From Rikenellaceae bacterium (lineage in GTDB: Bacteria; Bacteroidota; Bacteroidia; Bacteroidales; Rikenellaceae), in NCBI GenBank assembly GCA_047172325.1, contig JBCQWG010000004.1:7118-71117 (forward strand): a stretch of 64,000 nt of DNA. Reading direction: 5' to 3'. The notes beneath the pieces are model-generated. The model saw only the letters and a program-made list of their open reading frames with translations, ran no database searches and was not told the DNA's origin. Positions 1-64,000 of the stretch are shown here, in pieces. A program made the translations under genes and the position numbers. Positions within the stretch are counted from its first letter, which is position 1. Every line of letters starts with the position of its first letter.

Positions 1-234
1 GATCCTAGCGCCTAACCCTCCTCCAATATTTCCATATTTAAGTTCAATATCTGGCCTAGAACTCGCTACGCCTGCAAGTAGGCTACTATCCTCTTTCCAG
101 TGAAAAAAGTAAAATATTGAGGCTAATGTAGCAAAAAAGCCTATGAGCACGATCATAACTCCAAGAATTATGCGCATGCTACCCATTGACCCTCTATTAT
201 CAATTATATTGTCTTTATCTTCTGTTGTTGCCAT
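1..234 (-). CDS. ftsK: DNA translocase FtsK, N-terminal membrane region (partial, runs off window start)
   Basis: Manual translation from ATG at 234: MATTEDKDNIIDNRGSMGSMRIILGVMIVLIGFFATLASIFYFFHWKEDSS...YGNIGGGLGARI. A TM helix, then W-x-x-D, then N-x-G-G-x-L-G-A is typical of the FtsK 4TM domain. Not in the ORF track. Confidence 0.65.
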   Translation of the reverse strand, partial: MATTEDKDNIIDNRGSMGSMRIILGVMIVLIGFFATLASIFYFFHWKEDSSLLAGVASSRPDIELKYGNIGGGLGARI

Positions 235-238
235 GATT

Positions 239-1006
239 TTATATTTTACTCTTATTAATTAGCTTATTACAATAACTCTCACCCGCAAAAGATATAAATT
301 TATCGTTTAACTCTGCATCCTTTGGAGCCGCCATATCAAATTGCTCCAATAGTCGTTCAATCCTTCTTACTATAGCTGGAGAGGGATCTATAATCTCTAT
401 ATCACGCTCCCCTACAGCTTTAATAATTTGAGGCATTAAAAATGGATAATGAGTACATCCTAACACTATCTTATCCACATGTTTAGATATCAATATATCA
501 ACTATTTCTTTAACTAAGTAACAACTCTCTTCACTCTCTTCCAAGCCCTCCTCTACAATCTCAACGAAGCCCTCACCAACTTGGCTAATAATCTCTACGC
601 TACCTGCATATTTTGATAGAGTCTCAGCATATAAATCACTCTCCAAACTTCTCTTTGTGGCCAATACCGCAACCACGCCACTCTTCGTATCTCTGCACGC
701 AGGTTTAATAGCAGGCTCCATGCCAACAAATGGAATATCCTTATACGCAGCCCGAAGTTGACTTATTGCAGTTGATGTAGCAGTATTGCAAGCAACCACG
801 ATCATCTTACATCCATAGGAGAGCAGCTCCTCAACAGCCTCAAACGCATATTTAGTAATCTCGGAGGGTGATTTATCTCCGTATGGGCAGTTCTTACCAT
901 CGCCCAAGTATACTATTGACTCATGCGGTAGAGAGCGGCGAATTGCCCTTCGCAACGAGAGTCCACCCATCCCTGAATCATATACCCCTATCGGCCTCTT
1001 ATCCAT
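239..1006 (-). CDS. murI: Glutamate racemase
   Basis: Motifs DSGMGG, PYG, VACNTA, LGCTHYP. Confidence 0.96.
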   Translation of the reverse strand: MDKRPIGVYDSGMGGLSLRRAIRRSLPHESIVYLGDGKNCPYGDKSPSEITKYAFEAVEELLSYGCKMIVVACNTATSTAISQLRAAYKDIPFVGMEPAIKPACRDTKSGVVAVLATKRSLESDLYAETLSKYAGSVEIISQVGEGFVEIVEEGLEESEESCYLVKEIVDILISKHVDKIVLGCTHYPFLMPQIIKAVGERDIEIIDPSPAIVRRIERLLEQFDMAAPKDAELNDKFISFAGESYCNKLINKSKI

Positions 1007-1012
1007 ACTATA

Positions 1013-1534
1013 CTACGTAGATTCTATTCTTCTAATAATTGTATCAATGATCTCATCGTCACCACAATGATCGCACTCAATGATTAAACTTGCTTCATTA
1101 TAGCGAGCATCTCGCTGAGCAATACCACTCCTCATAAAGTCTAAAAGCTCCGAATCACTCAAACCTCGTAACTTCGGACGCTTCTCCCGCCCAAACTCAC
1201 TTATGCGACTACATATATCCTCTGCCGATCTTCGCAGATATACGGTGATACCTGCTCTATTCATAATATCCATATTTTCGCCCCACATAGGAGCTCCACC
1301 TCCAGTTGAAATGATAGCATCTAAATTATTATCAATCAACTTTTTAATTATAGATGATTCTAATCTACGGAAATGCTCTTCTCCATAGGTGTCAAATATC
1401 TCAGCAACAGTTATTCCTTCTTGTGCAACTATCTCCTTATCTGTATCGAATAGTTGCATTTGCAATCTCTTATTGAGCTTACGACCTATCGTGCTCTTTC
1501 CGCACGCCATATATCCGACTAAAAAAATCAACAT
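1013..1534 (-). CDS. aroK: Shikimate kinase
   Basis: P-loop GYMACGKST, DTD, GEEHFR, STGGG. Confidence 0.95.
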   Translation of the reverse strand: MLIFLVGYMACGKSTIGRKLNKRLQMQLFDTDKEIVAQEGITVAEIFDTYGEEHFRRLESSIIKKLIDNNLDAIISTGGGAPMWGENMDIMNRAGITVYLRRSAEDICSRISEFGREKRPKLRGLSDSELLDFMRSGIAQRDARYNEASLIIECDHCGDDEIIDTIIRRIEST

Positions 1535-1549
1535 GATAATTACCTTTAA

Positions 1550-4192
1550 TTAAAATAGTCCTAACTGCTGAGTATCAATGATTACCTCGCTATCATCATT
1601 CTGTTCTTCCACTGGTGGTAAATCATTATCATCTACCCTCTCTTCGGTCGATACACTAGCCTCTATAAAGGTTAAGGTATCAACCTCATATGTGCTGAGC
1701 CTCTTACCTTTAGCCCTATGACTTTTGATAGATATAAACTCATCCACCTCAATTATATCATTTGGTCGATATTTATGTGCACCTTTATATGACAACTCTA
1801 GTTTTGAGTTATTTGTACTACAATATGTTATCAAAGTACAGTTGCCATCCTCCCCTAAGAAATATTGAATTTTATCCGTTAGCTCAAGTTCAAATCGCTT
1901 TAAGTAGAAATAATTCTGATCTCGATCGAAATAACAAATGTTATATACTGTGTTAGCTATATACTTCTCCACTCTTAGTGTGTCATCGGGGAAGTGCTGC
2001 ATAAGATCAAAATTAGTTATATAATATTGATTCTTAGCAGTCCACACAACAATCTTATCATCTCCCTTGAACTCACCTAGGAGCACTCCATGTTCATCAT
2101 TATTAAGTCTACGAACATCATTGTCATACCATATATTCTGGCCTGCTAGAGTCGATGTACCGCGCTCCTTAACTACAATTTTATGAATTGGATAACGCGA
2201 GAAGAGGTTACCTTGACTCTGACGGCCCTTAATAGCTAATGTCGAGAAGTCAAGATCAATAATGAGTTTCTTTAAGCGTGGACGAGGTTTAAAGTATATT
2301 TTTAGCACCTCTGCCTCACCATTTCCATTTACGGAGAGGTAGAGCAACTCACTCTTGGCGGTACCCTTAGTAAGGTTATACTCCTTATCACGAGTAATAG
2401 CCTTAATAGCGCAACGCTTCATCATAATTGGCCCTAGTCGTCCATCTCGATAGATAACATTATAGATAGTTCGCTCATCATTACGCTTAAACACACCTAT
2501 ATAATATATATTCTTATCAAAGAAAGCCTTATCACTAACTTTAGTGATGATATAACGGCCATCCTTGGTGATGACTATAACATCGTCTATATCTGAACAG
2601 TCGCAAACCAATTCACCATCTTTCATTGATTTACCTATACCAAAGAAGCCCTCCTCGCGATCTACATATAGCTTAGCATTAGTCACTGCAACCTTGGTCG
2701 CTTCAATCATATCAAACTCTCTCAACTCTGTGCGACGCTCTTTCCCCTTTCCAAATTTATCACGAATACGTTCGTAATATGCAATTGCAAACTCTGTGAG
2801 ATTATCCAAATAGTTTTGAGTCTCTTTGATATCCTCTTCAATACCTTTAATCTCATTATCAGCCTTGTCGGTATCGTAACGAGAGATACGAATAAAGCGC
2901 AACTCGGTTAGACGCTGCACATCCTCTGTCGTTACTTCACGACGCAACAACTTCTTGAAAGGAGTCAATCCACCATCGACGGCTGCATATGCTTCGTCAC
3001 GTGAGCGACACCCTTCGATAAGTTGGTATAGCTTATTCTCAATGAATATTCTTTCGAGTGATGCAGCGTGCCACGCCTTATTCAATTCTCCTAGCTTAAT
3101 TGTAAGTTCAAGCCCAAGAAGTGCCTTGGTGTGATCTGCCGAACGTCGTAAAATCTCACTAACACCCAAGAAGTGAGGCTTATCATCATAAATCACACAT
3201 GAGTTAGGTGCAATTGACACCTCGCAATCGGAAAAGGCATAAAGGGCATCTATCGTGCGATCGCTCGACTCATCATTTGCCACCTGAATTATCAGCTCTA
3301 CCTTCTCTGCGGTATTGTCATCAACCTTCTTTATCTTTATCTTACCCTTCTCATTAGCCTTAATAATAGAGTCTTTAAGTGACTCTGTGGTGGTGGTATA
3401 TGGGATCTCCGTTATAGACAATGTTCTTTTATCTATTTTTGAGATCTTTGCACGCACCTTAACAGTACCTCCACGCAGACCATCGTTATATCGGCTTGCA
3501 TCCATCATACCACCAGTCTGAAAATCTGGATATAGAACAAACTCCTCTCCCTTAAGGTGATGAATTGAAGCGTTTATCAACTCTATAAAATTATGAGGTA
3601 GAATCTTGGATGCTAGACCAACAGCAATACCATCTGCTCCCTGCGCTAAGAGCAAAGGGAATTTAATAGGCAGGGTTACAGGCTCATCTTTACGACCATC
3701 GTATGAGAGCATCCACTCAGTGGTCTTCTTATTAAAGACCACCTCAAGGGCAAACTTCGATAATCGAGCCTCGATATAACGACCCGCAGCAGCTGCATCA
3801 CCCGTAAGGATGTTACCCCAGTTTCCTTGGCAGTCGATCAAAAGATTCTTTTGACCAAGTTGAACCAAAGCATCTTTAATGGAGGCATCACCATGTGGGT
3901 GATACTGCATGGTTTGACCTACGATGTTGGCAACCTTATTGTAGCGACCATCATCCACAACCTTCATGGCATGCAATATACGACGCTGAACAGGCTTCAG
4001 TCCATCATGAACATGTGGCACTGCACGCTCTAGAATTACATACGAGGCATAATCCAAAAACCAACTCTTATACATACCAGTTAGCTTTCTGACATTAGCC
4101 TCCTCCTCGATAAGCCTACTATATTTTCCTGTGACTACAGTCGAACTCTCCACCACCGTCTCAAGGTTAATTATCTCTCTCTCTTCGCTCAT
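1550..4192 (-). CDS. parC: DNA topoisomerase IV subunit A (Bacteroidota type)
   Basis: DGLKPVQRR, YHPHGD, catalytic AAGRY; directly downstream of parE. Confidence 0.93.
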   Translation of the reverse strand: MSEEREIINLETVVESSTVVTGKYSRLIEEEANVRKLTGMYKSWFLDYASYVILERAVPHVHDGLKPVQRRILHAMKVVDDGRYNKVANIVGQTMQYHPHGDASIKDALVQLGQKNLLIDCQGNWGNILTGDAAAAGRYIEARLSKFALEVVFNKKTTEWMLSYDGRKDEPVTLPIKFPLLLAQGADGIAVGLASKILPHNFIELINASIHHLKGEEFVLYPDFQTGGMMDASRYNDGLRGGTVKVRAKISKIDKRTLSITEIPYTTTTESLKDSIIKANEKGKIKIKKVDDNTAEKVELIIQVANDESSDRTIDALYAFSDCEVSIAPNSCVIYDDKPHFLGVSEILRRSADHTKALLGLELTIKLGELNKAWHAASLERIFIENKLYQLIEGCRSRDEAYAAVDGGLTPFKKLLRREVTTEDVQRLTELRFIRISRYDTDKADNEIKGIEEDIKETQNYLDNLTEFAIAYYERIRDKFGKGKERRTELREFDMIEATKVAVTNAKLYVDREEGFFGIGKSMKDGELVCDCSDIDDVIVITKDGRYIITKVSDKAFFDKNIYYIGVFKRNDERTIYNVIYRDGRLGPIMMKRCAIKAITRDKEYNLTKGTAKSELLYLSVNGNGEAEVLKIYFKPRPRLKKLIIDLDFSTLAIKGRQSQGNLFSRYPIHKIVVKERGTSTLAGQNIWYDNDVRRLNNDEHGVLLGEFKGDDKIVVWTAKNQYYITNFDLMQHFPDDTLRVEKYIANTVYNICYFDRDQNYFYLKRFELELTDKIQYFLGEDGNCTLITYCSTNNSKLELSYKGAHKYRPNDIIEVDEFISIKSHRAKGKRLSTYEVDTLTFIEASVSTEERVDDNDLPPVEEQNDDSEVIIDTQQLGLF

Positions 4193-4195
4193 ACC

Positions 4196-6052
4196 CTACT
4201 CCTCAATAATATCCTCCTCAACACGAAGATTGTTAATAATAAAACTCTGTCGCTCAGGGCCATTCTTACCCATATAGAACTCCAACATATCATGTATTGG
4301 ATCATCCTTAGTCATTCTAACCTTATCGAGCATCATCTTATCGCCGATAAACTCTTTGAACTCATCTGCCGAGATCTCTCCAAGACCTTTGAATCGAGTT
4401 ATCTCAGCGCTGCTACCACAATCTGCTATAGCTTTTAAACGCTCCTCCTCCGTGTAGCAATAGAAGGTCTCCTTTTTATTACGAACCCTAAATAGCGGTG
4501 TTTGCAATATGTATAGATGTCCCGATCTGATTATATCGGGGAAGAATTGCAGGAAGAAGGTCAATAATAGAAGACGAATGTGCATGCCATCGACATCAGC
4601 ATCCGTTGCTACAATAACTTTATTATAGCGCAAGTTATCCATATCGTCTTCAATGTTTAAAGCAGCCTGTAATAGGTTAAACTCCTCATTCTCGTAGACA
4701 ACTTTCTTTGTCAACCCGAAACAGTTAAGTGGTTTTCCCCTCAATGAAAAGACCGCCTGCGTGCGCACATCACGGCTAGAGGTGATAGAGCCAGACGCAG
4801 AGTTACCCTCCGTGATAAAGATCATTGACGACTCAGCCAACTCATTTTTATCCGTAAGATGTATCTTACAATCTCTAAGTTTCTTATTATTAAGAGAGAC
4901 CTTCTTAGCAGTCTCTCTAGCCTTCTTCTGAATACCAGAGATAGCCTTACGCTCTTTTTCGTTTTCAACGATTTTCTTTTGTAGGATCTGGGCACTCTCT
5001 GGGTTTTTATGAAGATAGTTATCTAAGTTTTGAGATAAAAACTCCATTATATAGTTGCGCAGAGATACTCCCGGCTCAATCTCCTTAGATCCTAACTTAA
5101 TCTTTGTTTGAGACTCAAATACCGGATCAGTGACCTTGACCGACACCGCAGCAATAATTGATGTTCTAATATCAGACGCATCATAATCCTTATGATAGAA
5201 ATCTTTGATGACTTTTACTATAGCTTCACGGAATGCAGCTTGATGCGTACCTCCTTGCAGTGTATATTGACCATTAACGAATGAGTAGTAGCTCTCACCA
5301 TACCCTGTCCCATGAGATATAGCAACCTCAATATCTTGACCCGAAAGGTGAATCGGAGGATATAATGGCGCCTCAGTCATATTCTCATTCAAAAGATCCA
5401 ACAATCCATTTTTAGAGACATATGGTTGACCATTAAGATAGAAGGTGAGACCCAAGTTTAGATATGTAAAGTTACGAACCATCTGCTCAACATACTCCAT
5501 ATTAAAGGAGTAGCTACCGAAGACAGCCTCATCAACTTTAAATGAGATAAATGTGCCGTTCTTCTCCTTAACGCCACTCTCCCACTTATCACTAACCTCA
5601 ACACCTTGCTCAAAGTAGACCGTTCTAGACTCTCCATCTCGTATTGAACGCGCTGTAAATTCACTTGACAACATGTTTACAGCTTTAACACCGACTCCAT
5701 TCAGACCGACGCTCTTTTTGAAGGCTGTACCATTATATTTACCACCAGTATTCATCTCGCTAACAGCAGCTGTTAACGACTTAAGAGGTATACCACGGCC
5801 ATAATCTCTAATGCGAACAATATTGTCAACTATATCTATCTCAATACGATTACCAGCACCCATGATAAACTCATCAATAGAGTTGTCTACAACCTCCTTG
5901 ATAAGCACATAAATACCATCATCACTCTGAGTTCCATCTCCGAGCTTTCCAATATACATACCGGGACGTAATCGTATATGCTCGCGAGGGGTTAGAGTGA
6001 CGATAGCATCATCGCCATACACCTCGTTTTGTTTAATATTTAGCTCTGCCAT
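4196..6052 (-). CDS. parE: DNA topoisomerase IV subunit B
   Basis: [32 protein letters not shown]-like SLRGK, DADVDG, RFKGLGE. Confidence 0.94.
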
Positions 6053-6777
6053 TATTGTTTGCGAATAGTATTAAGTGCTTGAATCATCTGTGAACGAATC
6101 ATCTCAGCGAGTTCTTTAGTTTCAGTTTGCGCCACAACATCCGCTGCGATGGGTGGCAACACCTTTAATGTGGTATGGTTACGCCAATTGAACATTCCAT
6201 ACTTTTTAAATGCTGACTTGGTACCCTCCATAACTATTGGTAGGATCTCAACACCAGCCTCTTTAGCTAAGTTGAACGCTCCCGCCTTAAAGCGATGAAT
6301 CTCTCCATCCTTAGAGCGAGTCCCCTCTGGAAATATCGCAACGGAGACCCCTCGTGAGAGCCATTTGCATCCATCGGTCACAACTTTACGCATAGCAACT
6401 TTTGGATTGCCCCTCTCTATTGCAATATCACCATGAATGATTAGAAATTGTCCAAAAAATGGGATTCTAAACACCTCCTTTTTAGAGACCCATCTAAAGT
6501 GGAAACTCAGCAGGTATAGGGTGGGAATATCCATCATATTTTGGTGATTGATAACAACCACATAACTTCTCTTAGGATCAAGATTCTCTCCTCCCTCAAC
6601 CGTGGTTGGCCAATAGATAGAACCTCCATAGAATATCCGGGTCATAAACAAAGTTAACCAATGCACGACCCTACGTCCACGATCAAATGGAGCGCACACA
6701 ACCAATGCCACCACGGAGAGTAGCATAATGAATGTACAAAATAGTACAAGAAAAATATAATATAATAGACTTATCAT
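6052..6777 (-). CDS. plsC: 1-acyl-sn-glycerol-3-phosphate acyltransferase (lysophospholipid acyltransferase family)
   Basis: NHQNMMD (HX4D), FPEGTRS, N-terminal TM. Confidence 0.88.
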
Positions 6778-6812
6778 CTGCTGCTCGTAATTTTGAACTA
6801 ATTATCAGTTGA

Positions 6813-6843
6813 CAAATTTAAAAAAAAATCTGCAAATTACAAA
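6813..6843 (-). promoter_or_regulatory. Bacteroidota sigma-A promoter upstream of plsC-parE-parC-aroK-murI-ftsK
   Basis: Minus-strand -7 element TAAATTTG (6813-6820) and -33 TTTG (6840-6843) with 19-nt spacing. Confidence 0.6.
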
Positions 6844-6864
6844 ATACACACTGCTTAAATGTAA

Positions 6865-6912
6865 ATATAATTATGGGATCTACCCTCGCAAGAGTAGATC
6901 CCATAATTATAT
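6865..6912 (-). terminator. Intrinsic terminator-like hairpin downstream of pfk
   Basis: 19-bp inverted repeat ATATAATTATGGGATCTAC / GTAGATCCCATAATTATAT. Confidence 0.7.
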
Positions 6913-6935
6913 ATAAATCTGATAGTTATACTAGA

Positions 6936-8168
6936 TTACCATCCAAGAATCTTATTAAAGTCATATGTTTCAGGATCAGGCACGTATGCTTTTGCAGCCT
7001 CGTAATCAGCCTCCGTTACATAGCTTAGGATATTGTCAACAACAGCCTTCACCTTATCTGAGTTGATATTCACCAAACGTGGTGGAATCTTTCCTGTTGT
7101 TGGATCTTGAAGATCCTTTAGATACAATGGAGATACATTACCCTCAGTGTCAACAAAGACCATGCAGCCAGTTTTGCCATCTGCGAATAGTTTGTAAACA
7201 CCCATACCAAGCTCAGAGCAGTAAGTAAGGTCGAATGCAGCTGGAGTCTGGCAACGAACCTCGTAGCCTATCTCTACTGGACGACTCTTAACTTTGATAC
7301 CAACCTCTTTGAGCTTCTTCTCCAACATCTCGTTGAAGATGTGAGCCTTAGAGACTTTACCTAGCTCTGGGTGGCCATGATCGTCATACGAGAAGCTTAC
7401 ACCGCTCTTCTTGATCTCCTCATCGGAAAGCTCATGGAATACACCCTCAGAGATCATTGCAGCACCATAATCCATGCCTGTGATCTTACGCTTGATGATT
7501 GACGATACTACAAGGTTAACGATCTTATCAACTGTGATCTCAGTCTTGTTGAACATCTCAGGGATAACAATCATTGGGTAGTGACAAGCCTCACCAATAC
7601 CGAAAGCAAGGTGACCTGCCGAGCGACCCATAGCTGCAACTACAAACCAGTTGCCACTTGTGCGCGCATCAACATATACGGCACGAGCAATCACTGCACC
7701 ACTATCCTTTGCTGACTCATAACCAAAGGTTGGAGTACCGGCTGGCAATGGAAGGTCATTGTCAATGGTCTTTGGAACGTGGATATTTGCAATTGGGTAC
7801 TGCTTCTCCTCAAGGAACTTAGCGATACGGTTTGCTGTTGAAGCTGTATCATCACCACCAACTGTCACAAGCAACTTGATATTATTCTTGATAAAGAAAT
7901 CAAGATTAAAGTTGTTCGCAAAATCGTTATCTGTTGGCTTAAAACGACTCATCTGAAGGAATGAACCACCACGATTAAAAATGTCGTCAGCCATTGGGAA
8001 TGAGATCTCAACAGTGTTTGGATTTGGATTGAAAAGACCAGAGTAACCACCATTAAGGCCGATCACAGTGTAACCTTTTTGAAGGAATGTCTTAGCGACA
8101 CTACCAACAACGGTGTTCATGCCCGGAGCAGGACCACCACCTGTAAGAATTGCAATTGCTTCTTTCAT
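6936..8168 (-). CDS. pfkA: Phosphofructokinase, probably PPi-dependent
   Basis: TGGGPAPG, GGDDT (second Asp marks PPi use), PKTIDND, MGR. Promoter TATCTTTG at 8214-8221. Confidence 0.9.
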   Translation of the reverse strand: MKEAIAILTGGGPAPGMNTVVGSVAKTFLQKGYTVIGLNGGYSGLFNPNPNTVEISFPMADDIFNRGGSFLQMSRFKPTDNDFANNFNLDFFIKNNIKLLVTVGGDDTASTANRIAKFLEEKQYPIANIHVPKTIDNDLPLPAGTPTFGYESAKDSGAVIARAVYVDARTSGNWFVVAAMGRSAGHLAFGIGEACHYPMIVIPEMFNKTEITVDKIVNLVVSSIIKRKITGMDYGAAMISEGVFHELSDEEIKKSGVSFSYDDHGHPELGKVSKAHIFNEMLEKKLKEVGIKVKSRPVEIGYEVRCQTPAAFDLTYCSELGMGVYKLFADGKTGCMVFVDTEGNVSPLYLKDLQDPTTGKIPPRLVNINSDKVKAVVDNILSYVTEADYEAAKAYVPDPETYDFNKILGW

Positions 8169-8264
8169 AGTTTATTATATAATTTAGTTCGAATTTATTC
8201 TAAAATAGCCGACCAAAGATAGTTATAATTCGGCAATAATCAAAAAGAATAAATAAAAATCAAT

Positions 8265-9260
8265 TTAACCCACTAAAATAGACTCTATCTTATCTAGGGT
8301 ATCTGCCTCCAACGTCTCCATTGAGACCACTGCTGCGATATCTTCAATCTGAGAGACTTTGCTTGCTCCAATCAAAACGGAGGTAACGACATTTCTATTA
8401 CTACGCAAGAGCCACTTAACAGCTAATTGGGCAAGGGTCATGCCGAGTGATTGAGCAATATCGTTAAGGGCCGCAACTTGTGCTATCTTATCTGGGGTGA
8501 TATCAGCCTCCTTCAAGAAGAGGTTACGCACAGCTCGTGAGTCAGATGGAATACCATTGATATACTTATCTGAAAGTAATCCTTGAGCCAATGGCGAGAA
8601 TGCAATAAATCCAGTGCCATTATCTTGAACTGTATCCAGAAGAGAGTCTTCAACATTACGAACCATCATAGAGTATTTCGATTGCTCGATAAGACATGGC
8701 GTGCCAAGTGATTTAAGCACCGCTACAGCATCTGTAAATTGTTTCGGGGAGTAATTCGAAAGACCCACATAGAGGGCTTTGCCTTGTCGCACAACTTGGT
8801 CTAACGCCGCCATCGACTCCTCGATAGGAGTATTGGGATCTGGACGATGATGATAGAAGATATCCACATAATCGAGCCCCATACGTTTTAAGCTCTGATC
8901 GAGACTCGATATAATATATTTACGACTCCCCCAATCCCCATAAGGACCCGGCCACATGGTGTAACCCGCCTTCGTTGAGATGATTAACTCATCGCGATAT
9001 GGCATAAGATCACTTCTTAGAATCTTTCCGAAGTTCGTCTCAGCACTGCCGGGAGATGGTCCATAATTATTTGCTAAATCAAAGTGTGTTATACCTAAAT
9101 CGAAAGCCCTAAGCAACATTGCACGACCATTTTCGAAATCGTCAACATCACCAAAGTTCTGCCATAGACCAAGTGAAATCTCTGGGAGCATAATCCCGCT
9201 TCTTCCACAACGTCGATACTTCATCTCAGAGTATCTATCTTCTGCCGCTTTATAACTCAT
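8265..9260 (-). CDS. Aldo/keto reductase, YghZ/Gpr (L-glyceraldehyde-3-phosphate reductase)-like
   Basis: LGLWQNFG, THFDLANNYGP, ISTKAG, WPGPYGDWGSRKY, FSPLAQGLL. Confidence 0.88.
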   Translation of the reverse strand: MSYKAAEDRYSEMKYRRCGRSGIMLPEISLGLWQNFGDVDDFENGRAMLLRAFDLGITHFDLANNYGPSPGSAETNFGKILRSDLMPYRDELIISTKAGYTMWPGPYGDWGSRKYIISSLDQSLKRMGLDYVDIFYHHRPDPNTPIEESMAALDQVVRQGKALYVGLSNYSPKQFTDAVAVLKSLGTPCLIEQSKYSMMVRNVEDSLLDTVQDNGTGFIAFSPLAQGLLSDKYINGIPSDSRAVRNLFLKEADITPDKIAQVAALNDIAQSLGMTLAQLAVKWLLRSNRNVVTSVLIGASKVSQIEDIAAVVSMETLEADTLDKIESILVG

Positions 9261-9313
9261 AATCGTAAAGTTTTTGATTTGAGTGTAAATTTAAACAAAT
9301 TTATTGATTATTC

Positions 9314-9351
9314 AAAAAAAATAGAGGTTTACAGCAAACTGCAAACCTCTA
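9314..9351 (-). terminator. Intrinsic terminator after the galK-nucleotidyltransferase pair
   Basis: Hairpin TAGAGGTTT-A-CAG..CTG-C-AAACCTCTA followed on the minus strand by an 8-nt U tract. Confidence 0.65.
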
Positions 9352-9375
9352 AAATTACAATAATCTCGAAAGAGT

Positions 9376-10284
9376 TTATGCGAAGAGTTTATTTGGATAT
9401 TCACCCGCCTCAACAAGTGCTGCAATCTTTGCAACTACATCTGGACGATCCTCTGCATAAGTCACACCAAACCACTTTGAAGTGGTGTCGAGAACTTTCA
9501 CCTTAGCCTCACCACTTTGAATAAGATCATTCACGGCGATTGGTATGTAGAACTCAGCTTTTGGTGTATTGAGATTCTCTTTAAGGAACTCTATGAAGAT
9601 ACGCTCTGAGAACTCAAAGAAATCTGGAGTGAAGCCCCACATATTCATAGAGACTGGTGTTGTCTCAGCGATTGTTTGAATCTCATTATTTTCATCTGGG
9701 AATTGTACTTCACCCTCAGCGTTGCGTGCAATTGCTGTACGCTCAACAACAGTTGTTAAGTACCCCTCTTCATTAGTGCCACATACACCACGTGAAACTG
9801 TACCGCTCTCAGAGAGTGTGTTACCTACGCGGTATCCTACCATGCAATAGTCACCCTTTTGAGTATACTCCTTAGATAGCTCTGCACCAATCACAGCAAA
9901 GCTATCACGACCATAGAAGTCGTCGGCATTAATTACTGCAAATGGCTCTTTGATAACATCCTTACCCATTAAAACAGCGTGATTTGTACCCCAAGGTTTT
10001 GTGCGCTCCTCTGGCTTTGTGAAGCCCGCAGGTAGATCATCAATAGATTGGAAAACGAGTTCTACTGGAATTGAGTTCTCATACTTTGGAAGGATCTGCT
10101 CGCGGAAAGCCTCCTCAAAATCACGACGAATTACAAATACAACCTTTCCAAAGCCACCACGAATAGCGTCAAAAATTGAGTAATCCATAATTGTCTCACC
10201 ATTAGGGCCAAGACCATCAAGTTGTTTGAGTCCTCCGTAACGGCTACCCATGCCTGCTGCAAGGACAAAAAGTGTTGGTTTCAT
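9376..10284 (-). CDS. Sugar-phosphate nucleotidyltransferase (NTP_transferase family)
   Basis: LAAGMGSRYGGLKQ, KPWGT, VINADDFYG. Confidence 0.85.
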   Translation of the reverse strand: MKPTLFVLAAGMGSRYGGLKQLDGLGPNGETIMDYSIFDAIRGGFGKVVFVIRRDFEEAFREQILPKYENSIPVELVFQSIDDLPAGFTKPEERTKPWGTNHAVLMGKDVIKEPFAVINADDFYGRDSFAVIGAELSKEYTQKGDYCMVGYRVGNTLSESGTVSRGVCGTNEEGYLTTVVERTAIARNAEGEVQFPDENNEIQTIAETTPVSMNMWGFTPDFFEFSERIFIEFLKENLNTPKAEFYIPIAVNDLIQSGEAKVKVLDTTSKWFGVTYAEDRPDVVAKIAALVEAGEYPNKLFA

Positions 10285-10301
10285 CTATTATATATTTGAA
10301 A

Positions 10302-11438
10302 TTATTCAGAAATACGGCGTGCGCCATCGTTAATTACAACTGGGATGATCTCAGGCTCAATACCATATTCAGCCTTGAACTTCTCTATAGCAATTGCAAT
10401 GAAATTATCATAAAGCTCATCTTTCACTAGGTTGATGGTACATCCACCGAAGCCACCACCCATGATACGAGAACCTGTTACGCCACACTCACGTGCGATG
10501 TCAACCAAAAAATCAATCTCAACGCAACTTACCTCATAATCACGAGATAGACCTACGTGTGTTGCATAGATATCTTTTCCTGCACGCTCCATATCACCAG
10601 CCTCAAGAGCCTCGCAAACATCAAGTACGCGTTGCTCCTCGCCAATAACGAATGTAGCACGCATGTAATCCTCCTCAGAAACCTGATCTTTAACAGCCTC
10701 TAAATCAGCGAATGATGCACCACGCAATGATGGACGACCAAGTGTTGCCGCTACTCTCTCGCAGCTCTCACGACGTTTGTTATATGGAGAGTCAACAAGC
10801 TCATGCTTAACCTTAGAGTTAACAAGAACCAATTTATATCCTTTAGCATCGAATGGGAAGTAAGCATACTCCATAGAGCGACAATCAAGGCGGATGAGGT
10901 GATCTTTCTTACCAAAGATAGATGCGAACTGATCCATGATACCACACTTAACACCAATATAGTTGTGCTCAGTTGCTTGACCGATACGAGCTAGCTCCAT
11001 CTTGTCAATTGCGTTATCATTGAAAAGATCATTAATAGCAAAGCCAAATACAGACTCCAAAGCAGCTGAAGAGGAGAGACCAGCACCAGCAGGAACACTA
11101 CCAGAGAATGCCGTATCGAAGCCCTCAACTTTACCATCACGCTTAATCACCTCGCAGCATACGCCGTAGATGTAACGCAACCATCCTTGCTCTGGAAGCT
11201 CTGCTTGACCAATTTCAAACTCTGCATAATCATCAAAGTCGATAGCGTAAGCTCTAACTTTATTTGTTCCGCTTGGCTTAATCTCAGCAATGATTCCTTG
11301 CTCAATAGCACCGGGGAATACAAATCCCTCATTATAGTCTGTGTGCTCGCCAATTAGATTGATACGACCTGATGCCGCGTAAACTGTACCTTCGCTCTCG
11401 AAACGAGAAACAAAGGCCTCATGAACTCTGTTTTGCAT
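10302..11438 (-). CDS. galK: Galactokinase
   Basis: GRINLIGEHTDYN, PAGAGLSSSA, CGIMDQ, RIMGGGFGG. Promoter TATCTTTG at 11484-11491. Confidence 0.96.
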   Translation of the reverse strand: MQNRVHEAFVSRFESEGTVYAASGRINLIGEHTDYNEGFVFPGAIEQGIIAEIKPSGTNKVRAYAIDFDDYAEFEIGQAELPEQGWLRYIYGVCCEVIKRDGKVEGFDTAFSGSVPAGAGLSSSAALESVFGFAINDLFNDNAIDKMELARIGQATEHNYIGVKCGIMDQFASIFGKKDHLIRLDCRSMEYAYFPFDAKGYKLVLVNSKVKHELVDSPYNKRRESCERVAATLGRPSLRGASFADLEAVKDQVSEEDYMRATFVIGEEQRVLDVCEALEAGDMERAGKDIYATHVGLSRDYEVSCVEIDFLVDIARECGVTGSRIMGGGFGGCTINLVKDELYDNFIAIAIEKFKAEYGIEPEIIPVVINDGARRISE

Positions 11439-11552
11439 TAGATTTAGGTTTTATTTGATTATTAGTTTTCGTTTTGTTTAACACAAAGATAATAAATAAA
11501 ACTATAATCAGAAACAAATTTTGAAAAAAAGTGCAATTCTAGCCTCTTTTTT

Positions 11553-12155
11553 CTATATCGTTGCAAAAAATGTCACTAGAAGAGGGACCGTTATCTCCAT
11601 TACAAGCCCATGAAAAATAGATATAACAACATACTCTTTACCTGAAAATCTTGTTATTATGGGTAGCAAAGTGTCTATTGAGGCCGCCCCCGCTGATGAA
11701 ATAACTGACAAGCGCCCAAAATAACGCACCATAAGTGGCGCTGCGAGAATTGTAGCGATCTCACGAATCACGTTCGACAGCAGAGCTATTGTACCAATTT
11801 CGGCACCACTATACTCCGAGAGGAGGATACTAGAGAGTGAGTAGTATGCAAATCCACTTGCAACGGCAAGCGTATCACTTAAAGCTAACGAACGCACCAA
11901 TGGATAGACTACAATAGCCCCCAGAAGAGATCCCAGCACCGTTCCCAATGGCAAAAGTATAACTCGCTTATCTTGGGATCGTAATGCCTTAAGCGACCCC
12001 TTATCGCAACCGATACCCATTCCCACGATAAGCATCATCGCATAAAGGATGTAGCGAGTGACATCTCCTGTAACAGCTTGCGCGAGTGCATCGAAGTTAA
12101 GACCCAAGAGGAGCCCTACCGCAAAAAACGAAACAATTATAATGCTTCCCTTCAT
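11553..12155 (-). CDS. LysO-family lysine exporter (large subunit)
   Basis: Multi-TM protein; GFAYYSLS, NVIRE, GAASIDTLLP motifs. Confidence 0.85.
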   Translation of the reverse strand: MKGSIIIVSFFAVGLLLGLNFDALAQAVTGDVTRYILYAMMLIVGMGIGCDKGSLKALRSQDKRVILLPLGTVLGSLLGAIVVYPLVRSLALSDTLAVASGFAYYSLSSILLSEYSGAEIGTIALLSNVIREIATILAAPLMVRYFGRLSVISSAGAASIDTLLPIITRFSGKEYVVISIFHGLVMEITVPLLVTFFATI

Positions 12156-12430
12156 AACTTAACTCCTCCTTTAAAAGCCCACCTATATATTATATAAGCA
12201 AAACACAAACTCCCTAACACTGCCCCAAAGGTGATAATAAATGCTTGCAAGCCAATCGTAGAGAGATTATTCACGATATCCTCATTTCCTCCCACCGCAA
12301 TACCCATAACAAGCAAGAGAAGATATATTATACCATTGAGCAACTTGGAGAGTACGATCGAAGCTCTTGGCACACGAATCTGAGCACCGATTAACACACC
12401 TAAAATAATGATTCCTAATACTATAAACAT
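12152..12430 (-). CDS. LysO-family transporter, small N-terminal-domain protein
   Basis: 3-TM, LLLVMGIAVGGN; overlaps the partner gene by 4 nt. Confidence 0.78.
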   Translation of the reverse strand: MFIVLGIIILGVLIGAQIRVPRASIVLSKLLNGIIYLLLLVMGIAVGGNEDIVNNLSTIGLQAFIITFGAVLGSLCFAYIIYRWAFKGGVKL

Positions 12431-12446
12431 AAGTTATAACATTTAA

Positions 12447-12480
12447 AAAAAGCTCGCCCCATTTCTGAGAGCGAGCTTTT
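12447..12480 (-). terminator. Intrinsic terminator of typA
   Basis: AAAAGCTCGC...GCGAGCTTTT inverted repeat with A/T tracts on both sides. Confidence 0.75.
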
Positions 12481-12499
12481 GATATACTATTTATATCTG

Positions 12500-14302
12500 C
12501 TACTTAGCAGCACGCTTGCGATCATTCTCATTGAGCAGGATCTTACGAAGGCGCATTGAGTGTGGAGTAAGCTCTACATATTCATCCTCTTGGATATACT
12601 CCAATGCCTCCTCCAGAGAGAAAACTTTTGGGGGTGCGATAGATGATTTATCATCATTTCCAGAGGCACGCATATTAGTCAACTGCTTCGACTTGGTTAC
12701 ATTCACCGTGATGTCATTGCTTCGCGAGTGCTCACCAATAACCTGTCCGCAGTATACTTCATCCATTGGGTGAATAAAGAACTTACCACGATCTTGAAGC
12801 TTGTCGATAGAGTAAGCGAAGGCTGTGCCAGTCTCACCAGAGATGATTGAACCATTGCTACGCATCTCAATATCACCAACCCAAGGCTCAAATCCTGTTA
12901 GGCGGTGTGTCATAATAGCCTCTCCAGCAGTTGCGGTAAGCATATTCGAGCGAAGGCCAATGATACCACGAGATGGAATTGTAAACTCCATACGTGTACG
13001 CTCATCACTTGTCATCATATTAGTTAGGGTTCCTTTACGGCGTGTAACAAGGTCTATCACCGTACCGGAACACTCCTCTGGACAATCTACAGTTAACTCC
13101 TCGATAGGCTCGCAACGCTTGCCATCAATCTCTTTGATGATAACTTGTGGTTGACCAACTTGCAACTCATAACCTTCACGACGCATTGTCTCAATCAAAA
13201 CCGAAAGATGAAGCACACCGCGACCAAAAACTAAGAAGCTATCTGCCGTAGCACCCGGCTGCACTCTAAGTGCGAGATTCTTCTCTAGCTCTTTATCCAA
13301 ACGATCTTTAATGTGACGTGACGTGACGAACTTACCATCCTTACCAAAGAATGGAGAGTTATTGATTGTAAAGAGCATAGACATAGTAGGCTCATCCACA
13401 GCGATTGGAGGTAGTGGCTCTGGATTCTCAAAGTCGCAAATAGTATCACCAATCTCAAAACCCTCAATACCAACTACGGCACAGATCTCACCACAGTTAA
13501 CCACATCAACCTTCTTCTTGCCTAGACCCTCAAAGATCATAAGCTCTTTAATCTTGCACTTAACCATCTTTTCGCCATCACGCTTCGCTAGAGTCACACT
13601 TTGACCAGCCTTAAGCGAGCCACGAGTAACCTTGCCAATAGCTATACGACCAATAAATGATGAAAACTCAAGAGATGTAACTAGCATCTGAGGGGTACCC
13701 TCTGCCACCTCTGGTTCAGGAATCTCATCAATGATAGCATCTAAAAGCGGAGCTATTGAGTTTGTTGGTTCATTCCACTTATGTGACATCCAGCCCTGCT
13801 TGGCTGAACCATAAATTGTTTTATACTCTAGCTGCTCTTCGGTTGCTTCGAGAGTGAACATAAGGTCAAAAACTTGCTCGTTAACTACATCTGGACGACA
13901 GTTTGGCTTATCTACCTTATTTACTACAACAATAGGCTTCTTTCCTAAAGCTAACGCCTTTTGCAACACAAAACGAGTCTGCGGCATAGTTCCCTCAAAG
14001 GCATCTACAAGAAGCAATACACCATCACACATATTGAGAACGCGCTCAACCTCTCCACCAAAGTCAGCGTGACCGGGGGTGTCGATGATATTAATCTTAT
14101 AGTCCTTATATATTACTGATACGTTCTTCGAAAGAATTGTGATTCCTCTCTCTCTCTCCAAATCGTTGTTGTCAAGTATAAGCTCGCCTTGAGGCTGAGC
14201 ATTCTCTCTGAGGATTTGTCCCTCAAGAATCATCTTATCCACGAGTGTTGTCTTACCGTGGTCTACGTGAGCGATGATTGCAATGTTGCGTAATTTTTGC
14301 AT
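12500..14302 (-). CDS. typA: Translational GTPase TypA/BipA
   Basis: RNIAIIAHVDHGKTT, ERERGITI, DTPGHADF, GRGVLHL, KQLTNMRA. Start moved to ATG 14302 because a TACCTTTG promoter element lies at 14331-14338. Confidence 0.96.
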   Translation of the reverse strand: MQKLRNIAIIAHVDHGKTTLVDKMILEGQILRENAQPQGELILDNNDLERERGITILSKNVSVIYKDYKINIIDTPGHADFGGEVERVLNMCDGVLLLVDAFEGTMPQTRFVLQKALALGKKPIVVVNKVDKPNCRPDVVNEQVFDLMFTLEATEEQLEYKTIYGSAKQGWMSHKWNEPTNSIAPLLDAIIDEIPEPEVAEGTPQMLVTSLEFSSFIGRIAIGKVTRGSLKAGQSVTLAKRDGEKMVKCKIKELMIFEGLGKKKVDVVNCGEICAVVGIEGFEIGDTICDFENPEPLPPIAVDEPTMSMLFTINNSPFFGKDGKFVTSRHIKDRLDKELEKNLALRVQPGATADSFLVFGRGVLHLSVLIETMRREGYELQVGQPQVIIKEIDGKRCEPIEELTVDCPEECSGTVIDLVTRRKGTLTNMMTSDERTRMEFTIPSRGIIGLRSNMLTATAGEAIMTHRLTGFEPWVGDIEMRSNGSIISGETGTAFAYSIDKLQDRGKFFIHPMDEVYCGQVIGEHSRSNDITVNVTKSKQLTNMRASGNDDKSSIAPPKVFSLEEALEYIQEDEYVELTPHSMRLRKILLNENDRKRAAK

Positions 14303-14379
14303 CAGATCTTTTTTATCTATAAATTTGCGACAAAGGTAATCAAAATGTGTCAAAAATACTATTAATAACTCATTAAGGT

Positions 14380-14626
14380 TAGGGCAAACGTATGAAAAAA
14401 GTTTCTCATGCCTCCGGCGGGCGGTGATAGATGTATAATATTAAGCGTTGCAAATTCATTTGCATAAACTTAATGTTATGCATCTATCGTAGGGCAAAGC
14501 CCCATCACATCAGCGCAACACAAGAGTCAAAAACGATAGTTTTTGGATCCAAGCTATGCTTGGCGGCCGCCCGCTGTTAGGGCATAAGCAAGTAGTGTAG
14601 ACTCTATTTTTCATGCGTTTGCCCTA
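14380..14626 (+). mobile_element. MITE-like structured element, copy 1 (internally deleted, 247 bp)
   Basis: 20-bp terminal inverted repeats TAGGGCAAACG(T/C)ATGAAAAA. Colinear with 53546-53988 apart from a ~196-bp internal deletion. No ORF. Confidence 0.8.
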
Positions 14627-14667
14627 AAAATATTAATAGCTCATTTCATAAATTAACTTTTTTGTTG

Positions 14668-14675
14668 TAACTTTG
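14668..14675 (+). promoter_or_regulatory. Bacteroidota -7 promoter element
   Basis: TAACTTTG, 16 nt upstream of the exonuclease start. Confidence 0.55.
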
Positions 14676-14691
14676 TGCATAATATTTAAAC

Positions 14692-15291
14692 ATGCCAGAG
14701 AAGATAATACAAGCTAAAATAAGCAACGAAGATAGCGCTAAACTGCCACCCCTCACCTTTGAGGGCGAGATAGTAATTATTGATAAAGAGGAGCAGATAG
14801 AGGCTGCCTGCAATGATATTGCTCGCTACCCTATCATTGGATTTGACACCGAGACTCGACCATCATTCAAAGCTGGAGTAAGTTACAAAGTAGCACTACT
14901 ACAGCTCTCAACACCTATTAAGTGTTACCTATTTAGACTCAACAAGATACCTCTAAGTAGATCCATTTTATCACTCTTAGAACGCAAAGATATCATCAAG
15001 TTAGGGGCTGATGTCTTGGGAGATCTACGCTCACTACGCCAGCTGCGAAACTTCAAAGAGAATGGCTTCATCGACCTTCAAAAGATCATCGAAGATTATG
15101 GAATTGAGGAGAAGAGTCTTCGCAAGATGTCCGCGCTGGTCTTAGGTTACCGCATCTCAAAAGCTCAGCGACTCAGCAACTGGGAGGCCACGACATTCAC
15201 TCCACAACAGCAGATATATGCTGCAACGGATGCATGGGCATGCATCGAGATTTACAACAGATTACAAAAAATGCAAAAGATAACTAAATAA
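14692..15291 (+). CDS. 3'-5' exonuclease (DEDDy, WRN/RNase D-like)
   Basis: IGFDTE, LLQL, SNW, YAATDA. Confidence 0.9.
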   Translation: MPEKIIQAKISNEDSAKLPPLTFEGEIVIIDKEEQIEAACNDIARYPIIGFDTETRPSFKAGVSYKVALLQLSTPIKCYLFRLNKIPLSRSILSLLERKDIIKLGADVLGDLRSLRQLRNFKENGFIDLQKIIEDYGIEEKSLRKMSALVLGYRISKAQRLSNWEATTFTPQQQIYAATDAWACIEIYNRLQKMQKITK

Positions 15292-16484
15292 TGAGACCAC
15301 AACTATTTTTAAAACGCGGCAAAGAGGAGTCTCTTCTCCGCCGACACCCATGGATCTTTTCAGGAGCTATAGATAAGGTAGATTCCAAAGAGGAGCTTGT
15401 AGAGGGTGAGATCGTGGACATTCGTACAAAAGGTGGCGAGTTCATTGCCTCTGGGCACTATCAAATAGGCTCTATAGCTGTGAGAATCATCACCTTTGAG
15501 CAAGAAGAAATCAACCAAGAGTGGTGGAACTCAAAGATTGCAATAGCTTACAAGGTGCGTCAAGCTCTACAACTCACCGACGAGGAGCAGACAACATGCT
15601 ACCGTTTAATCCATGGCGAGGGTGATTCTCTGCCCGGTTTAGTGGTAGATATCTATGATCGCACCGCTGTTGTTCAGTGTCACTCCGTAGGTATGTATCA
15701 CTCACGTTTAAAGATTGCCGAGGCAATTAAAGTGTGTTATGGAGATAAAATTGAATCAATATATGACAAGAGCTCTCAGACTGTTCCATACAATGCAAAT
15801 CTAGGTGCTGTCGATGGTTACCTATGGGGGCACACACCCTCGTCAGAGAGCGTCGTACTTGAAAATGGTCATAAATTCATGGTAAATTGGGAGAAGGGAC
15901 AGAAGACAGGCTTCTTCCTCGATCAGCGCTTCAACCGCTTCCTAGTGGGCCACTACTCGAAGGGGCGCACCGTGCTAAACACCTTCTGCTATACGGGAGG
16001 CTTCTCGGTGTATGCCATGGCGGGTGGCGCCAAGGAGGTTTGCTCAGTTGACTCATCTGAGCGCGCAGTAGCTCTAGCTAAAGAGAATATGGAGCTGAAT
16101 TTCGGTAAAGATGTAAACCACTCCACATTAGCTGTTGACGCTATAGAGTATCTCAAAAATATTGGAAATAAATATGATCTAATAATCCTCGACCCTCCAG
16201 CATTTGCCAAGCACCATAAAGTATTGGGCAACGCCATGCAGGGCTACAAGCGTCTCAACGCGCGTGCGCTATCTCAAATCAAGAGCGGAGGAATCCTCTT
16301 CACATTCTCCTGCTCACAGGCGGTTTCGAAGGATCTCTTCCGAACAACAATCTTCTCGGCTGCGGCAATTGCGGGACGTAAGGTTAGGATACTACACCAA
16401 TTAACCCAACCTGCCGACCACCCTATTAATATATATCACCCAGAGGGCGAATACCTTAAGGGGTTGGTTTTATATGTAGAATAA
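15291..16484 (+). CDS. rlmI: RlmI-like SAM-dependent 23S rRNA m5C methyltransferase
   Basis: HPWIFSG PUA domain, GQKTGFFLDQR, FCYTGGFS, LDPPAF, TFSCS, YLKG. Confidence 0.88.
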   Translation: MRPQLFLKRGKEESLLRRHPWIFSGAIDKVDSKEELVEGEIVDIRTKGGEFIASGHYQIGSIAVRIITFEQEEINQEWWNSKIAIAYKVRQALQLTDEEQTTCYRLIHGEGDSLPGLVVDIYDRTAVVQCHSVGMYHSRLKIAEAIKVCYGDKIESIYDKSSQTVPYNANLGAVDGYLWGHTPSSESVVLENGHKFMVNWEKGQKTGFFLDQRFNRFLVGHYSKGRTVLNTFCYTGGFSVYAMAGGAKEVCSVDSSERAVALAKENMELNFGKDVNHSTLAVDAIEYLKNIGNKYDLIILDPPAFAKHHKVLGNAMQGYKRLNARALSQIKSGGILFTFSCSQAVSKDLFRTTIFSAAAIAGRKVRILHQLTQPADHPINIYHPEGEYLKGLVLYVE

Positions 16485-16525
16485 AATAATTATTGCTGTC
16501 TCTATGGACAGCAATAATTATTTTA
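16482..16525. terminator. Bidirectional terminator between convergent rlmI and the corrinoid cassette
   Basis: Perfect 19-bp inverted repeat TAAAATAATTATTGCTGTC / GACAGCAATAATTATTTTA. Confidence 0.8.
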
Positions 16526-16533
16526 CAATGTAA

Positions 16534-17544
16534 CTATTTGTAGCTCTCCTGCTCCTTAGCTGTATTTATAAATGCTAAGATATTTTCAAGGCTTGTATCG
16601 CTCTCGACAGAGTGTGATGGCGAGAAGATATAACCACCATCAGCTCCAATTTCCAAAAGGTGTTTTGACTCTCTGATAACATCCTCAACTGTGCCAAATG
16701 GAAGGGTCTTTTGCATGGATAGACCACCATGGAAAGCTAAGCGACCTCTATATTTTGGTAGGATCTCATCGAGGTCCATCACCTCTGGCTGGAATGGGTT
16801 AAAGCTATTGAGGCCTGCATCAATCAGATCATCGAAGAGCTCATCTACATCACCACAGCTATGTATCATGACATATTTTCCATTATCTCTCACATGCTTG
16901 TACATACGTTGGATGCGGGGATATAGGAACTCTTTCCATAAGTCGTAGCCCATGATGAGACCTCGCTGCTGGCCCCAGTCATCTCCAAAGTAGACTGCAT
17001 CAATATCATGCTCCAGAGCTTTATCAATTTGAGCTATATTGTAATCACATATTTTATCCAAAAGTTGGTGAACAAAATCTGGATTTATATAGAAATCCAT
17101 CAAAAGATTCTCCATACCGCGCATGGTCCAAGCTCTCTCGTAGAGCGAGAAACCAATCTGGAAAACTCTAAACATATCTGGCTTTAGAGCTATCTCACTC
17201 TCAATATTCGCAAAGAAACGTGGGTCGTGAGGATTGGGGAAGGTATACCCCTCAAGTGTAGGTTCAGGGAAGACGATACCCTTTGCATCACCTATATCCT
17301 TATCAATGCTTCTATCCCAAACTACACCGAACACATCTTGATATAGATCTGGACCTACGCAATCAAAGAAACCAATATCGCTTCCTAGCTGCAAAACATG
17401 ATTATCAAGAGGAATATCGAGATCTTCCACTCCGTAATACTCTTGAAGGACTTTTTTTGGTTCCTCAGTAAATTTATAAGACCAAGGCACGTATGGTGGC
17501 TTCCCGCCATCCAAAACAACTTTTATTATCTCTCTCTTTGTCAT
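16534..17544 (-). CDS. Uroporphyrinogen decarboxylase-like (URO-D/MtaA/CmuA superfamily) methyltransferase
   Basis: [32 protein letters not shown]. Confidence 0.82.
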
Positions 17545-17550
17545 AATAAT

Positions 17551-18537
17551 TTATTTTATTTGTGAGTAAAATGCTATAATATTCTCTTCTGGTAGATCTG
17601 GAGGGGTGTCGCAACCTGTAGAGATCACAAAATTTTTATGCTCTCCACAACTATCAAGTAGATCCCGTGTTGCTTGTGCCACCTCCTGTGGGGTTGCCAA
17701 CTTAAAGATAGAGACAGGATCCAAATTTCCCATAACGATAACATCCTCTGGCACCTGAGCAAAAACCCCCTTTAGATCAATCTTATTACCAAAATGGAGG
17801 GCTTTAGCTCCTGTAACAACCATTGATTCAGTGCAATGACCTGTATTGCCACAGTTATGAAGGACAATCATAAAATCCTCGCTTTGAAGCTCATCGACGA
17901 TCTCCTTTATATATTTAGATGAATATGTCGTAGCATCCTCATTTGATAGAAGACCGGCAGCTGGCTCAGCTATAATAACTCCTGCAACACCGCTTCGCTT
18001 TATCTCTGCTATATACTTTTTGATGAATGCCGTGCACTTCTCCAACAACATGGTGGCAGTCTCAGGCTCTGTATATATAGCCATCATTATCTCTGTCATA
18101 TCGTAGAGCCTACCCGCTAATGAGTATGGTCCAATGCAACCTGCGAACGATGGTTTATCGCTAATTGTCTCTGCAACGATTCTATTTGCCTTAATATACT
18201 CTGGAACACGTCCCGCTGAAAGCTCTGGAACGACCAATGCCTCAACTTGCTCACGACTACTAACCAAACGACCAATTACATTTGGCACATCATCTTCGGT
18301 AAATTCTATCTGCGCGCCAAAGGCCTCTGCCTCAACCGTGAGATCCATAATTACCGTTGGTGCTGCCGATGGATATTTTTTATCTAATGCTATTATTGCA
18401 TCTGCATGTACCTGACCATCTTTAACTGCATCAATCACCTTTTTGCCGATCATCTCAATGCCGGGATGAGTCATGATGGGTATTGCTGGAATTTTAGGGG
18501 AGGCTAAGATATCCTCCGCCCACTTATTCATATTCAT
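17551..18537 (-). CDS. MtaA/MtbA-like methylcobamide methyltransferase (URO-D superfamily)
   Basis: MDLTVEAEAFG, GPYSLA, Zn ligands HNCG and STGCD, MGNLDP. Start moved to ATG 18537 to remove the overlap with the upstream gene. Confidence 0.85.
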   Translation of the reverse strand: MNMNKWAEDILASPKIPAIPIMTHPGIEMIGKKVIDAVKDGQVHADAIIALDKKYPSAAPTVIMDLTVEAEAFGAQIEFTEDDVPNVIGRLVSSREQVEALVVPELSAGRVPEYIKANRIVAETISDKPSFAGCIGPYSLAGRLYDMTEIMMAIYTEPETATMLLEKCTAFIKKYIAEIKRSGVAGVIIAEPAAGLLSNEDATTYSSKYIKEIVDELQSEDFMIVLHNCGNTGHCTESMVVTGAKALHFGNKIDLKGVFAQVPEDVIVMGNLDPVSIFKLATPQEVAQATRDLLDSCGEHKNFVISTGCDTPPDLPEENIIAFYSQIK

Positions 18538-18556
18538 AATAGATTCATTTTTCGTT

Positions 18557-19192
18557 TTATACTCTCTTCTTATAACAATCACTCTTCGTACAGATCTCGC
18601 ACCCATAGGGAGCTTTAACCACTCGTGGGCCAATTACCATAAGAGCACTTACAGATTTTATAGGCAGCATCAAGCAAGAGTCATTCAACACTACGCCACA
18701 AGGTATCTCCGGTTGAAAATAGGCAAATAGCTTACGCTGCTCCTTCAGCAACCATCCACAATATCCCGGACTATAGGAGTTGCTCATCTTCTCTCCCTCC
18801 TCTAAGATCCCCTCGATATACTCTGCCGCCTTTCGTATTGTCGCCTCAGCCATCTCACTGGCGATAGCGTCTGCCACGAAAGCCTTTACGATATCTGTTT
18901 TTTGATACTCATGTAAGAGATCATCGACCTCTTGGCCAATTGTTGCAACTACAACTACATAGCGGTCGGCATCCTTAAGGCAATCTCTTATGATCTTACC
19001 ATAGGTAAAATCGACACTCTCGGTGAAGTGGTAGGCAAATCGAGCTTGAATGCATCCTCTCAACTCTGCCATCATATCATCAATAAGAGTGCGAGTAACC
19101 TCGTCGGGTTCGCTATTGACAATGCCCATTGTTCGAAGGATCTCCTCACGAGAGGGTGTTAGAGCTGAGACATCAACCTTAACCTCATTCAT
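18557..19192 (-). CDS. Stand-alone B12-dependent methionine synthase activation-domain-like protein
   Basis: ATIG, DAIASEMAE, SPGYCGW, MLPIKSVS, C-terminal CEICTKSDC. Confidence 0.8.
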   Translation of the reverse strand: MNEVKVDVSALTPSREEILRTMGIVNSEPDEVTRTLIDDMMAELRGCIQARFAYHFTESVDFTYGKIIRDCLKDADRYVVVVATIGQEVDDLLHEYQKTDIVKAFVADAIASEMAEATIRKAAEYIEGILEEGEKMSNSYSPGYCGWLLKEQRKLFAYFQPEIPCGVVLNDSCLMLPIKSVSALMVIGPRVVKAPYGCEICTKSDCYKKRV

Positions 19193-19196
19193 ACCA

Positions 19197-19820
19197 TTAA
19201 CACATTAACGACTTTGCCAATGTCACAGCTGCATTTGCATTCTCTGAATATCCATGCGCACCAATACTTTGAGCAAAATTATTATTAAGAGGTGCTCCAC
19301 CAACCATGATTTTAACATCTAAACCAGCCTCTTTCACACTCTTTACAATCTCCTCCATGTAGGTCATAGTGGTAGTTAGAAGGGCTGATAGACAGATAAT
19401 ATTGGCATTTTCCACTTTTGCGCTCTCAATAAATTTCTCAGCAGAGACATCGACACCCAAATTGACAACATCAAAGCCGCAACCTTCAAGCATCGAAGCA
19501 ACCAGATTCTTTCCTATATCGTGCAAGTCACCCTTAACGGTACCAATCACAATTTTACCTAAAGATGTTGAATCACCACTCTTCAACAATGGTTTTACAA
19601 TATCCAAAGAGCCTTTCATCGCTCTAGCGCTCAAAAGAAGGTTTGGCACAAAGGCCTTTCCATCCTCAAAACGAGCTCCAATCTCCTCCATTCCCTTAAT
19701 CATATATTCATTGATTAACTGATTTGGATCAACTCCTGCTGCAATAGCTTCATTGGTTACAGCTACCGCATCCTCTAATTTCCCAGCTACGATAGATTCG
19801 TAAAGTTTATTAAGTTCCAT
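19197..19820 (-). CDS. Corrinoid (cobalamin-binding) protein, MtaC/MttC-like
   Basis: Cap domain plus B12-binding motif GDLHDIGKN, SALLTTT, VGGA. Start moved to ATG 19820 (promoter TAATTTTG at 19854-19861). Confidence 0.93.
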   Translation of the reverse strand: MELNKLYESIVAGKLEDAVAVTNEAIAAGVDPNQLINEYMIKGMEEIGARFEDGKAFVPNLLLSARAMKGSLDIVKPLLKSGDSTSLGKIVIGTVKGDLHDIGKNLVASMLEGCGFDVVNLGVDVSAEKFIESAKVENANIICLSALLTTTMTYMEEIVKSVKEAGLDVKIMVGGAPLNNNFAQSIGAHGYSENANAAVTLAKSLMC

Positions 19821-19880
19821 AGTGTTAATTTTAATAAGTTTAATTTTATAATGCAAAATTAATAAGGTTTACATCTATTA

Positions 19881-19921
19881 TATTTCTTGTAATTTGCATT
19901 TTATTTCTGTATATTTGCATT
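19881..19921. promoter_or_regulatory. Putative AraC-family tandem operator between divergent promoters
   Basis: Direct repeats TATTTCT-N4-ATTTGCATT at 19881-19900 and 19902-19921 (21-bp period). The second overlaps the +strand -7 element TATATTTG (19910-19917). Confidence 0.55.
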
Positions 19922-19977
19922 AACAACTATTTGAGCCAATATTAAGCATGGTGTAATTAATAACAATTACTATAATT

Positions 19978-20874
19978 ATGAATATTTTTGAATTTGAAAA
20001 AGTCAAGACAAGTGAAAACAACTCTTTCGCATTCAGCAAATATTGCGATAAGCTATTTATGCGTAATCTCCATCTACATCCTGAAATGGAGGTTGTCTAT
20101 ATCGAGCAGGGAAGAGGAGAGTGTGTCGTTGTGGATAATATAACAACATACGCTGAGGGTGACCTCTATTTCTTTGGTTCAAACCTTCCTCACTACTTTA
20201 AAAGTGATCTTAAATATCATAACGCAGTCTCGGATGCTTTTAGCTGCTCAACATATATTCAATTCCAAGAGGGAATACTTCCAGCCGACTACAATACTAT
20301 GCCCGGATGCAAATATATAAAGGAGCTAGTAGACGCAGGAAGTAGAGGTGTGAAATGGCATCTCGAAGCGGATAGTCCAATTGTAATAATGCTACAAGAG
20401 ATGAAGGATACAGATGGCTTCGTTCGACTAAATATGTTATATGAGTTGCTACACACCTTAGGTACAACGCTTCATAGCGGACAACTTATCGCCTCATCGA
20501 GCTACACCCTATCTAAAAGATCATCCGAAACAAAATATTTCCAGATTATAAACTATATTAATCTCAACTACAAAGATGATATCACATTAGAGGATCTAGC
20601 ATCATTCTGCAATATGAATCGTAGCGCTATGTGTAGATACTTTAAATCTAAATCTGGACAATCAATATTTAGCTATATATTAGATGTAAGAATTGCAATT
20701 GCAAAAGAGCTTCTTGCAACTTCCGATGAGCCAATATCACAAATATTATATAGTACCGGATTTAATAGCATCTCTAATTTTAACGCTAACTTCAAACGTA
20801 TCACCTCATTTACGCCATCTCAATATAGAGAAAAAATTAGAGCAAACTCTTGTTACTGCGCTTCGAGATGTTAA
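19978..20874 (+). CDS. AraC-family transcriptional regulator (cupin sensor plus HTH)
   Basis: HLHPEME and LPH cupin motifs; C-terminal GFNSISNFNANFKR..TPSQYR. Confidence 0.92.
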   Translation: MNIFEFEKVKTSENNSFAFSKYCDKLFMRNLHLHPEMEVVYIEQGRGECVVVDNITTYAEGDLYFFGSNLPHYFKSDLKYHNAVSDAFSCSTYIQFQEGILPADYNTMPGCKYIKELVDAGSRGVKWHLEADSPIVIMLQEMKDTDGFVRLNMLYELLHTLGTTLHSGQLIASSSYTLSKRSSETKYFQIINYINLNYKDDITLEDLASFCNMNRSAMCRYFKSKSGQSIFSYILDVRIAIAKELLATSDEPISQILYSTGFNSISNFNANFKRITSFTPSQYREKIRANSCYCASRC

Positions 20875-21018
20875 AAGAATAACTTCGCTTTAGTAGTACT
20901 TTCAATCTTATTAATTGATGATTAGGTTAATTTATTACAATAATTATTGTATATATGCAATATTATATTTAACTTAGCTGCTCGTAATGAGGTTCAAACA
21001 ACAATTAAACTAAAGCAT

Positions 21019-21939
21019 ATGAAACAAAACAACGAACAAGTTAACAATCAGCCAATGATTGTAAGATTCAGCACTTCGATGAATAGCGGAGTCGAGCCAT
21101 GTAACATTTCACGCCATGCGATAGGTTATATAGTCCGAGGTGAGAAGTATATTTATGATGGCGATAGCTGCCTCCACGCACAACGAGGTGACATCTTCTT
21201 CATGGGAAAGGGGCTACATCATATTGAGAATGTTTCAGAGAAGTTCTCTCACTTTGAACAAATTGTATTCTACTTTAGTTCTGAAGAGTTAAAACATATC
21301 ATTACAAACTTTGGTATCACATACAACCTCAACATTACAAACGACCACTGCTGCAATCAATGTCGCAATGGAAACTCTCTCATAACGGACTCCTCAACGC
21401 TGTTGAGAAATTTCTTTAACAGCGCCGTAAACTATCTATACGACGAAAATTTCTCTCACGATCAAGCTGCCGAGAGCATCAAAATGACAGAGCTAATATA
21501 TCACATCATCTCTCATGAAGATTGCTGCCTGAAGAGCAAGGTGATAGGATGTATTGATCTTGACAAAAGTTCATTCGAACAAGTTATTTACGCCAACACC
21601 TTTAATGATATTCCCATCGAGCGCCTCTCGGCTCTATGCAATCGCTCCCTTACATCCTTCAAAAAGGAGTTTCGACGCATCTTCGACACATCGCCACATC
21701 AATGGTTTCTGCGTCAGAGGTTGAGTCACGCTAGACTCCTATTGATTTCAACACGAAAGTCTATTGCTCAAATTGGCGAAGAGTGCTCATTCCCCAACAC
21801 ATCCCACTTCATTAAGCTATTCAAGCGCTCCTACAATCAAACGCCTGCCACATATAGATGCCATCATATGGCACTTAATGTAAATCATGACGAGGAGCAA
21901 CCCATCGAGAAAAAGATCGAGGTTGAGAAAGTTTGCTAA
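21019..21939 (+). CDS. AraC-family transcriptional regulator (ExsA-like)
   Basis: RSLTSFKKEF, SPHQW, FPNTSHFIKLFK..TPATYR. Start uncertain (21019 or 21055). Confidence 0.88.
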   Translation: MKQNNEQVNNQPMIVRFSTSMNSGVEPCNISRHAIGYIVRGEKYIYDGDSCLHAQRGDIFFMGKGLHHIENVSEKFSHFEQIVFYFSSEELKHIITNFGITYNLNITNDHCCNQCRNGNSLITDSSTLLRNFFNSAVNYLYDENFSHDQAAESIKMTELIYHIISHEDCCLKSKVIGCIDLDKSSFEQVIYANTFNDIPIERLSALCNRSLTSFKKEFRRIFDTSPHQWFLRQRLSHARLLLISTRKSIAQIGEECSFPNTSHFIKLFKRSYNQTPATYRCHHMALNVNHDEEQPIEKKIEVEKVC

Positions 21940-21987
21940 TGGTTTGATATTTGCAAGAGGAGGAGTTGTAATATAAATCTATAAAAT

Positions 21988-22206
21988 ATGAAAAACAACA
22001 CCTCTATCATCGTCTCACTATTAGGCGGAATTGTTCTTGGCTCAGCCGTAACATGCATTTTGCGAGACAAATGCAAAATGGGAAAACACGACATTCACAA
22101 AAAGATCATGGATGAATTGGAGCAACTGCGTAGCTTCGTTGCGGCACACCACTCAGAAGAGATCTGTAGTTGTGAAGATCCTGCTTGTAACTGTCCTCAA
22201 GAGTAG
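21988..22206 (+). CDS. Small YtxH-like membrane-anchored protein with Cys/His-rich tail
   Basis: N-terminal LLGGIVLGSAV TM, helical middle, tail HHSEEICSCEDPACNC. Confidence 0.55.
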   Translation: MKNNTSIIVSLLGGIVLGSAVTCILRDKCKMGKHDIHKKIMDELEQLRSFVAAHHSEEICSCEDPACNCPQE

Positions 22207-22538
22207 TGGAGCCTAATCACACTCAACGGAGAGATCAGAATTTGGTGATACCAACACTACTTGTCGTGGTGTTGGCATTCACCTCTGCTATATTGCTCCT
22301 TTCGGCATTTGTTCTATGGTTTGCCGAGCTTATTCACTCGCTTACATTATCGCTTACAATTACTGGAGTGGTGATGGGTGTAGCTGCTTGGGCAACATAC
22401 CACATATCGTTGCGTCCTACTCTACATCTAATACGAGAAGAGTATGAAAATGCTATGGCTCTTATCTCTCTTATCCGCAAAGGATACGATTGCATCTACT
22501 TAACAATTAAAAAAAGCCTCACAAATCTATTCGAATAG
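22206..22538 (+). CDS. Small 2-TM membrane protein (holin-superfamily/DUF1469-like)
   Basis: Two hydrophobic helices; translationally coupled to the upstream gene (TAGTG). Confidence 0.5.
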   Translation: MEPNHTQRRDQNLVIPTLLVVVLAFTSAILLLSAFVLWFAELIHSLTLSLTITGVVMGVAAWATYHISLRPTLHLIREEYENAMALISLIRKGYDCIYLTIKKSLTNLFE

Positions 22539-22551
22539 ATTTGTGAGGCTT
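22514..22551. terminator. Bidirectional terminator (perfect 38-bp palindrome)
   Basis: AAGCCTCACAAATCTATTC/GAATAGATTTGTGAGGCTT between convergent genes; contains the stop codon of the 110-aa ORF. Confidence 0.75.
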
Positions 22552-22570
22552 AAATTTTATCAAAACTCTA

Positions 22571-24097
22571 TTAAAGTTCCACGAGAGACTCTCCAGTCAT
22601 ATCTGCTGGTTGCTCAAGTCCCATAAGGGCAATGAGAGTTGGCGCCACATCTGCCAAGATACCATTGCGAACAGATTTAACGCGATCTGAAACTACTACA
22701 ATAGGCACTGGATTAAGCGAGTGAGCAGTATTTACCGATCCATCAGCATTCAATGCATTGTCGGCATTACCATGGTCAGCGATCATGATAACCTCGTAGC
22801 CATTAGCCTTAGCGGTTTCAACGACAGCCTCAACACACTCATCAACAGCCTTGATAGCTTTCTCTATTGCTGAATAGATACCTGTATGTCCTACCATATC
22901 GCCATTAGCGAAGTTAAGACAGATGAAATCAAACTTCTGAGTATCAAGAGCTGCAACCAACTTATCTTTAACCTCATAAGCGCTCATCTCTGGCTGAAGA
23001 TCATATGTAGCAACCTTTGGTGAAGAGACCAAGATGCGCTCCTCGCCCTCGAACTCAGCCTCACGACCGCCATTTAGGAAGAAGGTGACGTGTGCATACT
23101 TCTCAGTCTCAGCTATACGCAACTGCGAAAGACCTTTCGATGCAACAAACTCGCCCAAAGTATTAGCTACGTTATCTTTGTCAAAGAGGATGTGAAGACC
23201 CTCAAATTTAGCATCATATGGAGTCATACAACAGTAGTACAAAGGAATAGTCTTCATGCCCTCTGCCTCCATATTCTCTTGCGTAAGAACTACAGTTAGC
23301 TCCTTTGCGCGATCGTTACGGTAGTTAAAGAAGATCACAACATCTCCCTCAGCAATACGACCTACCGCATTACCATCTTGGTCAACACGGCAAAGTGGAT
23401 TAACAAACTCATCGGTGACATCAGCATCATATGAAGCTTGCATTGAAGCAACCATATCGGTAGATGCCTCACCTACGCCACCAACTAAAAGATCATAAGC
23501 CTTCTTCACACGATCCCAACGTTTGTCGCGATCCATCGCATAGTAACGACCTATGATAGAAGCTACTACACCAGCAGATGAAGCTGTGTGAGCCTCCAAC
23601 GCCTCAATAAAGCCCTTTCCACTTCGAGGGTCAGTATCACGACCATCCATAAAGCAGTGGATAAAAGTATCCTCAATACCATAGTGAGCCGAGATGTCGC
23701 ACAACTTAAATAGATGATCTAGCGAGGAGTGAACTCCACCATCTGAAACTAGACCCATAAAGTGAACGCTCTTGCCATTACTCTTTGCATATTCGAAAGC
23801 CTTAACAACCTCCATATTTTGCATAATTGAGTTATCAGCACATGCTCTATTGATCTTTACAAGATCTTGATACACTACACGACCAGCACCAATATTAAGG
23901 TGACCCACCTCTGAGTTACCCATCTGACCCTCTGGCAAACCTACATTTTCACCATCTGTACGAAGCTCCGCATTAGGATATGCTGCCGTCATTGACTCGA
24001 TGTACTTTGGATGCATATTATAGATTACATCCGCCTTGTCTTGTTTACCCTTTCCCCAACCATCGAGGATCATGAGCAATACTTTTTTGTTTTCCAT
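22571..24097 (-). CDS. gpmI: 2,3-bisphosphoglycerate-independent phosphoglycerate mutase
   Basis: [45 protein letters not shown]. Confidence 0.97.
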
Positions 24098-24116
24098 TTA
24101 AATACTTATAATTAAA

Positions 24117-26723
24117 TTACAATTTCTCTTTAATTAACTCTACTGCCTTATCAACAGCTGCACGCAAGCCATCCATGTTTTTACCACCCGCCGTAGCGAA
24201 GAATGGTTGACCGCCGCCACCACCTTGCATCAACTTAGCTGCCTCACGGATAATTTGACCTGCATTGAGACCTTTTGCTACAATGTCGTCACCAAGCATA
24301 ATTGTAAGCATTGGCTTCTCTGTAGCGTCAGAACCAGCAACATAGATTACATTCTTTGCCAAAGAGCGCAAATTATAGGCCACATCCTTCTGGAAGTCTC
24401 CCGGACGAGAGGCCACACCACTAATAAAAATTACACCATTCTTCTCTGGTGTGTTCGCTATCAATTTAGAAGCCCACTCTGAAGTCTGCTCCTTACGCAT
24501 TGCATCGACCTCTTTCGAGAGAGTATCATTGCTCTCAACGAGCTTTTTAACAGCTTGTAGCACCTGATTATTATTTACATAAGATGATATATTCTTGATA
24601 ACATCCTCTGCGATATAAATTAAGTTCTCTGCATGAGAGCCTGTAGTTGCCTCAATACGACGAACTCCGGCCGAGATAGCACCCTCAGAGATAATTTTGA
24701 ATAGACCAATATTACCAGTTGCTGAAGTGTGTGTTCCACCGCACAACTCCACCGAGTCACCAAAACGTATTACACGAACTTTATCACCATACTTCTCACC
24801 GAAAAGCATCATTGCACCACTTGCTGCTGCCTCCTCTTGGGTTGCCTCACGGTTCTCCTCCAAAGGTGAATTTGCACGGATTGCCTCATTGACCTTAACC
24901 TCTACTGCGCGCAACTCCTCTGGAGTGAGTTTCTGGAAGTGAGAAAAGTCAAAACGGAGCGTCTCAGGGGTTACGAGTGAACCCTTCTGCTCAACATGCT
25001 CTCCTAGCACCTCACGCAAAGCATGGTGCAAAAGGTGTGTTGCAGTGTGATTATTTGCTGCACTCTGACGAGTTGACTCACATACTTGAGCCACGAAAGT
25101 TGATTCTAAACTCTCCGGAAGAGCTGCTACGATATGAATAGTTTGACCATTTTCCTTCTCTGTAGCCACCAAATTAATCTTCTCTGTAGCACTCTCAATA
25201 TATCCTGTATCACCAATCTGACCACCGGAGTTACCATAGAATGGTGTGCGATCGAATACCAACTGATAAACGGTCTTATTCTTTGTCGTTACTCTACGGT
25301 AGCGAGCAATCTTAACGTCGGCACACAGAGAATCATAACCCACGAACTCGCTCTGCTTAATTGCGATAAGCTCCTGCCAGTCATCAGCATCAATGGCCGC
25401 AGCATTACGTGAACGCTCCTTTTGAGCTGTCAACTCCTTCTCGAAAGAGTCTAGGTCAACCTCAACGCCCTGCTCCTTTGCGATTAGCTCAGTAAGGTCT
25501 ATTGGGAATCCATAAGTATCATATAGTAGGAATGCATCCTTTCCAGAGATAGTACCTCCACATGCAGCAATAACACCATCGAGAAGAGTAATACCTGTAG
25601 CCAACGTGCGAAGGAATGATGCCTCCTCCTCTTCAATTACGCGCTCAATTAGATGTTGTTGAGCCTTCAACTCTGGGAATTGCGCTCCCATCTGCTCAAC
25701 TAAGCCAGCGACCAAGCGACAAATAAATGGCTCGCTGAATGATAGATATGTATAACCATAACGAACGGCACGACGTAGGATACGACGAATAACATATCCC
25801 GCCTTAACGTTCGATGGAAGCTGTCCATCTGCAATAGAGAATGCAATAGCACGAAGATGGTCCGCAATAACGCGCATTGCGATATCTGCCTTAAGCTCCT
25901 CTCCATAGCTCTTACCTGACATCGTGGATAGATTCTTGATGGTAGGTTGGAATACGTCGGTGTCGTAATTGGATTTTTTGTCTTGAAGAATCATACATAA
26001 ACGCTCAAAGCCCATTCCTGTATCAACATGCTTTGCTGGAAGTAGCTCAAGTGATCCGTTAGCCTTGCGATTAAACTGCATAAAGACTAGGTTCCAAATC
26101 TCAATAACCAAGCAGTGACCCATATTGACCATCTCCCTACCCGGAATCAGTGCAATGTCAGCCTCGTCACGTAGATCATAGTGAAGCTCGCTACATGGTC
26201 CACAAGGACCAGTCTCGCCCATCTCCCAGAAGTTATCGTGCTTATTTCCCTTTATTATATGGTCCTCATCTAGATATTGCTTCCACATATCATATGCCTC
26301 TTGATCGAATGGCACTCCATCCTCTTCGCTACCCTCATACACGGTAGCATACATACGATCCTTACTCAAACCATATACACCCGTCAAGAGCTCCCATGCC
26401 CAATCAATCGCCTCTCGCTTAAAGTAATCACCAAACGACCAGTTTCCAAGCATCTCAAACATGGTATGGTGGTAGGTGTCGTGACCCACCTCTTCAAGGT
26501 CATTATGCTTTCCTGAGACGCGTAAACACTTCTGCGTATCGGCAACACGCGCCCACTTACGAGGAGCATTACCCAAGAAGATATCCTTGAATTGATTCAT
26601 ACCAGCATTGGTAAACATTAGCGTAGGATCACCCTTAACAACCATAGGCGCTGAAGGGACTATCGCATGTTCTTTACTCGCAAAAAAGTCGAGAAAAAGA
26701 GCTCTTACTTTGTTTGATTCCAT
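24117..26723 (-). CDS. alaS: Alanine--tRNA ligase
   Basis: [49 protein letters not shown]. Start moved to ATG 26723. Confidence 0.97.
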
Positions 26724-26763
26724 AAAATATTTTAAATTCGTTTCTTTTGTTTCGCTTATAGGT

Positions 26764-26795
26764 TGCAAAATTAGACAATTTAAGCTAATTTTGCA
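26764..26795. promoter_or_regulatory. Back-to-back divergent -7 elements (alaS / M23 genes)
   Basis: TAATTTTG on the minus strand (26766-26773) and on the plus strand (26786-26793). Confidence 0.6.
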
Positions 26796-26821
26796 TTATA
26801 AATAGGAGAGTTTTTTTAATA

Positions 26822-27814
26822 ATGAAGCAAAAAAATCAGAATATCGAGTCGCAACCAACTGAAGAGAGGGTAAATAACAGCTCTTTAAGGATGAGTATGT
26901 ACTCTTCGCTGAGAAAAGTTCTGATCGGTTTTATTCTGATTTCTATAGTTAATGGCATCTTCTCACACCTCTTCTACACGCCAAAGGTACACAATATAAA
27001 CAAAAAAAATAGAGAACTCTCCATTAAATATGATCTTCTCAATACTCGCATAGCTGCTGCCGAGAGTAGATTAAGCGAGATAGCGCATCGTGATAACTAT
27101 GTTTACCGCTCACTGTTTGGAGTTGATTCTCTCTCTTTCGACCTAGCTCGCGTCAACTACCCTGACTCTAAATATGAATATCTTCAAGAGAATCCATTCT
27201 CTCCCATCATGGTTGATTCGTGGAAGAGAATGGATCAGCTGGCTCGCAACTTATACTTCAACTCCCTCTCCTTTGATGAGCTACAGACTCTCGCACAAAA
27301 TAAAGAGAGCATGTCTGCGGCGCTACCTGCCATTTGGCCCATTGATCGCACAAAGCTCAACTCTATTGACTACTTCGGAATGCGATTCCACCCCATCTAC
27401 AAACGATATATCATGCACAAAGGAATTGACCTTGGTAGCGAGGCTGGCACTCCAGTCTTTGCAACGGGTGATGGCGTAGTGGAGAAGAGTGTGCAGGGAT
27501 TAAGGTATAGCGGATATGGGCAGGAGATACTCGTAAACCACCAATATAGCTATAAGACACGATATGGTCACCTTAGCAAACGTTTTGTTGAGAAGGGGGA
27601 TAGCGTAAAACGCGGTCAACTTATTGGTGAGGTTGGAGCTACGGGTGGCACCACAGGTCCTCACCTCCATTACGAGGTTATATATAAAGGTAATGTAGTT
27701 AATCCCATTAACTACTTTGATCGCAACATGACCAATGAGGAGTACACCCGCCTTATGGAGGAGACTAAAATTACAGAGTACGAGGTTATTGACAGTTTAG
27801 AAAATGGCAAATAA
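26822..27814 (+). CDS. M23-family metallopeptidase
   Basis: N-terminal TM and coiled coil; HKGID (HxxxD), YGHL, GPHLHYEV. Confidence 0.92.
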   Translation: MKQKNQNIESQPTEERVNNSSLRMSMYSSLRKVLIGFILISIVNGIFSHLFYTPKVHNINKKNRELSIKYDLLNTRIAAAESRLSEIAHRDNYVYRSLFGVDSLSFDLARVNYPDSKYEYLQENPFSPIMVDSWKRMDQLARNLYFNSLSFDELQTLAQNKESMSAALPAIWPIDRTKLNSIDYFGMRFHPIYKRYIMHKGIDLGSEAGTPVFATGDGVVEKSVQGLRYSGYGQEILVNHQYSYKTRYGHLSKRFVEKGDSVKRGQLIGEVGATGGTTGPHLHYEVIYKGNVVNPINYFDRNMTNEEYTRLMEETKITEYEVIDSLENGK

Positions 27815-28751
27815 AAGCAAATATCAGAAACTTAAGAGCCGAAAGCGTCAACGAAGCAACTTCTGGAAGCTTATGATCCACTCTCTAGCGTGGATCGGGG
27901 CTGCCATGCTCTACTATATAGGATTCTCGATATTCTTTGATACACCTCACGAATATTACCTAAAGCGCTCATCAAGTAACTTTGAAGCAGAATATAATGC
28001 TCTTGCAGCTCGATACGACTCTCTAGATATGGTGCTACGCAACATTGAGACACGCGATAAAGAGATCTTCAGAACGATGTTTGAGTCGGACCCTTATGAC
28101 TTTGACTCAGACTACAACAATATTAAACTATCTGAGTACGAAACTGTCTTTACTCAATCTAATAAGAACCTTGAAAAGGTTCTTGATGAGAGAGTCTCTA
28201 AAATGGAGGAGCAGATAAAGAAACTCACGCAGAGCGCAGAGGTAATGAGAAAAAACAGCGAGGTCGTAGGTGTCGAGGCACGCAATATCCCGGCAATTCA
28301 ACCCATCGCCAACAAGCAACTCACACTGCTTACAGCCTCTTATGGCATGCGCATGCACCCATTCTACAAAACCCTTAAATCACATCAAGGTGTCGACTAT
28401 ACAGTACCAGAGGGTACTCGCATATTTGCTACAGCTGATGGCACGGTGAAGAGCATTACAACAAATTCAACAGCAGGCAAGGAGATTACCATAGACCATG
28501 GAAATGGCTATACAACATCATATCGCCACATTAGCGCAACTACTGTTGGAAGAGGCTACAAAGTCAAGCGTGGTGACATCATTGCACTCTCTGGAAACAC
28601 GGGACTTTCGATCACTCCACATCTTCACTACGAAGTGAGCTACAATGGAATGAGGGTTGATCCCATTCACTACTTTTTTATGGAACTTTCACCCGAAGAG
28701 TATCAACGTATGATAAAGATAGCTCAATCGGGAATGCAATCATTCGATTAA
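27804..28751 (+). CDS. M23-family metallopeptidase (paralogue)
   Basis: HQGVD, PHLHYEV, VDP; same architecture as the upstream gene. Confidence 0.92.
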   Translation: MANKSKYQKLKSRKRQRSNFWKLMIHSLAWIGAAMLYYIGFSIFFDTPHEYYLKRSSSNFEAEYNALAARYDSLDMVLRNIETRDKEIFRTMFESDPYDFDSDYNNIKLSEYETVFTQSNKNLEKVLDERVSKMEEQIKKLTQSAEVMRKNSEVVGVEARNIPAIQPIANKQLTLLTASYGMRMHPFYKTLKSHQGVDYTVPEGTRIFATADGTVKSITTNSTAGKEITIDHGNGYTTSYRHISATTVGRGYKVKRGDIIALSGNTGLSITPHLHYEVSYNGMRVDPIHYFFMELSPEEYQRMIKIAQSGMQSFD

Positions 28752-28770
28752 CTAAACCAACAAATAATAT

Positions 28771-29334
28771 ATGCTTATGCAGATAAAATTACTATTAATT
28801 GATTTCGACGGAACATTAGTCGACACACGCCAAGCAAACTACCGCGCATATAGAGATGTACTTAGAGAGGTCAACTTCGACCTTGACGAGGAGTTATATT
28901 TAAGTACATTCTTCGGAATGCGCTGCGGTGAATTTATGCGACAACTAGGATTCACCGACTCATACGAGATTGACCGCATGCGTCGACGCAAAATTGAGAT
29001 ATACCCAAATCACTTCGACACGGTAAAGCTCAATGAGCCCCTATGGGATTTTGCACAATCATTCAGAGAGCAAGGTGGTAGAGTGTGGATCGTGTCAACT
29101 GGCCAAACAATCAACATTAATAATGTAATGGATTATCTCTCCCTAAATGACAAAGTTGATGGATTGATTACGGGTGCCGATGTGAAAAATAGCAAACCCT
29201 CAGCAGAGTGCTACATCAAGGTCATGAACAAAGAGGGGGTCTCACCTGCTGAATCATTAATCTTCGAGGACTCTGTAGTAGGTATACAAGCAGCCATTGA
29301 GAGTGGTGCGCACTATATTAAGGTGACTCTATAG
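28771..29334 (+). CDS. HAD-superfamily phosphatase
   Basis: DFDGTLVDT, VST, KP, FEDS. Confidence 0.88.
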   Translation: MLMQIKLLLIDFDGTLVDTRQANYRAYRDVLREVNFDLDEELYLSTFFGMRCGEFMRQLGFTDSYEIDRMRRRKIEIYPNHFDTVKLNEPLWDFAQSFREQGGRVWIVSTGQTININNVMDYLSLNDKVDGLITGADVKNSKPSAECYIKVMNKEGVSPAESLIFEDSVVGIQAAIESGAHYIKVTL

Positions 29335-29336
29335 CT

Positions 29337-32189
29337 CTACACTCTACATATAGGGCGGAAATCGCAATAGGTGCAACTTCCCTTAATATCTTCTGTTTGA
29401 CGGAATGGTATTGAGCGATCCAAGAGTTCTTCTAGTTTTCGAGTGAGGTGTTCTTCGAACATCTCACTCTCCATCTCATAGCTTGCTACAACTCCCTCGT
29501 CAACTGACTTATCAACAAGCAGCGGTGAATATGTAGGCGTATGCATAAATCTCACGTAATAGAGTGATGGAACAACAGAGGTGTCAAGCGTGTGATGCAA
29601 CATCATTGAATAGGTCAATGTCTGAATGATATGTCCTTGGCGCTCCTCTCCACTACCCTCAAAGAGGGACTCCACAGATTTAAAATCGAGGTGCTTGCCA
29701 CCAGTCTTATAGTCAATAACTCGCAACTTTCCACTCGCAAGCCTATCTACCCTATCCAGAGTTCCCTCAAGGGTTATAGACTGTCCCGACGGAAGAGGTA
29801 TGGTATAGCGATGCTTCTGCTCAGTTCCAACAACCTCAAAAGGGGCTGACGAAGAGCTATCATAAGCCATGACGCCATTTGTAATATACTTAATTACAAT
29901 ATCTTTAATTAGTTGCAGGTCACCCGAAAGCTCCCTGTCGGCAACACTCTCTCGAACCTTGCAGACATCTCTTATTGCGGCAACGACCTCTCGCTCGATA
30001 AGCTCCTCGTCACCCCTCAACGCTTCAAGCGCTGAGGAGGTATCCTCAACTCCGATTAAAGGCTCATAGAGACTGTGTATTGCATAATGAAGGATATTAC
30101 CAAACATCGAGTTGTCTACATCCTCCGAGAGCGAATCATCCCCTTTAATGCGAGCCACATGTTGAAAATAGAACCGCATGGGGCATGCCACATAACGATT
30201 GATTGCTGACGGCGAGAGAGTTAACGGGTTACATGGATCTGTATATCGAGACAAGAACTCATCTACCTTCCCCACCTTTGCCACCTCTATTCGACTATGC
30301 TCATAGAGGTTAACATCGACGCCAACGTCCAATCTCTTTATATTAAAATTTGTCTCATAGTCCATCTGGTAGATATATCTACTCGCCTCTCCCGTGCTCT
30401 TATCATCGGCATGAGAGCAATACAACATCCACACTCTCTCGGCACGCTGAATTAAACGATAGAAGTAATAAGCAAAGACGCCCTCATGGTGCTCCGGGGT
30501 AGGCACGCCATAAGCAGATCTAATATTATATGGAACATATGAAGGGGATGTCAAACGATTGCCGGGAAAATTATCATCATTCATTGATAGAATTATCACA
30601 TTTCGGAAATCAAGGTTTCTAGTCTCCAAAATTCCCATAACTTGAAGCCCCTCCAACGGCTCCCCCTCGAAGGGGACACGCAGAGATTGCAGCATGCGAC
30701 GCAGAAGCGATATGTAGATCGTCTGCGAGAGGTCTATGTCACACTGCTCCAATGAATTATGTAATGAGATGATACTCTCTGAGAGTGTCGCCAAAAACTC
30801 AATTCGCCTAAATGAATCCTCTCCCTCGTAGGGATGAGAGGCAACAAATGAGATAGTACGCTGCAAATATAGAGACAACGCCTGCCAGCTATCACACACA
30901 CCAAAGAGCTCCGAAAGATAGCTAGGACGATCGAGCAAAATAATTGATCGGTCAACAGAGATTAATCGTTCAGAGTTGATTTGCTCAACTATACCCGCAA
31001 AGATATCCTTGCCTATGACATTTATATAGGGGTGTGAAAGCAGCGCTACAACGTCGGCATAATAGAACTGCGGATCGACACTACTACGACGTTTAACCTG
31101 CGACTGCAACATTAAAAGGCGCTCCACCAATGAATAAGCTAACGACTGTTTAATTGGATAGCCCATCGTGACATTAACCTTGCCCGCCTCCTTGGGTAGT
31201 GCATATAACAGTGGCGTAAGAAGATTCTCATCCGTTAACACAATTGCTGTATCTTTATCTACCCCTCCTTGAGCCACCAAATCAGATATAATCTTAGATG
31301 CATATTTACATTGAAGAACATTTGAGGCAGCAGCCACTGCATTGATACTCTTTTCAGCCCTGAAATTATCATGCGAGATATCAAACTGAGTACCATAACG
31401 ACTAAGGTTATCTCGAATAAAGAGACCCGCCTCCTGCTTACTATCATTGGTGTAGTAGTTATCATAATCCCAAAAGAAATCTACCGAAGCAGAGTTAGAC
31501 AGATGGTCAAAGAGACGTTTCTCACACTCCGAGAGAGCATTAAATCCCACCACGGCATAACGCTCACCCGAAGCAAAGCTATACTCTCCAGCCTTTAGTC
31601 GCTCCACCGCCGAACGCTGAATCATACCTGTATAGGCTATCCCCAGCTCCTCAAGACGAGATTTAAAACGATGGTATATCTTAGGCAGGGATTCCCAAAC
31701 TTTCAAAAAGCGCTGCTTCTCCTTCGACAGCTCTCGACCATCTTGAAGGGAGCTCCAAAAGGAGATGATCTTAAGTTGTTCTGGGGTCATATATGAAAGA
31801 TCTGTCTCCAATAACTTTAGGTCGGCGACATTCGAAAAGAGCATATCTGCGTCGACCATATATTTATCAATCATATCAAAATCTGATAATAGTATCTCTC
31901 CCCAGAAGTAGAATTTATCGAAACTCTCTTTATGAAATACCGAATAGATGCGATAGAGCTATGCAATAAGACGAACATTATCTCCATGTCGCAACTCCGT
32001 AGCCTGAGCCACGAGATCATCGAGACTAAGCCACGTGGGTTGCCACAGTGGTTCCGTAGCAACTGCGCTAAGTGCTTCGGTGAAAAATATGCGTGAACGA
32101 CGCGATGGAAAGATCAACTTCAAAGAGCTGACCTCTGCACCATATTTACTATATAACCTCTCGGCAACCTCATTTAAGAAACCTCGCAT
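29337..32189 (-). pseudogene. AddB-like PD-(D/E)XK nuclease interrupted by one in-frame TAG at 31959-31961
   Basis: ORFs 31959..32228 and 29337..31874 are in the same frame and read ...DNVRLIA*LYRIYSVFHKESFDKFYFWGEILLSDFDMIDKY. Also GLQVMGILETRNLDF, GTLDRVD, IDYKTG and Fe-S cysteines (YVACP, CTYCDFRPIC). Confidence 0.75.
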
Positions 32190-32312
32190 GAATATATTTT
32201 TAACATACATTATTAAAAGATCATGCAAGATATGAAAAATTTAGCAGAGAAAGAGCCTTACACCACAATATTTTTGTTATCTTTGACTTCAAATTTATAA
32301 TTCAACATCTCA

Positions 32313-35300
32313 GTGAGGGCAACAATATATAATGCTAGTGCGGGCTCAGGTAAAACTTATACTTTGGCTTATAAGTATATACGTGACGTAATCGAGGAGC
32401 CTATGCTCTATCGTAATATATTGGCAGTTACATTTACCAATAAGGCAACCGAAGAGATGAAGCGTCGTATCCTCGGTGAGATTCACTCTCTCGCATCAGG
32501 GAACGCAAGTAACTACCTTGAACGACTCCAAACGGAGTTATCACTCTCCGAGACCCTCATACGCAAGCGCGCACTACACGTTCGCACAAATATATTGCAT
32601 GACTATTCACGATTCACAATTCTCACTATAGATCGCTTCTTTCAGCGTATAATTAGAGCCTTCATCCAAGAGTTAGGTATTGATATAAACTACAATATTG
32701 AATTAGATCCAACCGCAATATTGTCACAAAGTGCAGATAGGATAGTTGAAGAGGTGAGCACCAACGAACAGCTAAAACGTTGGATATCGGAGTTTATCGA
32801 GGAGAGAATTGAGGATGGTCGCAGCTGGGATATTCACGAGGGTGTACTCTCGTTAGGCAGCGAGATTTTCAAAGAGTCCAATCGAGAGAGACTCGAACGC
32901 CCCAACTCCAAAGAGGAGCTAAAGGCAATTGTAGAGCGCTTCAATAGAGAGTGCGAGCAGAGCAAAGGCCAGATGAAGAGGTGCGCAACGACGGCTCTTG
33001 AAATAATCACCGCAGACTCTCTCACAACAGAATCATTTAGTGGCAAGAGTCGCAGCTTTGCAAAATATTTCGATATTATTGCTGATGGCACCATAAAAGA
33101 GCCAACCAAGACCCTACGCGATAGAGCTCAAAGCACAGCGGGGTGGGGAAAAGGAGTGGAGGCAACCGCTGCAAAGTTACAACCGCTGCTCAGCGAGATC
33201 ATAGATCTATATGACAACAATATAAAACGGTGGAACACCGCTCTGCTACTTCGCGAAAATTATCGAAGCTTTGCACTGCTTACAGATCTATATAATATGG
33301 TAAAGGTAGTGAGCAATGAGCAGAATATGATGTTGCTCTCCGAAACCAAATTAATACTCTCCGAGTTTATTGCCGACAACGATGCTCCATTCATCTACGA
33401 AAAAGTTGGAAATCGTTTTGAGCGATATATGATTGATGAATTTCAAGATACCTCTCTTAAGGAGTGGCGCAACTTCCTGCCACTACTCCAAAATGCAATG
33501 TCGCAGAGCGAAAAAAGCTCTGTGCTGATTGTTGGCGACATAAAACAATCTATATATAGGTGGCGTGGTGGAGATTGGAAGATATTACACTCTTTAGCCA
33601 AAGAGGATATTGGCTCCGAGAATACCGAAGTTATCAACCTTCAAGAGAACTATCGAAGTCTACCCAACATTGTAAAATTCAACAACGCAATCATCGAAGC
33701 GATAGTTGACTTTGACAACAGAGTACTCAACACAAAGATTGAAGAGGCTCAAATCGAAAATACAACCAAACTTGAATTGAGAGATATGCTCAGGCAAGCC
33801 TATGCAGATCATGCTCAGACGCCACGCAAGAGCGGTTCTGCTGATGGATATGTAGAGCTCACTATTCACAACGATCAACCTCAAGTTGTAGAGAAGATAA
33901 AGGAGGTGCTCGACTTAGGTTTTAGCCCAAGCGAGATACTCCTCTTAGTGCGTTCCAACTCAGAGGGGGTCACCATCGCTAGCAAACTTCTAGAGTTTAA
34001 GCGCGAAAATAGTAATCCCAAATACTACTTTGATGTGATGACACAGGAGGCACTTGTGGTTGGCCTTGCACCAATTAGTCAATTTGTAGTATCTGCATTA
34101 ATGCTATCTGTAAATGAAGAGGATTCAATTCAACACGCCATATACAATAGATTTTTGGGTGATAGGGCTTTCAACGCCCCTCTAAGCGAACAGGAGCGAG
34201 ATCAACTTCACGCCATACGTCTCTTATCCACCGAGGAGGCATTCGAGAGTATCGTTATATATTATCAACTTGACAGCGACCCCAATAATATAGCCTACCT
34301 ACAAGCTATTCATGAGTCGATATGTAACTTCTGTTCATCGAGAAGTGGCGATATTGCTCTATTTCTAAAATGGTGGGAGGAGCATGGCGCGCAACGTTCA
34401 ATCAGCGTTGAGCAGAGCGAGAAATCTATCGAGATAACCACCATTCATAAAGCTAAAGGGCTAGAGAAGGCTGTAGTAATAATACCATATTGCACATGGG
34501 CATTAGATCCTAAGAGCGGTGGCAGCGGAAAGGTAGACCCCAAGAGACCTCAGAAGAGTAGCGCAGTGTGGGCGGAGGCCTCCGACGAATTACGAGAGCT
34601 AGGGGCATTTCCTGTAAAATATAAAAAGGCAATGGGAGACTCCCTCTTCTCGGAGCAATATTATCGTGAGTTTGTATACTCTCACATAGACAATATAAAT
34701 ATGTTATATGTGGCACTAACTCGCGCCTCACAATCGCTACATATATTTATTAAAGAGGGTCAAATAGGAATTGGGCGCGCCATAAGTAATATAATTGCAA
34801 CGAGCGATAAGCAGATTACTCTTGGGGAACTCAGAGGAGAGGTAACCATTGATGACGAGCAGAGAGTATATAGCTTTGGGGAGAGGTCAGCGCCCATATC
34901 AAGTGGTGGCAAAAACGCCAACAACAATCTATACATTATGGATAGCTACCCCACTTCCCACGCAGATCTTCGCCTGAGACTACCCTCTCAGCGTTATTTT
35001 GAGCAGGAAGAAACAGCCGAACTCTCACCTCGCCACAAGGGTATCTTAATGCATAAAGCATTTGCCGAGGCGACAAGCAAAGAGGAGATTGGTGAGCGAC
35101 TAACCTCCATGTTTCTCAATGGACAGATAAACATGAGAGAGTTCGCAGCTATCACCGCAAAGATTGAAGAGGCATTATCCACAAGTCCTATCAAGGAGTG
35201 GTTTGAGGAGCAATGGGATGAAATTCATAATGAGCATGATATAATCACTCCTAGATCCTCCTCATTTAAACGCCCAGACAGAGTTATGATTAAAGATGGA

Positions 35301-35456
35301 AGAGCCATTGTTGTAGATTATAAATTTGGTGTGCGTGAGCAGGATCACCACAAGAAGCAGGTGGCTGAATATATGCGACTACTTGGAGAGATGGGATACC
35401 AGAAGGTAGATGGTTACATATGGTATATTAAAAATAATAAAATCATTCAAGTTTGA
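32313..35456 (+). CDS. AddA/RecB-like UvrD helicase-nuclease
   Basis: ASAGSGKT, TFTNKA, IDEFQDTS, VGDIKQSIYRWRGG, TIHKAKGLE, YVALTRA, C-terminal RPDR/VDYK. Promoter TATCTTTG at 32278-32285. Confidence 0.92.
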   Translation: MRATIYNASAGSGKTYTLAYKYIRDVIEEPMLYRNILAVTFTNKATEEMKRRILGEIHSLASGNASNYLERLQTELSLSETLIRKRALHVRTNILHDYSRFTILTIDRFFQRIIRAFIQELGIDINYNIELDPTAILSQSADRIVEEVSTNEQLKRWISEFIEERIEDGRSWDIHEGVLSLGSEIFKESNRERLERPNSKEELKAIVERFNRECEQSKGQMKRCATTALEIITADSLTTESFSGKSRSFAKYFDIIADGTIKEPTKTLRDRAQSTAGWGKGVEATAAKLQPLLSEIIDLYDNNIKRWNTALLLRENYRSFALLTDLYNMVKVVSNEQNMMLLSETKLILSEFIADNDAPFIYEKVGNRFERYMIDEFQDTSLKEWRNFLPLLQNAMSQSEKSSVLIVGDIKQSIYRWRGGDWKILHSLAKEDIGSENTEVINLQENYRSLPNIVKFNNAIIEAIVDFDNRVLNTKIEEAQIENTTKLELRDMLRQAYADHAQTPRKSGSADGYVELTIHNDQPQVVEKIKEVLDLGFSPSEILLLVRSNSEGVTIASKLLEFKRENSNPKYYFDVMTQEALVVGLAPISQFVVSALMLSVNEEDSIQHAIYNRFLGDRAFNAPLSEQERDQLHAIRLLSTEEAFESIVIYYQLDSDPNNIAYLQAIHESICNFCSSRSGDIALFLKWWEEHGAQRSISVEQSEKSIEITTIHKAKGLEKAVVIIPYCTWALDPKSGGSGKVDPKRPQKSSAVWAEASDELRELGAFPVKYKKAMGDSLFSEQYYREFVYSHIDNINMLYVALTRASQSLHIFIKEGQIGIGRAISNIIATSDKQITLGELRGEVTIDDEQRVYSFGERSAPISSGGKNANNNLYIMDSYPTSHADLRLRLPSQRYFEQEETAELSPRHKGILMHKAFAEATSKEEIGERLTSMFLNGQINMREFAAITAKIEEALSTSPIKEWFEEQWDEIHNEHDIITPRSSSFKRPDRVMIKDGRAIVVDYKFGVREQDHHKKQVAEYMRLLGEMGYQKVDGYIWYIKNNKIIQV

Positions 35457-35548
35457 TAGAGAAAAATCAGTATTTTAACTTATTGAATATCTATTTATTT
35501 TTTCGAACTTTGCATGAAGAATATATTTTATTAACCAAATAGATCGTA

Positions 35549-36793
35549 ATGAAGAAATTTTTTGCTCAGTTTCAAGGAGAAGATTGGGTGATTGTGCTCG
35601 CTGGTGCTATCATCATCACTCTTGCTTGTCTCTTTCCCGGCATGATGCCAACTATGCCAAAGGTCCTCTCAGCTCAAGCTGACTGGATTAATGCAGGTAC
35701 TATGTATGTACTTATCACACTTATCACACTAGGCAGCAACCTACTGCTAAATCGCTCGTTGAAGGGTGTCACACTCTCACTCTTCGTCATCTTCGGATTA
35801 GCCGTTGCAGCGCAACTCATAGCGGAGATACCAGCTGTTAAGTCTTTAGGTTTAGAGGTGGTTCTCTTCTCTGTACTTATTGGACTTATCATAAGTAACC
35901 TCTTCAAGGTTCCAGAGTGGTTGAAACCAGCTATTCAAAGTGAGTTCTACATCAAAATTGGTATCATCTGTCTAGGTTCGACAATCCTCTTTGGCGAGGT
36001 GCTAAAGTCTGGCGCTTACGGACTTGCACAATCTCTTATCGTCGTCTTCACCGTTTGGAATTTCACATTCTGGCTAGGTAAGAAGATGGGCGTAGATCGC
36101 GAGCTGCGTACAATGCTATCGAGTGCTGTGAGTATCTGTGGCGTGTCGGCTGCGATCGCTACTTGTGGTGTAATTAAGGGTGACAACAAGAAATTATCAT
36201 CTGTTATCTCTTTGGTATTGGTTTGTGCCATTCCAATGATGTATATAATGCCTCCCGTAGCAAATTGGATGGGGCTCTCAGAAGAGGTTGCTGGTGCATG
36301 GCTTGGTGGTACCATCGACACAACGGGTGCCGTAGCAGCTTCTGGTACAATGTTGGGCGAGGTGGCAGCTCAAACAGCTATCATCGTGAAATCTTCTCAG
36401 AATGTATTGTTGGGTGTTGCCGCATTCTTCATCTCTCTAATCTGGACATATAAAGGTAAAGGGAAGCGTCAAAAACCAACAATTGGTGTAATCTGGGATC
36501 GCTTTCCAAAGTTCGTTGTTGGATTTATCGTTGCCTCTCTTATCTTTAGCTTCTGCTTCGCGCCAGAGGTTGCAAAGGGAGTTGGTAAGGTAACTAAGTC
36601 AATGACAAATACCCTATTTGGAATAGCATTCGTCTGCATCGGTCTTGAGACACGCTTCAGCGAGATCTTCGCTAAGGAGAACCGCAAACAGATGTATGTA
36701 TTCTTAATTGCTCAAAGTTTCAATATTGTAGTAACCCTTGTTATAGCTCTTCTAATGTTCGGGTTCCTAAAGCCATTGATGCTAGGTGCATAG
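35549..36793 (+). CDS. YeiH/UPF0324 putative sulfate exporter
   Basis: Polytopic membrane protein; SICGVSAAIA, GAWLGGTIDTTG, FPKFV. Confidence 0.87.
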   Translation: MKKFFAQFQGEDWVIVLAGAIIITLACLFPGMMPTMPKVLSAQADWINAGTMYVLITLITLGSNLLLNRSLKGVTLSLFVIFGLAVAAQLIAEIPAVKSLGLEVVLFSVLIGLIISNLFKVPEWLKPAIQSEFYIKIGIICLGSTILFGEVLKSGAYGLAQSLIVVFTVWNFTFWLGKKMGVDRELRTMLSSAVSICGVSAAIATCGVIKGDNKKLSSVISLVLVCAIPMMYIMPPVANWMGLSEEVAGAWLGGTIDTTGAVAASGTMLGEVAAQTAIIVKSSQNVLLGVAAFFISLIWTYKGKGKRQKPTIGVIWDRFPKFVVGFIVASLIFSFCFAPEVAKGVGKVTKSMTNTLFGIAFVCIGLETRFSEIFAKENRKQMYVFLIAQSFNIVVTLVIALLMFGFLKPLMLGA

Positions 36794-36809
36794 TTAAATA
36801 ATTGATTAA

Positions 36810-36861
36810 ACAATCAGCCCTATTTTTGTTGCTTCTTGACAACAAAAATAGGGCTGATTGT
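36810..36861. terminator. Bidirectional terminator
   Basis: 22-bp perfect inverted repeat ACAATCAGCCCTATTTTTGTTG / CAACAAAAATAGGGCTGATTGT between convergent genes. Confidence 0.8.
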
Positions 36862-36866
36862 CTATT

Positions 36867-37325
36867 CTATCGCCACAAAAAGAGTAGCACTATAAGTATC
36901 GCCAGCAGAAGATAGAAGCTTTTTATCTGGAAACTCTGCCACGATGAGAGCTCTCGCGGCACCTCAACCACTTTCGATATTACCCGCTCATGATAGATGA
37001 TGCTATCTTGCACCTCCACCTGAGAGATCATAGGTTGGTATATCTCTTGTGGAATTGTGGACAGCGTATGAAAAAGCTCTCCAGAAGAGAGAATCTTAGC
37101 CTGCGAAAGAGAGTACTCATTCGATAAGAGGCTTGAATCACACATTACTACTCGCTGCTCCTTGATCTCTGGTATTTTTACAATTACCGTATCATGGATG
37201 ATAACATCTCTATGAATAACTTCAATCCTAACACTATCTTTTTGAGATGAGTCAAGTAAACGATGTGATGCGCAACTAGCTGATAGAAAAATAGTTACGC
37301 TTAAAATAAGTAATAATTGCTTCAT
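36867..37325 (-). CDS. Lipoprotein with C-terminal TM helix (unimolecular-spanin-like architecture)
   Basis: Signal peptide and lipobox LSASC (Cys18); beta-rich middle; WQ followed by TM FYLLLAILIVLLFLWR; overlaps the holin gene by 4 nt. Confidence 0.6.
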   Translation of the reverse strand: MKQLLLILSVTIFLSASCASHRLLDSSQKDSVRIEVIHRDVIIHDTVIVKIPEIKEQRVVMCDSSLLSNEYSLSQAKILSSGELFHTLSTIPQEIYQPMISQVEVQDSIIYHERVISKVVEVPRELSSWQSFQIKSFYLLLAILIVLLFLWR

Positions 37326-37753
37326 GGCTTCTCCTCCTCAATGTCGATAATATCGACCTTTCTCATAAACCATTTGAAGATATTTACGCGCACATTTGTC
37401 CCCTTGGACTCAAAATAATTAGAAAAGCACGAGTTTATCTCCACTCCATATATCACCAACATCATCAATAGCGGTAAGATATTAACCCCTATAGACTCTC
37501 CAAAAGTTTCACCCAAAGAGCCTGATAAAAAGACCCAACATAGGTAGTCAACAGCTTTATTAATCGTTCGACGAATCGCTCGCGAGCTACGAATAACCTC
37601 CCCCCGAACTCTAGCTGCCCTAATTCCAAAACGAAGATCCGCCACAATTAACACAACCCCCAAGATAAAAAGCCACCGTAAGGGCTCGGTAAACTCAAAA
37701 AGGCCACTTAGAAATGAGGCCGTAATACCATAAATTACATTACGCTGATCCAT
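37322..37753 (-). CDS. Phage holin-family protein (Bacteroidota phage type)
   Basis: TM segments, DLRFG, IRSSRAIRRTINKAVDY, ExxS motif (EINSCFSN), charged C-terminus. Promoter TATATTTG at 37804-37811. Confidence 0.72.
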   Translation of the reverse strand: MDQRNVIYGITASFLSGLFEFTEPLRWLFILGVVLIVADLRFGIRAARVRGEVIRSSRAIRRTINKAVDYLCWVFLSGSLGETFGESIGVNILPLLMMLVIYGVEINSCFSNYFESKGTNVRVNIFKWFMRKVDIIDIEEEKP

Positions 37754-37840
37754 GCTCTATAAAATTTGATTTCATATATTTATAAGTTAAATTATTTGAC
37801 CCACAAATATACTACACAAATTAAGCGATTGCAAATACTA

Positions 37841-38007
37841 ATTTAAAAAAATTAAGAGATCAAAAATGTTATGCGAATTTATTCGTGATAACATTTTTGA
37901 TCTCTTAAATTTCATAGCGTCAGCTATAAGCCCAATACGCAAGAAGAAGAATAGCTCCGCAGGGAGCACCCTGCCCGCCGGAGGCAGTGAGAAACTTTTT
38001 TCATGCG
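37841..38007 (-). mobile_element. MITE-like structured element, copy 3 (left-end fragment, inverted)
   Basis: Reverse complement matches 53555-53718 closely (CGCATGAAAAAAGTTTCTCA..GCCTCCGGCGGGCAGGGTGCTCCCTGCGGAGCTATTCTTC..). Ends after a long hairpin and T tract. Confidence 0.8.
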
Positions 38008-38015
38008 GTACGACT

Positions 38016-40052
38016 CTATGAAATATTTTTCAACATCTCTGTAACCTCTTCAAATACGGTTTGACCATTATAGCCAAATTTCTCATCAAGAACTTTAAAT
38101 GGTGCTGAATAGCCAAAATGATTTAAGCCATGAATTTTACCATTCACTCCAACTAATCCCATTAAATTAACTGGCAAACCAGAGGTCATACCATAACGCA
38201 CAACACCTTCTGGAAGCACACTTTGTTGGTATGATTGAGGTTGATCGCGGAAAAGTCCCTCGCTAGGAGCGCTCACCACACGCACCTGAACACCACTCTG
38301 CTCAAGAAGCTCAGCACCCTCAACAAGAGTTGCTACCTCTGATCCAGAGGCAATCATAACCACTTGAGGTTTAGCGCTATCCATAACTGTATATGCACCT
38401 TTAGATAGCTGCTGTGCCTCTACTCGTCTGCTATCTCCCAATGCAGGAATATCTTTGATATTCTGACGTGAGAGAATTAAACCTACTGGGCGACGCTCCT
38501 CAAGGGCTTGCTTCCATGCCACAACAGTCTCATCACCATCCGCAGGGCGAAGAACAACCATCGAACGCTCTCCACGATGATTATGAAGATGCTCCATAAG
38601 GCGAATCTGAGCCTCTTGCTCAATGGGCTGATGTGTTGGACCATCCTCACCCACTCTGAACGAATCATGTGTCCAGATATAAATTACATGAAGACGCATA
38701 AGTGCTGAGAGACGAATTGCAGGCTTCATATAGTCTGAGAAGACGAAGAATGTTCCACATGCAGGGATCACACCTCCATGAAGAGCCATACCATTAATAA
38801 TGCAGGCCATGGTCAACTCCGAAACACCCGCATTAAAGAACTTACCAGAGAAATCACCCTTCGTAAATGCTGTTGTCTTCTTCAAGAAGCCATCTGTTTT
38901 ATCAGAGTTGCTCAAATCAGCCGATGCAACAATCATATTATCAATATGTTCAGCATAGTGGCCAAGTACTGTGGCAGAAGCTGAACGAGTAGCGACGTTG
39001 GCACCAACCTCGATTGAGTTGTAATCAATTACAGGAGTTGCATCATCTAAAAATGTATCGAGCTTAACAGCCAACTGAGGATTCTCAGCGCGCCATGCAG
39101 CTTCAACTGCTACTTGCTCCTGCATCCACTGAGCTAACTCTACGCGACGTGCAGCATAGATCTCGGCACTCTCCTCGAAGATCTCAAACGGCTCATTTGT
39201 ATGACCGCCAAGATTCATGATGGTAGCATTTATATCGCCTCCCGCAGCAGTAAGTGGCTGACCATGTGTTGAGACCATATGTTCAAGACTTGAGCCATCT
39301 GCTCTAAGTGCACCCTTTGCCATAATAGTCTTACCAATAATCAAGGTCGGGCGCTCTGCCTCTGCATTTGCTGCAATAAGCGCCTCACGGATCTGCTCTA
39401 CAGATTGGCCGTCGACATTAATTACACGCCAGCCCCATGCTAGATATTTCTGCTCAACATCCTCGCTATCAACCTCATCTACTTTTGTAGAGAGCTGCAC
39501 ATTGTTAGCATCATAGTACATGATGAAGTTACTCAATCCTAAGTGACCCGCAACACGGCCGACACCTTGCGAGATCTCCTCTTGAACTGCTCCATCAGAG
39601 ATATAAGCATAGGTCTTATGCGCCATCCACTCACCAAAGCGAGCAACCATAAAACGTTCAACAATCGCTGCACCAAGAGCCATGGCATGACCCTGCCCAA
39701 GAGGGCCAGAGGTATTCTCCACACCACGCAACACATCAACCTCTGGATGACCGGGAGTAATACTCTGCCACTGACGCAACGACTTTAGATCGTCAAGAGA
39801 GTAGTGACCAGCCAAGGATAATGTAGAATAGAGCATTGGCGACATATGACCCGGATCAAGGAATAGACGATCGCGATAGGGGTAATCCATACGAGATGGG
39901 TCATAACGCAAAAACTCAGCATATAGGACATTGATAAAATCAGCTCCTCCCATCGCCCCACCGGGGTGTCCAGATTTAGCTCGCTCTACCATTACAGCAG
40001 ACAATAAACGAATGTTATCCGCCGCACGATTCATTTTTTGATTGTCGAACAT
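38016..40052 (-). CDS. tkt: Transketolase
   Basis: SGHPGG, TPGHPE, SGPLGQG, SDGAVQE, ADL, THDS, GEDGPTHQPIE. Confidence 0.96.
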   Translation of the reverse strand: MFDNQKMNRAADNIRLLSAVMVERAKSGHPGGAMGGADFINVLYAEFLRYDPSRMDYPYRDRLFLDPGHMSPMLYSTLSLAGHYSLDDLKSLRQWQSITPGHPEVDVLRGVENTSGPLGQGHAMALGAAIVERFMVARFGEWMAHKTYAYISDGAVQEEISQGVGRVAGHLGLSNFIMYYDANNVQLSTKVDEVDSEDVEQKYLAWGWRVINVDGQSVEQIREALIAANAEAERPTLIIGKTIMAKGALRADGSSLEHMVSTHGQPLTAAGGDINATIMNLGGHTNEPFEIFEESAEIYAARRVELAQWMQEQVAVEAAWRAENPQLAVKLDTFLDDATPVIDYNSIEVGANVATRSASATVLGHYAEHIDNMIVASADLSNSDKTDGFLKKTTAFTKGDFSGKFFNAGVSELTMACIINGMALHGGVIPACGTFFVFSDYMKPAIRLSALMRLHVIYIWTHDSFRVGEDGPTHQPIEQEAQIRLMEHLHNHRGERSMVVLRPADGDETVVAWKQALEERRPVGLILSRQNIKDIPALGDSRRVEAQQLSKGAYTVMDSAKPQVVMIASGSEVATLVEGAELLEQSGVQVRVVSAPSEGLFRDQPQSYQQSVLPEGVVRYGMTSGLPVNLMGLVGVNGKIHGLNHFGYSAPFKVLDEKFGYNGQTVFEEVTEMLKNIS

Positions 40053-40093
40053 TATTTTTTCTGTTTTAAGTTTGTTTTATTATAGTTTTAGTT

Positions 40094-41389
40094 TTAACCT
40101 ACTTGCTTAAATGATAAACTAACCTCTGAGTCAACTTTCTCCTTAGCATAGGACAGCGTAACACAAAACTCGTTGATCTCTAAAGAGGGAATATCAAACA
40201 TTATATCAGTCATAATTGCCTCACATATAGAGCGAAGGCCTCGTGCACCCAACTTATACTCGACTGCCTTATCGACGATGTAATCTAATACAGCCTCTTC
40301 AAAACTTAACTCAACACCATCCATCTCGAAGAGGTGTTTATACTGACGTATGATAGCGTTCTCTGGCTCTGTAAGGATCATTCTTAAGGTAGCCCTATCT
40401 AGAGGTTCCATATAGGTTAACACTGGTAGACGCCCTATAAGTTCAGGAATAAGACCAAATGACTTAACATCTTGATGTGTAACATATTGCATAAGGTTAT
40501 TTCTATCGGCCCTATCACCACTCTTCTGGCCATATCCAATAGCACGAGTATTGAGTCGTTGAGCAATCTTACGCTCAATGCCATCAAAAGCTCCTCCACA
40601 GATAAATAGAATATTCTTCGTATTCACCTGCACAAACTTTTGATCTGGATGCTTTCTTCCTCCTTGCGGTGGAACATTAACGATGGCACCCTCCAAGATT
40701 TTAAGCATAGCTTGCTGCACACCCTCTCCCGATACATCGCGAGTGATGCTTGGATTATCTCCCTTACGAGCAATCTTATCAATCTCATCAATAAATACTA
40801 TACCCTTTTCCGCTAGCTCAACGTTGTAATCGGCAGCCTGCAACAGACGCGAAAGAATACCTTCAACATCTTCTCCAACGTAACCAGCCTCGGTTAGAAC
40901 CGTTGCGTCAACAATGGTGAATGGAACCTTAAGCAGCTTTGCTATAGTTCGTGCAATAAGGGTTTTACCAGTTCCGGTAGGTCCGATCAAGAGAATATTT
41001 GATTTGTCTATCTCTATTGTATTATCCTCCGCCCCGAAGTATGCCGTGAGGCGTTTATAGTGATTATAGACTGCAACGGACATATATCGCTTTGCTGCAT
41101 CCTGCCCAACTACATACTTATCTAGAAACTCCTTTATCTCTCGCGGTTTATGAGTTTGTGTATAGATGAAATCCTCACTATTTTTTGTACGCTTAACCTT
41201 CTCTACGATCTCATTCTCAACTAAAATATTGTAGCCATTCTCAATACATTTACCACAAATATTTACGCCTCCCTCTCCTGCAAAAAGAATGTGAGCCTCT
41301 GAGCGTGGAGCACCACAAAAAGCACAACGGTCACTATTATTGCCTGACCCTCCACCTCTATTACTTTTTGTATTTTTATTTTGAACCAT
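40094..41389 (-). CDS. clpX: ATP-dependent Clp protease ATPase subunit ClpX
   Basis: Zn finger [42 protein letters not shown]. Confidence 0.97.
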
Positions 41390-41398
41390 TATCTACAA

Positions 41399-42061
41399 CT
41401 ATCTCTTTACCAAAACTTCATCTATCAAACCATACTCCTTAGCCTCAATCGAACTCATCCAATAGTCGCGATCTGCATCTTTTGCAAACTTCTCAATTGG
41501 AGTTCCTGAGTGATGCGACATAATTTTGTATAACTCCTCTCGCGTCTTAACGATTTCGCGCGCCGTGATCTCAATATCAGAGGCTTGGCCCTGAGCTCCG
41601 CCAAGAGGCTGATGGATCATAACGCGAGAGTGGGGCAAGGCTGTACGCTTACCCGCAGCACCAGCACAAAGCAATACCGCGCCCATAGAGGCAGCCAGAC
41701 CTGTACAGATTGTAGCTACATCTGGCTTCACAAGCTGCATTGTATCATATATACCTAGACCCGCAGTGACTGAACCTCCGGGCGAATTTAAGTAGATCTG
41801 AATGTCTTGATCTGGATCTGTTGACTCCAAAAAGAGTAATTGAGCTTGAATAATATTTGCTGCATCATCATAGATAGGGGCTCCAAGAAAGATGATGCGA
41901 TCCATCATCAAACGCGAAAAAACATCCATCGAAACAGCATTTAACTGACGCTCCTCGATGATGGTGGGCGAAACATAACCAGACGCTACCGACTGGAAGT
42001 TATGCAACTTTAATGAACTTATGCCGCAGTGACCTTTGGCGTATTTCTCAAATTCTGACAT
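41399..42061 (-). CDS. clpP: Clp protease proteolytic subunit
   Basis: DVFSRL, NSPGG, AASMG, MIHQP, RDYWM. Confidence 0.97.
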
Positions 42062-42123
42062 ATTCAAAGTGTTTATATTGTAAGTTGTTTCAACTCTAAG
42101 GTCATACTTTGTGCCATAGAATT

Positions 42124-42154
42124 AAAAAACTCTGCAAACTTTCGTTTACAGAGT
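42124..42154 (-). terminator. Intrinsic terminator after the FKBP gene, overlapping the clpP promoter start
   Basis: Minus strand ACTCTGTAAAC-GAAA-GTTTGCAGAGT-TTTTT; -7 element TATCTTTG at 42156-42163. Confidence 0.65.
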
Positions 42155-42234
42155 CCAAAGATATTATTTTTTTTCGATATTATAAAATTAATCTTGCTAA
42201 ATAACAAGATTGTTAGTTTATAAAATCTCTATTA

Positions 42235-43326
42235 CTACTCCTCAGCTGGAGTTGAAACTACATCAATAAGTTCTACGTCAAAGTATAGAGCATCATTACC
42301 CTTGATATCGGCACCTGCGCCACGCTCGCCATATGCAAGCTCTGACGGGATCCACAAAGAGATACGGCCACCCTTACCTACAAGCTTCATACCCTCAGTC
42401 CAACCCGGAATAACTCTGTTCAATGGGAACTCAATAATCTCACCATCCTCTGGAAGCTCACCATTATCACTTTGAGACTTGATATACTCCTTACGCTGCT
42501 CATCCATCTCGTCGTAACGTGATGAGTCAAAAACTTTACCCTCACGAGTTTTACCTGTGTACTTAACCTTAACTACATCTGTATCATTAACAGCCTTGAT
42601 AGAGTCGTCACCAGCAACCTCAATCTTATAAAGTATGCCGCTTTCGGTCTTCTTAACACCAGATTTAGACTCGATTGAAGCCAACCACTCCTCAGAAGCA
42701 GCCTTATTCTTTGCAGGGAGAGTAACTGTGAAGAACTCTTGGATCTTAGCGCCAGCCTCCTCATCGGTCAACTTCTGCTCGCCTGCTATAACGTCAGCGA
42801 AAGATTTCTCTACCCATACTGTTTGAACTGGGATACCTGCATTAACAATGCTTGAACCAAGGTCATTACCCAAAGCTGCCGAAATTGATTTACGCTCTGC
42901 CTCATTCTCGAACATTGACGCATCAGCTCTTGGCATACTACAACGAGCAGCTTGAACCGCAGCTACATCTGCGCCATTAGCTATAGCCACGCTATCTGCT
43001 TGATCGCGTAAGTGCTCTACATTCAGAGATCTAGCTTGACGCTTTGTCATAAAATAATCTTGAAGCAACTCTGAAGCCTCCTCGTGAGTAACCTTATTTG
43101 TACCATTTGCAGAAGCGATAAGAGACTCCACAAGCGCATCGTAATCCAATGGAAGATCCTCAAGCTGAACCTTAGTCATACCTGCAAGGTTAACACCAAC
43201 TGCATAAGAAAGTGTATCGAACTGAGAAAGGCTACCTTTAGTAACTGTTGCATTTTTTGAACCACCAGCACATGATGCCATCAAAAAAGCACCAACAACA
43301 GCTGCCATAAAAATTAATTTTTTCAT
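42235..43326 (-). CDS. FKBP-type peptidyl-prolyl isomerase, lipoprotein (FkpA/Mip-like)
   Basis: Lipobox MASC; DTLSYAVG; TESGILY, VFDSS, VIPGWTEG, IPSELAYG, FDVEL. Promoter TATCTTTG at 43372-43379. Confidence 0.9.
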   Translation of the reverse strand: MKKLIFMAAVVGAFLMASCAGGSKNATVTKGSLSQFDTLSYAVGVNLAGMTKVQLEDLPLDYDALVESLIASANGTNKVTHEEASELLQDYFMTKRQARSLNVEHLRDQADSVAIANGADVAAVQAARCSMPRADASMFENEAERKSISAALGNDLGSSIVNAGIPVQTVWVEKSFADVIAGEQKLTDEEAGAKIQEFFTVTLPAKNKAASEEWLASIESKSGVKKTESGILYKIEVAGDDSIKAVNDTDVVKVKYTGKTREGKVFDSSRYDEMDEQRKEYIKSQSDNGELPEDGEIIEFPLNRVIPGWTEGMKLVGKGGRISLWIPSELAYGERGAGADIKGNDALYFDVELIDVVSTPAEE

Positions 43327-43409
43327 TTTTCTATTATTAAATTATTGTTTATGATAATTCAGATATTCGCACAAAGATATATAAAAAATGGAGAACAACA
43401 AATATTTTT

Positions 43410-44420
43410 TCAGTATTTATCAAAGGTTTTACATCCAAACATCACCTTTAAAAGAAGTGACCCTTGATAGATATGACATGGCTCTGAGCGTCGTGCCTGT
43501 TGTATAATTTTACGCTTCTCACTAAGCTGGGGATGCCATTTAATAAAATTGCAATAGGCACCGAAAACAGCTTTAAAATTTCCTATCTCCCCCTTAAGCA
43601 GATATGAAAACGCCGCTAATAGATCTAAAAATGGTCTAACAACTGCAACAACTACTCTCTGCTTACATAATGAACACTTATATAACATAGCTAAGTTGTT
43701 ACGATGATTTAGATATGTTTTACGCGGCGACGAGCTATTAAGAGTCCCTCCTCCAAGGTGATAGACAACACTCTGCGGTATGACCTCAACACGATATCCA
43801 GCAAGAGCAAAACGCCAACAGAGGTCAATCTCCTCCATATGCGCAAAGAAATCCTCATCGAAACCTCCCACCTCTTTGAATGTCGAAAGACGACACGCAA
43901 AAGCTGCCCCACTAACCCAGAACACATCTCTACGATCGTCATATTGGCCCAAATCTCTCTCTATATTTTGTAATATGCGACCTCGGCAAAATGGATAACC
44001 TAAATAATCAATATATCCGCCCGAAGCTCCCGCATACTCAAAATATGATTTATCTTCATATGATAATAGCTTGGGGGCAACTGCCGCAAGTGAGTGATCT
44101 GCTCTCAGAGCATCAAAGAGAGGTTCACTCCACCCTTCACTAACCTCAACATCTGAATTAAGCAACACTACAAAATCATACTCAAGGGAGGATAAGGCTA
44201 TATTATAACCACCCGCAAACCCGTAGTTTTGGTTTAACTCAACCACCTTAACACTCTTAAAATCACTTTGTAGCATATGTACGGAGTGATCCGAAGAGCC
44301 ATTGTCAACTACAACGATATCAGTCGAGGAGGGAGTATACTTAACAACAGAGGGTAGGAACTCCGCCAAGTGCCTCTCGCCATTCCAATTCAGTATAACT
44401 ATTGCTTGTTGTGCTTCCAT
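43410..44420 (-). CDS. Glycosyltransferase family 2
   Basis: IVILNWNG, VDNGSSD, GFAGGYN, LLNSD, EEIDLC. Confidence 0.9.
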   Translation of the reverse strand: MEAQQAIVILNWNGERHLAEFLPSVVKYTPSSTDIVVVDNGSSDHSVHMLQSDFKSVKVVELNQNYGFAGGYNIALSSLEYDFVVLLNSDVEVSEGWSEPLFDALRADHSLAAVAPKLLSYEDKSYFEYAGASGGYIDYLGYPFCRGRILQNIERDLGQYDDRRDVFWVSGAAFACRLSTFKEVGGFDEDFFAHMEEIDLCWRFALAGYRVEVIPQSVVYHLGGGTLNSSSPRKTYLNHRNNLAMLYKCSLCKQRVVVAVVRPFLDLLAAFSYLLKGEIGNFKAVFGAYCNFIKWHPQLSEKRKIIQQARRSEPCHIYQGSLLLKVMFGCKTFDKY

Positions 44421-45325
44421 TTATTCGGGTTGTGTTTCCAGCGACGATGTGACCAAAGCCACAAATGAGGATTTTCACGTATTACCCTCTCTAACTTCTC
44501 CACATAACGACGCGTTATTTCAAAAGGTTCAACACTCTCAATGCCATCATGAATCAACTCATATTCAAGTTGATACCTACCTCTACCTAATCTTTGTTGA
44601 TATATAAAGTAAACTGGCATTTTGAGTTTAAGAGCTATCTTCTCTCCACCATCAAAAAAGATTGTCTCTTGATTCATAAACTTAATCCATTGACTATTCA
44701 AACGACGTGGTGGGTTCTGGTCCGCAATAAGCCCTACAACATAATTGAGACCATTTACACCATCTTGATGCTCCAAGCAATAACGAATAGTCTCTTTTAA
44801 TGCCACAGTCTCCACATTTTTGTGGTTACGTAAGCGTTTGAAAAGTTCATCAAAAACTCTATTTTCAAGAGGATGATAGACTGCAATCAATGATTGATCG
44901 GCAAACTTCGCCCAAAACATTAAATACTCCCAAAGGCCATGATGTGCAGTTAACGCAACCCATGATTGCCCCGCGGTCAATCCTTTAAGTTTATTGATCG
45001 GTTTATCCTCATCTTGACTCAATATCGTCTTCTCAGCCTTAGCTCCAGCAAGTGAAACAGTGCTCACCACCACCTCTGCCAGATAGTGATAAAACTCTTT
45101 ACTGATCTTTGCTCGTTGCTGATCTGCTAATTCGGGGTATGCATTACGCAAATTCTTATCAACCACTCTCCTGCGATAACGGCAACAGTGATATATCAGA
45201 AAAAATAGTATATCGGCAAGAAAATAGTACCTGAACCAATGAGGTGTAATACTTATAGCGCGACAAAAAAGCCAAATTAGCTCAAGCGAGACTCTTTGCA
45301 AAAAATTCAATTTACTATTGCTCAT
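44399..45325 (-). CDS. Lipid A biosynthesis acyltransferase (LpxL-like)
   Basis: YRRRVVDKNL, AHHGLWE, LIADQ, WLWSHRRWK. Start moved to ATG 45325. Confidence 0.85.
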   Translation of the reverse strand: MSNSKLNFLQRVSLELIWLFCRAISITPHWFRYYFLADILFFLIYHCCRYRRRVVDKNLRNAYPELADQQRAKISKEFYHYLAEVVVSTVSLAGAKAEKTILSQDEDKPINKLKGLTAGQSWVALTAHHGLWEYLMFWAKFADQSLIAVYHPLENRVFDELFKRLRNHKNVETVALKETIRYCLEHQDGVNGLNYVVGLIADQNPPRRLNSQWIKFMNQETIFFDGGEKIALKLKMPVYFIYQQRLGRGRYQLEYELIHDGIESVEPFEITRRYVEKLERVIRENPHLWLWSHRRWKHNPNKWKHNKQ

Positions 45326-46016
45326 TACCTCTACTCTTCTTGATTTTTGGTTTTCCCGCCAACACCACCACAAACTCCCCTTTGGGCTCATGTGCCAAGA
45401 AGTATGATAACACCTCTGCAAGAGTACCTCTCACGGTCTGCTCAAACTTCTTTGTAAGCTCGCGCGAAACAGATACCTGTCGCTCCTCACCAAAAAACTC
45501 TATCATCTGCTCAAGAGTCTTAATGACTCTATAAGGGGATTCATAAAAGATCATTGTGCGCTCCTCATCACAAAGCGATATAAAATGCTTGTTGCGGCCT
45601 TTCTTCTGCGGGAGAAACCCCTCAAAGCAAAAACGATCGCAAGGAAAGCCACTCTGCACAAGAGCAGGAACAAATGCTGTAGCTCCGGGAAGTGTCTCCA
45701 CATCGATCCCCTGCTCAACACATGTGCGCACCAATAAGAAACCGGGGTCTGAGATACCGGGGGTGCCTGCATCCGAGACTAAAGCTACATTACGTCCCGC
45801 AACGATACTCTCAGCGACCATCTTCACTGTAGCATGCTCGTTGAACTTATGGTGAGAATATAATCTCTTCTCAATGCCCAAATGTTTAAGCAAGAAGAGA
45901 GTGGTGCGGGTATCTTCAGCTAAAATAAAATCTACATCTTTAAGGACGTTAATTGCCCTTAAGGTGATATCTTCAAGGTTCCCTATAGGGGTTGGTACAA
46001 TATATAATTTTGACAC
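45315..46016 (-). CDS. rsmI: 16S rRNA C1402 2'-O-methyltransferase
   Basis: PTPIGNLEDIT, AEDTR, SDAGTPGISDPG, YESPYR, RELTKKFE. Confidence 0.96.
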   Translation of the reverse strand: MSKLYIVPTPIGNLEDITLRAINVLKDVDFILAEDTRTTLFLLKHLGIEKRLYSHHKFNEHATVKMVAESIVAGRNVALVSDAGTPGISDPGFLLVRTCVEQGIDVETLPGATAFVPALVQSGFPCDRFCFEGFLPQKKGRNKHFISLCDEERTMIFYESPYRVIKTLEQMIEFFGEERQVSVSRELTKKFEQTVRGTLAEVLSYFLAHEPKGEFVVVLAGKPKIKKSRGNEQ

Positions 46017-46018
46017 TA

Positions 46019-46903
46019 TTAATTTATGTTAAATTTATGTTCAAGGATTGACAAAAGCAACTTTGTAGCTTCGCCATCAGGATCCCAATTAAAATTCTCG
46101 GCAATATAGATGATTGCATCATCATAATTATCAAACCCATCTATCTTAGCCAATACCTCATGACAAAGATGCGGGTCGTCGCCAAAAAGATCTCGCGCCA
46201 AAAGATAACGCTCATTGATCCCCAACTCCTCGAAAGATCTATAAACATGCGCATCGGAGAGTGTTTGATGCGTGGTGTGATTTGAGATACGATCAGCAAT
46301 TGTCTCAACATCGTTCGTATATGTATCAGCCAAGGTTGTTATTGGAGCTGTGAAATCCCCTACGATTATTGGGTTGATTGAGGAGTCTTCGCTCTTAGGC
46401 TCTTCCGAAGGTGGAGTCACTTTCTCACCACCCGTCAACTTAGATACAATCTTCTTGGTTATTTTACCACTCTTAGCCTTTAACGAAGCATCGTCATCAT
46501 AGAGTGACATCAAAACACTTCGACGACGCTTCTGTTTTGGTATAGTATCTATATCAAATAATAGATTATCACCATCTTGCCTACGCTGAGGTGCCACCTC
46601 TACTTCTGGTTCTGGTTCTGGTTCTGGTTCTGGCGCCACCTCTACTTCTGGCTCAACTAATGACACGGCATCAATATCTATATCAACCACATAGGGCACA
46701 ACAACCTCTGAAACCTGTTCGGGCAGCTCTGAGCTATCAGCCTCTTGCGAAGAGACTGTAAGAAACATAACGTTGTCATAGAGTCGCCTCAACTTGAAAA
46801 GCACCACATCTTTCTCTATTTGAGAAGGTTGCAACTCAGGGATCCATCCTGCAACAAGGAGCGAGAGTTCATCTATCTCTCTGCGTATCTCATCTATATT
46901 CAT
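46019..46903 (-). CDS. Hypothetical protein with acidic Pro/Glu linker and conserved-looking helical C-terminal domain
   Basis: 294-aa ORF in operon context; GINERYLLARDLF C-terminal block. Confidence 0.7.
   Translation of the reverse strand: MNIDEIRREIDELSLLVAGWIPELQPSQIEKDVVLFKLRRLYDNVMFLTVSSQEADSSELPEQVSEVVVPYVVDIDIDAVSLVEPEVEVAPEPEPEPEPEVEVAPQRRQDGDNLLFDIDTIPKQKRRRSVLMSLYDDDASLKAKSGKITKKIVSKLTGGEKVTPPSEEPKSEDSSINPIIVGDFTAPITTLADTYTNDVETIADRISNHTTHQTLSDAHVYRSFEELGINERYLLARDLFGDDPHLCHEVLAKIDGFDNYDDAIIYIAENFNWDPDGEATKLLLSILEHKFNIN
46593..46651. repeat. In-frame (TTCTGG)x5 microsatellite between 17-bp direct repeats
   Basis: TTCTGG x5 at 46604-46633; GCCACCTCTACTTCTGG at 46593-46609 and 46635-46651; encodes PEVEVAPEPEPEPEPEVEVAP. 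Confidence 0.85.
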
Positions 46904-46930
46904 ACCATTACATATTTAATTTACACCACT

Positions 46931-48259
46931 CTAAAACTCAATAAGTAACAAATCACTATTCCACTCTCCAGAGCTACCATCATAGATAATTGGTCGCTGC
47001 TTCTCTCTTTGCTTAAGATATAGGTAGCTCTCATAGAGATTAATACCATTAAGCGAATTCTCAGCAAGCGAGTACCCAACCACTGATGGATGACGCTTTG
47101 TCGTATTATACATTGCATCTGTACGCTCGATATATTCAAACACTCTTTGGGGGTCATTGGTCGGATTACCACCTCTAAGAATATTATCACCACTCTTCGA
47201 GCTATTAATTGGAGCTGTGGCAATGATATAGAGCCCTATGCTATCTGCATAGTTATATAATGACGCATTATAGACTCCTGCTGCAACCTTCACCGTGTTA
47301 TAACCTCTCTCCTTAGCCTCCATCATCTGCCCGAAATCAGATAAAGATGACATCTCTACAGCTTTCAGACTCTGCTCAACACCATTTATCATCAACTCAC
47401 CACCCTTACCAAGCTCCACGGAACGCAATCCAAGGAGGAAAGATAGATACTCAAGATGACGACCACGATATTGTGTTGAGAGATTTAAACGGTATTGGTT
47501 AGGATTCTCAATACTCCACGCCAAGGAGTCTGGAATTATTGTAGATAGGCGGATAGTATCCTCTCGACGCATATCCAAATTAATATCATGGTGACCACGT
47601 GTGACAACATCGCCTCTAGGTGATATCAACTCATAGTTTATACGAGAGGTGCGAGCATTAAGCGCCTCGCTTTTAACGATAATTGAGATATTAGATGTCA
47701 ACACATTAAACGATCTAGTTGTCGCAACATCCAAATCACGAATATACATCGTCGGTTGCGAGAGCATCGTAACAGCTCCAAGCGAAGGAGTATTGACATC
47801 ACTCCACCCCTCCAACTCTTTTATATTTGAGTTAAGATCCATTACAATTTGAAGAGTTGATTCTGACTCTTTACGAAGGTAATTTGTAATGTTGAATTGC
47901 GCTGGCATTGCTGGAGTAGCACTATACCCCACCTCACGACCATCGACAAGAAGCCGATATGGAGCCGATGCCGACTCTATAGAGATGACTGCCTGACGAC
48001 CTAACCATGAGAAAGGTGCTTCAAAGGTGGAGGCATAAACCATCTCTGCCGTTGCAATCTGCTGCGACCAATCTTCGAGAGGTAAAACGTAACGCAGGGC
48101 ATCGGGCGCATCGCTATCAGATTCAAGAGCTGTAGAGCGCGGCAAAATTGAGCTGCGAAAAGGTTCTATATTGGATGACTTGCTCTGCTCCACATCCATC
48201 TCTTGAGCAAAAGAGTTGATCGAAGCCAAAAGCAAAATTATATATGGGGTTATTCTCAT
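46931..48259 (-). CDS. Truncated, degenerate GH2 (LacZ-like) protein with signal peptide
   Basis: LacZ-like landmarks: FNITNYL, WSIENPNQY, GLRSVE, LMING, YNTV, ADSIGLY, RHPSVVGYSL, RPIIYD. Start moved to ATG 48259 (signal peptide MRITPYIILLLASINSFA). Confidence 0.7.
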   Translation of the reverse strand: MRITPYIILLLASINSFAQEMDVEQSKSSNIEPFRSSILPRSTALESDSDAPDALRYVLPLEDWSQQIATAEMVYASTFEAPFSWLGRQAVISIESASAPYRLLVDGREVGYSATPAMPAQFNITNYLRKESESTLQIVMDLNSNIKELEGWSDVNTPSLGAVTMLSQPTMYIRDLDVATTRSFNVLTSNISIIVKSEALNARTSRINYELISPRGDVVTRGHHDINLDMRREDTIRLSTIIPDSLAWSIENPNQYRLNLSTQYRGRHLEYLSFLLGLRSVELGKGGELMINGVEQSLKAVEMSSLSDFGQMMEAKERGYNTVKVAAGVYNASLYNYADSIGLYIIATAPINSSKSGDNILRGGNPTNDPQRVFEYIERTDAMYNTTKRHPSVVGYSLAENSLNGINLYESYLYLKQREKQRPIIYDGSSGEWNSDLLLIEF

Positions 48260-48311
48260 AAAAGTTTTGTATATTTGCACGGTAAAGATAATAATTTTTT
48301 TCATTAGCACA

Positions 48312-48764
48312 ATGCAATCCTCGTTTGTCAAACTTAATTTTCCACCAATAGAGCTAAAAACTCGCAAAAATATGGAAGACAACACCCTATCGGTGTGGGT
48401 TCCAATGCGCAAATGCTATATTGTGCTAACTCCAGAAGAGTGGGTAAGGCGCCACGTGGTAGGATACCTTACAACTACCTGCGGAGTCGAACCAACCCAA
48501 ATATGTGAAGAGTATCCTGTAAAAATCACCTCCCAAGCACAACGAGCTGATATCGTCGTAATGGATAGATCGGGTAAACCCGCGATACTTGTAGAGTGCA
48601 AAGCGGCCAATATCCCAATAGATAAAGAGGTCTTTGCGCAAGCTGTAAGATACAACTCCGTGGTGGGGGCGCGCTACGTGGTTCTATCTAATGGATTAAA
48701 ACACTTCTGCTTTGAGTACTCTAATGGCGAATATCTACCCATGAATAAATTCCCCCAATTTTAA
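48312..48764 (+). CDS. Stand-alone type I restriction enzyme HsdR N-terminal-domain protein
   Basis: LNFP, RK..LTPEEWVR, RADIV..LVECKA, Q..RYN, SNG. Start moved to ATG 48312; promoter TATATTTG at 48270-48277. Confidence 0.85.
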   Translation: MQSSFVKLNFPPIELKTRKNMEDNTLSVWVPMRKCYIVLTPEEWVRRHVVGYLTTTCGVEPTQICEEYPVKITSQAQRADIVVMDRSGKPAILVECKAANIPIDKEVFAQAVRYNSVVGARYVVLSNGLKHFCFEYSNGEYLPMNKFPQF

Positions 48765-50050
48765 TCCTCTTCATCCACCTCATTTCCCTCTAGCAGCCTT
48801 GATGAGAGCTGCTTCTTGGTGGGTAGCCCCAACTTGCGAAGCTTATCCCCCAAGCGCACGATATTATCATTTCCTGTATGCATTCGCTTGAATGCATCAT
48901 CGTATTTTCCTCGCGCCACATCAAGGGCCTTTCCCACATCCTCTAGCGAGGAGCTAAAATTAACTAATTGCTCGAAAAGTTTAGTCGCATTTTTCACTAT
49001 TGCCTCTGTATTTTTCGACTGAGCATTACGCTTCCAAAGATCGTCAACCAACTTAAGAAGAGCAAAGAGATTTGTTGGAGAGGAGATTATAACCTTTTTG
49101 TTGTATGCATCGCTCCAGATAGTGTTATCAGCTTGAAGCGCTGCCAAGAAAGCAGGCTCATTTGGGATAAACATAATCACAAAATCGGGCGAATTAACTA
49201 ACTTCTGATACTCCTTACGACCCAACTCATTTACGTGTTGTCGCACAGACTTAAGGTGTTGCTCAAGAAGCACGACACGCTCCGCCTCACTCTCCGCGGC
49301 AACATATCCTACAAAGGCCGTAAGAGAGGTCTTCGAATCAATGACAATCTGCTTATTATCAGGGAGATTCAGAACGACATCTGGACGCAAGTTGTTACCC
49401 TCCTCATCCTTAATATTAAACTGTGTCGAGTAGTGAATACCCTTCTCTAAATTTGAGCTATCGAGAATTGTTTCAAGGATCATCTCTCCCCAATCTCCCT
49501 GCACCTTTGAATTACCCTTAAGTGCATTTGTCAAGTTCGTTGTCTCGGTGGTAATCTTTCGATTAAGCTCCATCAAGTTTTTAAGCTCATTCTGAAGGGC
49601 TCCCCTCTGTTCATTCTCTATAGAGTAGATCCTTTCGACACGCTCCCTAAAGTCTGAGATATTATCTCTAAATGGCTTAAGAAGCAGATCAATAGACTCT
49701 TTATTGGTAGCTTTAAACTCGCGCGTATGCTCCATAAAGATATCTGTTGCTATATTCTTAAATTGCTCACGCATCCGCTCATCGCTGAGCCTCTGCTGAG
49801 CCTCTTGCTGCTCTTGCTGCTGTTCGCTAAGTTCAAGGCGACTTCGATATTGAGCCGACTCCTGCAACAATCCTCGCACCTCTGCCTCTCTCTCCGTCAA
49901 TAACCTCTCTAATTGACCTTTAGAGTCATTCAACACTTCGTTTTGACGTGCAAGGCGCTGTTGCTCAGATCGAGATGAGCCAACGACAATATATAGTAAT
50001 ACTAAGAGAAGTAGTATAACGACAACTAAGACAATTGATATTATATCCAT
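48761..50050 (-). CDS. rmuC: DNA recombination protein RmuC
   Basis: N-terminal TM, coiled coil, QGDWGE, RPD, IDSK, DFVIMFIPNE, SPTNL. Confidence 0.93.
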   Translation of the reverse strand: MDIISIVLVVVILLLLVLLYIVVGSSRSEQQRLARQNEVLNDSKGQLERLLTEREAEVRGLLQESAQYRSRLELSEQQQEQQEAQQRLSDERMREQFKNIATDIFMEHTREFKATNKESIDLLLKPFRDNISDFRERVERIYSIENEQRGALQNELKNLMELNRKITTETTNLTNALKGNSKVQGDWGEMILETILDSSNLEKGIHYSTQFNIKDEEGNNLRPDVVLNLPDNKQIVIDSKTSLTAFVGYVAAESEAERVVLLEQHLKSVRQHVNELGRKEYQKLVNSPDFVIMFIPNEPAFLAALQADNTIWSDAYNKKVIISSPTNLFALLKLVDDLWKRNAQSKNTEAIVKNATKLFEQLVNFSSSLEDVGKALDVARGKYDDAFKRMHTGNDNIVRLGDKLRKLGLPTKKQLSSRLLEGNEVDEED

Positions 50051-50176
50051 AAGGCAGTATAATTTTAATTAAGGATACAATATTACATAGTTTTTTTGTC
50101 AATTAAAAATTTCCATCAAAAAAAGTTGTATCTTTGTCGAATAACAAAAAATTACATAGATTCAGTTTTAACTTTT

Positions 50177-50824
50177 ATGCGAATAATATCACCTTCGATA
50201 CTCTCTGCCGACTTTGGGCAGTTAGAGCAAGAGACATTGATGCTCAACGAGAGCGCTGCCGAATGGATTCATATTGATGTTATGGATGGCCTCTTCGTCC
50301 CCAACATATCATTTGGATTTCCAATTCTAAAGAGCGTGAAGCAACATGCCACCAAAACTCTTGATGTGCACCTAATGATTGTATCCCCAGAGAGATATAT
50401 CGAACAATTTGCTAAAGATGGGGCTGACATCATTGTATTTCACCTTGAAGCTACCGAGGCACACATCTCAACAATTGAAGCGATTAAGAGGTATGGTAAA
50501 AAGGCAGGTGTCTCAATAAAGCCAAACACCCCAGCAAGCGCTATCAAGGAGCTACTTCCTCTCCTTGATGTAGTTCTAGTGATGAGTGTAGAGCCGGGCT
50601 TTGCTGGTCAAAAGTTCGACGAAAATGCCATTACTAAGGTGCGCGAGATCAAAGAGATGATTAATGCATGTGGCTGCAACACGCTTATTGAAGTTGATGG
50701 TGGCATCAATGCCAAGAATGCACCACTGCTATTCGAGGCGGGTGCAGATGCTATTGTTGCTGGCTCCTCTGTATTCTCGGCTGCCGATCCAAAGCTCGCT
50801 ATATTGGAACTTCTCAACGCGTAA
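50177..50824 (+). CDS. rpe: Ribulose-phosphate 3-epimerase
   Basis: SPSILSADF, HIDVMDG, DVHLM, MSVEPGF, VDGGI, VAGS. Start moved to ATG 50177 (promoter TATCTTTG at 50129-50136). Confidence 0.96.
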   Translation: MRIISPSILSADFGQLEQETLMLNESAAEWIHIDVMDGLFVPNISFGFPILKSVKQHATKTLDVHLMIVSPERYIEQFAKDGADIIVFHLEATEAHISTIEAIKRYGKKAGVSIKPNTPASAIKELLPLLDVVLVMSVEPGFAGQKFDENAITKVREIKEMINACGCNTLIEVDGGINAKNAPLLFEAGADAIVAGSSVFSAADPKLAILELLNA

Positions 50825-50830
50825 GGTTAT

Positions 50831-52765
50831 ATGATCTCACTAGATAATATATCTGTTAGCTATGGTGGCTGGCAGCTATTCGACTCAATATCGTTCCTAA
50901 TTAATCCAAAAGATAGAATTGGATTGGTTGGTCGTAATGGTGCGGGTAAAAGCACGCTCCTTAAGATCATCATTGGAGAGCAGCAGCCAACGAGCGGAGG
51001 AGTATCGCTCAATGGTGATTGCACACTGGGATATCTTCCTCAGACAATGCTTATTGCCGACACCACATCACTTGTTGAGGAGACTGCAAAGGCATTTGAG
51101 ACAGTAATAAAGATTGAGCGCGAGATAGAGAGTCTGACGAATCAAATTGCAGAACGAGATGACTACCAGAGCGAGGAGTACACCTCACTCATACATCGTC
51201 TCAATGATGCCAACGACCACTATCATATTTTGGGCGGTGACACCCGCGAGGCAGATATTGAGAAGACTCTTTTAGGATTAGGATTCAAGCGTAGCGACTT
51301 CACACGCGCCACAAAAGAGTTCTCTGGAGGTTGGCGCATGCGCATTGAGCTAGCTAAGCTCCTACTGCGTCGTCCCTCTATATTTCTACTCGATGAGCCC
51401 ACCAACCACCTTGATATTGAGAGTATTCAGTGGCTAGAGGATTACCTAAAAAGCTACAACGGTGCCGTACTCCTCATATCACACGATCGCGCATTCCTCG
51501 CCAATGTTACAAATAGAACTGTTGAGATCTCTCTAGGTAGAGCTTACGACTACAAGGTATCTTACTCAAAGTATGTTGATCTACGTGCTGAACGTCGTCA
51601 ACAGATGCTATCAGCCTACGAGAATCAACAACGACTCATAGAGAAGAGCGAAGAGTTCATAGAGAAGTTCCGCTACAAGCCAACCAAAAGCAATCAAGTG
51701 CAATCAAGAATAAAGCAACTTGAAAAGATAGAACGCATAGAGATTGAAGATGAGGATCTTTCACGACTCAACATCAAATTCCCCCCTGCACCTCGTTCGG
51801 GGCAGATCGTAGCTGAGATTAAGGATGCAGGCAAATCTTTTGGAGCCAAGCATGTCTTCAGTGGAGCCAATATTATAATTGAGAGAGGGGACAAGATTGC
51901 TCTTGTTGGTCGTAATGGCGAGGGTAAGACGACACTTGCTCGAATGATTCATGGAGAGTTAGAGCCTAGCGAGGGAACAATAAAAATTGGCGCCAACATA
52001 AATATCGGATACTTTGCTCAAAATCAAGATGATCTCATGGATGGCGACTTCACCGTCTTTGATACCCTCGACAGAGTTGCCGTGGGTGATGTTCGCACTA
52101 GGTTACGCGATATACTAGGAGCCTTTCTCTTCCGCGGGGAGGATATCGACAAGAAGGTGAAGGTGCTCTCTGGAGGTGAACGCTCGCGATTAGCTATGGC
52201 TAGATTGATGCTTGAGCCTTACAACCTATTGATTCTCGATGAGCCCACCAACCATATGGATATGCGCTCGAAAGATATATTAAAAGAGGCTATCAAAAAG
52301 TTTGACGGCACGGTAATCGTTGTCTCTCATGATCGTGAATTTTTGGATGGTACCATAGATAAGATATATGAGTTCCGTGATGGAGGGGTCAAAGAGTATT
52401 TAGGAGGAATATATTACTTCCTAGAGAAGCGTAAAATTGAATCTCTCAATGAAATTGAGCGTAAAGAGAGTCCTAAGATAAGTTCTAACGATACTACAAC
52501 GCCTAGCTCTGGTAAACTAAGCTACGAGCAGAAAAAAGAGCAGGAAAAACTTATCCGCAAAGCTCGCAAAGCCGTTGAAAGTATTGAAGCTGAGCTCGCT
52601 ACAACAGAAGCTAAGATTGCTGAGTATGATGCTCAGTTTGCAGCCTCCACTCAATATGAACAAGCTGACTTCGAAGCATATAACAAACTTAAAGAGCACT
52701 ACGACCACCTTATGCATGAGTGGGAGAAGGCCTCTTATGAACTAGAATTAATTGAAGAAAATTAG
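50831..52765 (+). CDS. ABC-F family ATP-binding protein
   Basis: Two NBDs (GRNGAGKST / GRNGEGKTT, SGG, DEPTNH), inter-domain linker, C-terminal coiled coil, no TM. Confidence 0.93.
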   Translation: MISLDNISVSYGGWQLFDSISFLINPKDRIGLVGRNGAGKSTLLKIIIGEQQPTSGGVSLNGDCTLGYLPQTMLIADTTSLVEETAKAFETVIKIEREIESLTNQIAERDDYQSEEYTSLIHRLNDANDHYHILGGDTREADIEKTLLGLGFKRSDFTRATKEFSGGWRMRIELAKLLLRRPSIFLLDEPTNHLDIESIQWLEDYLKSYNGAVLLISHDRAFLANVTNRTVEISLGRAYDYKVSYSKYVDLRAERRQQMLSAYENQQRLIEKSEEFIEKFRYKPTKSNQVQSRIKQLEKIERIEIEDEDLSRLNIKFPPAPRSGQIVAEIKDAGKSFGAKHVFSGANIIIERGDKIALVGRNGEGKTTLARMIHGELEPSEGTIKIGANINIGYFAQNQDDLMDGDFTVFDTLDRVAVGDVRTRLRDILGAFLFRGEDIDKKVKVLSGGERSRLAMARLMLEPYNLLILDEPTNHMDMRSKDILKEAIKKFDGTVIVVSHDREFLDGTIDKIYEFRDGGVKEYLGGIYYFLEKRKIESLNEIERKESPKISSNDTTTPSSGKLSYEQKKEQEKLIRKARKAVESIEAELATTEAKIAEYDAQFAASTQYEQADFEAYNKLKEHYDHLMHEWEKASYELELIEEN

Positions 52766-52771
52766 ATAACT

Positions 52772-53512
52772 ATGGATAATATACTATTTGGAATCCGCCC
52801 GGTGGTTGAAGCTATCGAGGCAGGCAAGCAGATCGAAAAGATCTACATAAAGAAAGGAGCAGAGGGGCAACTTATGACAGAGTTGCGCGACCTATGTTTC
52901 CGTCACCGACTTCGTGTGCAAGAGGTGCCAATTGAGAAGCTCAATAGATTAACTCGACTTAACCATCAAGGTGTAGTTGCTCAGATATCATCAATAGCAT
53001 ATGTTGAAGTGCAAGACATCTTAGATCGCGTACCAGAGGATGAGACACCTCTTATTGTTGTATTCGATGGTGTAACCGATGTGCGCAACTTTGGTGGCAT
53101 CGCCCGCAGCGCTGAGTGTGCTGGTGCTCACGGACTTATCACACCTCTCAAGAACTCTGCACCAGTAAATGCAGAGGCAATGAAATCATCGGCTGGAGCT
53201 CTCAACGCAATACCCGTATGTCGCGTAGGCTCCATTCGCACCACCCTTATGACACTTCAGGCTGAAGGCTTCCAGATTGTAGCGGCTACCGAGAAGAGTA
53301 AAAAACTAATCTACGACGCCGACTTCCGCCAGCCAACAGTACTTGTGATGGGCTCTGAAGATGTTGGAATCTCTCGCGAAATATTAAAACTATGCAATGA
53401 GCAGCTAGCAATCCCGCTTATAGGTCATATCGAATCACTTAACGTCTCCGCAGCTGCGGCAATAATGCTCTTCGAGATTGTTCGCCAAAGAATTGGTGGC
53501 ACTAATGAATAA
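52772..53512 (+). CDS. rlmB: 23S rRNA Gm2251 2'-O-methyltransferase
   Basis: NHQGVVA, VTDVRNFGGIAR, GSEDVG, IP, SLNVS. Confidence 0.92.
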   Translation: MDNILFGIRPVVEAIEAGKQIEKIYIKKGAEGQLMTELRDLCFRHRLRVQEVPIEKLNRLTRLNHQGVVAQISSIAYVEVQDILDRVPEDETPLIVVFDGVTDVRNFGGIARSAECAGAHGLITPLKNSAPVNAEAMKSSAGALNAIPVCRVGSIRTTLMTLQAEGFQIVAATEKSKKLIYDADFRQPTVLVMGSEDVGISREILKLCNEQLAIPLIGHIESLNVSAAAAIMLFEIVRQRIGGTNE

Positions 53513-53514
53513 AG

Positions 53515-53545
53515 TATTTAGAGGGGAGTTTAATCTCCTCTAAAT
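53515..53545. terminator. Terminator hairpin of convergent rlmB/GNAT, split by the MITE insertion
   Basis: TATTTAGAGGGG..CTCCTCTAAAT. The remainder (CCCTCTAAATACTT) lies at 53989-54002 and complements AAGTATTTAGAGGG. Confidence 0.65.
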
Positions 53546-53988
53546 CAGGGTAAACGCATAAAAAAGTTTCTCATCGCCTCCGGCGGGCAGGGTGCTCCCT
53601 GCGGAGCTATTCTTCTCTTGCGAATTGGGCTTATAGCTACGCTATGAAATTAAAGGTATTAAAATAGTTATCACGAATAAATTCGCATAACTATTTTAAT
53701 ACCTTTAATTTTTTAAATGCCTGAAGGCATTTAAACCCAATCCGAGGTTAACCTCGCTGATGGGATGATGTCAACCTCCGGTTGACATAGATAGATGCAT
53801 TATAAAGAGCGTTGAAAATAAATTTTCATAAGATCTTTATAATGCATCTATCGTAGGGTAAAGCCCTCATCACATCAGTGCAACACAAGGTCAAAAACGA
53901 TAGTTTTTGGATCCAAGCTTCGCTTGGCGGCCGCCCGCTGTTAGGGCATTAGCAAGTGGTGTAAGCTCTATTTTCATGGGTTTGCCTA
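53546..53988 (+). mobile_element. MITE-like structured element, copy 2 (longest, 443 bp)
   Basis: Imperfect TIRs CAGGGTAAACGCATAAAAA / TTTTCATGGGTTTGCCTA. Flanking direct repeat TCCTCTAAAT / CCCTCTAAAT (9/10). At least 7 internal hairpins; no ORF. Confidence 0.82.
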
Positions 53989-54001
53989 CCCTCTAAATAC
54001 T

Positions 54002-54511
54002 TTATAACAATCTCTCAAAGCCAAATCTATGGGCCTTTGATTCAGTCAAATAGATATCTCCACAGAGAGTAAAGCCCATCCTCTGAAGTAGGTTCTGCAT
54101 CACGATATTGTCGCGGTGGGTATCAGCGCGCAGAGAATGGATGCCACGGCTGATGGCCTCTGACTCCATCGCTGCAAAAAATATTGCTCCTACACCCTCT
54201 CCTCTAAAGGAGGAGCTCACAGCTAGGCGATGCAGTGTAATATAGTCAAAGTTAGAAAGCCACTCACCATTGTAGATATTGTGGTAAGACTCCTCTGCGC
54301 CATATGCCAGAACACCATATGCTGCAATCACGCCCTCTCTCTCTAGAACGTAACCTCTGTCAAGCTCTACATCAAGCTCAATAACACCCACCGTAGGGTA
54401 GCCATCTTGCCACTGATCTACACCGCGAGAGTGAAGAAACTGCTGACAGTCAGCTATTATAAGCATAATATCTGATATATCATCAGAGGTGGCTGATCTT
54501 AAACTATACAT
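54002..54511 (-). CDS. GNAT-family N-acetyltransferase
   Basis: QWQDGYP, LHRLAV, RGEGVG, DTH..N..MQ, GF. Confidence 0.88.
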   Translation of the reverse strand: MYSLRSATSDDISDIMLIIADCQQFLHSRGVDQWQDGYPTVGVIELDVELDRGYVLEREGVIAAYGVLAYGAEESYHNIYNGEWLSNFDYITLHRLAVSSSFRGEGVGAIFFAAMESEAISRGIHSLRADTHRDNIVMQNLLQRMGFTLCGDIYLTESKAHRFGFERLL

Positions 54512-55023
54512 ACTTTATTATATTTGACAAGCACATTAAGTAATTCACTCTCGAAATTTGGTGTAAAAATATCTTTACCTAACGATTCCGAGATCTCTCC
54601 AACACTCCAGAACCTACCCCCATCGAGCTCCTCCGTAGGGCAGACCTCTCCATCGAAACAAGTGGTGTAGACATGTACTAACTCCCTCTCTCGCTCCGAT
54701 TCAAAGATATAGGAGCAGATGAATTGTGGATCGAAGCCCTCGATGCCCAACTCCTCACGGCTCTCACGCGCAAGTGCATCTTGAACCATCTCTCCAAAAT
54801 CAACATGTCCTCCTACGCCACTATCCCAACGATTTGGTTGTATATCTTTCCATGATGGGCGATGCTGCAAATAGAGATCGCCATCAGAGTTAAATAGATG
54901 CAGATGCACAACAGGATGTAGCAACTTAGAGCCACTATGACACTCCGTGCGTGTAGCTGATCCAACTACCCTACCATCCTCTTCGACGATTGGAAATAGC
55001 TCCTCTGAATCTTGATTTATCAT
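54499..55023 (-). CDS. NUDIX hydrolase (IPP isomerase-like)
   Basis: LLHPVVH, R..WKD.QP..WD, GGHVDFGE, A.RESREELG. Confidence 0.88.
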   Translation of the reverse strand: MINQDSEELFPIVEEDGRVVGSATRTECHSGSKLLHPVVHLHLFNSDGDLYLQHRPSWKDIQPNRWDSGVGGHVDFGEMVQDALARESREELGIEGFDPQFICSYIFESERERELVHVYTTCFDGEVCPTEELDGGRFWSVGEISESLGKDIFTPNFESELLNVLVKYNKVCIV

Positions 55024-57560
55024 CTCTCGTTCTCCTCCCTTGGTTGACCCGTTTTAAAACCTAAAGACTCCATCCACTCCTCTGCATATGGAGGTACTAA
55101 CTCATTTCGTTCACGCCATAAACCGCTCTCAATCAGCTCATCACGATGAGCATTTAGCTCTTCATGTATAGGGAATGTAGGACGCGGTATAATACTCTTC
55201 TCCTCTCTAACTGAAGGCCGTATGACTCTATCAAAAACATCACCTTGCGATGGTCTTCTCTCCATCTGCCAGCTAAAACCCTTCAACGTATACTCTTGAT
55301 CCGCAGGAATCATATTCATTGGATAGAGTGTATAATCGGGATCACCTCGATATGTGATACCGACCACATTTTGCTCTTCTATATAGAAAGTGGCTGATGC
55401 ACTTGCCATAACCATAAGGCCATCAACATCATTACTATCCTCCTCCTGCATAAAGTAAATTGTCTGAGCATTACCATCCACATCTGTACGATAGATATTA
55501 CTATCTTGAAATAATGAGGTGATAACCCTACCTGCAATTTGGTTATAATAGATATTCTGCTCTATTTCACTTGCCACAATGGGGTTACCCTCGGTGAATA
55601 TAGCCTTAGTAATCTGACTGTTAGAGCTATATATATCCATCACATCCGATGTAACTTGGTTATTATCATGCCACAGAATAGGGTCGATGTAGAGTCTAAT
55701 TATTGAATCTAATGAATTAGTCGCCATCGAGTCGGCAACCGCTTGGAAATCAGATCTATATATTCTAACATTGCGATAACCCTTTGTCAAGCGATAGAGG
55801 GAGTCTACAGCTACAGAATCTATAGCTATGGTATCTACATGAAGAGAATCCACGATAATAGAATCCACAATATCGGGGGCCACAGGCAACAGCTCATTAA
55901 TAAGAGCGGCAGTATCTACAGCCAACGCTGAGATCATCTCCGTGCTATCCGCCGCGGAGATCTTACCTCGCTCCACATCTCTACGTATCTTGCGAGTCTC
56001 ACGCTCTGCTATCTTCGCTTGTCGCTCTGCAACTCTACGCGCCTCACGCACCTTCTCGGCATCTAACTTAGCGTTAATTACCAATTGGCGTTCTCGCCCA
56101 ATGCTATCTAGAACTATCTTCTTTGCTACGTCCACCTCCATTTTTTGCGCTGCACGTATCTTTCTCTTCTCTTGATAATTATGCTTTATTCGTTGCCAGA
56201 AGTTAAGAGTATCAACAGCTGACGACATCGCAAGAGAGTCAACCACTAAAGAGTCAACTTGCTCTACACCTTGACCATCCAAGCTATCAGGGGTTTGGAT
56301 CAAATCCTCCTCCAGAGGGGGTTGCACATCAACTGGTGGAGCAGCTTGAGGTGCCGCCTCTGGCAAAGGCGGTAAGTTGGGATCAGACAAAGCCTCTGCT
56401 CCAATAGGAGGACGCGCACCACCACCATTCGGGGTAAACTCTCGCCCGCCCCTAACATTTAGCTCTTTACCTTGAACCGGGGCCTCATGTATATGTTCAT
56501 GGTCGTGGTCATGGTCGTGGTCATGAACATCTTCTGTTGAGGTGACAGCACTTGTTTCTAATGATTCACTTAACTCAAAACGATTGAGAGTAAATATCTG
56601 AAAGGTATCAGCACGCATAAAGAGTGAGTCACCCTGCTCCTTATCATAGCTAATGATTGAGGGGTTTCCGACCAGTGTAATATCTCCGGGAGTTTTGATA
56701 TACTCTCCATAATCACCAAAGATCAAGCTTTTTTGAGTTGTATCATCAATCTGAATATTATTGCGCATATAGATATGCTCTGTTGCGCGATAATAATCCA
56801 TTGAGTCGCCCCACATCTCCTGCTCCTCTGTGAGGATATAACCATTTAACGAGAATGAGTAGCGATCAGCAATCTTGTCATAATCACCCTCATCGGCATA
56901 GAGGTACTCATCTTTCTCATTCCAAATATTTGTGTTTGCAAAGTAATATGCAGCCTCAGTCTCTGTGTTATAAATGATAGAATCACTGGTCATCTCATAC
57001 TCATCTCCGCTAAGCTGGACATCTCCAACTCCAATTAGCTCCTTAGTATCAGAGTAGTAGTAACCATTTACAGACTCCATAACACTCTCACCATTAATCA
57101 TCACACCGCCGCCAACATAGCTTCCTATATTATCGAGAGTGTTAAAGCGAAAGTTATAACAATAGAGAGTTGCGTCACCATCCACCACCTTAACGATTGG
57201 TGCATAGAGATTAACTTCATTCAAATCACCATTATAGTCAGCTCGATCAGCATATGCATAAGTTGTATTCTTATTGATTATGACTGCTCCAAAGCACTCC
57301 AATCGCTTGTCGCTATATCGAACCGCACTATCGGCTGTGATAATAGCACCATTATGCTGCGCAGCAAAGTTACCCACTAAACACATAACCTCAACGGTAT
57401 CGTTGAGGGTTATGGGATAAACTATGTCCGCAGTGAGATCTATGATCTTCGTTTCGGGATTCTCCTCAACTTGACCACTACCCTTTTGGGCAAAAAGCAG
57501 ATCATCGAAGAGAGTCCACGAAAGCACTACAATTATCAGTAGCGATATTATTCGACGCAT
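55020..57560 (-). CDS. OstA/LptA-like beta-jellyroll protein with large low-complexity insertion
   Basis: Signal peptide, H.GA..TADSA repeats, DSLFMRADT, C-terminal LKGFSW; follows surA as expected in Bacteroidota. Confidence 0.8.
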   Translation of the reverse strand: MRRIISLLIIVVLSWTLFDDLLFAQKGSGQVEENPETKIIDLTADIVYPITLNDTVEVMCLVGNFAAQHNGAIITADSAVRYSDKRLECFGAVIINKNTTYAYADRADYNGDLNEVNLYAPIVKVVDGDATLYCYNFRFNTLDNIGSYVGGGVMINGESVMESVNGYYYSDTKELIGVGDVQLSGDEYEMTSDSIIYNTETEAAYYFANTNIWNEKDEYLYADEGDYDKIADRYSFSLNGYILTEEQEMWGDSMDYYRATEHIYMRNNIQIDDTTQKSLIFGDYGEYIKTPGDITLVGNPSIISYDKEQGDSLFMRADTFQIFTLNRFELSESLETSAVTSTEDVHDHDHDHDHEHIHEAPVQGKELNVRGGREFTPNGGGARPPIGAEALSDPNLPPLPEAAPQAAPPVDVQPPLEEDLIQTPDSLDGQGVEQVDSLVVDSLAMSSAVDTLNFWQRIKHNYQEKRKIRAAQKMEVDVAKKIVLDSIGRERQLVINAKLDAEKVREARRVAERQAKIAERETRKIRRDVERGKISAADSTEMISALAVDTAALINELLPVAPDIVDSIIVDSLHVDTIAIDSVAVDSLYRLTKGYRNVRIYRSDFQAVADSMATNSLDSIIRLYIDPILWHDNNQVTSDVMDIYSSNSQITKAIFTEGNPIVASEIEQNIYYNQIAGRVITSLFQDSNIYRTDVDGNAQTIYFMQEEDSNDVDGLMVMASASATFYIEEQNVVGITYRGDPDYTLYPMNMIPADQEYTLKGFSWQMERRPSQGDVFDRVIRPSVREEKSIIPRPTFPIHEELNAHRDELIESGLWRERNELVPPYAEEWMESLGFKTGQPREENER

Positions 57561-57569
57561 ATATAGAGA

Positions 57570-58982
57570 TTACTTCAACCAACCTTTATTTAGAAATTCA
57601 TCACTATGGAACTCAGGATCAATATAGACATACATTCTGTCGATACGCTTCGAGAACCAATCGTTGAAGATGCGCTCTTGCTTATCGGCCAATGCCATCT
57701 CCTCAATTCTCAAATAATCATCCGAAAGCGATGCACGGTGAGCAGGAATCACCTCAACGAGCTTAACAATCTTAGAGAGCTTATTTCCTACAAGATCCTC
57801 CGTTGCAAAGGCCTTTGAAATTTGACCAACCTCCATATCTTTAAGAGCCATATAATCATCAATGCTCTTGTATCCACGATTTCCAAAATCCTCTTTCAAG
57901 AACTTGGTTACAGTCATCTTTGCATCATTGATATTATATTGCGCTAAAAGATCGTGGTTTGAAACAATACCACCATTCATCTTCGAAGATGCATCATCTG
58001 AATAGCTTTTAGCTGCCACCTCAAACGAGATAGAACCATCAACAATCTTGCCTGCTAGACTATCAAGGAACTGAGAGGGCTCGGCAAGCTCATCGGCAGT
58101 ATATACCGGACGCAACAATATGTGACGGCAGTGATATAGTTCACCTCGCTTATCGATAAGTTCAATGATGTGAAAACCAAACTCTGTCTCCACAACCTCT
58201 GATATTTGACCCGGCTGCAACTGCTCCAAGGCTGTTGCGAACGACTCTACAAAGCCATTTGCGGGCTGTGGCTCCATCTCACCACCGCGATATGCTGATC
58301 CGGGATCTACCGAATACATACGAGCTAATGCCTCAAAACGAGTCTCACCAGAGATAACACGTTGACGCATCTCCACAAGACGAGTTCTAACACGACGCTT
58401 AGCCTCATCTATAGAACTTGGAAAACGAGTGATGTGAGCATAAACATATTGCTCTCCAATAATTGGAAGAGAATCTACAGACTTGCTATTGTAGTATTGC
58501 TCTACCTCACCGGGGATAACCTTCACCTTACCTACTACCTCTTGACGCATTGATTGAGCATAATATTGTTGCTCATACTTTTGACGCATGCTAGATTTGA
58601 TATTGAAGATCGCCATATTGTGCTGCTTCTCCAACTCTTTGACGCCTCCAACCTGCTCAGCCATATTATCCACCATGTTGTCAACCGAAATAGCAATATC
58701 AGTCGAATTGATCTCAACAGAGTCAATTAACGCTTGATTATAGAGTAGCGATTGCGACATAAGTGTCTCTAGGGACTCAACCATAGGATCACGATCAGAA
58801 GTATAACCTTGTTGTCGACGCTGCTCCACCAATTGATTGGCATATTCAACCACCTCCGAGTGAAGGATGGATGAACTTCCAACAACTGCAACGACCTTGT
58901 CGAGCATTACTTTTTGTGGCTGTGCCACCACTACAATTGCATTGATTGCAAGCAGCAGAGATAATAGTGTTCTCTTAATCAT
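57570..58982 (-). CDS. surA: SurA-like parvulin peptidyl-prolyl isomerase
   Basis: DKVVAVVG, FEALARMYSVDPGS..GG, ETEFGFHII, RHILL, second parvulin domain. Confidence 0.87.
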   Translation of the reverse strand: MIKRTLLSLLLAINAIVVVAQPQKVMLDKVVAVVGSSSILHSEVVEYANQLVEQRRQQGYTSDRDPMVESLETLMSQSLLYNQALIDSVEINSTDIAISVDNMVDNMAEQVGGVKELEKQHNMAIFNIKSSMRQKYEQQYYAQSMRQEVVGKVKVIPGEVEQYYNSKSVDSLPIIGEQYVYAHITRFPSSIDEAKRRVRTRLVEMRQRVISGETRFEALARMYSVDPGSAYRGGEMEPQPANGFVESFATALEQLQPGQISEVVETEFGFHIIELIDKRGELYHCRHILLRPVYTADELAEPSQFLDSLAGKIVDGSISFEVAAKSYSDDASSKMNGGIVSNHDLLAQYNINDAKMTVTKFLKEDFGNRGYKSIDDYMALKDMEVGQISKAFATEDLVGNKLSKIVKLVEVIPAHRASLSDDYLRIEEMALADKQERIFNDWFSKRIDRMYVYIDPEFHSDEFLNKGWLK

Positions 58983-59020
58983 AATTGTATCTTAATATTC
59001 TTATTTCTTTCTTGTTTACT

Positions 59021-59893
59021 TCAATTTTCGCGCTCCTTATATTGTCTCTTAATCACCCCCTCCAACAAAGCCTCACCATAGAGCGTCTGCTCATTAGCTC
59101 GAATCAATGCTTGGTTACGCTCCGTGATAAGTATTGTTCTAATTGTCGAACGCACCCACTCCAAAGGAGCAATATCACCGACAACCTTATGGTCAAATAT
59201 CTGGTAATAATAGTCATAGTTGCTATCCTTCATCTGAATAACTCCCCTCTCAGAGATCAACTTATCGCTCTCATCACTACGTACCAAAGGCAACAAGTCT
59301 AGAAGCTCAGCTGCCTCAAACCACGACAAAGATAGATCTGTAAATTCAAATCCATTCTTCTCACATATCGCTACGAGGTCATTTCGCTTGGTCTCCGAGT
59401 TCGACTCCATCAACTCCTTCACCTTCTTGGATTGGTCATGGTCTATTGGTACACGCAAGACCTCTCCTTTAATTATGTCTCTATTCAAACGAAAATTACT
59501 CTCATGATTTAAGTAATACTCTTGAATCTGCTGATCTGTGTAGGTGGTATCTGCCGATATGCTCACACAACGTTCATCGAGCTTCTTTATAAGCAAAAGT
59601 TGTCTATACTCCTCAACCATCGACTCAATATCCGCTTCCGACGAGAGAAAAATCCGCTCCGCCTCACGCAGCTTAACCTGCTTTCGAATCCACTTATCAA
59701 TAAAGACCTCTACAAAAGCAACACTATCTTCGCCTCGATACTCCTTCGGAACGACACTCTCTAACTCGCTTTGCATAAGTGTATTACCATCAACCTCTGC
59801 CAACACCACACCACCAACCATATTTACATGGAAGTCACGGCACGAAACAAAGCCGAGCAGTAGAAGCGGGGTTATATATAATAATATCTTCAT
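59021..59893 (-). CDS. SurA/PpiC-related lipoprotein (chaperone-like)
   Basis: Lipobox FVSC; LAEVDGNTL, FIDKWI; upstream of surA. Confidence 0.7.
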   Translation of the reverse strand: MKILLYITPLLLLGFVSCRDFHVNMVGGVVLAEVDGNTLMQSELESVVPKEYRGEDSVAFVEVFIDKWIRKQVKLREAERIFLSSEADIESMVEEYRQLLLIKKLDERCVSISADTTYTDQQIQEYYLNHESNFRLNRDIIKGEVLRVPIDHDQSKKVKELMESNSETKRNDLVAICEKNGFEFTDLSLSWFEAAELLDLLPLVRSDESDKLISERGVIQMKDSNYDYYYQIFDHKVVGDIAPLEWVRSTIRTILITERNQALIRANEQTLYGEALLEGVIKRQYKEREN

Positions 59894-59960
59894 TCGAAGC
59901 TACAAAAATAGGATTTTTACTCCAAAAAAACGCATAGAGTCACTATTTTATTGTTAAAAT

Positions 59961-60860
59961 TTAAAAATTATCCTCCTCTTGTGAATCCACACCCTCCTGC
60001 TGAGCTACAATCTTCTTAAATTGACGAGAACAGATCACAATAGAAATAATTAATACTAACACCGCTACAGCATAAACAACATAATATATATTCTGATTAG
60101 TGATTAGATCCTTCAACATTACATTCTCACCCATATCAAGTAAAATTAATATATATGCCAACGCATTGTTAAGTGCATGAAGGATCATCGACGCAATAAG
60201 CGAGCGGCTACGAATATAGATATAGCAGAGAATCAAACCCATAAAAAAAGCATTCACGATCATCGCTGGATGAAGATGCATCAATCCAAAGAAGAGAGAT
60301 GAGACAAGACACGCTACAACAATACCACTCTTCAAACGAAGTGATTCATAGATCATACCCCTACATATAATCTCTTCGAAGATTGGAGCTACGAGAACCA
60401 ATGCTACAAGCATAGGCCAACCACGCCCCTCAACATCTGGAACAGATGGCAATAGTGATAAAATAGGCTCTAGAACGACCGACATAGAGACGATCATAAG
60501 TAATCCACCAAGAAGCACCGTGGGATTAAAGCCTTTAATCGAGAAGCGCAACACGGGCGGCTCGGCACCGCGACGACGACGCAAAAAAGAGATAAAGATA
60601 ACGGTAATAGCCATTGATATAATTTGAGCTATCAGCATAGTCCAAGCCATGCGCAAATCTGTTGTCAACGGCTCTGAGAAGAGCTTCACAATAAGCATAG
60701 AGGCAAAAACAGCCCCCAGCTGCGAGACTATAAAAACTCCAAAAATTGCAGCCAAATCGGTAAAGGTTGGATATAATCGTCCCTGCTTTACTTCGAACTC
60801 TTCTTTAAATTCTTCTTCTTGAATGTGTACATTCAACTCATCTTCAGGTGTTGTATTCAT
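59961..60860 (-). CDS. CPBP/Abi (CAAX) intramembrane metalloprotease
   Basis: APIFEEIICRG, FGLMH, HALNN. Confidence 0.9.
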   Translation of the reverse strand: MNTTPEDELNVHIQEEEFKEEFEVKQGRLYPTFTDLAAIFGVFIVSQLGAVFASMLIVKLFSEPLTTDLRMAWTMLIAQIISMAITVIFISFLRRRRGAEPPVLRFSIKGFNPTVLLGGLLMIVSMSVVLEPILSLLPSVPDVEGRGWPMLVALVLVAPIFEEIICRGMIYESLRLKSGIVVACLVSSLFFGLMHLHPAMIVNAFFMGLILCYIYIRSRSLIASMILHALNNALAYILILLDMGENVMLKDLITNQNIYYVVYAVAVLVLIISIVICSRQFKKIVAQQEGVDSQEEDNF

Positions 60861-60893
60861 AATAAATATAAATTTAGCAAAAAATTAATAGCT

Positions 60894-60951
60894 CAAAGAT
60901 ACTCATTTTTCGAATAGAATTATTATTTTTGATATAAAATCACTAATTTTG
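60894..60951. promoter_or_regulatory. Divergent -7 elements (CPBP / parA)
   Basis: TATCTTTG on the minus strand (60894-60901); TAATTTTG on the plus strand (60944-60951). Confidence 0.55.
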
Positions 60952-60981
60952 CCAAAATTATAATTTTCAACTTTAAAACTT

Positions 60982-61749
60982 ATGGCAAAGGTTATCGCAT
61001 TGGCGAATCAAAAAGGAGGCGTTGGTAAAACCACCACAGCAATCAATCTTGCTGCATCATTGGCTATTTTAGGCGAAAAGGTGCTCTTATTGGATGCCGA
61101 CCCTCAAGCAAATGCCACATCGGGGCTGGGCTTTGACATCAACTTAGATGGCATATATGAGTGTCTTATAGGCGAGAAGTCTGCGCGTGAGGTTATCCTC
61201 CATAGTCCAGATCTTGATAATCTATACCTACTTCCATCTAGCATTGATCTTGTTGCGGCAGATTCAGAGCTGCCAAAGTTCGAGAATCCACACTTCCTAA
61301 TGAAACGAGTGCTCGAAGAGATTCGCGCAGATTATGACTATATACTTATCGACTGCTCCCCTTCGCTTGGATATACTACCGTTAATATCTTTACTGCGGC
61401 CGACGCTGTTCTAATCCCTGTTCAGTGTGAATATCTTGCGCTAGAGGGTCTAAGCAAGTTGCTAAATACTGTGAAGATCGTTAAGAGTGGACTCAATCCA
61501 GAGCTTGAGATCCAAGGCTTTATCCTCACCATGTATATGCGCAACCGCCTTAACAACCAAGTTGTGAATGAGGTTCGTGCCCATTTTGGCGATCTAGCAT
61601 ACGAAACTGTTATACAGCGAAATATTAGATTAGGAGAGGCTCCATCGTATGGTAAGCCTGTGATGTTATATGATGCTTCAGCTGTAGGATCAAAAAATTA
61701 TATGAATTTGGCGAAGGAGTTTATCAAACGAGAGCGTGAAAACAGATAA
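60982..61749 (+). CDS. parA: Chromosome partitioning ATPase ParA/Soj
   Basis: NQKGGVGKTT, DADPQAN, IDCSPSLG, PVQCEY, EAPS. Confidence 0.96.
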   Translation: MAKVIALANQKGGVGKTTTAINLAASLAILGEKVLLLDADPQANATSGLGFDINLDGIYECLIGEKSAREVILHSPDLDNLYLLPSSIDLVAADSELPKFENPHFLMKRVLEEIRADYDYILIDCSPSLGYTTVNIFTAADAVLIPVQCEYLALEGLSKLLNTVKIVKSGLNPELEIQGFILTMYMRNRLNNQVVNEVRAHFGDLAYETVIQRNIRLGEAPSYGKPVMLYDASAVGSKNYMNLAKEFIKRERENR

Positions 61750-61764
61750 GAACAACCTAAAAAT

Positions 61765-62640
61765 ATGAAACCACAAAAAGGACTCGGTAGAGGATTGGAT
61801 GCCATATTTGGCGCCGAAGTAATCGAACCAAAAATAAAGCCAATGGGCGAAATTGCGCAAATTGCTCTCTCCAAAATTAAGCCCAACCCCACGCAGCCAC
61901 GTCGCGAATTTGACGAAGAGGCTCTTGAGAGTTTAGCCGCCTCCATACGCTCACTGGGTATCATTCAACCTATCACCGTTAAAGATAACGGCAATAGCAA
62001 CTATATCATTATCAGCGGAGAACGTCGTTGGAGAGCCTCCAAAATGGCTGAGATGGAGACGATACCTGCATATATCCGACAAGCAAACAACCAAGATTTA
62101 CACACGATGGCTCTCGTTGAGAATGTGCAGCGTCAAGATCTTAATCCAATTGAGATATCACTCAGCATGCAACGTTTGATTGATGAATGTGGATTAACTC
62201 AAGAGGCGCTCTCTCAGAAGGTTGGCATTAAACGACCAACGATATCAAACTATTTGCGACTATTAAATCTTCCAGACGCTATACAATTTGCCCTTAAATC
62301 AGGCGTTATAACTATGGGGCATGCTAAAGCAATTGCGAGTGTTGACCCAAGTAAACAGATAGCATTTATGAAGCATTGTGTGGAGAAGGCTCTTTCGGTT
62401 CGTCAAACAGAAGAGGCTGCACGCGCAATGCAGGCAGAAAAACCAACAAAGAGTGAGGTAGAATTTGAGGAAGAATACCCTGAAAGCTATATGCGATTGG
62501 CAGAGAAATTGGAGAGTTACTTCTCTGAAAACATCTCTATAAAAAGAACAAAAAAGGGTGGAGGTAAAATCACCATAGAGTTTAAGGACGATAAAGAGAT
62601 TGATACATTTATATCTCGTTTTGAGCAGCACAACAACTAA
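61765..62640 (+). CDS. parB: Chromosome partitioning protein ParB/Spo0J
   Basis: LGRGLDA, QPR, GERRWRA, ENVQRQDL, HTH. Confidence 0.96.
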   Translation: MKPQKGLGRGLDAIFGAEVIEPKIKPMGEIAQIALSKIKPNPTQPRREFDEEALESLAASIRSLGIIQPITVKDNGNSNYIIISGERRWRASKMAEMETIPAYIRQANNQDLHTMALVENVQRQDLNPIEISLSMQRLIDECGLTQEALSQKVGIKRPTISNYLRLLNLPDAIQFALKSGVITMGHAKAIASVDPSKQIAFMKHCVEKALSVRQTEEAARAMQAEKPTKSEVEFEEEYPESYMRLAEKLESYFSENISIKRTKKGGGKITIEFKDDKEIDTFISRFEQHNN

Positions 62641-62643
62641 TTA

Positions 62644-63777
62644 ATGAATATTAATCACAATATAATAAGGCATATAGCAACAATAGCCCTATTAATCATA
62701 CTATGCTGCAATACGGCATATTCTCAACTTCGACGCTCCAACAAGAGTTACGTTGAGGGGGGTGTTTTGATGCGTCCCGACACAACTGCGGTTGACTCAC
62801 TATCCCTTTTGAAAACTGATCTGACAGACTCTCTACTTCGAGCAGAGGCTACAGCATCACAGCGGGACTCATTATCATCTCCCGTTGCCCTCAAAGCAAC
62901 ATCTCCATTGCTTCACACAGCAGCAGAGGAGGAGCCCCGCACACCTTTCTTTAGTGATTCAATGTCAATATCGAAGATGTGCTGGATTGCCGCAGTGCTA
63001 CCCGGATATGGTCAAATATATAATAAACAATATTGGAAACTACCTATCCTATATGGTACTGTAGGAGCTGGATTAGCGCTATATTTCAACGAAAATAAGA
63101 CCTATAAGCCACTTCGTGAAGAGTATGATGAACTCATGCTCCAGAGTGGAACCTATCGCACCGAAGAGCTCAACACAGTTCAAGCGGCTATGATAAAGAG
63201 TAATTCGCGAAGACAATTATACATGGGAGCTGCAATTGCATCATATATCTTCTTCTTGGGCGACGCTGCCGTAAACTACTCCACCAATGAGGTCTCTGAT
63301 GTTAAGAAGGCCACTACCCTATCTATGATATGTCCCGGTGCAGGTCAATTCTACAATAAGAGTTATTGGCGCATCCCAATTGTCGTTGGTATGTTTGCAT
63401 CTACAATATATGTGTACGACTGGAATAATCGAGGATATCAACGCTTCAAAACAGCCTACAACCTAGTTATAGATTATACAAATAATCCTGATGACTACCC
63501 CGACGGATCTCCCGACGAATTTGCAGGCGCCTACTCTGCATCAACGCTCAAAAGCTACCGCAATAGCTATCGCCGCAATCGTGACTTCGCTGTGATCCTA
63601 ACGGCAGGAGCATACCTTCTTCAAGTGCTTGATGCACACGTCGATGCGCACCTTAAAGATTTTGACATCTCAGATGATTTAACACTCAATGTCAATCCAA
63701 TGGTTGACTACTCACAAGCAGCTATGGGCTATAGTGAATCAGCTGTCTATGGACTCAACATTAACCTCAGATTTTAA
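62644..63777 (+). CDS. DUF5683-like protein with two tandem PG.GQ.YNK.YW repeats
   Basis: LPGYGQIYNKQYWKLP and CPGAGQFYNKSYWRIP; DAHVDAHL; position after parB. Confidence 0.75.
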   Translation: MNINHNIIRHIATIALLIILCCNTAYSQLRRSNKSYVEGGVLMRPDTTAVDSLSLLKTDLTDSLLRAEATASQRDSLSSPVALKATSPLLHTAAEEEPRTPFFSDSMSISKMCWIAAVLPGYGQIYNKQYWKLPILYGTVGAGLALYFNENKTYKPLREEYDELMLQSGTYRTEELNTVQAAMIKSNSRRQLYMGAAIASYIFFLGDAAVNYSTNEVSDVKKATTLSMICPGAGQFYNKSYWRIPIVVGMFASTIYVYDWNNRGYQRFKTAYNLVIDYTNNPDDYPDGSPDEFAGAYSASTLKSYRNSYRRNRDFAVILTAGAYLLQVLDAHVDAHLKDFDISDDLTLNVNPMVDYSQAAMGYSESAVYGLNINLRF

Positions 63778-63779
63778 AT

Positions 63780-64000
63780 ATGAAACTGTCAACGATACTC
63801 TCCCTATCACTTATCACCCTATCACTATCTGCCACACCTCTCTCAGCGGCAGATCAATTTTGGAAAAAGCAGAAAAAAACAGCTGCTGTAGAGGCTCTAG
63901 AGAGGCCCGACACAACTCAAGTAACAGTTGAGCAACAGATTACGCCATCACCTCTAGAGAAGATCTCGGCTGACTCACTAGCCAAAATTGAGGCCGAACG
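63780..64000 (+). CDS. Secreted protein, N-terminus only (partial); possibly a lytic transglycosylase by gene order
   Basis: MKLSTILSLSLITLSLSATPLSAADQFWKKQ... open to the window end; signal peptide. Product is a guess from context. Confidence 0.45.
   Translation, partial: MKLSTILSLSLITLSLSATPLSAADQFWKKQKKTAAVEALERPDTTQVTVEQQITPSPLEKISADSLAKIEAE

Follow-up and report, generated by a model that had tools for sequence, protein, structure and literature searches.

A four-gene corrinoid operon of a gut-type Rikenellaceae bacterium is a strong candidate for an O2-independent sugar demethylase

Which methylated compound would a compact vitamin-B12 methyl-transfer operon serve in a gut-type Rikenellaceae bacterium, and how would its cobalamin be kept active? 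An earlier note on this DNA had proposed minimal corrinoid-dependent demethylation with SAM-type reactivation and an O-methylated sugar as a possible substrate. The present analysis supports that proposal by association.

Organisation of the operon

The four genes are tightly packed on the minus strand of the window (the whole 64,000-nucleotide stretch analysed), with intergenic gaps of 4, 19 and 6 nt. In the order of transcription, they encode a corrinoid (methyl-carrier) protein (19197..19820, ATG at 19820), a TM0269-type MetH activation (AdoMet-binding) domain protein and candidate reactivase (18557..19192), an MtaA-like URO-D enzyme (17551..18537) and a second URO-D-fold Zn enzyme, here termed MT336 (16534..17544). 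Between the operon and the convergent rlmI lies a bidirectional terminator-like hairpin (16481..16526) with a perfect 20-bp stem and U-rich tails on both strands (-23.9 kcal/mol, z -10.2), which was absent from the list of a consensus scan. At the other end, an AT-rich divergent promoter/operator spacer of 157 nt (19821..19977), in which promoter-like hexamers on both strands were no commoner than chance, separates the corrinoid gene from a plus-strand cupin-AraC regulator (19978..20874; Cupin_2 plus HTH_18/HTH_AraC). Domain searches and hairpin folding reproduced the earlier description of four genes, a divergent regulator and a bidirectional terminator. A second AraC-family gene, of the ExsA_N type by domain match (20947..21939, plus strand), adjoins the first and is only a candidate member; a similar gene adjoins the cassette in the closest related locus (L012). 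Across 80 related loci, 17 had an AraC homologue within or beside them, mostly divergent and upstream. A riboswitch search gave no match.

The operon is flanked by typA, an exonuclease, rlmI and iPGM. Directly beside it, transporter, glycosidase, RACE and pterin-binding genes were all absent, in keeping with the earlier note, and so were sugar kinase genes. This lack of sugar genes beside the operon in the window counts against a sugar substrate.

The methyl carrier and its candidate reactivase

The corrinoid protein has the architecture of carriers in MT1/corrinoid/MT2 systems: a small protein with a B12-binding_2 cap (E 3e-21), a Rossmann B12-binding domain (E 5e-29) and the DxHxxG motif, present as GDLHDIG (TIGR02370, 200 bits). 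The activation-domain protein matched Pfam Met_synt_B12 (E 1.4e-8), and a profile of 27 homologues matched PDB 1J6R, Thermotoga maritima TM0269, at E about 5e-19. Its AF2 model aligned with the same structure (TM 0.78/0.83, rmsd 2.5 Å) and the SPGY motif is retained. Like TM0269, it has the AdoMet-binding activation-domain fold in a stand-alone chain of about 210 aa. TM0269 serves the MetH TM0268, described as lacking an activation domain of its own (Huang et al. 2007, as cited in PMC7857596). In contrast to TM0269, which has no Cys tail, the protein here ends in CEICTKSDC, accompanies a separate corrinoid protein and occurs in a genome with a complete MetH. Four cysteines (C145, C198, C201 and C206) were invariant among the homologues and C165 was found in 25 of 27. 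The tail was modelled with low confidence (pLDDT about 42); the invariant cysteines probably hold a metal centre of the Fe-S type, or one that could instead be Zn.

The genome, 87.7% complete, was searched for RACE, MetH and CoM genes. An intact MetH of 1207 aa lies on contig 1, with Hcy, pterin, B12 and its own activation domain. Because this full-length enzyme is encoded elsewhere and the operon had no PF02574 or PF00809 match, the operon is not a split methionine synthase. Identity with HemE was likewise rejected, as the HemE model TIGR01464 gave 25 and 84 bits versus a cut-off of 303. Neither RACE/RamA (PF14574) nor ComA (PF02679, CoM biosynthesis) was found in the 87.7%-complete genome, the latter in line with the non-CoM acceptor proposed earlier. 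A scan of 103 genes flanking gut cassette loci gave 2 with PF14574. The only Pterin_bind matches in the genome were MetH and, on another contig, a FolP-like protein of 284 aa, and no acetogen-type pterin-binding MT2 was found; one forms part of a separate module in a relative's locus (L104).

Two URO-D-fold enzymes with different Zn ligands

The MtaA-like enzyme (328 aa, with M33 of the listed ORF as the likeliest start; URO-D E 1e-54) carries the His-x-Cys...Cys ligands of MtaA and MtbA in the motifs LHNCG and STGCD. Its scores were below the NCBIfam cut-offs (PRK06252, 131 vs 244 bits; MtbA, 121 vs 600), as was that of MT336 (PRK06252, 79 bits, cut-off 244). MT336 (Pfam URO-D E 1.5e-24) was modelled at pLDDT 97.4, with MtaA (4AY7/4AY8) as the top PDB match (TM 0.72-0.74, identity 16-17%). 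Its H228-x-C230, in IHSCGD, aligns onto the Zn ligands of MtaA and is followed by SPSHS, where His311 replaces the Cys of MtaA and of the neighbouring paralogue, exactly the substitution that the earlier note had read from the sequence. The carrier is thus accompanied by two distinct methyltransferases, both URO-D-fold, 19% identical and differing in their Zn ligands.

A change of Cys to His or Asp in such Zn sites suits O-ligands, while His-Cys-Cys suits thiols (PMC10418091). Between loci, the partner methyltransferase varies, being MtaA-like, a 458-475-aa URO-D protein with CobW, or a pterin-binding protein with MTHFR. MT336 is constant despite these changes, also within the Rikenellaceae subclade. 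Since the partner varies while MT336 does not, and the Zn-ligand chemistry fits, MT336 is the candidate MT1 (substrate:corrinoid methyltransferase, O-demethylase) and the MtaA-like enzyme the candidate MT2 (methyl-corrinoid:thiol methyltransferase).

The methanol:CoM system MtaABC resembles the operon in several respects. In structure, MT336 matched MtaA best; among named families, MtaA is also the nearest to the 328-aa enzyme, which shares its Zn H-x-C...C site, and the carrier is MtaC-like. However, the operon has no MtaB, its enzymes score below the family cut-offs, the CoM biosynthesis gene was not found in the genome and the host is a bacterium.

Gene neighbourhoods point to O-methylated sugars

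Orthologues of MT336 constitute a single tight group (65-88% identity) in Bacteroidota, Kiritimatiellota, Planctomycetota and a few other groups, and 75 of them fell into one clade (97% support) distant from paralogues. In hundreds of other bacteria it sits among sugar-degradation genes. At loci without a linked corrinoid gene, this included sugar MFS porters, sulfatases, GH127/GH115/GH2, SusC/D and sugar kinase/isomerase operons. Sixteen loci had a Sugar_tr porter, usually encoded immediately downstream from MT336, and a lyxose-isomerase/PfkB/mannitol-dehydrogenase operon lay upstream in five; sulfatases, GH127, SusD and PocR-AraC recurred nearby. Gut cassette loci had the arrangement SusC-SusD-DUF3823-MT336-CP-Act-MtaA-GH127-MFS, or began GH115-MT336. 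In four marine Flavobacteriaceae loci (Lutibacter, Mariniflexile) the cassette adjoins a P450 cluster, which in L047 comprises P450, ferredoxin, reductase and ADH. The P450 of the one locus tested, L048, matched PDB 6G5O (E 3e-197), a 6-O-methyl-D-galactose demethylase (PMC6292453). Because MT336 lies among sugar genes elsewhere, and sometimes beside this known methyl-galactose P450, an O-methyl sugar is the candidate substrate, as the earlier note had suggested.

For that P450 (P450ZoGa; 6G5O/6G5Q; PMC6292453, PMC10033563), the net reaction is the one proposed here, from methyl sugar to free sugar. The P450 route needs O2, releases formaldehyde and uses proteins unrelated to those of the cassette, whereas the proposed corrinoid route would be O2-independent and retain the methyl group on a carrier.

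Carriers of MT336 were marine, freshwater, gut and digester bacteria, and the 65-88% identity across these habitats implies one common substrate. The neighbours suggest differing sugars, 6-O-Me-Gal in marine loci and, because GH115 adjoins, 4-O-Me-GlcA in some gut loci. This discrepancy between one implied substrate and several suggested sugars speaks against the sugar reading.

Alternative substrates and roles

Aryl methyl ethers are the substrates of the known three-component corrinoid O-demethylases of anaerobes (OdmABCD/Vdm of Acetobacterium dehalogenans, MtvABC of Moorella, the Desulfitobacterium systems and MtoABCD of Methermicoccus). Like the operon here, these systems encode together a URO-D-family MT1 (PMC10418091), a small DxHxxG carrier, another methyltransferase and a reactivation protein of their own, and they cleave ethers with Co(I), as proposed here. 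MT336 might then act on methoxylated phenolics, such as ferulate and syringate from arabinoxylan or pectin, as in the Odm/Vdm/Mtv systems of acetogens, and its GH43/GH51/GH115/GH127 neighbours would suit feruloylated arabinoxylan or arabinan. Alkyl methyl ethers are also harder to cleave than aryl ethers. Nevertheless, we regard this as unlikely, as the downstream porter in 16 loci and the recurring sugar kinase/isomerase operons, sulfatases and methyl-galactose P450 cluster suggest sugars, and aromatic-catabolism genes were not seen among the neighbourhoods. Aryl O-demethylases transfer methyl to tetrahydrofolate or H4MPT and use an ATP-dependent RACE/RamA activator; the operon has an MtaA-like MT2, a MetH-activation-type activator and a sugar-catabolism context elsewhere. 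Neither a pterin-binding MT2 nor RACE was found in the 87.7%-complete genome, and assignment to the acetogen type was rejected.

Type 1 mlp clusters (Kountz and Balskus, PMC10418091) similarly unite several MtaA-like enzymes with a corrinoid protein in non-methanogenic anaerobes and have no folate MT2. By analogy, the substrates of both URO-D enzymes could be S- or Se-methyl compounds, a reading favoured by the MtaA/MtbA-like character and His-Cys-Cys ligands of the 328-aa enzyme and by the methylation of selenide by ClMlp2 (PMC10418091). In those clusters, however, Mlp2, Mlp3 and the corrinoid protein occur with Ram/RACE, the Mlps are almost all His-Cys-Cys, the hosts are mostly Firmicutes and the links are to sulfur or selenium genes. 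The operon pairs one His-Cys-His enzyme, MT336, with a TM0269-like activator, no Ram/RACE was found in the genome (87.7% complete), sulfur and selenium genes are absent beside it, and its relatives lie among glycan and sugar genes. PMC10418091 mentions neither Bacteroidota nor an activation-domain protein. On gene content and Zn ligands, membership in this cluster type was rejected, and a sulfur or selenium role is improbable.

A further question is whether MT336 works with a corrinoid at all. Corrinoid genes are absent within 8 kb in about 50 of 80 MT336 loci, MT336 shares just 16-17% identity with MtaA and the URO-D fold includes the non-corrinoid HemE and MetE, so that MT336 might be a TIM-barrel Zn enzyme of a different kind, acting in sugar catabolism and leaving only the MtaA-like enzyme to partner the corrinoid protein. 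Against this, MT336 is linked in about 25 of the 80 loci to genes for the corrinoid protein, the activation protein and a further URO-D enzyme, and the stop and start codons of neighbouring genes, that of the corrinoid protein included, often overlap. Within the one clade, this linkage arose or disappeared at least 4-8 times, and the H-x-C motif aligns with the MtaA ligands. Where the locus lacked a corrinoid gene, 37 of 39 genomes encoded a 200-275-aa stand-alone corrinoid protein elsewhere, a count whose background rate is inseparable from MetH and regulators, as did 5/5 further genomes with unlinked MT336. Among 300 sampled Bacteroidota, the activation protein occurred in 13/17 genomes with MT336-like genes versus 8/283 without. 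We accordingly give a corrinoid-independent MT336 a very low probability. The activation protein was detected in 25 of the 39 unlinked genomes; its absence from the other 14, mostly PVC, and that of a stand-alone corrinoid protein from 2, weigh against the sugar reading.

Least probable is methanol capture, with MT336 as a non-MtaB methanol:corrinoid methyltransferase fed from pectin/xylan methyl esters or reduced formaldehyde: one universal small substrate would explain the 65-88% identity across very different habitats and would suit the glycan-degradation contexts and the ADH beside the P450 cluster, but methanol requires no sugar porter, kinase or isomerase, AraC/PocR regulators and SusC/D suggest glycan-derived ligands, and the known methanol MT1 is MtaB, which one carrier genome has as a separate system with RACo.

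Proposed mechanism and significance

We favour, at a probability of roughly 0.55 and with support by association, a cytoplasmic three-component corrinoid system for O2-free O-demethylation of a methylated sugar, for which the operon is a strong candidate. MT336 would bind the methyl ether, with its Zn site (His228, Cys230, His311) polarising the ether oxygen, and Co(I) of the corrinoid protein would attack the methyl group, yielding free sugar and methyl-Co(III). The MtaA-like enzyme, through its His-Cys-Cys Zn site, would hand the methyl to a thiolate acceptor, likeliest homocysteine or sulfide and not CoM. After a slip to Co(II), the TM0269-type protein would re-methylate the cobalamin with S-adenosylmethionine, the electrons passing via a metal centre, probably of the Fe-S type, that its four invariant cysteines would bind. 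The cupin-AraC regulator may induce the operon in response to the sugar.

No paper describing such a system was found in the literature. With slightly less than even confidence, we suggest that the MT336 cassette is the missing O2-independent demethylation route for plant and algal O-methyl sugars, widespread in Bacteroidota and PVC, in which a MetH activation domain with its own Fe-S centre, a novel type of corrinoid reactivase, replaces the RACE ATPase and the methyl group passes to a thiol such as homocysteine. If true, the breakdown of glycans would thereby be coupled to the production of methionine or methanethiol.

Operon architecture and genome content

The operon consists of four minus-strand genes, separated by gaps of 4, 19 and 6 nt, lying between a convergent rlmI (15291–16484, plus strand) and a divergent AraC gene. 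These encode a corrinoid protein (CP; 19197–19820) with B12-binding_2 and B12-binding domains, a TIGR02370 score of 200 bits, the motif GDLHDIG and a likely ATG at 19820; a 211-aa activation-type protein (Act; 18557–19192; Pfam Met_synt_B12, E 1.4e−8); an MtaA-like protein of the URO-D fold (17551–18537; URO-D E 1e−54; likely start M33); and MT336, a 336-aa URO-D-fold protein (16534–17544). A 20-bp hairpin (16481–16526; −23.9 kcal/mol, z −10), bordered on either strand by a U-rich tail, closes the operon, and the wider flanks carry the housekeeping genes typA, exonuclease, rlmI and iPGM. The gene content, Zn motifs, divergent AraC and bidirectional hairpin therefore match the earlier note, whose description of the operon was accurate. 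Two AraC genes lie beyond the promoter spacer. The second regulator (20947–21939, plus strand), with an ExsA_N-type sensor domain, starts 72 nt after the cupin-AraC gene, so that a tandem AraC pair faces the operon. No Rfam family matched in the operon region, and B12 riboswitch control was not found there.

The source genome (1.96 Mb, 87.7% complete) has Rikenellaceae MAGs as its closest relatives. On another contig, next to MTHFR, the genome encodes a complete MetH (1207 aa; homocysteine, pterin, B12 and activation domains), which rules out a split methionine synthase. Tetrapyrrole synthesis was likewise ruled out, with both URO-D proteins far under the HemE cut-off; apart from these two, no URO-D gene occurs in this 87.7%-complete genome. 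A check of the genome for RACE, MetH and CoM genes, as the earlier note had proposed, thus returned an intact MetH; neither RACE/RamA, the ATP-dependent corrinoid reactivases, nor the CoM biosynthesis marker ComA was found in the 87.7% recovered. Since ComA was not found, CoM is unlikely to be the methyl acceptor.

Structure and conservation of MT336 and the activation protein

The AF2 model of MT336 was very confident (pLDDT 97.4) and its best solved match was Methanosarcina mazei MtaA (TM 0.72–0.74, identity 16–17%), followed by the HemE and MetE barrels. The best named families for the MtaA-like enzyme were methylcobalamin:CoM methyltransferases, below cut-off (131 vs 244). The two operon enzymes share only 19% identity; in their pairwise alignment, LHNCG of the MtaA-like enzyme lies over IHSCG of MT336, and the STGCD Cys is matched by the SPSHS His. 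A phmmer alignment of MT336 with MtaA (4AY7) gave the same ligand picture, with His in place of the last Cys. Across the MT336 family (n = 86), H228 was invariant, position 230 was occupied by Cys in 72 members and by Asp in 13, and position 311 was His in 46. According to Kountz and Balskus (PMC10418091), harder ligands replacing Cys go with O- versus S-methyltransferases of this superfamily. The family comprises 582 clusters (50% identity, E < 1e−30), and the ESM Atlas returned only generic 'URO-D-like' clusters. Some Bacteroidota genomes (G157, G057, G233, G293) carry at least six URO-D paralogues at 25–37% identity to MT336, possibly each a methyltransferase with its own substrate.

A profile of 27 Act homologues matched PDB 1J6R (E 5e−19), which is TM0269, the stand-alone activation protein of Thermotoga maritima MetH, and matched E. 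coli MetH only weakly. The Act model (pLDDT 87.6) superposed on 1J6R with TM 0.78/0.83 and an rmsd of 2.5 Å, the next structural matches being MetH reactivation domains. TM0269 is required for reactivation of TM0268 (Huang et al. 2007, cited in PMC7857596). Four cysteines, C145 (in SPGYC), C198, C201 and C206, were invariant in the Act family (27/27), and C165 was present in 25/27. TM0269 carries Gly in place of C145, and its chain stops before the Cys tail. A set of four invariant cysteines points to a metal centre, which we infer to be an Fe-S cluster for electron entry, with Zn as the alternative. In the MetH R-x-x-x-G-Y motif, the Arg position is not conserved among Act homologues (R 14, P 10, S 3; n = 27), so the Ser in the window's Act carries no conclusion.

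Genomic neighbourhoods and candidate substrates

Methylated sugars are a barrier to ordinary sugar catabolism. Among them are 6-O-methyl-galactose from the galactans of red algae, 4-O-methyl-glucuronate from xylan and arabinogalactan, and the pectin sugars 2-O-methyl-fucose and 2-O-methyl-xylose. We surveyed the best 80 of at least 578 confirmed MT336 relatives (65–88% identical to MT336), using our own ORF calling (ATG starts only, ≥70 aa, with some genes shortened or missed), clustering and a Pfam scan. The hosts of these 80 were Bacteroidota, Kiritimatiellota, Planctomycetota, Verrucomicrobiota, Lentisphaerota and one gammaproteobacterium. CP, Act and a second URO-D enzyme adjoined MT336 in ~25 of the 80. 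Gut Bacteroidales loci included the orders SusC-SusD-DUF3823-MT336-CP-Act-MtaA-GH127-MFS and epimerase-GH115-MT336-CP-Act-MtaA-GH127-MFS-GH127, and the commonest families among 103 neighbour genes of gut cassettes were MFS (9), AraC (9), GH127 (6), GH2 (5), GH43 (4), CobW (4), GH115 (3), sulfatase (3) and SusD (3). Another ~50 of the 80 had no corrinoid gene within 8 kb of MT336. Among these, a Sugar_tr porter adjoined MT336 in 16, typically directly downstream, and sulfatases, GH127 and PocR-AraC regulators were also adjacent. In five loci, a lyxose-isomerase/PfkB/mannitol-dehydrogenase/S15-hydrolase operon lay upstream. The neighbourhood survey suggested in the earlier note thus ties MT336 elsewhere to sugar porters, glycosidases, sulfatases and SusC/D. 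In Kiritimatiellales/Pontiella loci L051, L057, L064 and L065, a ~476-aa fusion of FA_desaturase and Rieske 2Fe-2S domains was present; it adjoins the PocR-AraC and MT336 pair (L064:9184–10614) and lies directly downstream of MT336 in L057 and L064.

The most specific functional clue is the adjacency of the cassette to a P450 of the one sugar demethylase type known. Lutibacter and Mariniflexile loci L047–L050 share the order AraC | MT336-CP-URO-D/thioredoxin-like (~458 aa)-CobW-Act, flanked by sulfatases, GH2, GH29 and GH88. The cassette is followed in L047 (Lutibacter oricola DSM 24956) by P450, 2Fe-2S ferredoxin, ferredoxin reductase and Zn-ADH, and in L048 by ADH, esterase, P450 and a small ferredoxin-sized ORF. 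The Mariniflexile P450 (L048) matched PDB 6G5O/6G5Q, the Zobellia 6-O-methyl-D-galactose demethylase (PMC6292453), over its full length (E 3e−197). Sugar demethylases in the literature searched were O2-dependent P450s only.

We consider it somewhat probable (roughly 0.55) that the operon encodes a corrinoid-based O-demethylase that acts on a methylated sugar without oxygen; a thiol would accept the methyl group, and reactivation would depend on SAM. As candidate substrates, 6-O-methyl-galactose is indicated by the marine loci and 4-O-methyl-glucuronate by the GH115 genes of some gut loci; the strong conservation of MT336 argues for a single substrate, in tension with these differing pointers. 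Among rival substrates are aryl ethers, against which the sugar-related neighbours just described count, and methyl-S/Se compounds. The nearest published system, the type 1 mlp clusters, carries RACE and S/Se links, unlike the operon here, and is a different cluster.

Corrinoid dependence and exchange of partner enzymes

In a quick IQ-TREE analysis, 75 MT336 orthologues formed one clade (97% support) on a long stem apart from paralogues. Corrinoid-linked and unlinked MT336 intermingled on this tree, with at least 4–8 changes needed, and this interleaving indicates that they are the same gene. The Neiella marina (gammaproteobacterium) locus L043 carries a whole marine-type cassette; the sister placement of its MT336 to that of Labilibacter (99% support) suggests horizontal transfer. 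A 'Clostridia bacterium' MAG contig (L017) was sister to an Alistipes contig, suggesting mis-binning or transfer.

Stand-alone corrinoid modules were present elsewhere in all five genomes with unlinked MT336 first checked and in 37/39 further ones; Act was found in 25 of these 39, those lacking it being mostly PVC bacteria. Stand-alone corrinoid proteins were inseparable from MetH and regulators in a search of 300 sampled high-quality Bacteroidota, so co-occurrence with Act was used instead. Act occurred in 21 of the 300 and MT336-like genes in 17; Act was found in 13/17 genomes with MT336-like genes versus 8/283 others, a descriptive comparison only, given the non-independence of kin.

The separate modules differed between genomes and included CP-pterin-binding-MTHFR-Act, AraC | CP-MtaA-like-MFS-GH109 and, in one genome, an unrelated MtaB-CP-RACo set. 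A cluster in Bacteroidales G001 (L104:2684–8186) encodes CP, a 280-aa pterin-binding methyltransferase, a 478-aa MTHFR-like protein, a Cys-tailed Act and an FGGY sugar kinase, and represents the central module in folate-linked form; MT336 of G001 lies in a separate sugar operon. A cluster in Prolixibacteraceae G005 (L111:3480–8180) encodes CP, full-length MtaB (PF12176, E 7e−161) and a RACo/RamA-type activase; this Bacteroidota genome thus has a corrinoid system of the methanol type, unrelated to the MT336 cassette. Methanol is also a rival substrate for MT336 itself. The remaining rival, a non-corrinoid role for MT336, would accord with the unlinked loci, but the corrinoid modules elsewhere in nearly all of those genomes count against it. 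That the operon is a corrinoid methyl-transfer system of some kind is highly probable.

Within the Rikenellaceae subclade that includes the window, the partner was the 328-aa MtaA-like enzyme in the window and L012, and a 475-aa URO-D enzyme with CobW in L015, L028, L029 and L031. This constancy of MT336 with interchangeable partners fits a role for MT336 as the substrate-specific MT1 and for the partner as MT2. The alternative partner (L048:9694–11070; L028:5655–7082) is a ~460–475-aa URO-D barrel always followed by a CobW-family GTPase, likely a Zn chaperone; a C-terminal thioredoxin-like domain was detected in the L048 copy and none in the L028 copy.

Novelty and significance

MT1/corrinoid/MT2 systems are already known as a kind. 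Our search of mostly open-access literature turned up no account of a sugar demethylase that depends on cobalamin; nor did the searched literature describe the sugar substrate class, a TM0269-like Cys-rich activator replacing RACE, or the Bacteroidota/PVC spread. The operon bears on the fate of methylated sugars in strict anaerobes from gut, rumen and sediment. If the demethylase reading is true, cobalamin enzymology would gain a new class of substrate and ether cleavage a set of O2-free biocatalysts, and the Cys-rich Act would be a new answer to the repair of Co(II) corrinoid proteins without an ATP-driven RACE. The same reading would also account for some of the B12 that gut Bacteroidales require, and would imply that fibre and seaweed digestion supplies methyl groups by a new route (as methionine, methanethiol or C1-folate).

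Follow-up and report, generated by a model that had tools for sequence, protein, structure and literature searches.

The Correia elements of Neisseria are abundant intergenic MITEs that lie near gene ends and whose transcripts form long hairpins; they have TA duplications and inverted repeats of ~26 bp, and we know of no resident transposase for them. The BOX elements of pneumococci and the BIMEs of E. coli are modular, mosaic, hairpin-forming intergenic repeats, BIME and REP sequences being linked to RAYT. REPINs, hairpins of ~100 nt that are moved by RAYT, consist of two inverted units with arms that vary in concert, and their insertion duplicates no target sequence. Transposition by the ISAs1 family of insertion sequences (IS) is, to our knowledge, little studied. 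One published member of that family, ISArsp11, is 1,306 bp long, has CAGGG... inverted repeats (CAGGGCTGATGC...) and makes a 10-bp duplication (PMC6305408). Full-text literature searches returned no description of an ISAs1-derived MITE, nor of the repeat family that is the subject of this report.

The element from which our analysis started lies in a stretch of 64,000 nucleotides (the window) on contig C4 of the genome of a Rikenellaceae bacterium (G000; 1.96 Mb in 54 contigs, 44.8% G+C, 87.7% complete), in which gene calls are simple ORF calls made for the present analysis. It occupies positions 53546-53989 and is a non-coding member of a miniature transposon family of ~150 copies. The evidence gives good support to the conclusion that this is a new family of MITEs for which an ISAs1 partner has been identified and whose structured cargo is dimeric and covarying. 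The original prediction, made from the letters of the window, had described three intergenic copies, the longest of them 443 bp of hairpins without an ORF, bounded by ISAs1-like inverted repeats and a short flanking duplication. All three are present and related, the longest extending one base beyond the end assigned to it; no ORF of at least 30 aa occurs within 53513-54001, and every hairpin that had been listed for the 443-bp element was found. Folding of these 443 nt is far more stable than that of dinucleotide shuffles (z -12.3 on the plus strand and -14.2 on the minus strand), with 0 of 100 shuffles as good. The terminal inverted repeats likewise proved real. The left one, CAGGGTAAACGCATAAAAAAG (53546-53566, plus strand), matches both the family consensus, YAGGGCAAACGCAYGAAAAA, and the ends of the IS at C8:5835/7120 described below, and the right one (53969-53989; on the minus strand, TAGGCAAACCCATGAAAAT) is degenerate, departing from that consensus at 3-4 positions. 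Direct reading of the sequence places the predicted flanking duplication, CCTCTAAAT, at 53537-53545 and 53990-53998.

The interior of the element is organized as two related arms. A covariance model, R1, built on the right arm (53747-53884, where it scores 151.8 bits on the plus strand) recovers right arms at 77-157 bits and also, on the opposite strand and along its entire length, left arms at 55-74 bits. The element is thus a head-to-head dimer around the palindrome CGAGGTTAACCTCG (53743-53756), the axis from which the alignments of both arms start, on opposite strands. The module of which the cargo is an inverted dimer measures ~140 nt and is not derived from the IS. Each module comprises a closing helix, with strands ~115-120 nt apart, drawn around a short conserved hairpin, a long hairpin of 19-25 bp (H2 on the right, H1 on the left) with a variable stem and a conserved loop, and a small hairpin of 4-8 bp. 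In the focal right arm, whose fold is read on the plus strand, the closing helix joins 53755-53764 with ~53871-53880, and the enclosed hairpins are Pa (53768-53788), H2 (53790-53852) and GGGT-AAA-GCCC (53856-53866). The left arm (53612-53757), supported by an alignment of 20 arms with MAFFT and RNAalifold and by the matches of other left arms to R1, has its fold on the minus strand; its parts are the closing helix CGGATTGGG/CCCAATTCG, a hairpin TATAGC-TAC-GCTATG (~53633-53647), H1 with a perfect 25-bp stem and the loop CACGAATAAATTCGC (53647-53711), and a small hairpin at 53712-53735. Two small sub-terminal hairpins, CAAAAAC-GATA-GTTTTTG (53892-53909) and CCAAGC-TTC-GCTTGG (53913-53927), together occupy 53892-53927 on the plus strand and constitute the least variable block among the copies in G000; at one pair of this block a change from GC to AU is compensated between species.

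The two other copies in the window are partial representatives of this plan. Copy 1 (14380-14626, plus strand) is a short derivative with both inverted ends, containing H2 (14426-14488) and the right sub-terminal block; both the centre and the left arm are missing. R1 matches 14395-14519 with 70.2 bits, and no target duplication adjoins the ends. A 15-nt direct repeat, TATTAATA[A/G]CTCATT (14/15 identical), lies 5 nt outside each end of this copy, at 14360-14374 and 14632-14646. Copy 2 (37841 to ~38009, minus strand) is a truncated left arm with H1 at 37847-37914, cut at the small hairpin, and an inverted-repeat remnant is found near 37995-38009.

Comparison among copies indicates that the fold has been maintained through compensatory change in both arms, which bears out the modular structured cargo that had been proposed. 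Among 38 right arms from seven species, pairing is seen in 93.6% of cells (a value inflated by the fitting of alignment A4 to the model structure), and both sides change at 34 of 48 pairs, with 5 of the 10 closing-helix pairs covarying; the observed values were reached by 0 of 500 shuffles, and slid controls pair at only 32-47%. The same architecture emerged from 20 left arms aligned independently with MAFFT and RNAalifold, in which 29 of 50 pairs covary on both sides, with a TT/AA to AA/TT change in the closing helix. The slid controls and the independent alignment A5 argue that the covariation signal is real despite the fitting of A4. Within the element no consensus of a promoter or a terminator was detected, a scan for sigma-70 promoters and terminators being uninformative and inspection by eye giving no Bacteroidota -33/-7 pair. 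The sequence had not been recognized as an Rfam family, and our search agrees, returning nothing at E <= 1 other than chance matches to hairpins of microRNA type, the best at 31 bits against a threshold of 50.

The long hairpins were surveyed in 34 copies of H1 and 48 of H2 in G000. Their stems vary at many positions and by indels, yet stay paired: ~60% (49/82) are perfect, and most of the others carry one or two mismatches. The loops are conserved, that of H1 type being identical in the relative G017. Two of the 34 H1 copies have the loop in flipped form, and both TTC and GAA are found at the apex of H2. The mismatches are strand-specific: those in H2 comprise 14 stem positions of G:T and none of A:C, whereas those in H1 lean the opposite way (3 G:T versus 9 A:C), as expected if H1 belongs to the inverted module. 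Each arm has a preferred strand: of 79 right arms and 58 left arms, 63 and 51, respectively, fold more stably on the strand leading away from the axis, the right arms of G017 and G205 being the exceptions.

A candidate for the mobilizing enzyme is encoded in the same genome. The IS at C8:5835-7120 is 1,286 bp long, contains a single intact ORF of 370 aa (C8:5984-7093) and is bounded by perfect 21-bp inverted repeats, CAGGGCAAACGCACGAAAAAA, at C8:5835 and C8:7120. Its product matches the equivalog model NF033564 at 370.9 bits (cut-off 70), as well as PF13808 and PF01609, and it is the sole ISAs1-type gene in G000. The IS and the miniature elements have in common an outer inverted repeat of 20-21 bp, CAGGGCAAACGCAYGAAAAA, the ends of the miniature elements being identical to those of the C8 IS at 19-20 of 20 positions. 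An ISAs1-like transposase, as originally predicted, is present as an intact gene between the same inverted ends. The cargo, for its part, is unrelated to the transposase, as had also been supposed, blastn with the 443-bp query giving no match inside C8:5835-7120. The flanks of this IS copy, TAAAGGCA and CGAAGGCA, are identical at 6 of 8 positions. At least two further copies of the IS ends terminate contigs in G000, which implies several copies of the IS that the assembly has collapsed. At least two, and probably three, IS copies are independently inserted inside the small hairpin AAATGCCTnnAGGCATTT of the miniature element (C8:5615-7140 and the contig ends C44 left and C51 right), and this suggests that the IS has a target preference for that hairpin, like the IS elements that target REP sequences.

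In intact miniature elements the inverted ends are 20 bp long (YAGGGCAAACGCAYGAAAAA), and the duplicated target measures 8-11 bp, in most cases 10, close to the ~8-10 bp that had been anticipated for an ISAs1-type element; examples in G000 are CATGTAAATT, TATAATCGAG, GGATATCGCG, ATTAAAAATA and CTTGGCGTGG. The miniature elements range from 69 to 449 bp, and an exact duplication of 8-11 bp flanks 7 of the 19 that have both ends, with one mismatch or indel in three more. The claim of ISAs1-like ends needs qualification: a recognizable inverted repeat is kept at about half of 87 left ends and at 14-22 of 61 right ends of the commonest type. Similarity to the inverted repeat fades over the outer 10-20 nt, and identity at left ends forms a continuum; gapped scoring of this decay has a random baseline of 0.60, too high to split decay from absence cleanly. 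No inverted ends are found in three full copies read in G017, and one G017 copy keeps a remnant, ATGAAAAGTT. Full-length copies in five other relatives (G206, G205, G271, G272 and G273) have ISAs1 ends and 10-bp duplications. The copies without inverted ends may be decayed old insertions, with arms held by selection or gene conversion, or may reflect a second route of mobilization, for which no partner came to light in G000.

The expectation of many more copies genome-wide was borne out on a large scale. The 443-bp query alone detected 142 loci in G000 by blastn, and the addition of six more copies as queries raised this to 150 loci and 29 kb, giving a range of 142-150 loci and 26-29 kb, or ~1.5% of the genome. 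By length, 97% of the repeat loci is intergenic, and the copies are concentrated between convergent genes: 54 lie in convergent, 55 in tandem and 13 in divergent spacers, against a background of 182, 1106 and 183 such spacers, respectively. The orientation of the element shows no bias relative to the upstream gene (29 same, 26 opposite overall), nor relative to neighbouring genes among whole, H1-only, H2-only or half elements, and a simple dependence on co-transcription is thus unsupported. Coverage of the element across copies is mosaic. Many copies are halves cut near the centre, between H1 and H2, with unique DNA past the cut; such half elements nearly always retain the centre and one arm, and truncated copies of the right type often start within the axis, with nothing of the element upstream. 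Three loci in G017 (L020, L022 and L023) are composite arrays, with an extra inverted right sub-terminal fragment beside the right arm. The search for a plasmid or phage origin of the element gave no match.

Several insertion sites, that of the focal copy included, lie in pre-existing hairpins such as terminators. Removal of the focal copy together with one CCTCTAAAT restores, in this virtual empty site, a perfect 17-bp terminator hairpin (z -7.5) between two convergent genes, and 5 of 11 reconstructed targets fall within hairpins. In a second virtual empty site, from which C9:49305-49749 and one TATAATCGAG are deleted, two ORFs become a single frame of 489 aa; its N-terminal piece is an Alpha_L_fucos domain truncated at position 214 of the 345 in the profile. 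This locus (L043, C9:48465-50389) is a GH29 alpha-L-fucosidase gene split by an intact-ended copy with a perfect 10-bp duplication, and the split is probably a recent gene inactivation. Empty sites in sister genomes, a check proposed with the original prediction, are represented by one real case, C7:41344-41372, which is vacant in G000 where G017 holds a copy. Clean synteny-based empty sites were not found in sister species, whose flanks are too diverged or rearranged, and metagenome scans gave no conspecific empty and filled alleles. About 10 of 35 copies in relatives share an intergenic spacer with a copy in G000. We rejected the notion that these are ancient, conserved orthologous copies, as they are no more alike than random cross-species pairs and two are inverted; with ~30% of the convergent spacers of G000 occupied, chance co-occupancy explains the overlap. 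Copies in the same spacer beside the same neighbour gene, in opposite orientation, are found at L063 (G206) versus C20:13880-14340 in G000 and at L075 (G205) versus C5:22995-23355, and either independent insertion or in-place inversion between the inverted ends could account for them.

The repeats also mark places where genomes are broken or rearranged. The flanks of L029 (G017) map beside repeats on two contigs of G000 (C10:8428 and C7:31434), as do those of L075 (G205; C5:22982 and C6:383). The two flanks of a relative's copy being split across contigs in this way, the repeats sit where gene order differs between species, a situation compatible with recombination among the copies. Several contigs of G000 are terminated by each of at least four further repeat families, whose ends include AAGGGGACTTCTAAAAATTAA..., GGAGGGTTCTAATTTTTC..., AAGTAGCGCAAAATAATTATTGCG... 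and GTAACTACTCAGCCCCTACAG... and which are probably insertion sequences. Fragmentation of the G000 assembly is largely repeat-driven.

The family has a narrow distribution, being present in 19 of 376 genomes of the genus (18 relatives and G000). Sixteen other families of the order gave no match, save for two borderline ones of ~30 bp (E ~1e-3), and the covariance model gave only two weak matches (~36 bits), in another genus, among 150 genomes of the family. Arm identity is 83-96% within most species (0.74 in G017 and 0.78 in G205) and 61-81% between species, a pattern that fits lineage-specific bursts or homogenization. The transposase was detected in only five close relatives, versus 18 for the repeat; metagenome-assembled genomes (MAGs) often miss IS copies, and the discrepancy is therefore weak counter-evidence to mobilization by this enzyme.

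Taken together, these features are best explained, with a probability that we place at about 0.78, by miniature elements moved in trans by a resident ISAs1-family DDE transposase and carrying a dimeric folded cargo of non-IS origin under single-strand constraint. The transposase would act through the ends common to the IS and the miniature elements, and the fold would be kept by constraint on one strand, which in each arm runs 5' to 3' away from the centre. From the sequence patterns we infer that this constraint bears on a single-stranded form, most simply RNA, which would be its most likely form. Our best guess is that structured RNA in 3' untranslated regions may serve as an end-protecting, processing or insulating element, insertions at the 3' ends of genes thereby being tolerated or useful; the dimer would present one sense module whichever way it is transcribed, and any such effect would thus be independent of orientation. 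Template switching within palindromes, at the level of DNA, probably keeps the long stems perfect, as their pairing, mirrored indels and flipped loops suggest. A bolder version, offered tentatively and with considerable doubt, is that the cargo is a functional structured RNA module (ssDNA being less likely) and the element a bacterial counterpart of a SINE: a MITE of DDE type would carry a head-to-head dimer that works either way, host selection would keep scores of copies at gene 3' ends, and the long, fast-changing perfect stems with their invariant loops would be sites of protein recognition or processing, for example by a double-strand-specific RNase.

Other accounts of the same observations differ chiefly in what moves the element and in what preserves its fold. 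Many copies stop at an inner boundary beyond which unrelated DNA follows, G017 copies lack ISAs1 ends, and the repeat is more widespread than the transposase; these points could be reconciled with an element of two layers, in which the core is a separate mobile unit with inner ends TATA[G/C]TTTCTCATCG ... CGATGAGARA[G/C]TATA, moved by another enzyme (e.g. a TA-targeting transposase), and the ISAs1 ends are an outer shell of some copies. We consider this unlikely, however, since no autonomous element with such inner ends was found in G000, where a search for the motif gave only chance matches in coding DNA, and since the TATA belongs to the long inverted repeat (~35 bp) that intact copies possess. 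Past the supposed boundary, moreover, resemblance to the ISAs1 inverted repeat fades gradually, with left ends forming a continuum and the ATGAAAAGTT remnant persisting in G017, and full-length copies in five other species carry ISAs1 ends together with 10-bp duplications. Spread by RAYT (Y1 HUH) transposases, as for repeats of REP, BIME or REPIN type, would suit a mosaic, hairpin-rich, intergenic repeat enriched at gene 3' ends, but duplications of 10 bp and 20-bp inverted ends common to a DDE IS are not features of REPINs. We rejected this origin, to which we attach almost no credence, as no Y1_Tnp domain (PF01797) was found in the 87.7%-complete G000 genome.

With regard to the fold, stems of 19-25 bp that are perfectly complementary despite differences between copies, mirrored indels included, as well as flips of whole loops and of the apex and the lack of orientation bias relative to genes, might all arise from purely DNA-level palindromes, that is, functionless hairpins kept perfect by intra-strand template switching at replication, with covariation as a by-product. 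Template switching operates on local palindromes, however, and it leaves unexplained the compensated changes in closing helices whose strands are ~115-120 nt apart, the conserved asymmetric internal loops and the one-strand mismatch spectrum of G:T only, so that this account also appears improbable. Dispersed small-RNA genes, one per arm, lying merely beside IS-like ends rather than forming the cargo of a transposon, might, on the other hand, be expected to show the conserved, covarying fold of several helices, the strand preference of each arm and the half elements that nearly always comprise the centre and one arm. This we regard as very unlikely: it is the target duplications and inverted ends that define the moving unit, a promoter was not found, right-type copies that are truncated often begin inside the axis, and the resemblance between copies is much greater within a species than between species, as in bursts of transposition.

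The explanation that we favour, trans-mobilization of a structured cargo by the resident ISAs1-family enzyme, ties a large repeat family, making up ~1.5% of a small Rikenellaceae genome of gut type and with candidate copies numbering in the hundreds in sister species, to a transposase that is both named and intact, which renders the system testable. For ISAs1 transposition, it places at hand an enzyme together with many natural substrates and target sites. The cargo is an unusual one for a MITE, combining mirror-image multi-helix folds, compensation across species, a preferred strand in each arm and perfect stems that diverge fast; if its fold acts as RNA, these elements would give bacteria a means of supplying many genes simultaneously with a regulatory RNA structure. 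Assemblies are broken by the family and its partner IS, which also sit at differences in gene order and are thus relevant to the assembly and annotation of MAGs in this clade.

Comparison with the described systems places the family among MITEs while setting its interior apart. Like REPINs, these elements are hairpins of two inverted units with arms that change in step, but they make 10-bp target duplications, and no RAYT was found in G000. With BOX and BIME they have in common a mosaic construction, in which modules are present or absent between copies, whereas neither BOX nor BIME has inverted ends or target duplications that connect it with a DDE IS. They differ from Correia elements in the varied 8-11-bp sequences that they duplicate, in place of TA, in having an ISAs1 partner and in carrying a multi-helix cargo. 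In form they resemble IS-derived bacterial MITEs, which are likewise short, free of ORFs and multi-copy, with the inverted repeats of a resident IS and target duplications of the length typical of its family (~10 bp). Unlike such MITEs in general, however, the present elements enclose an interior that is not a deleted IS, but an unrelated and conserved dimeric fold.
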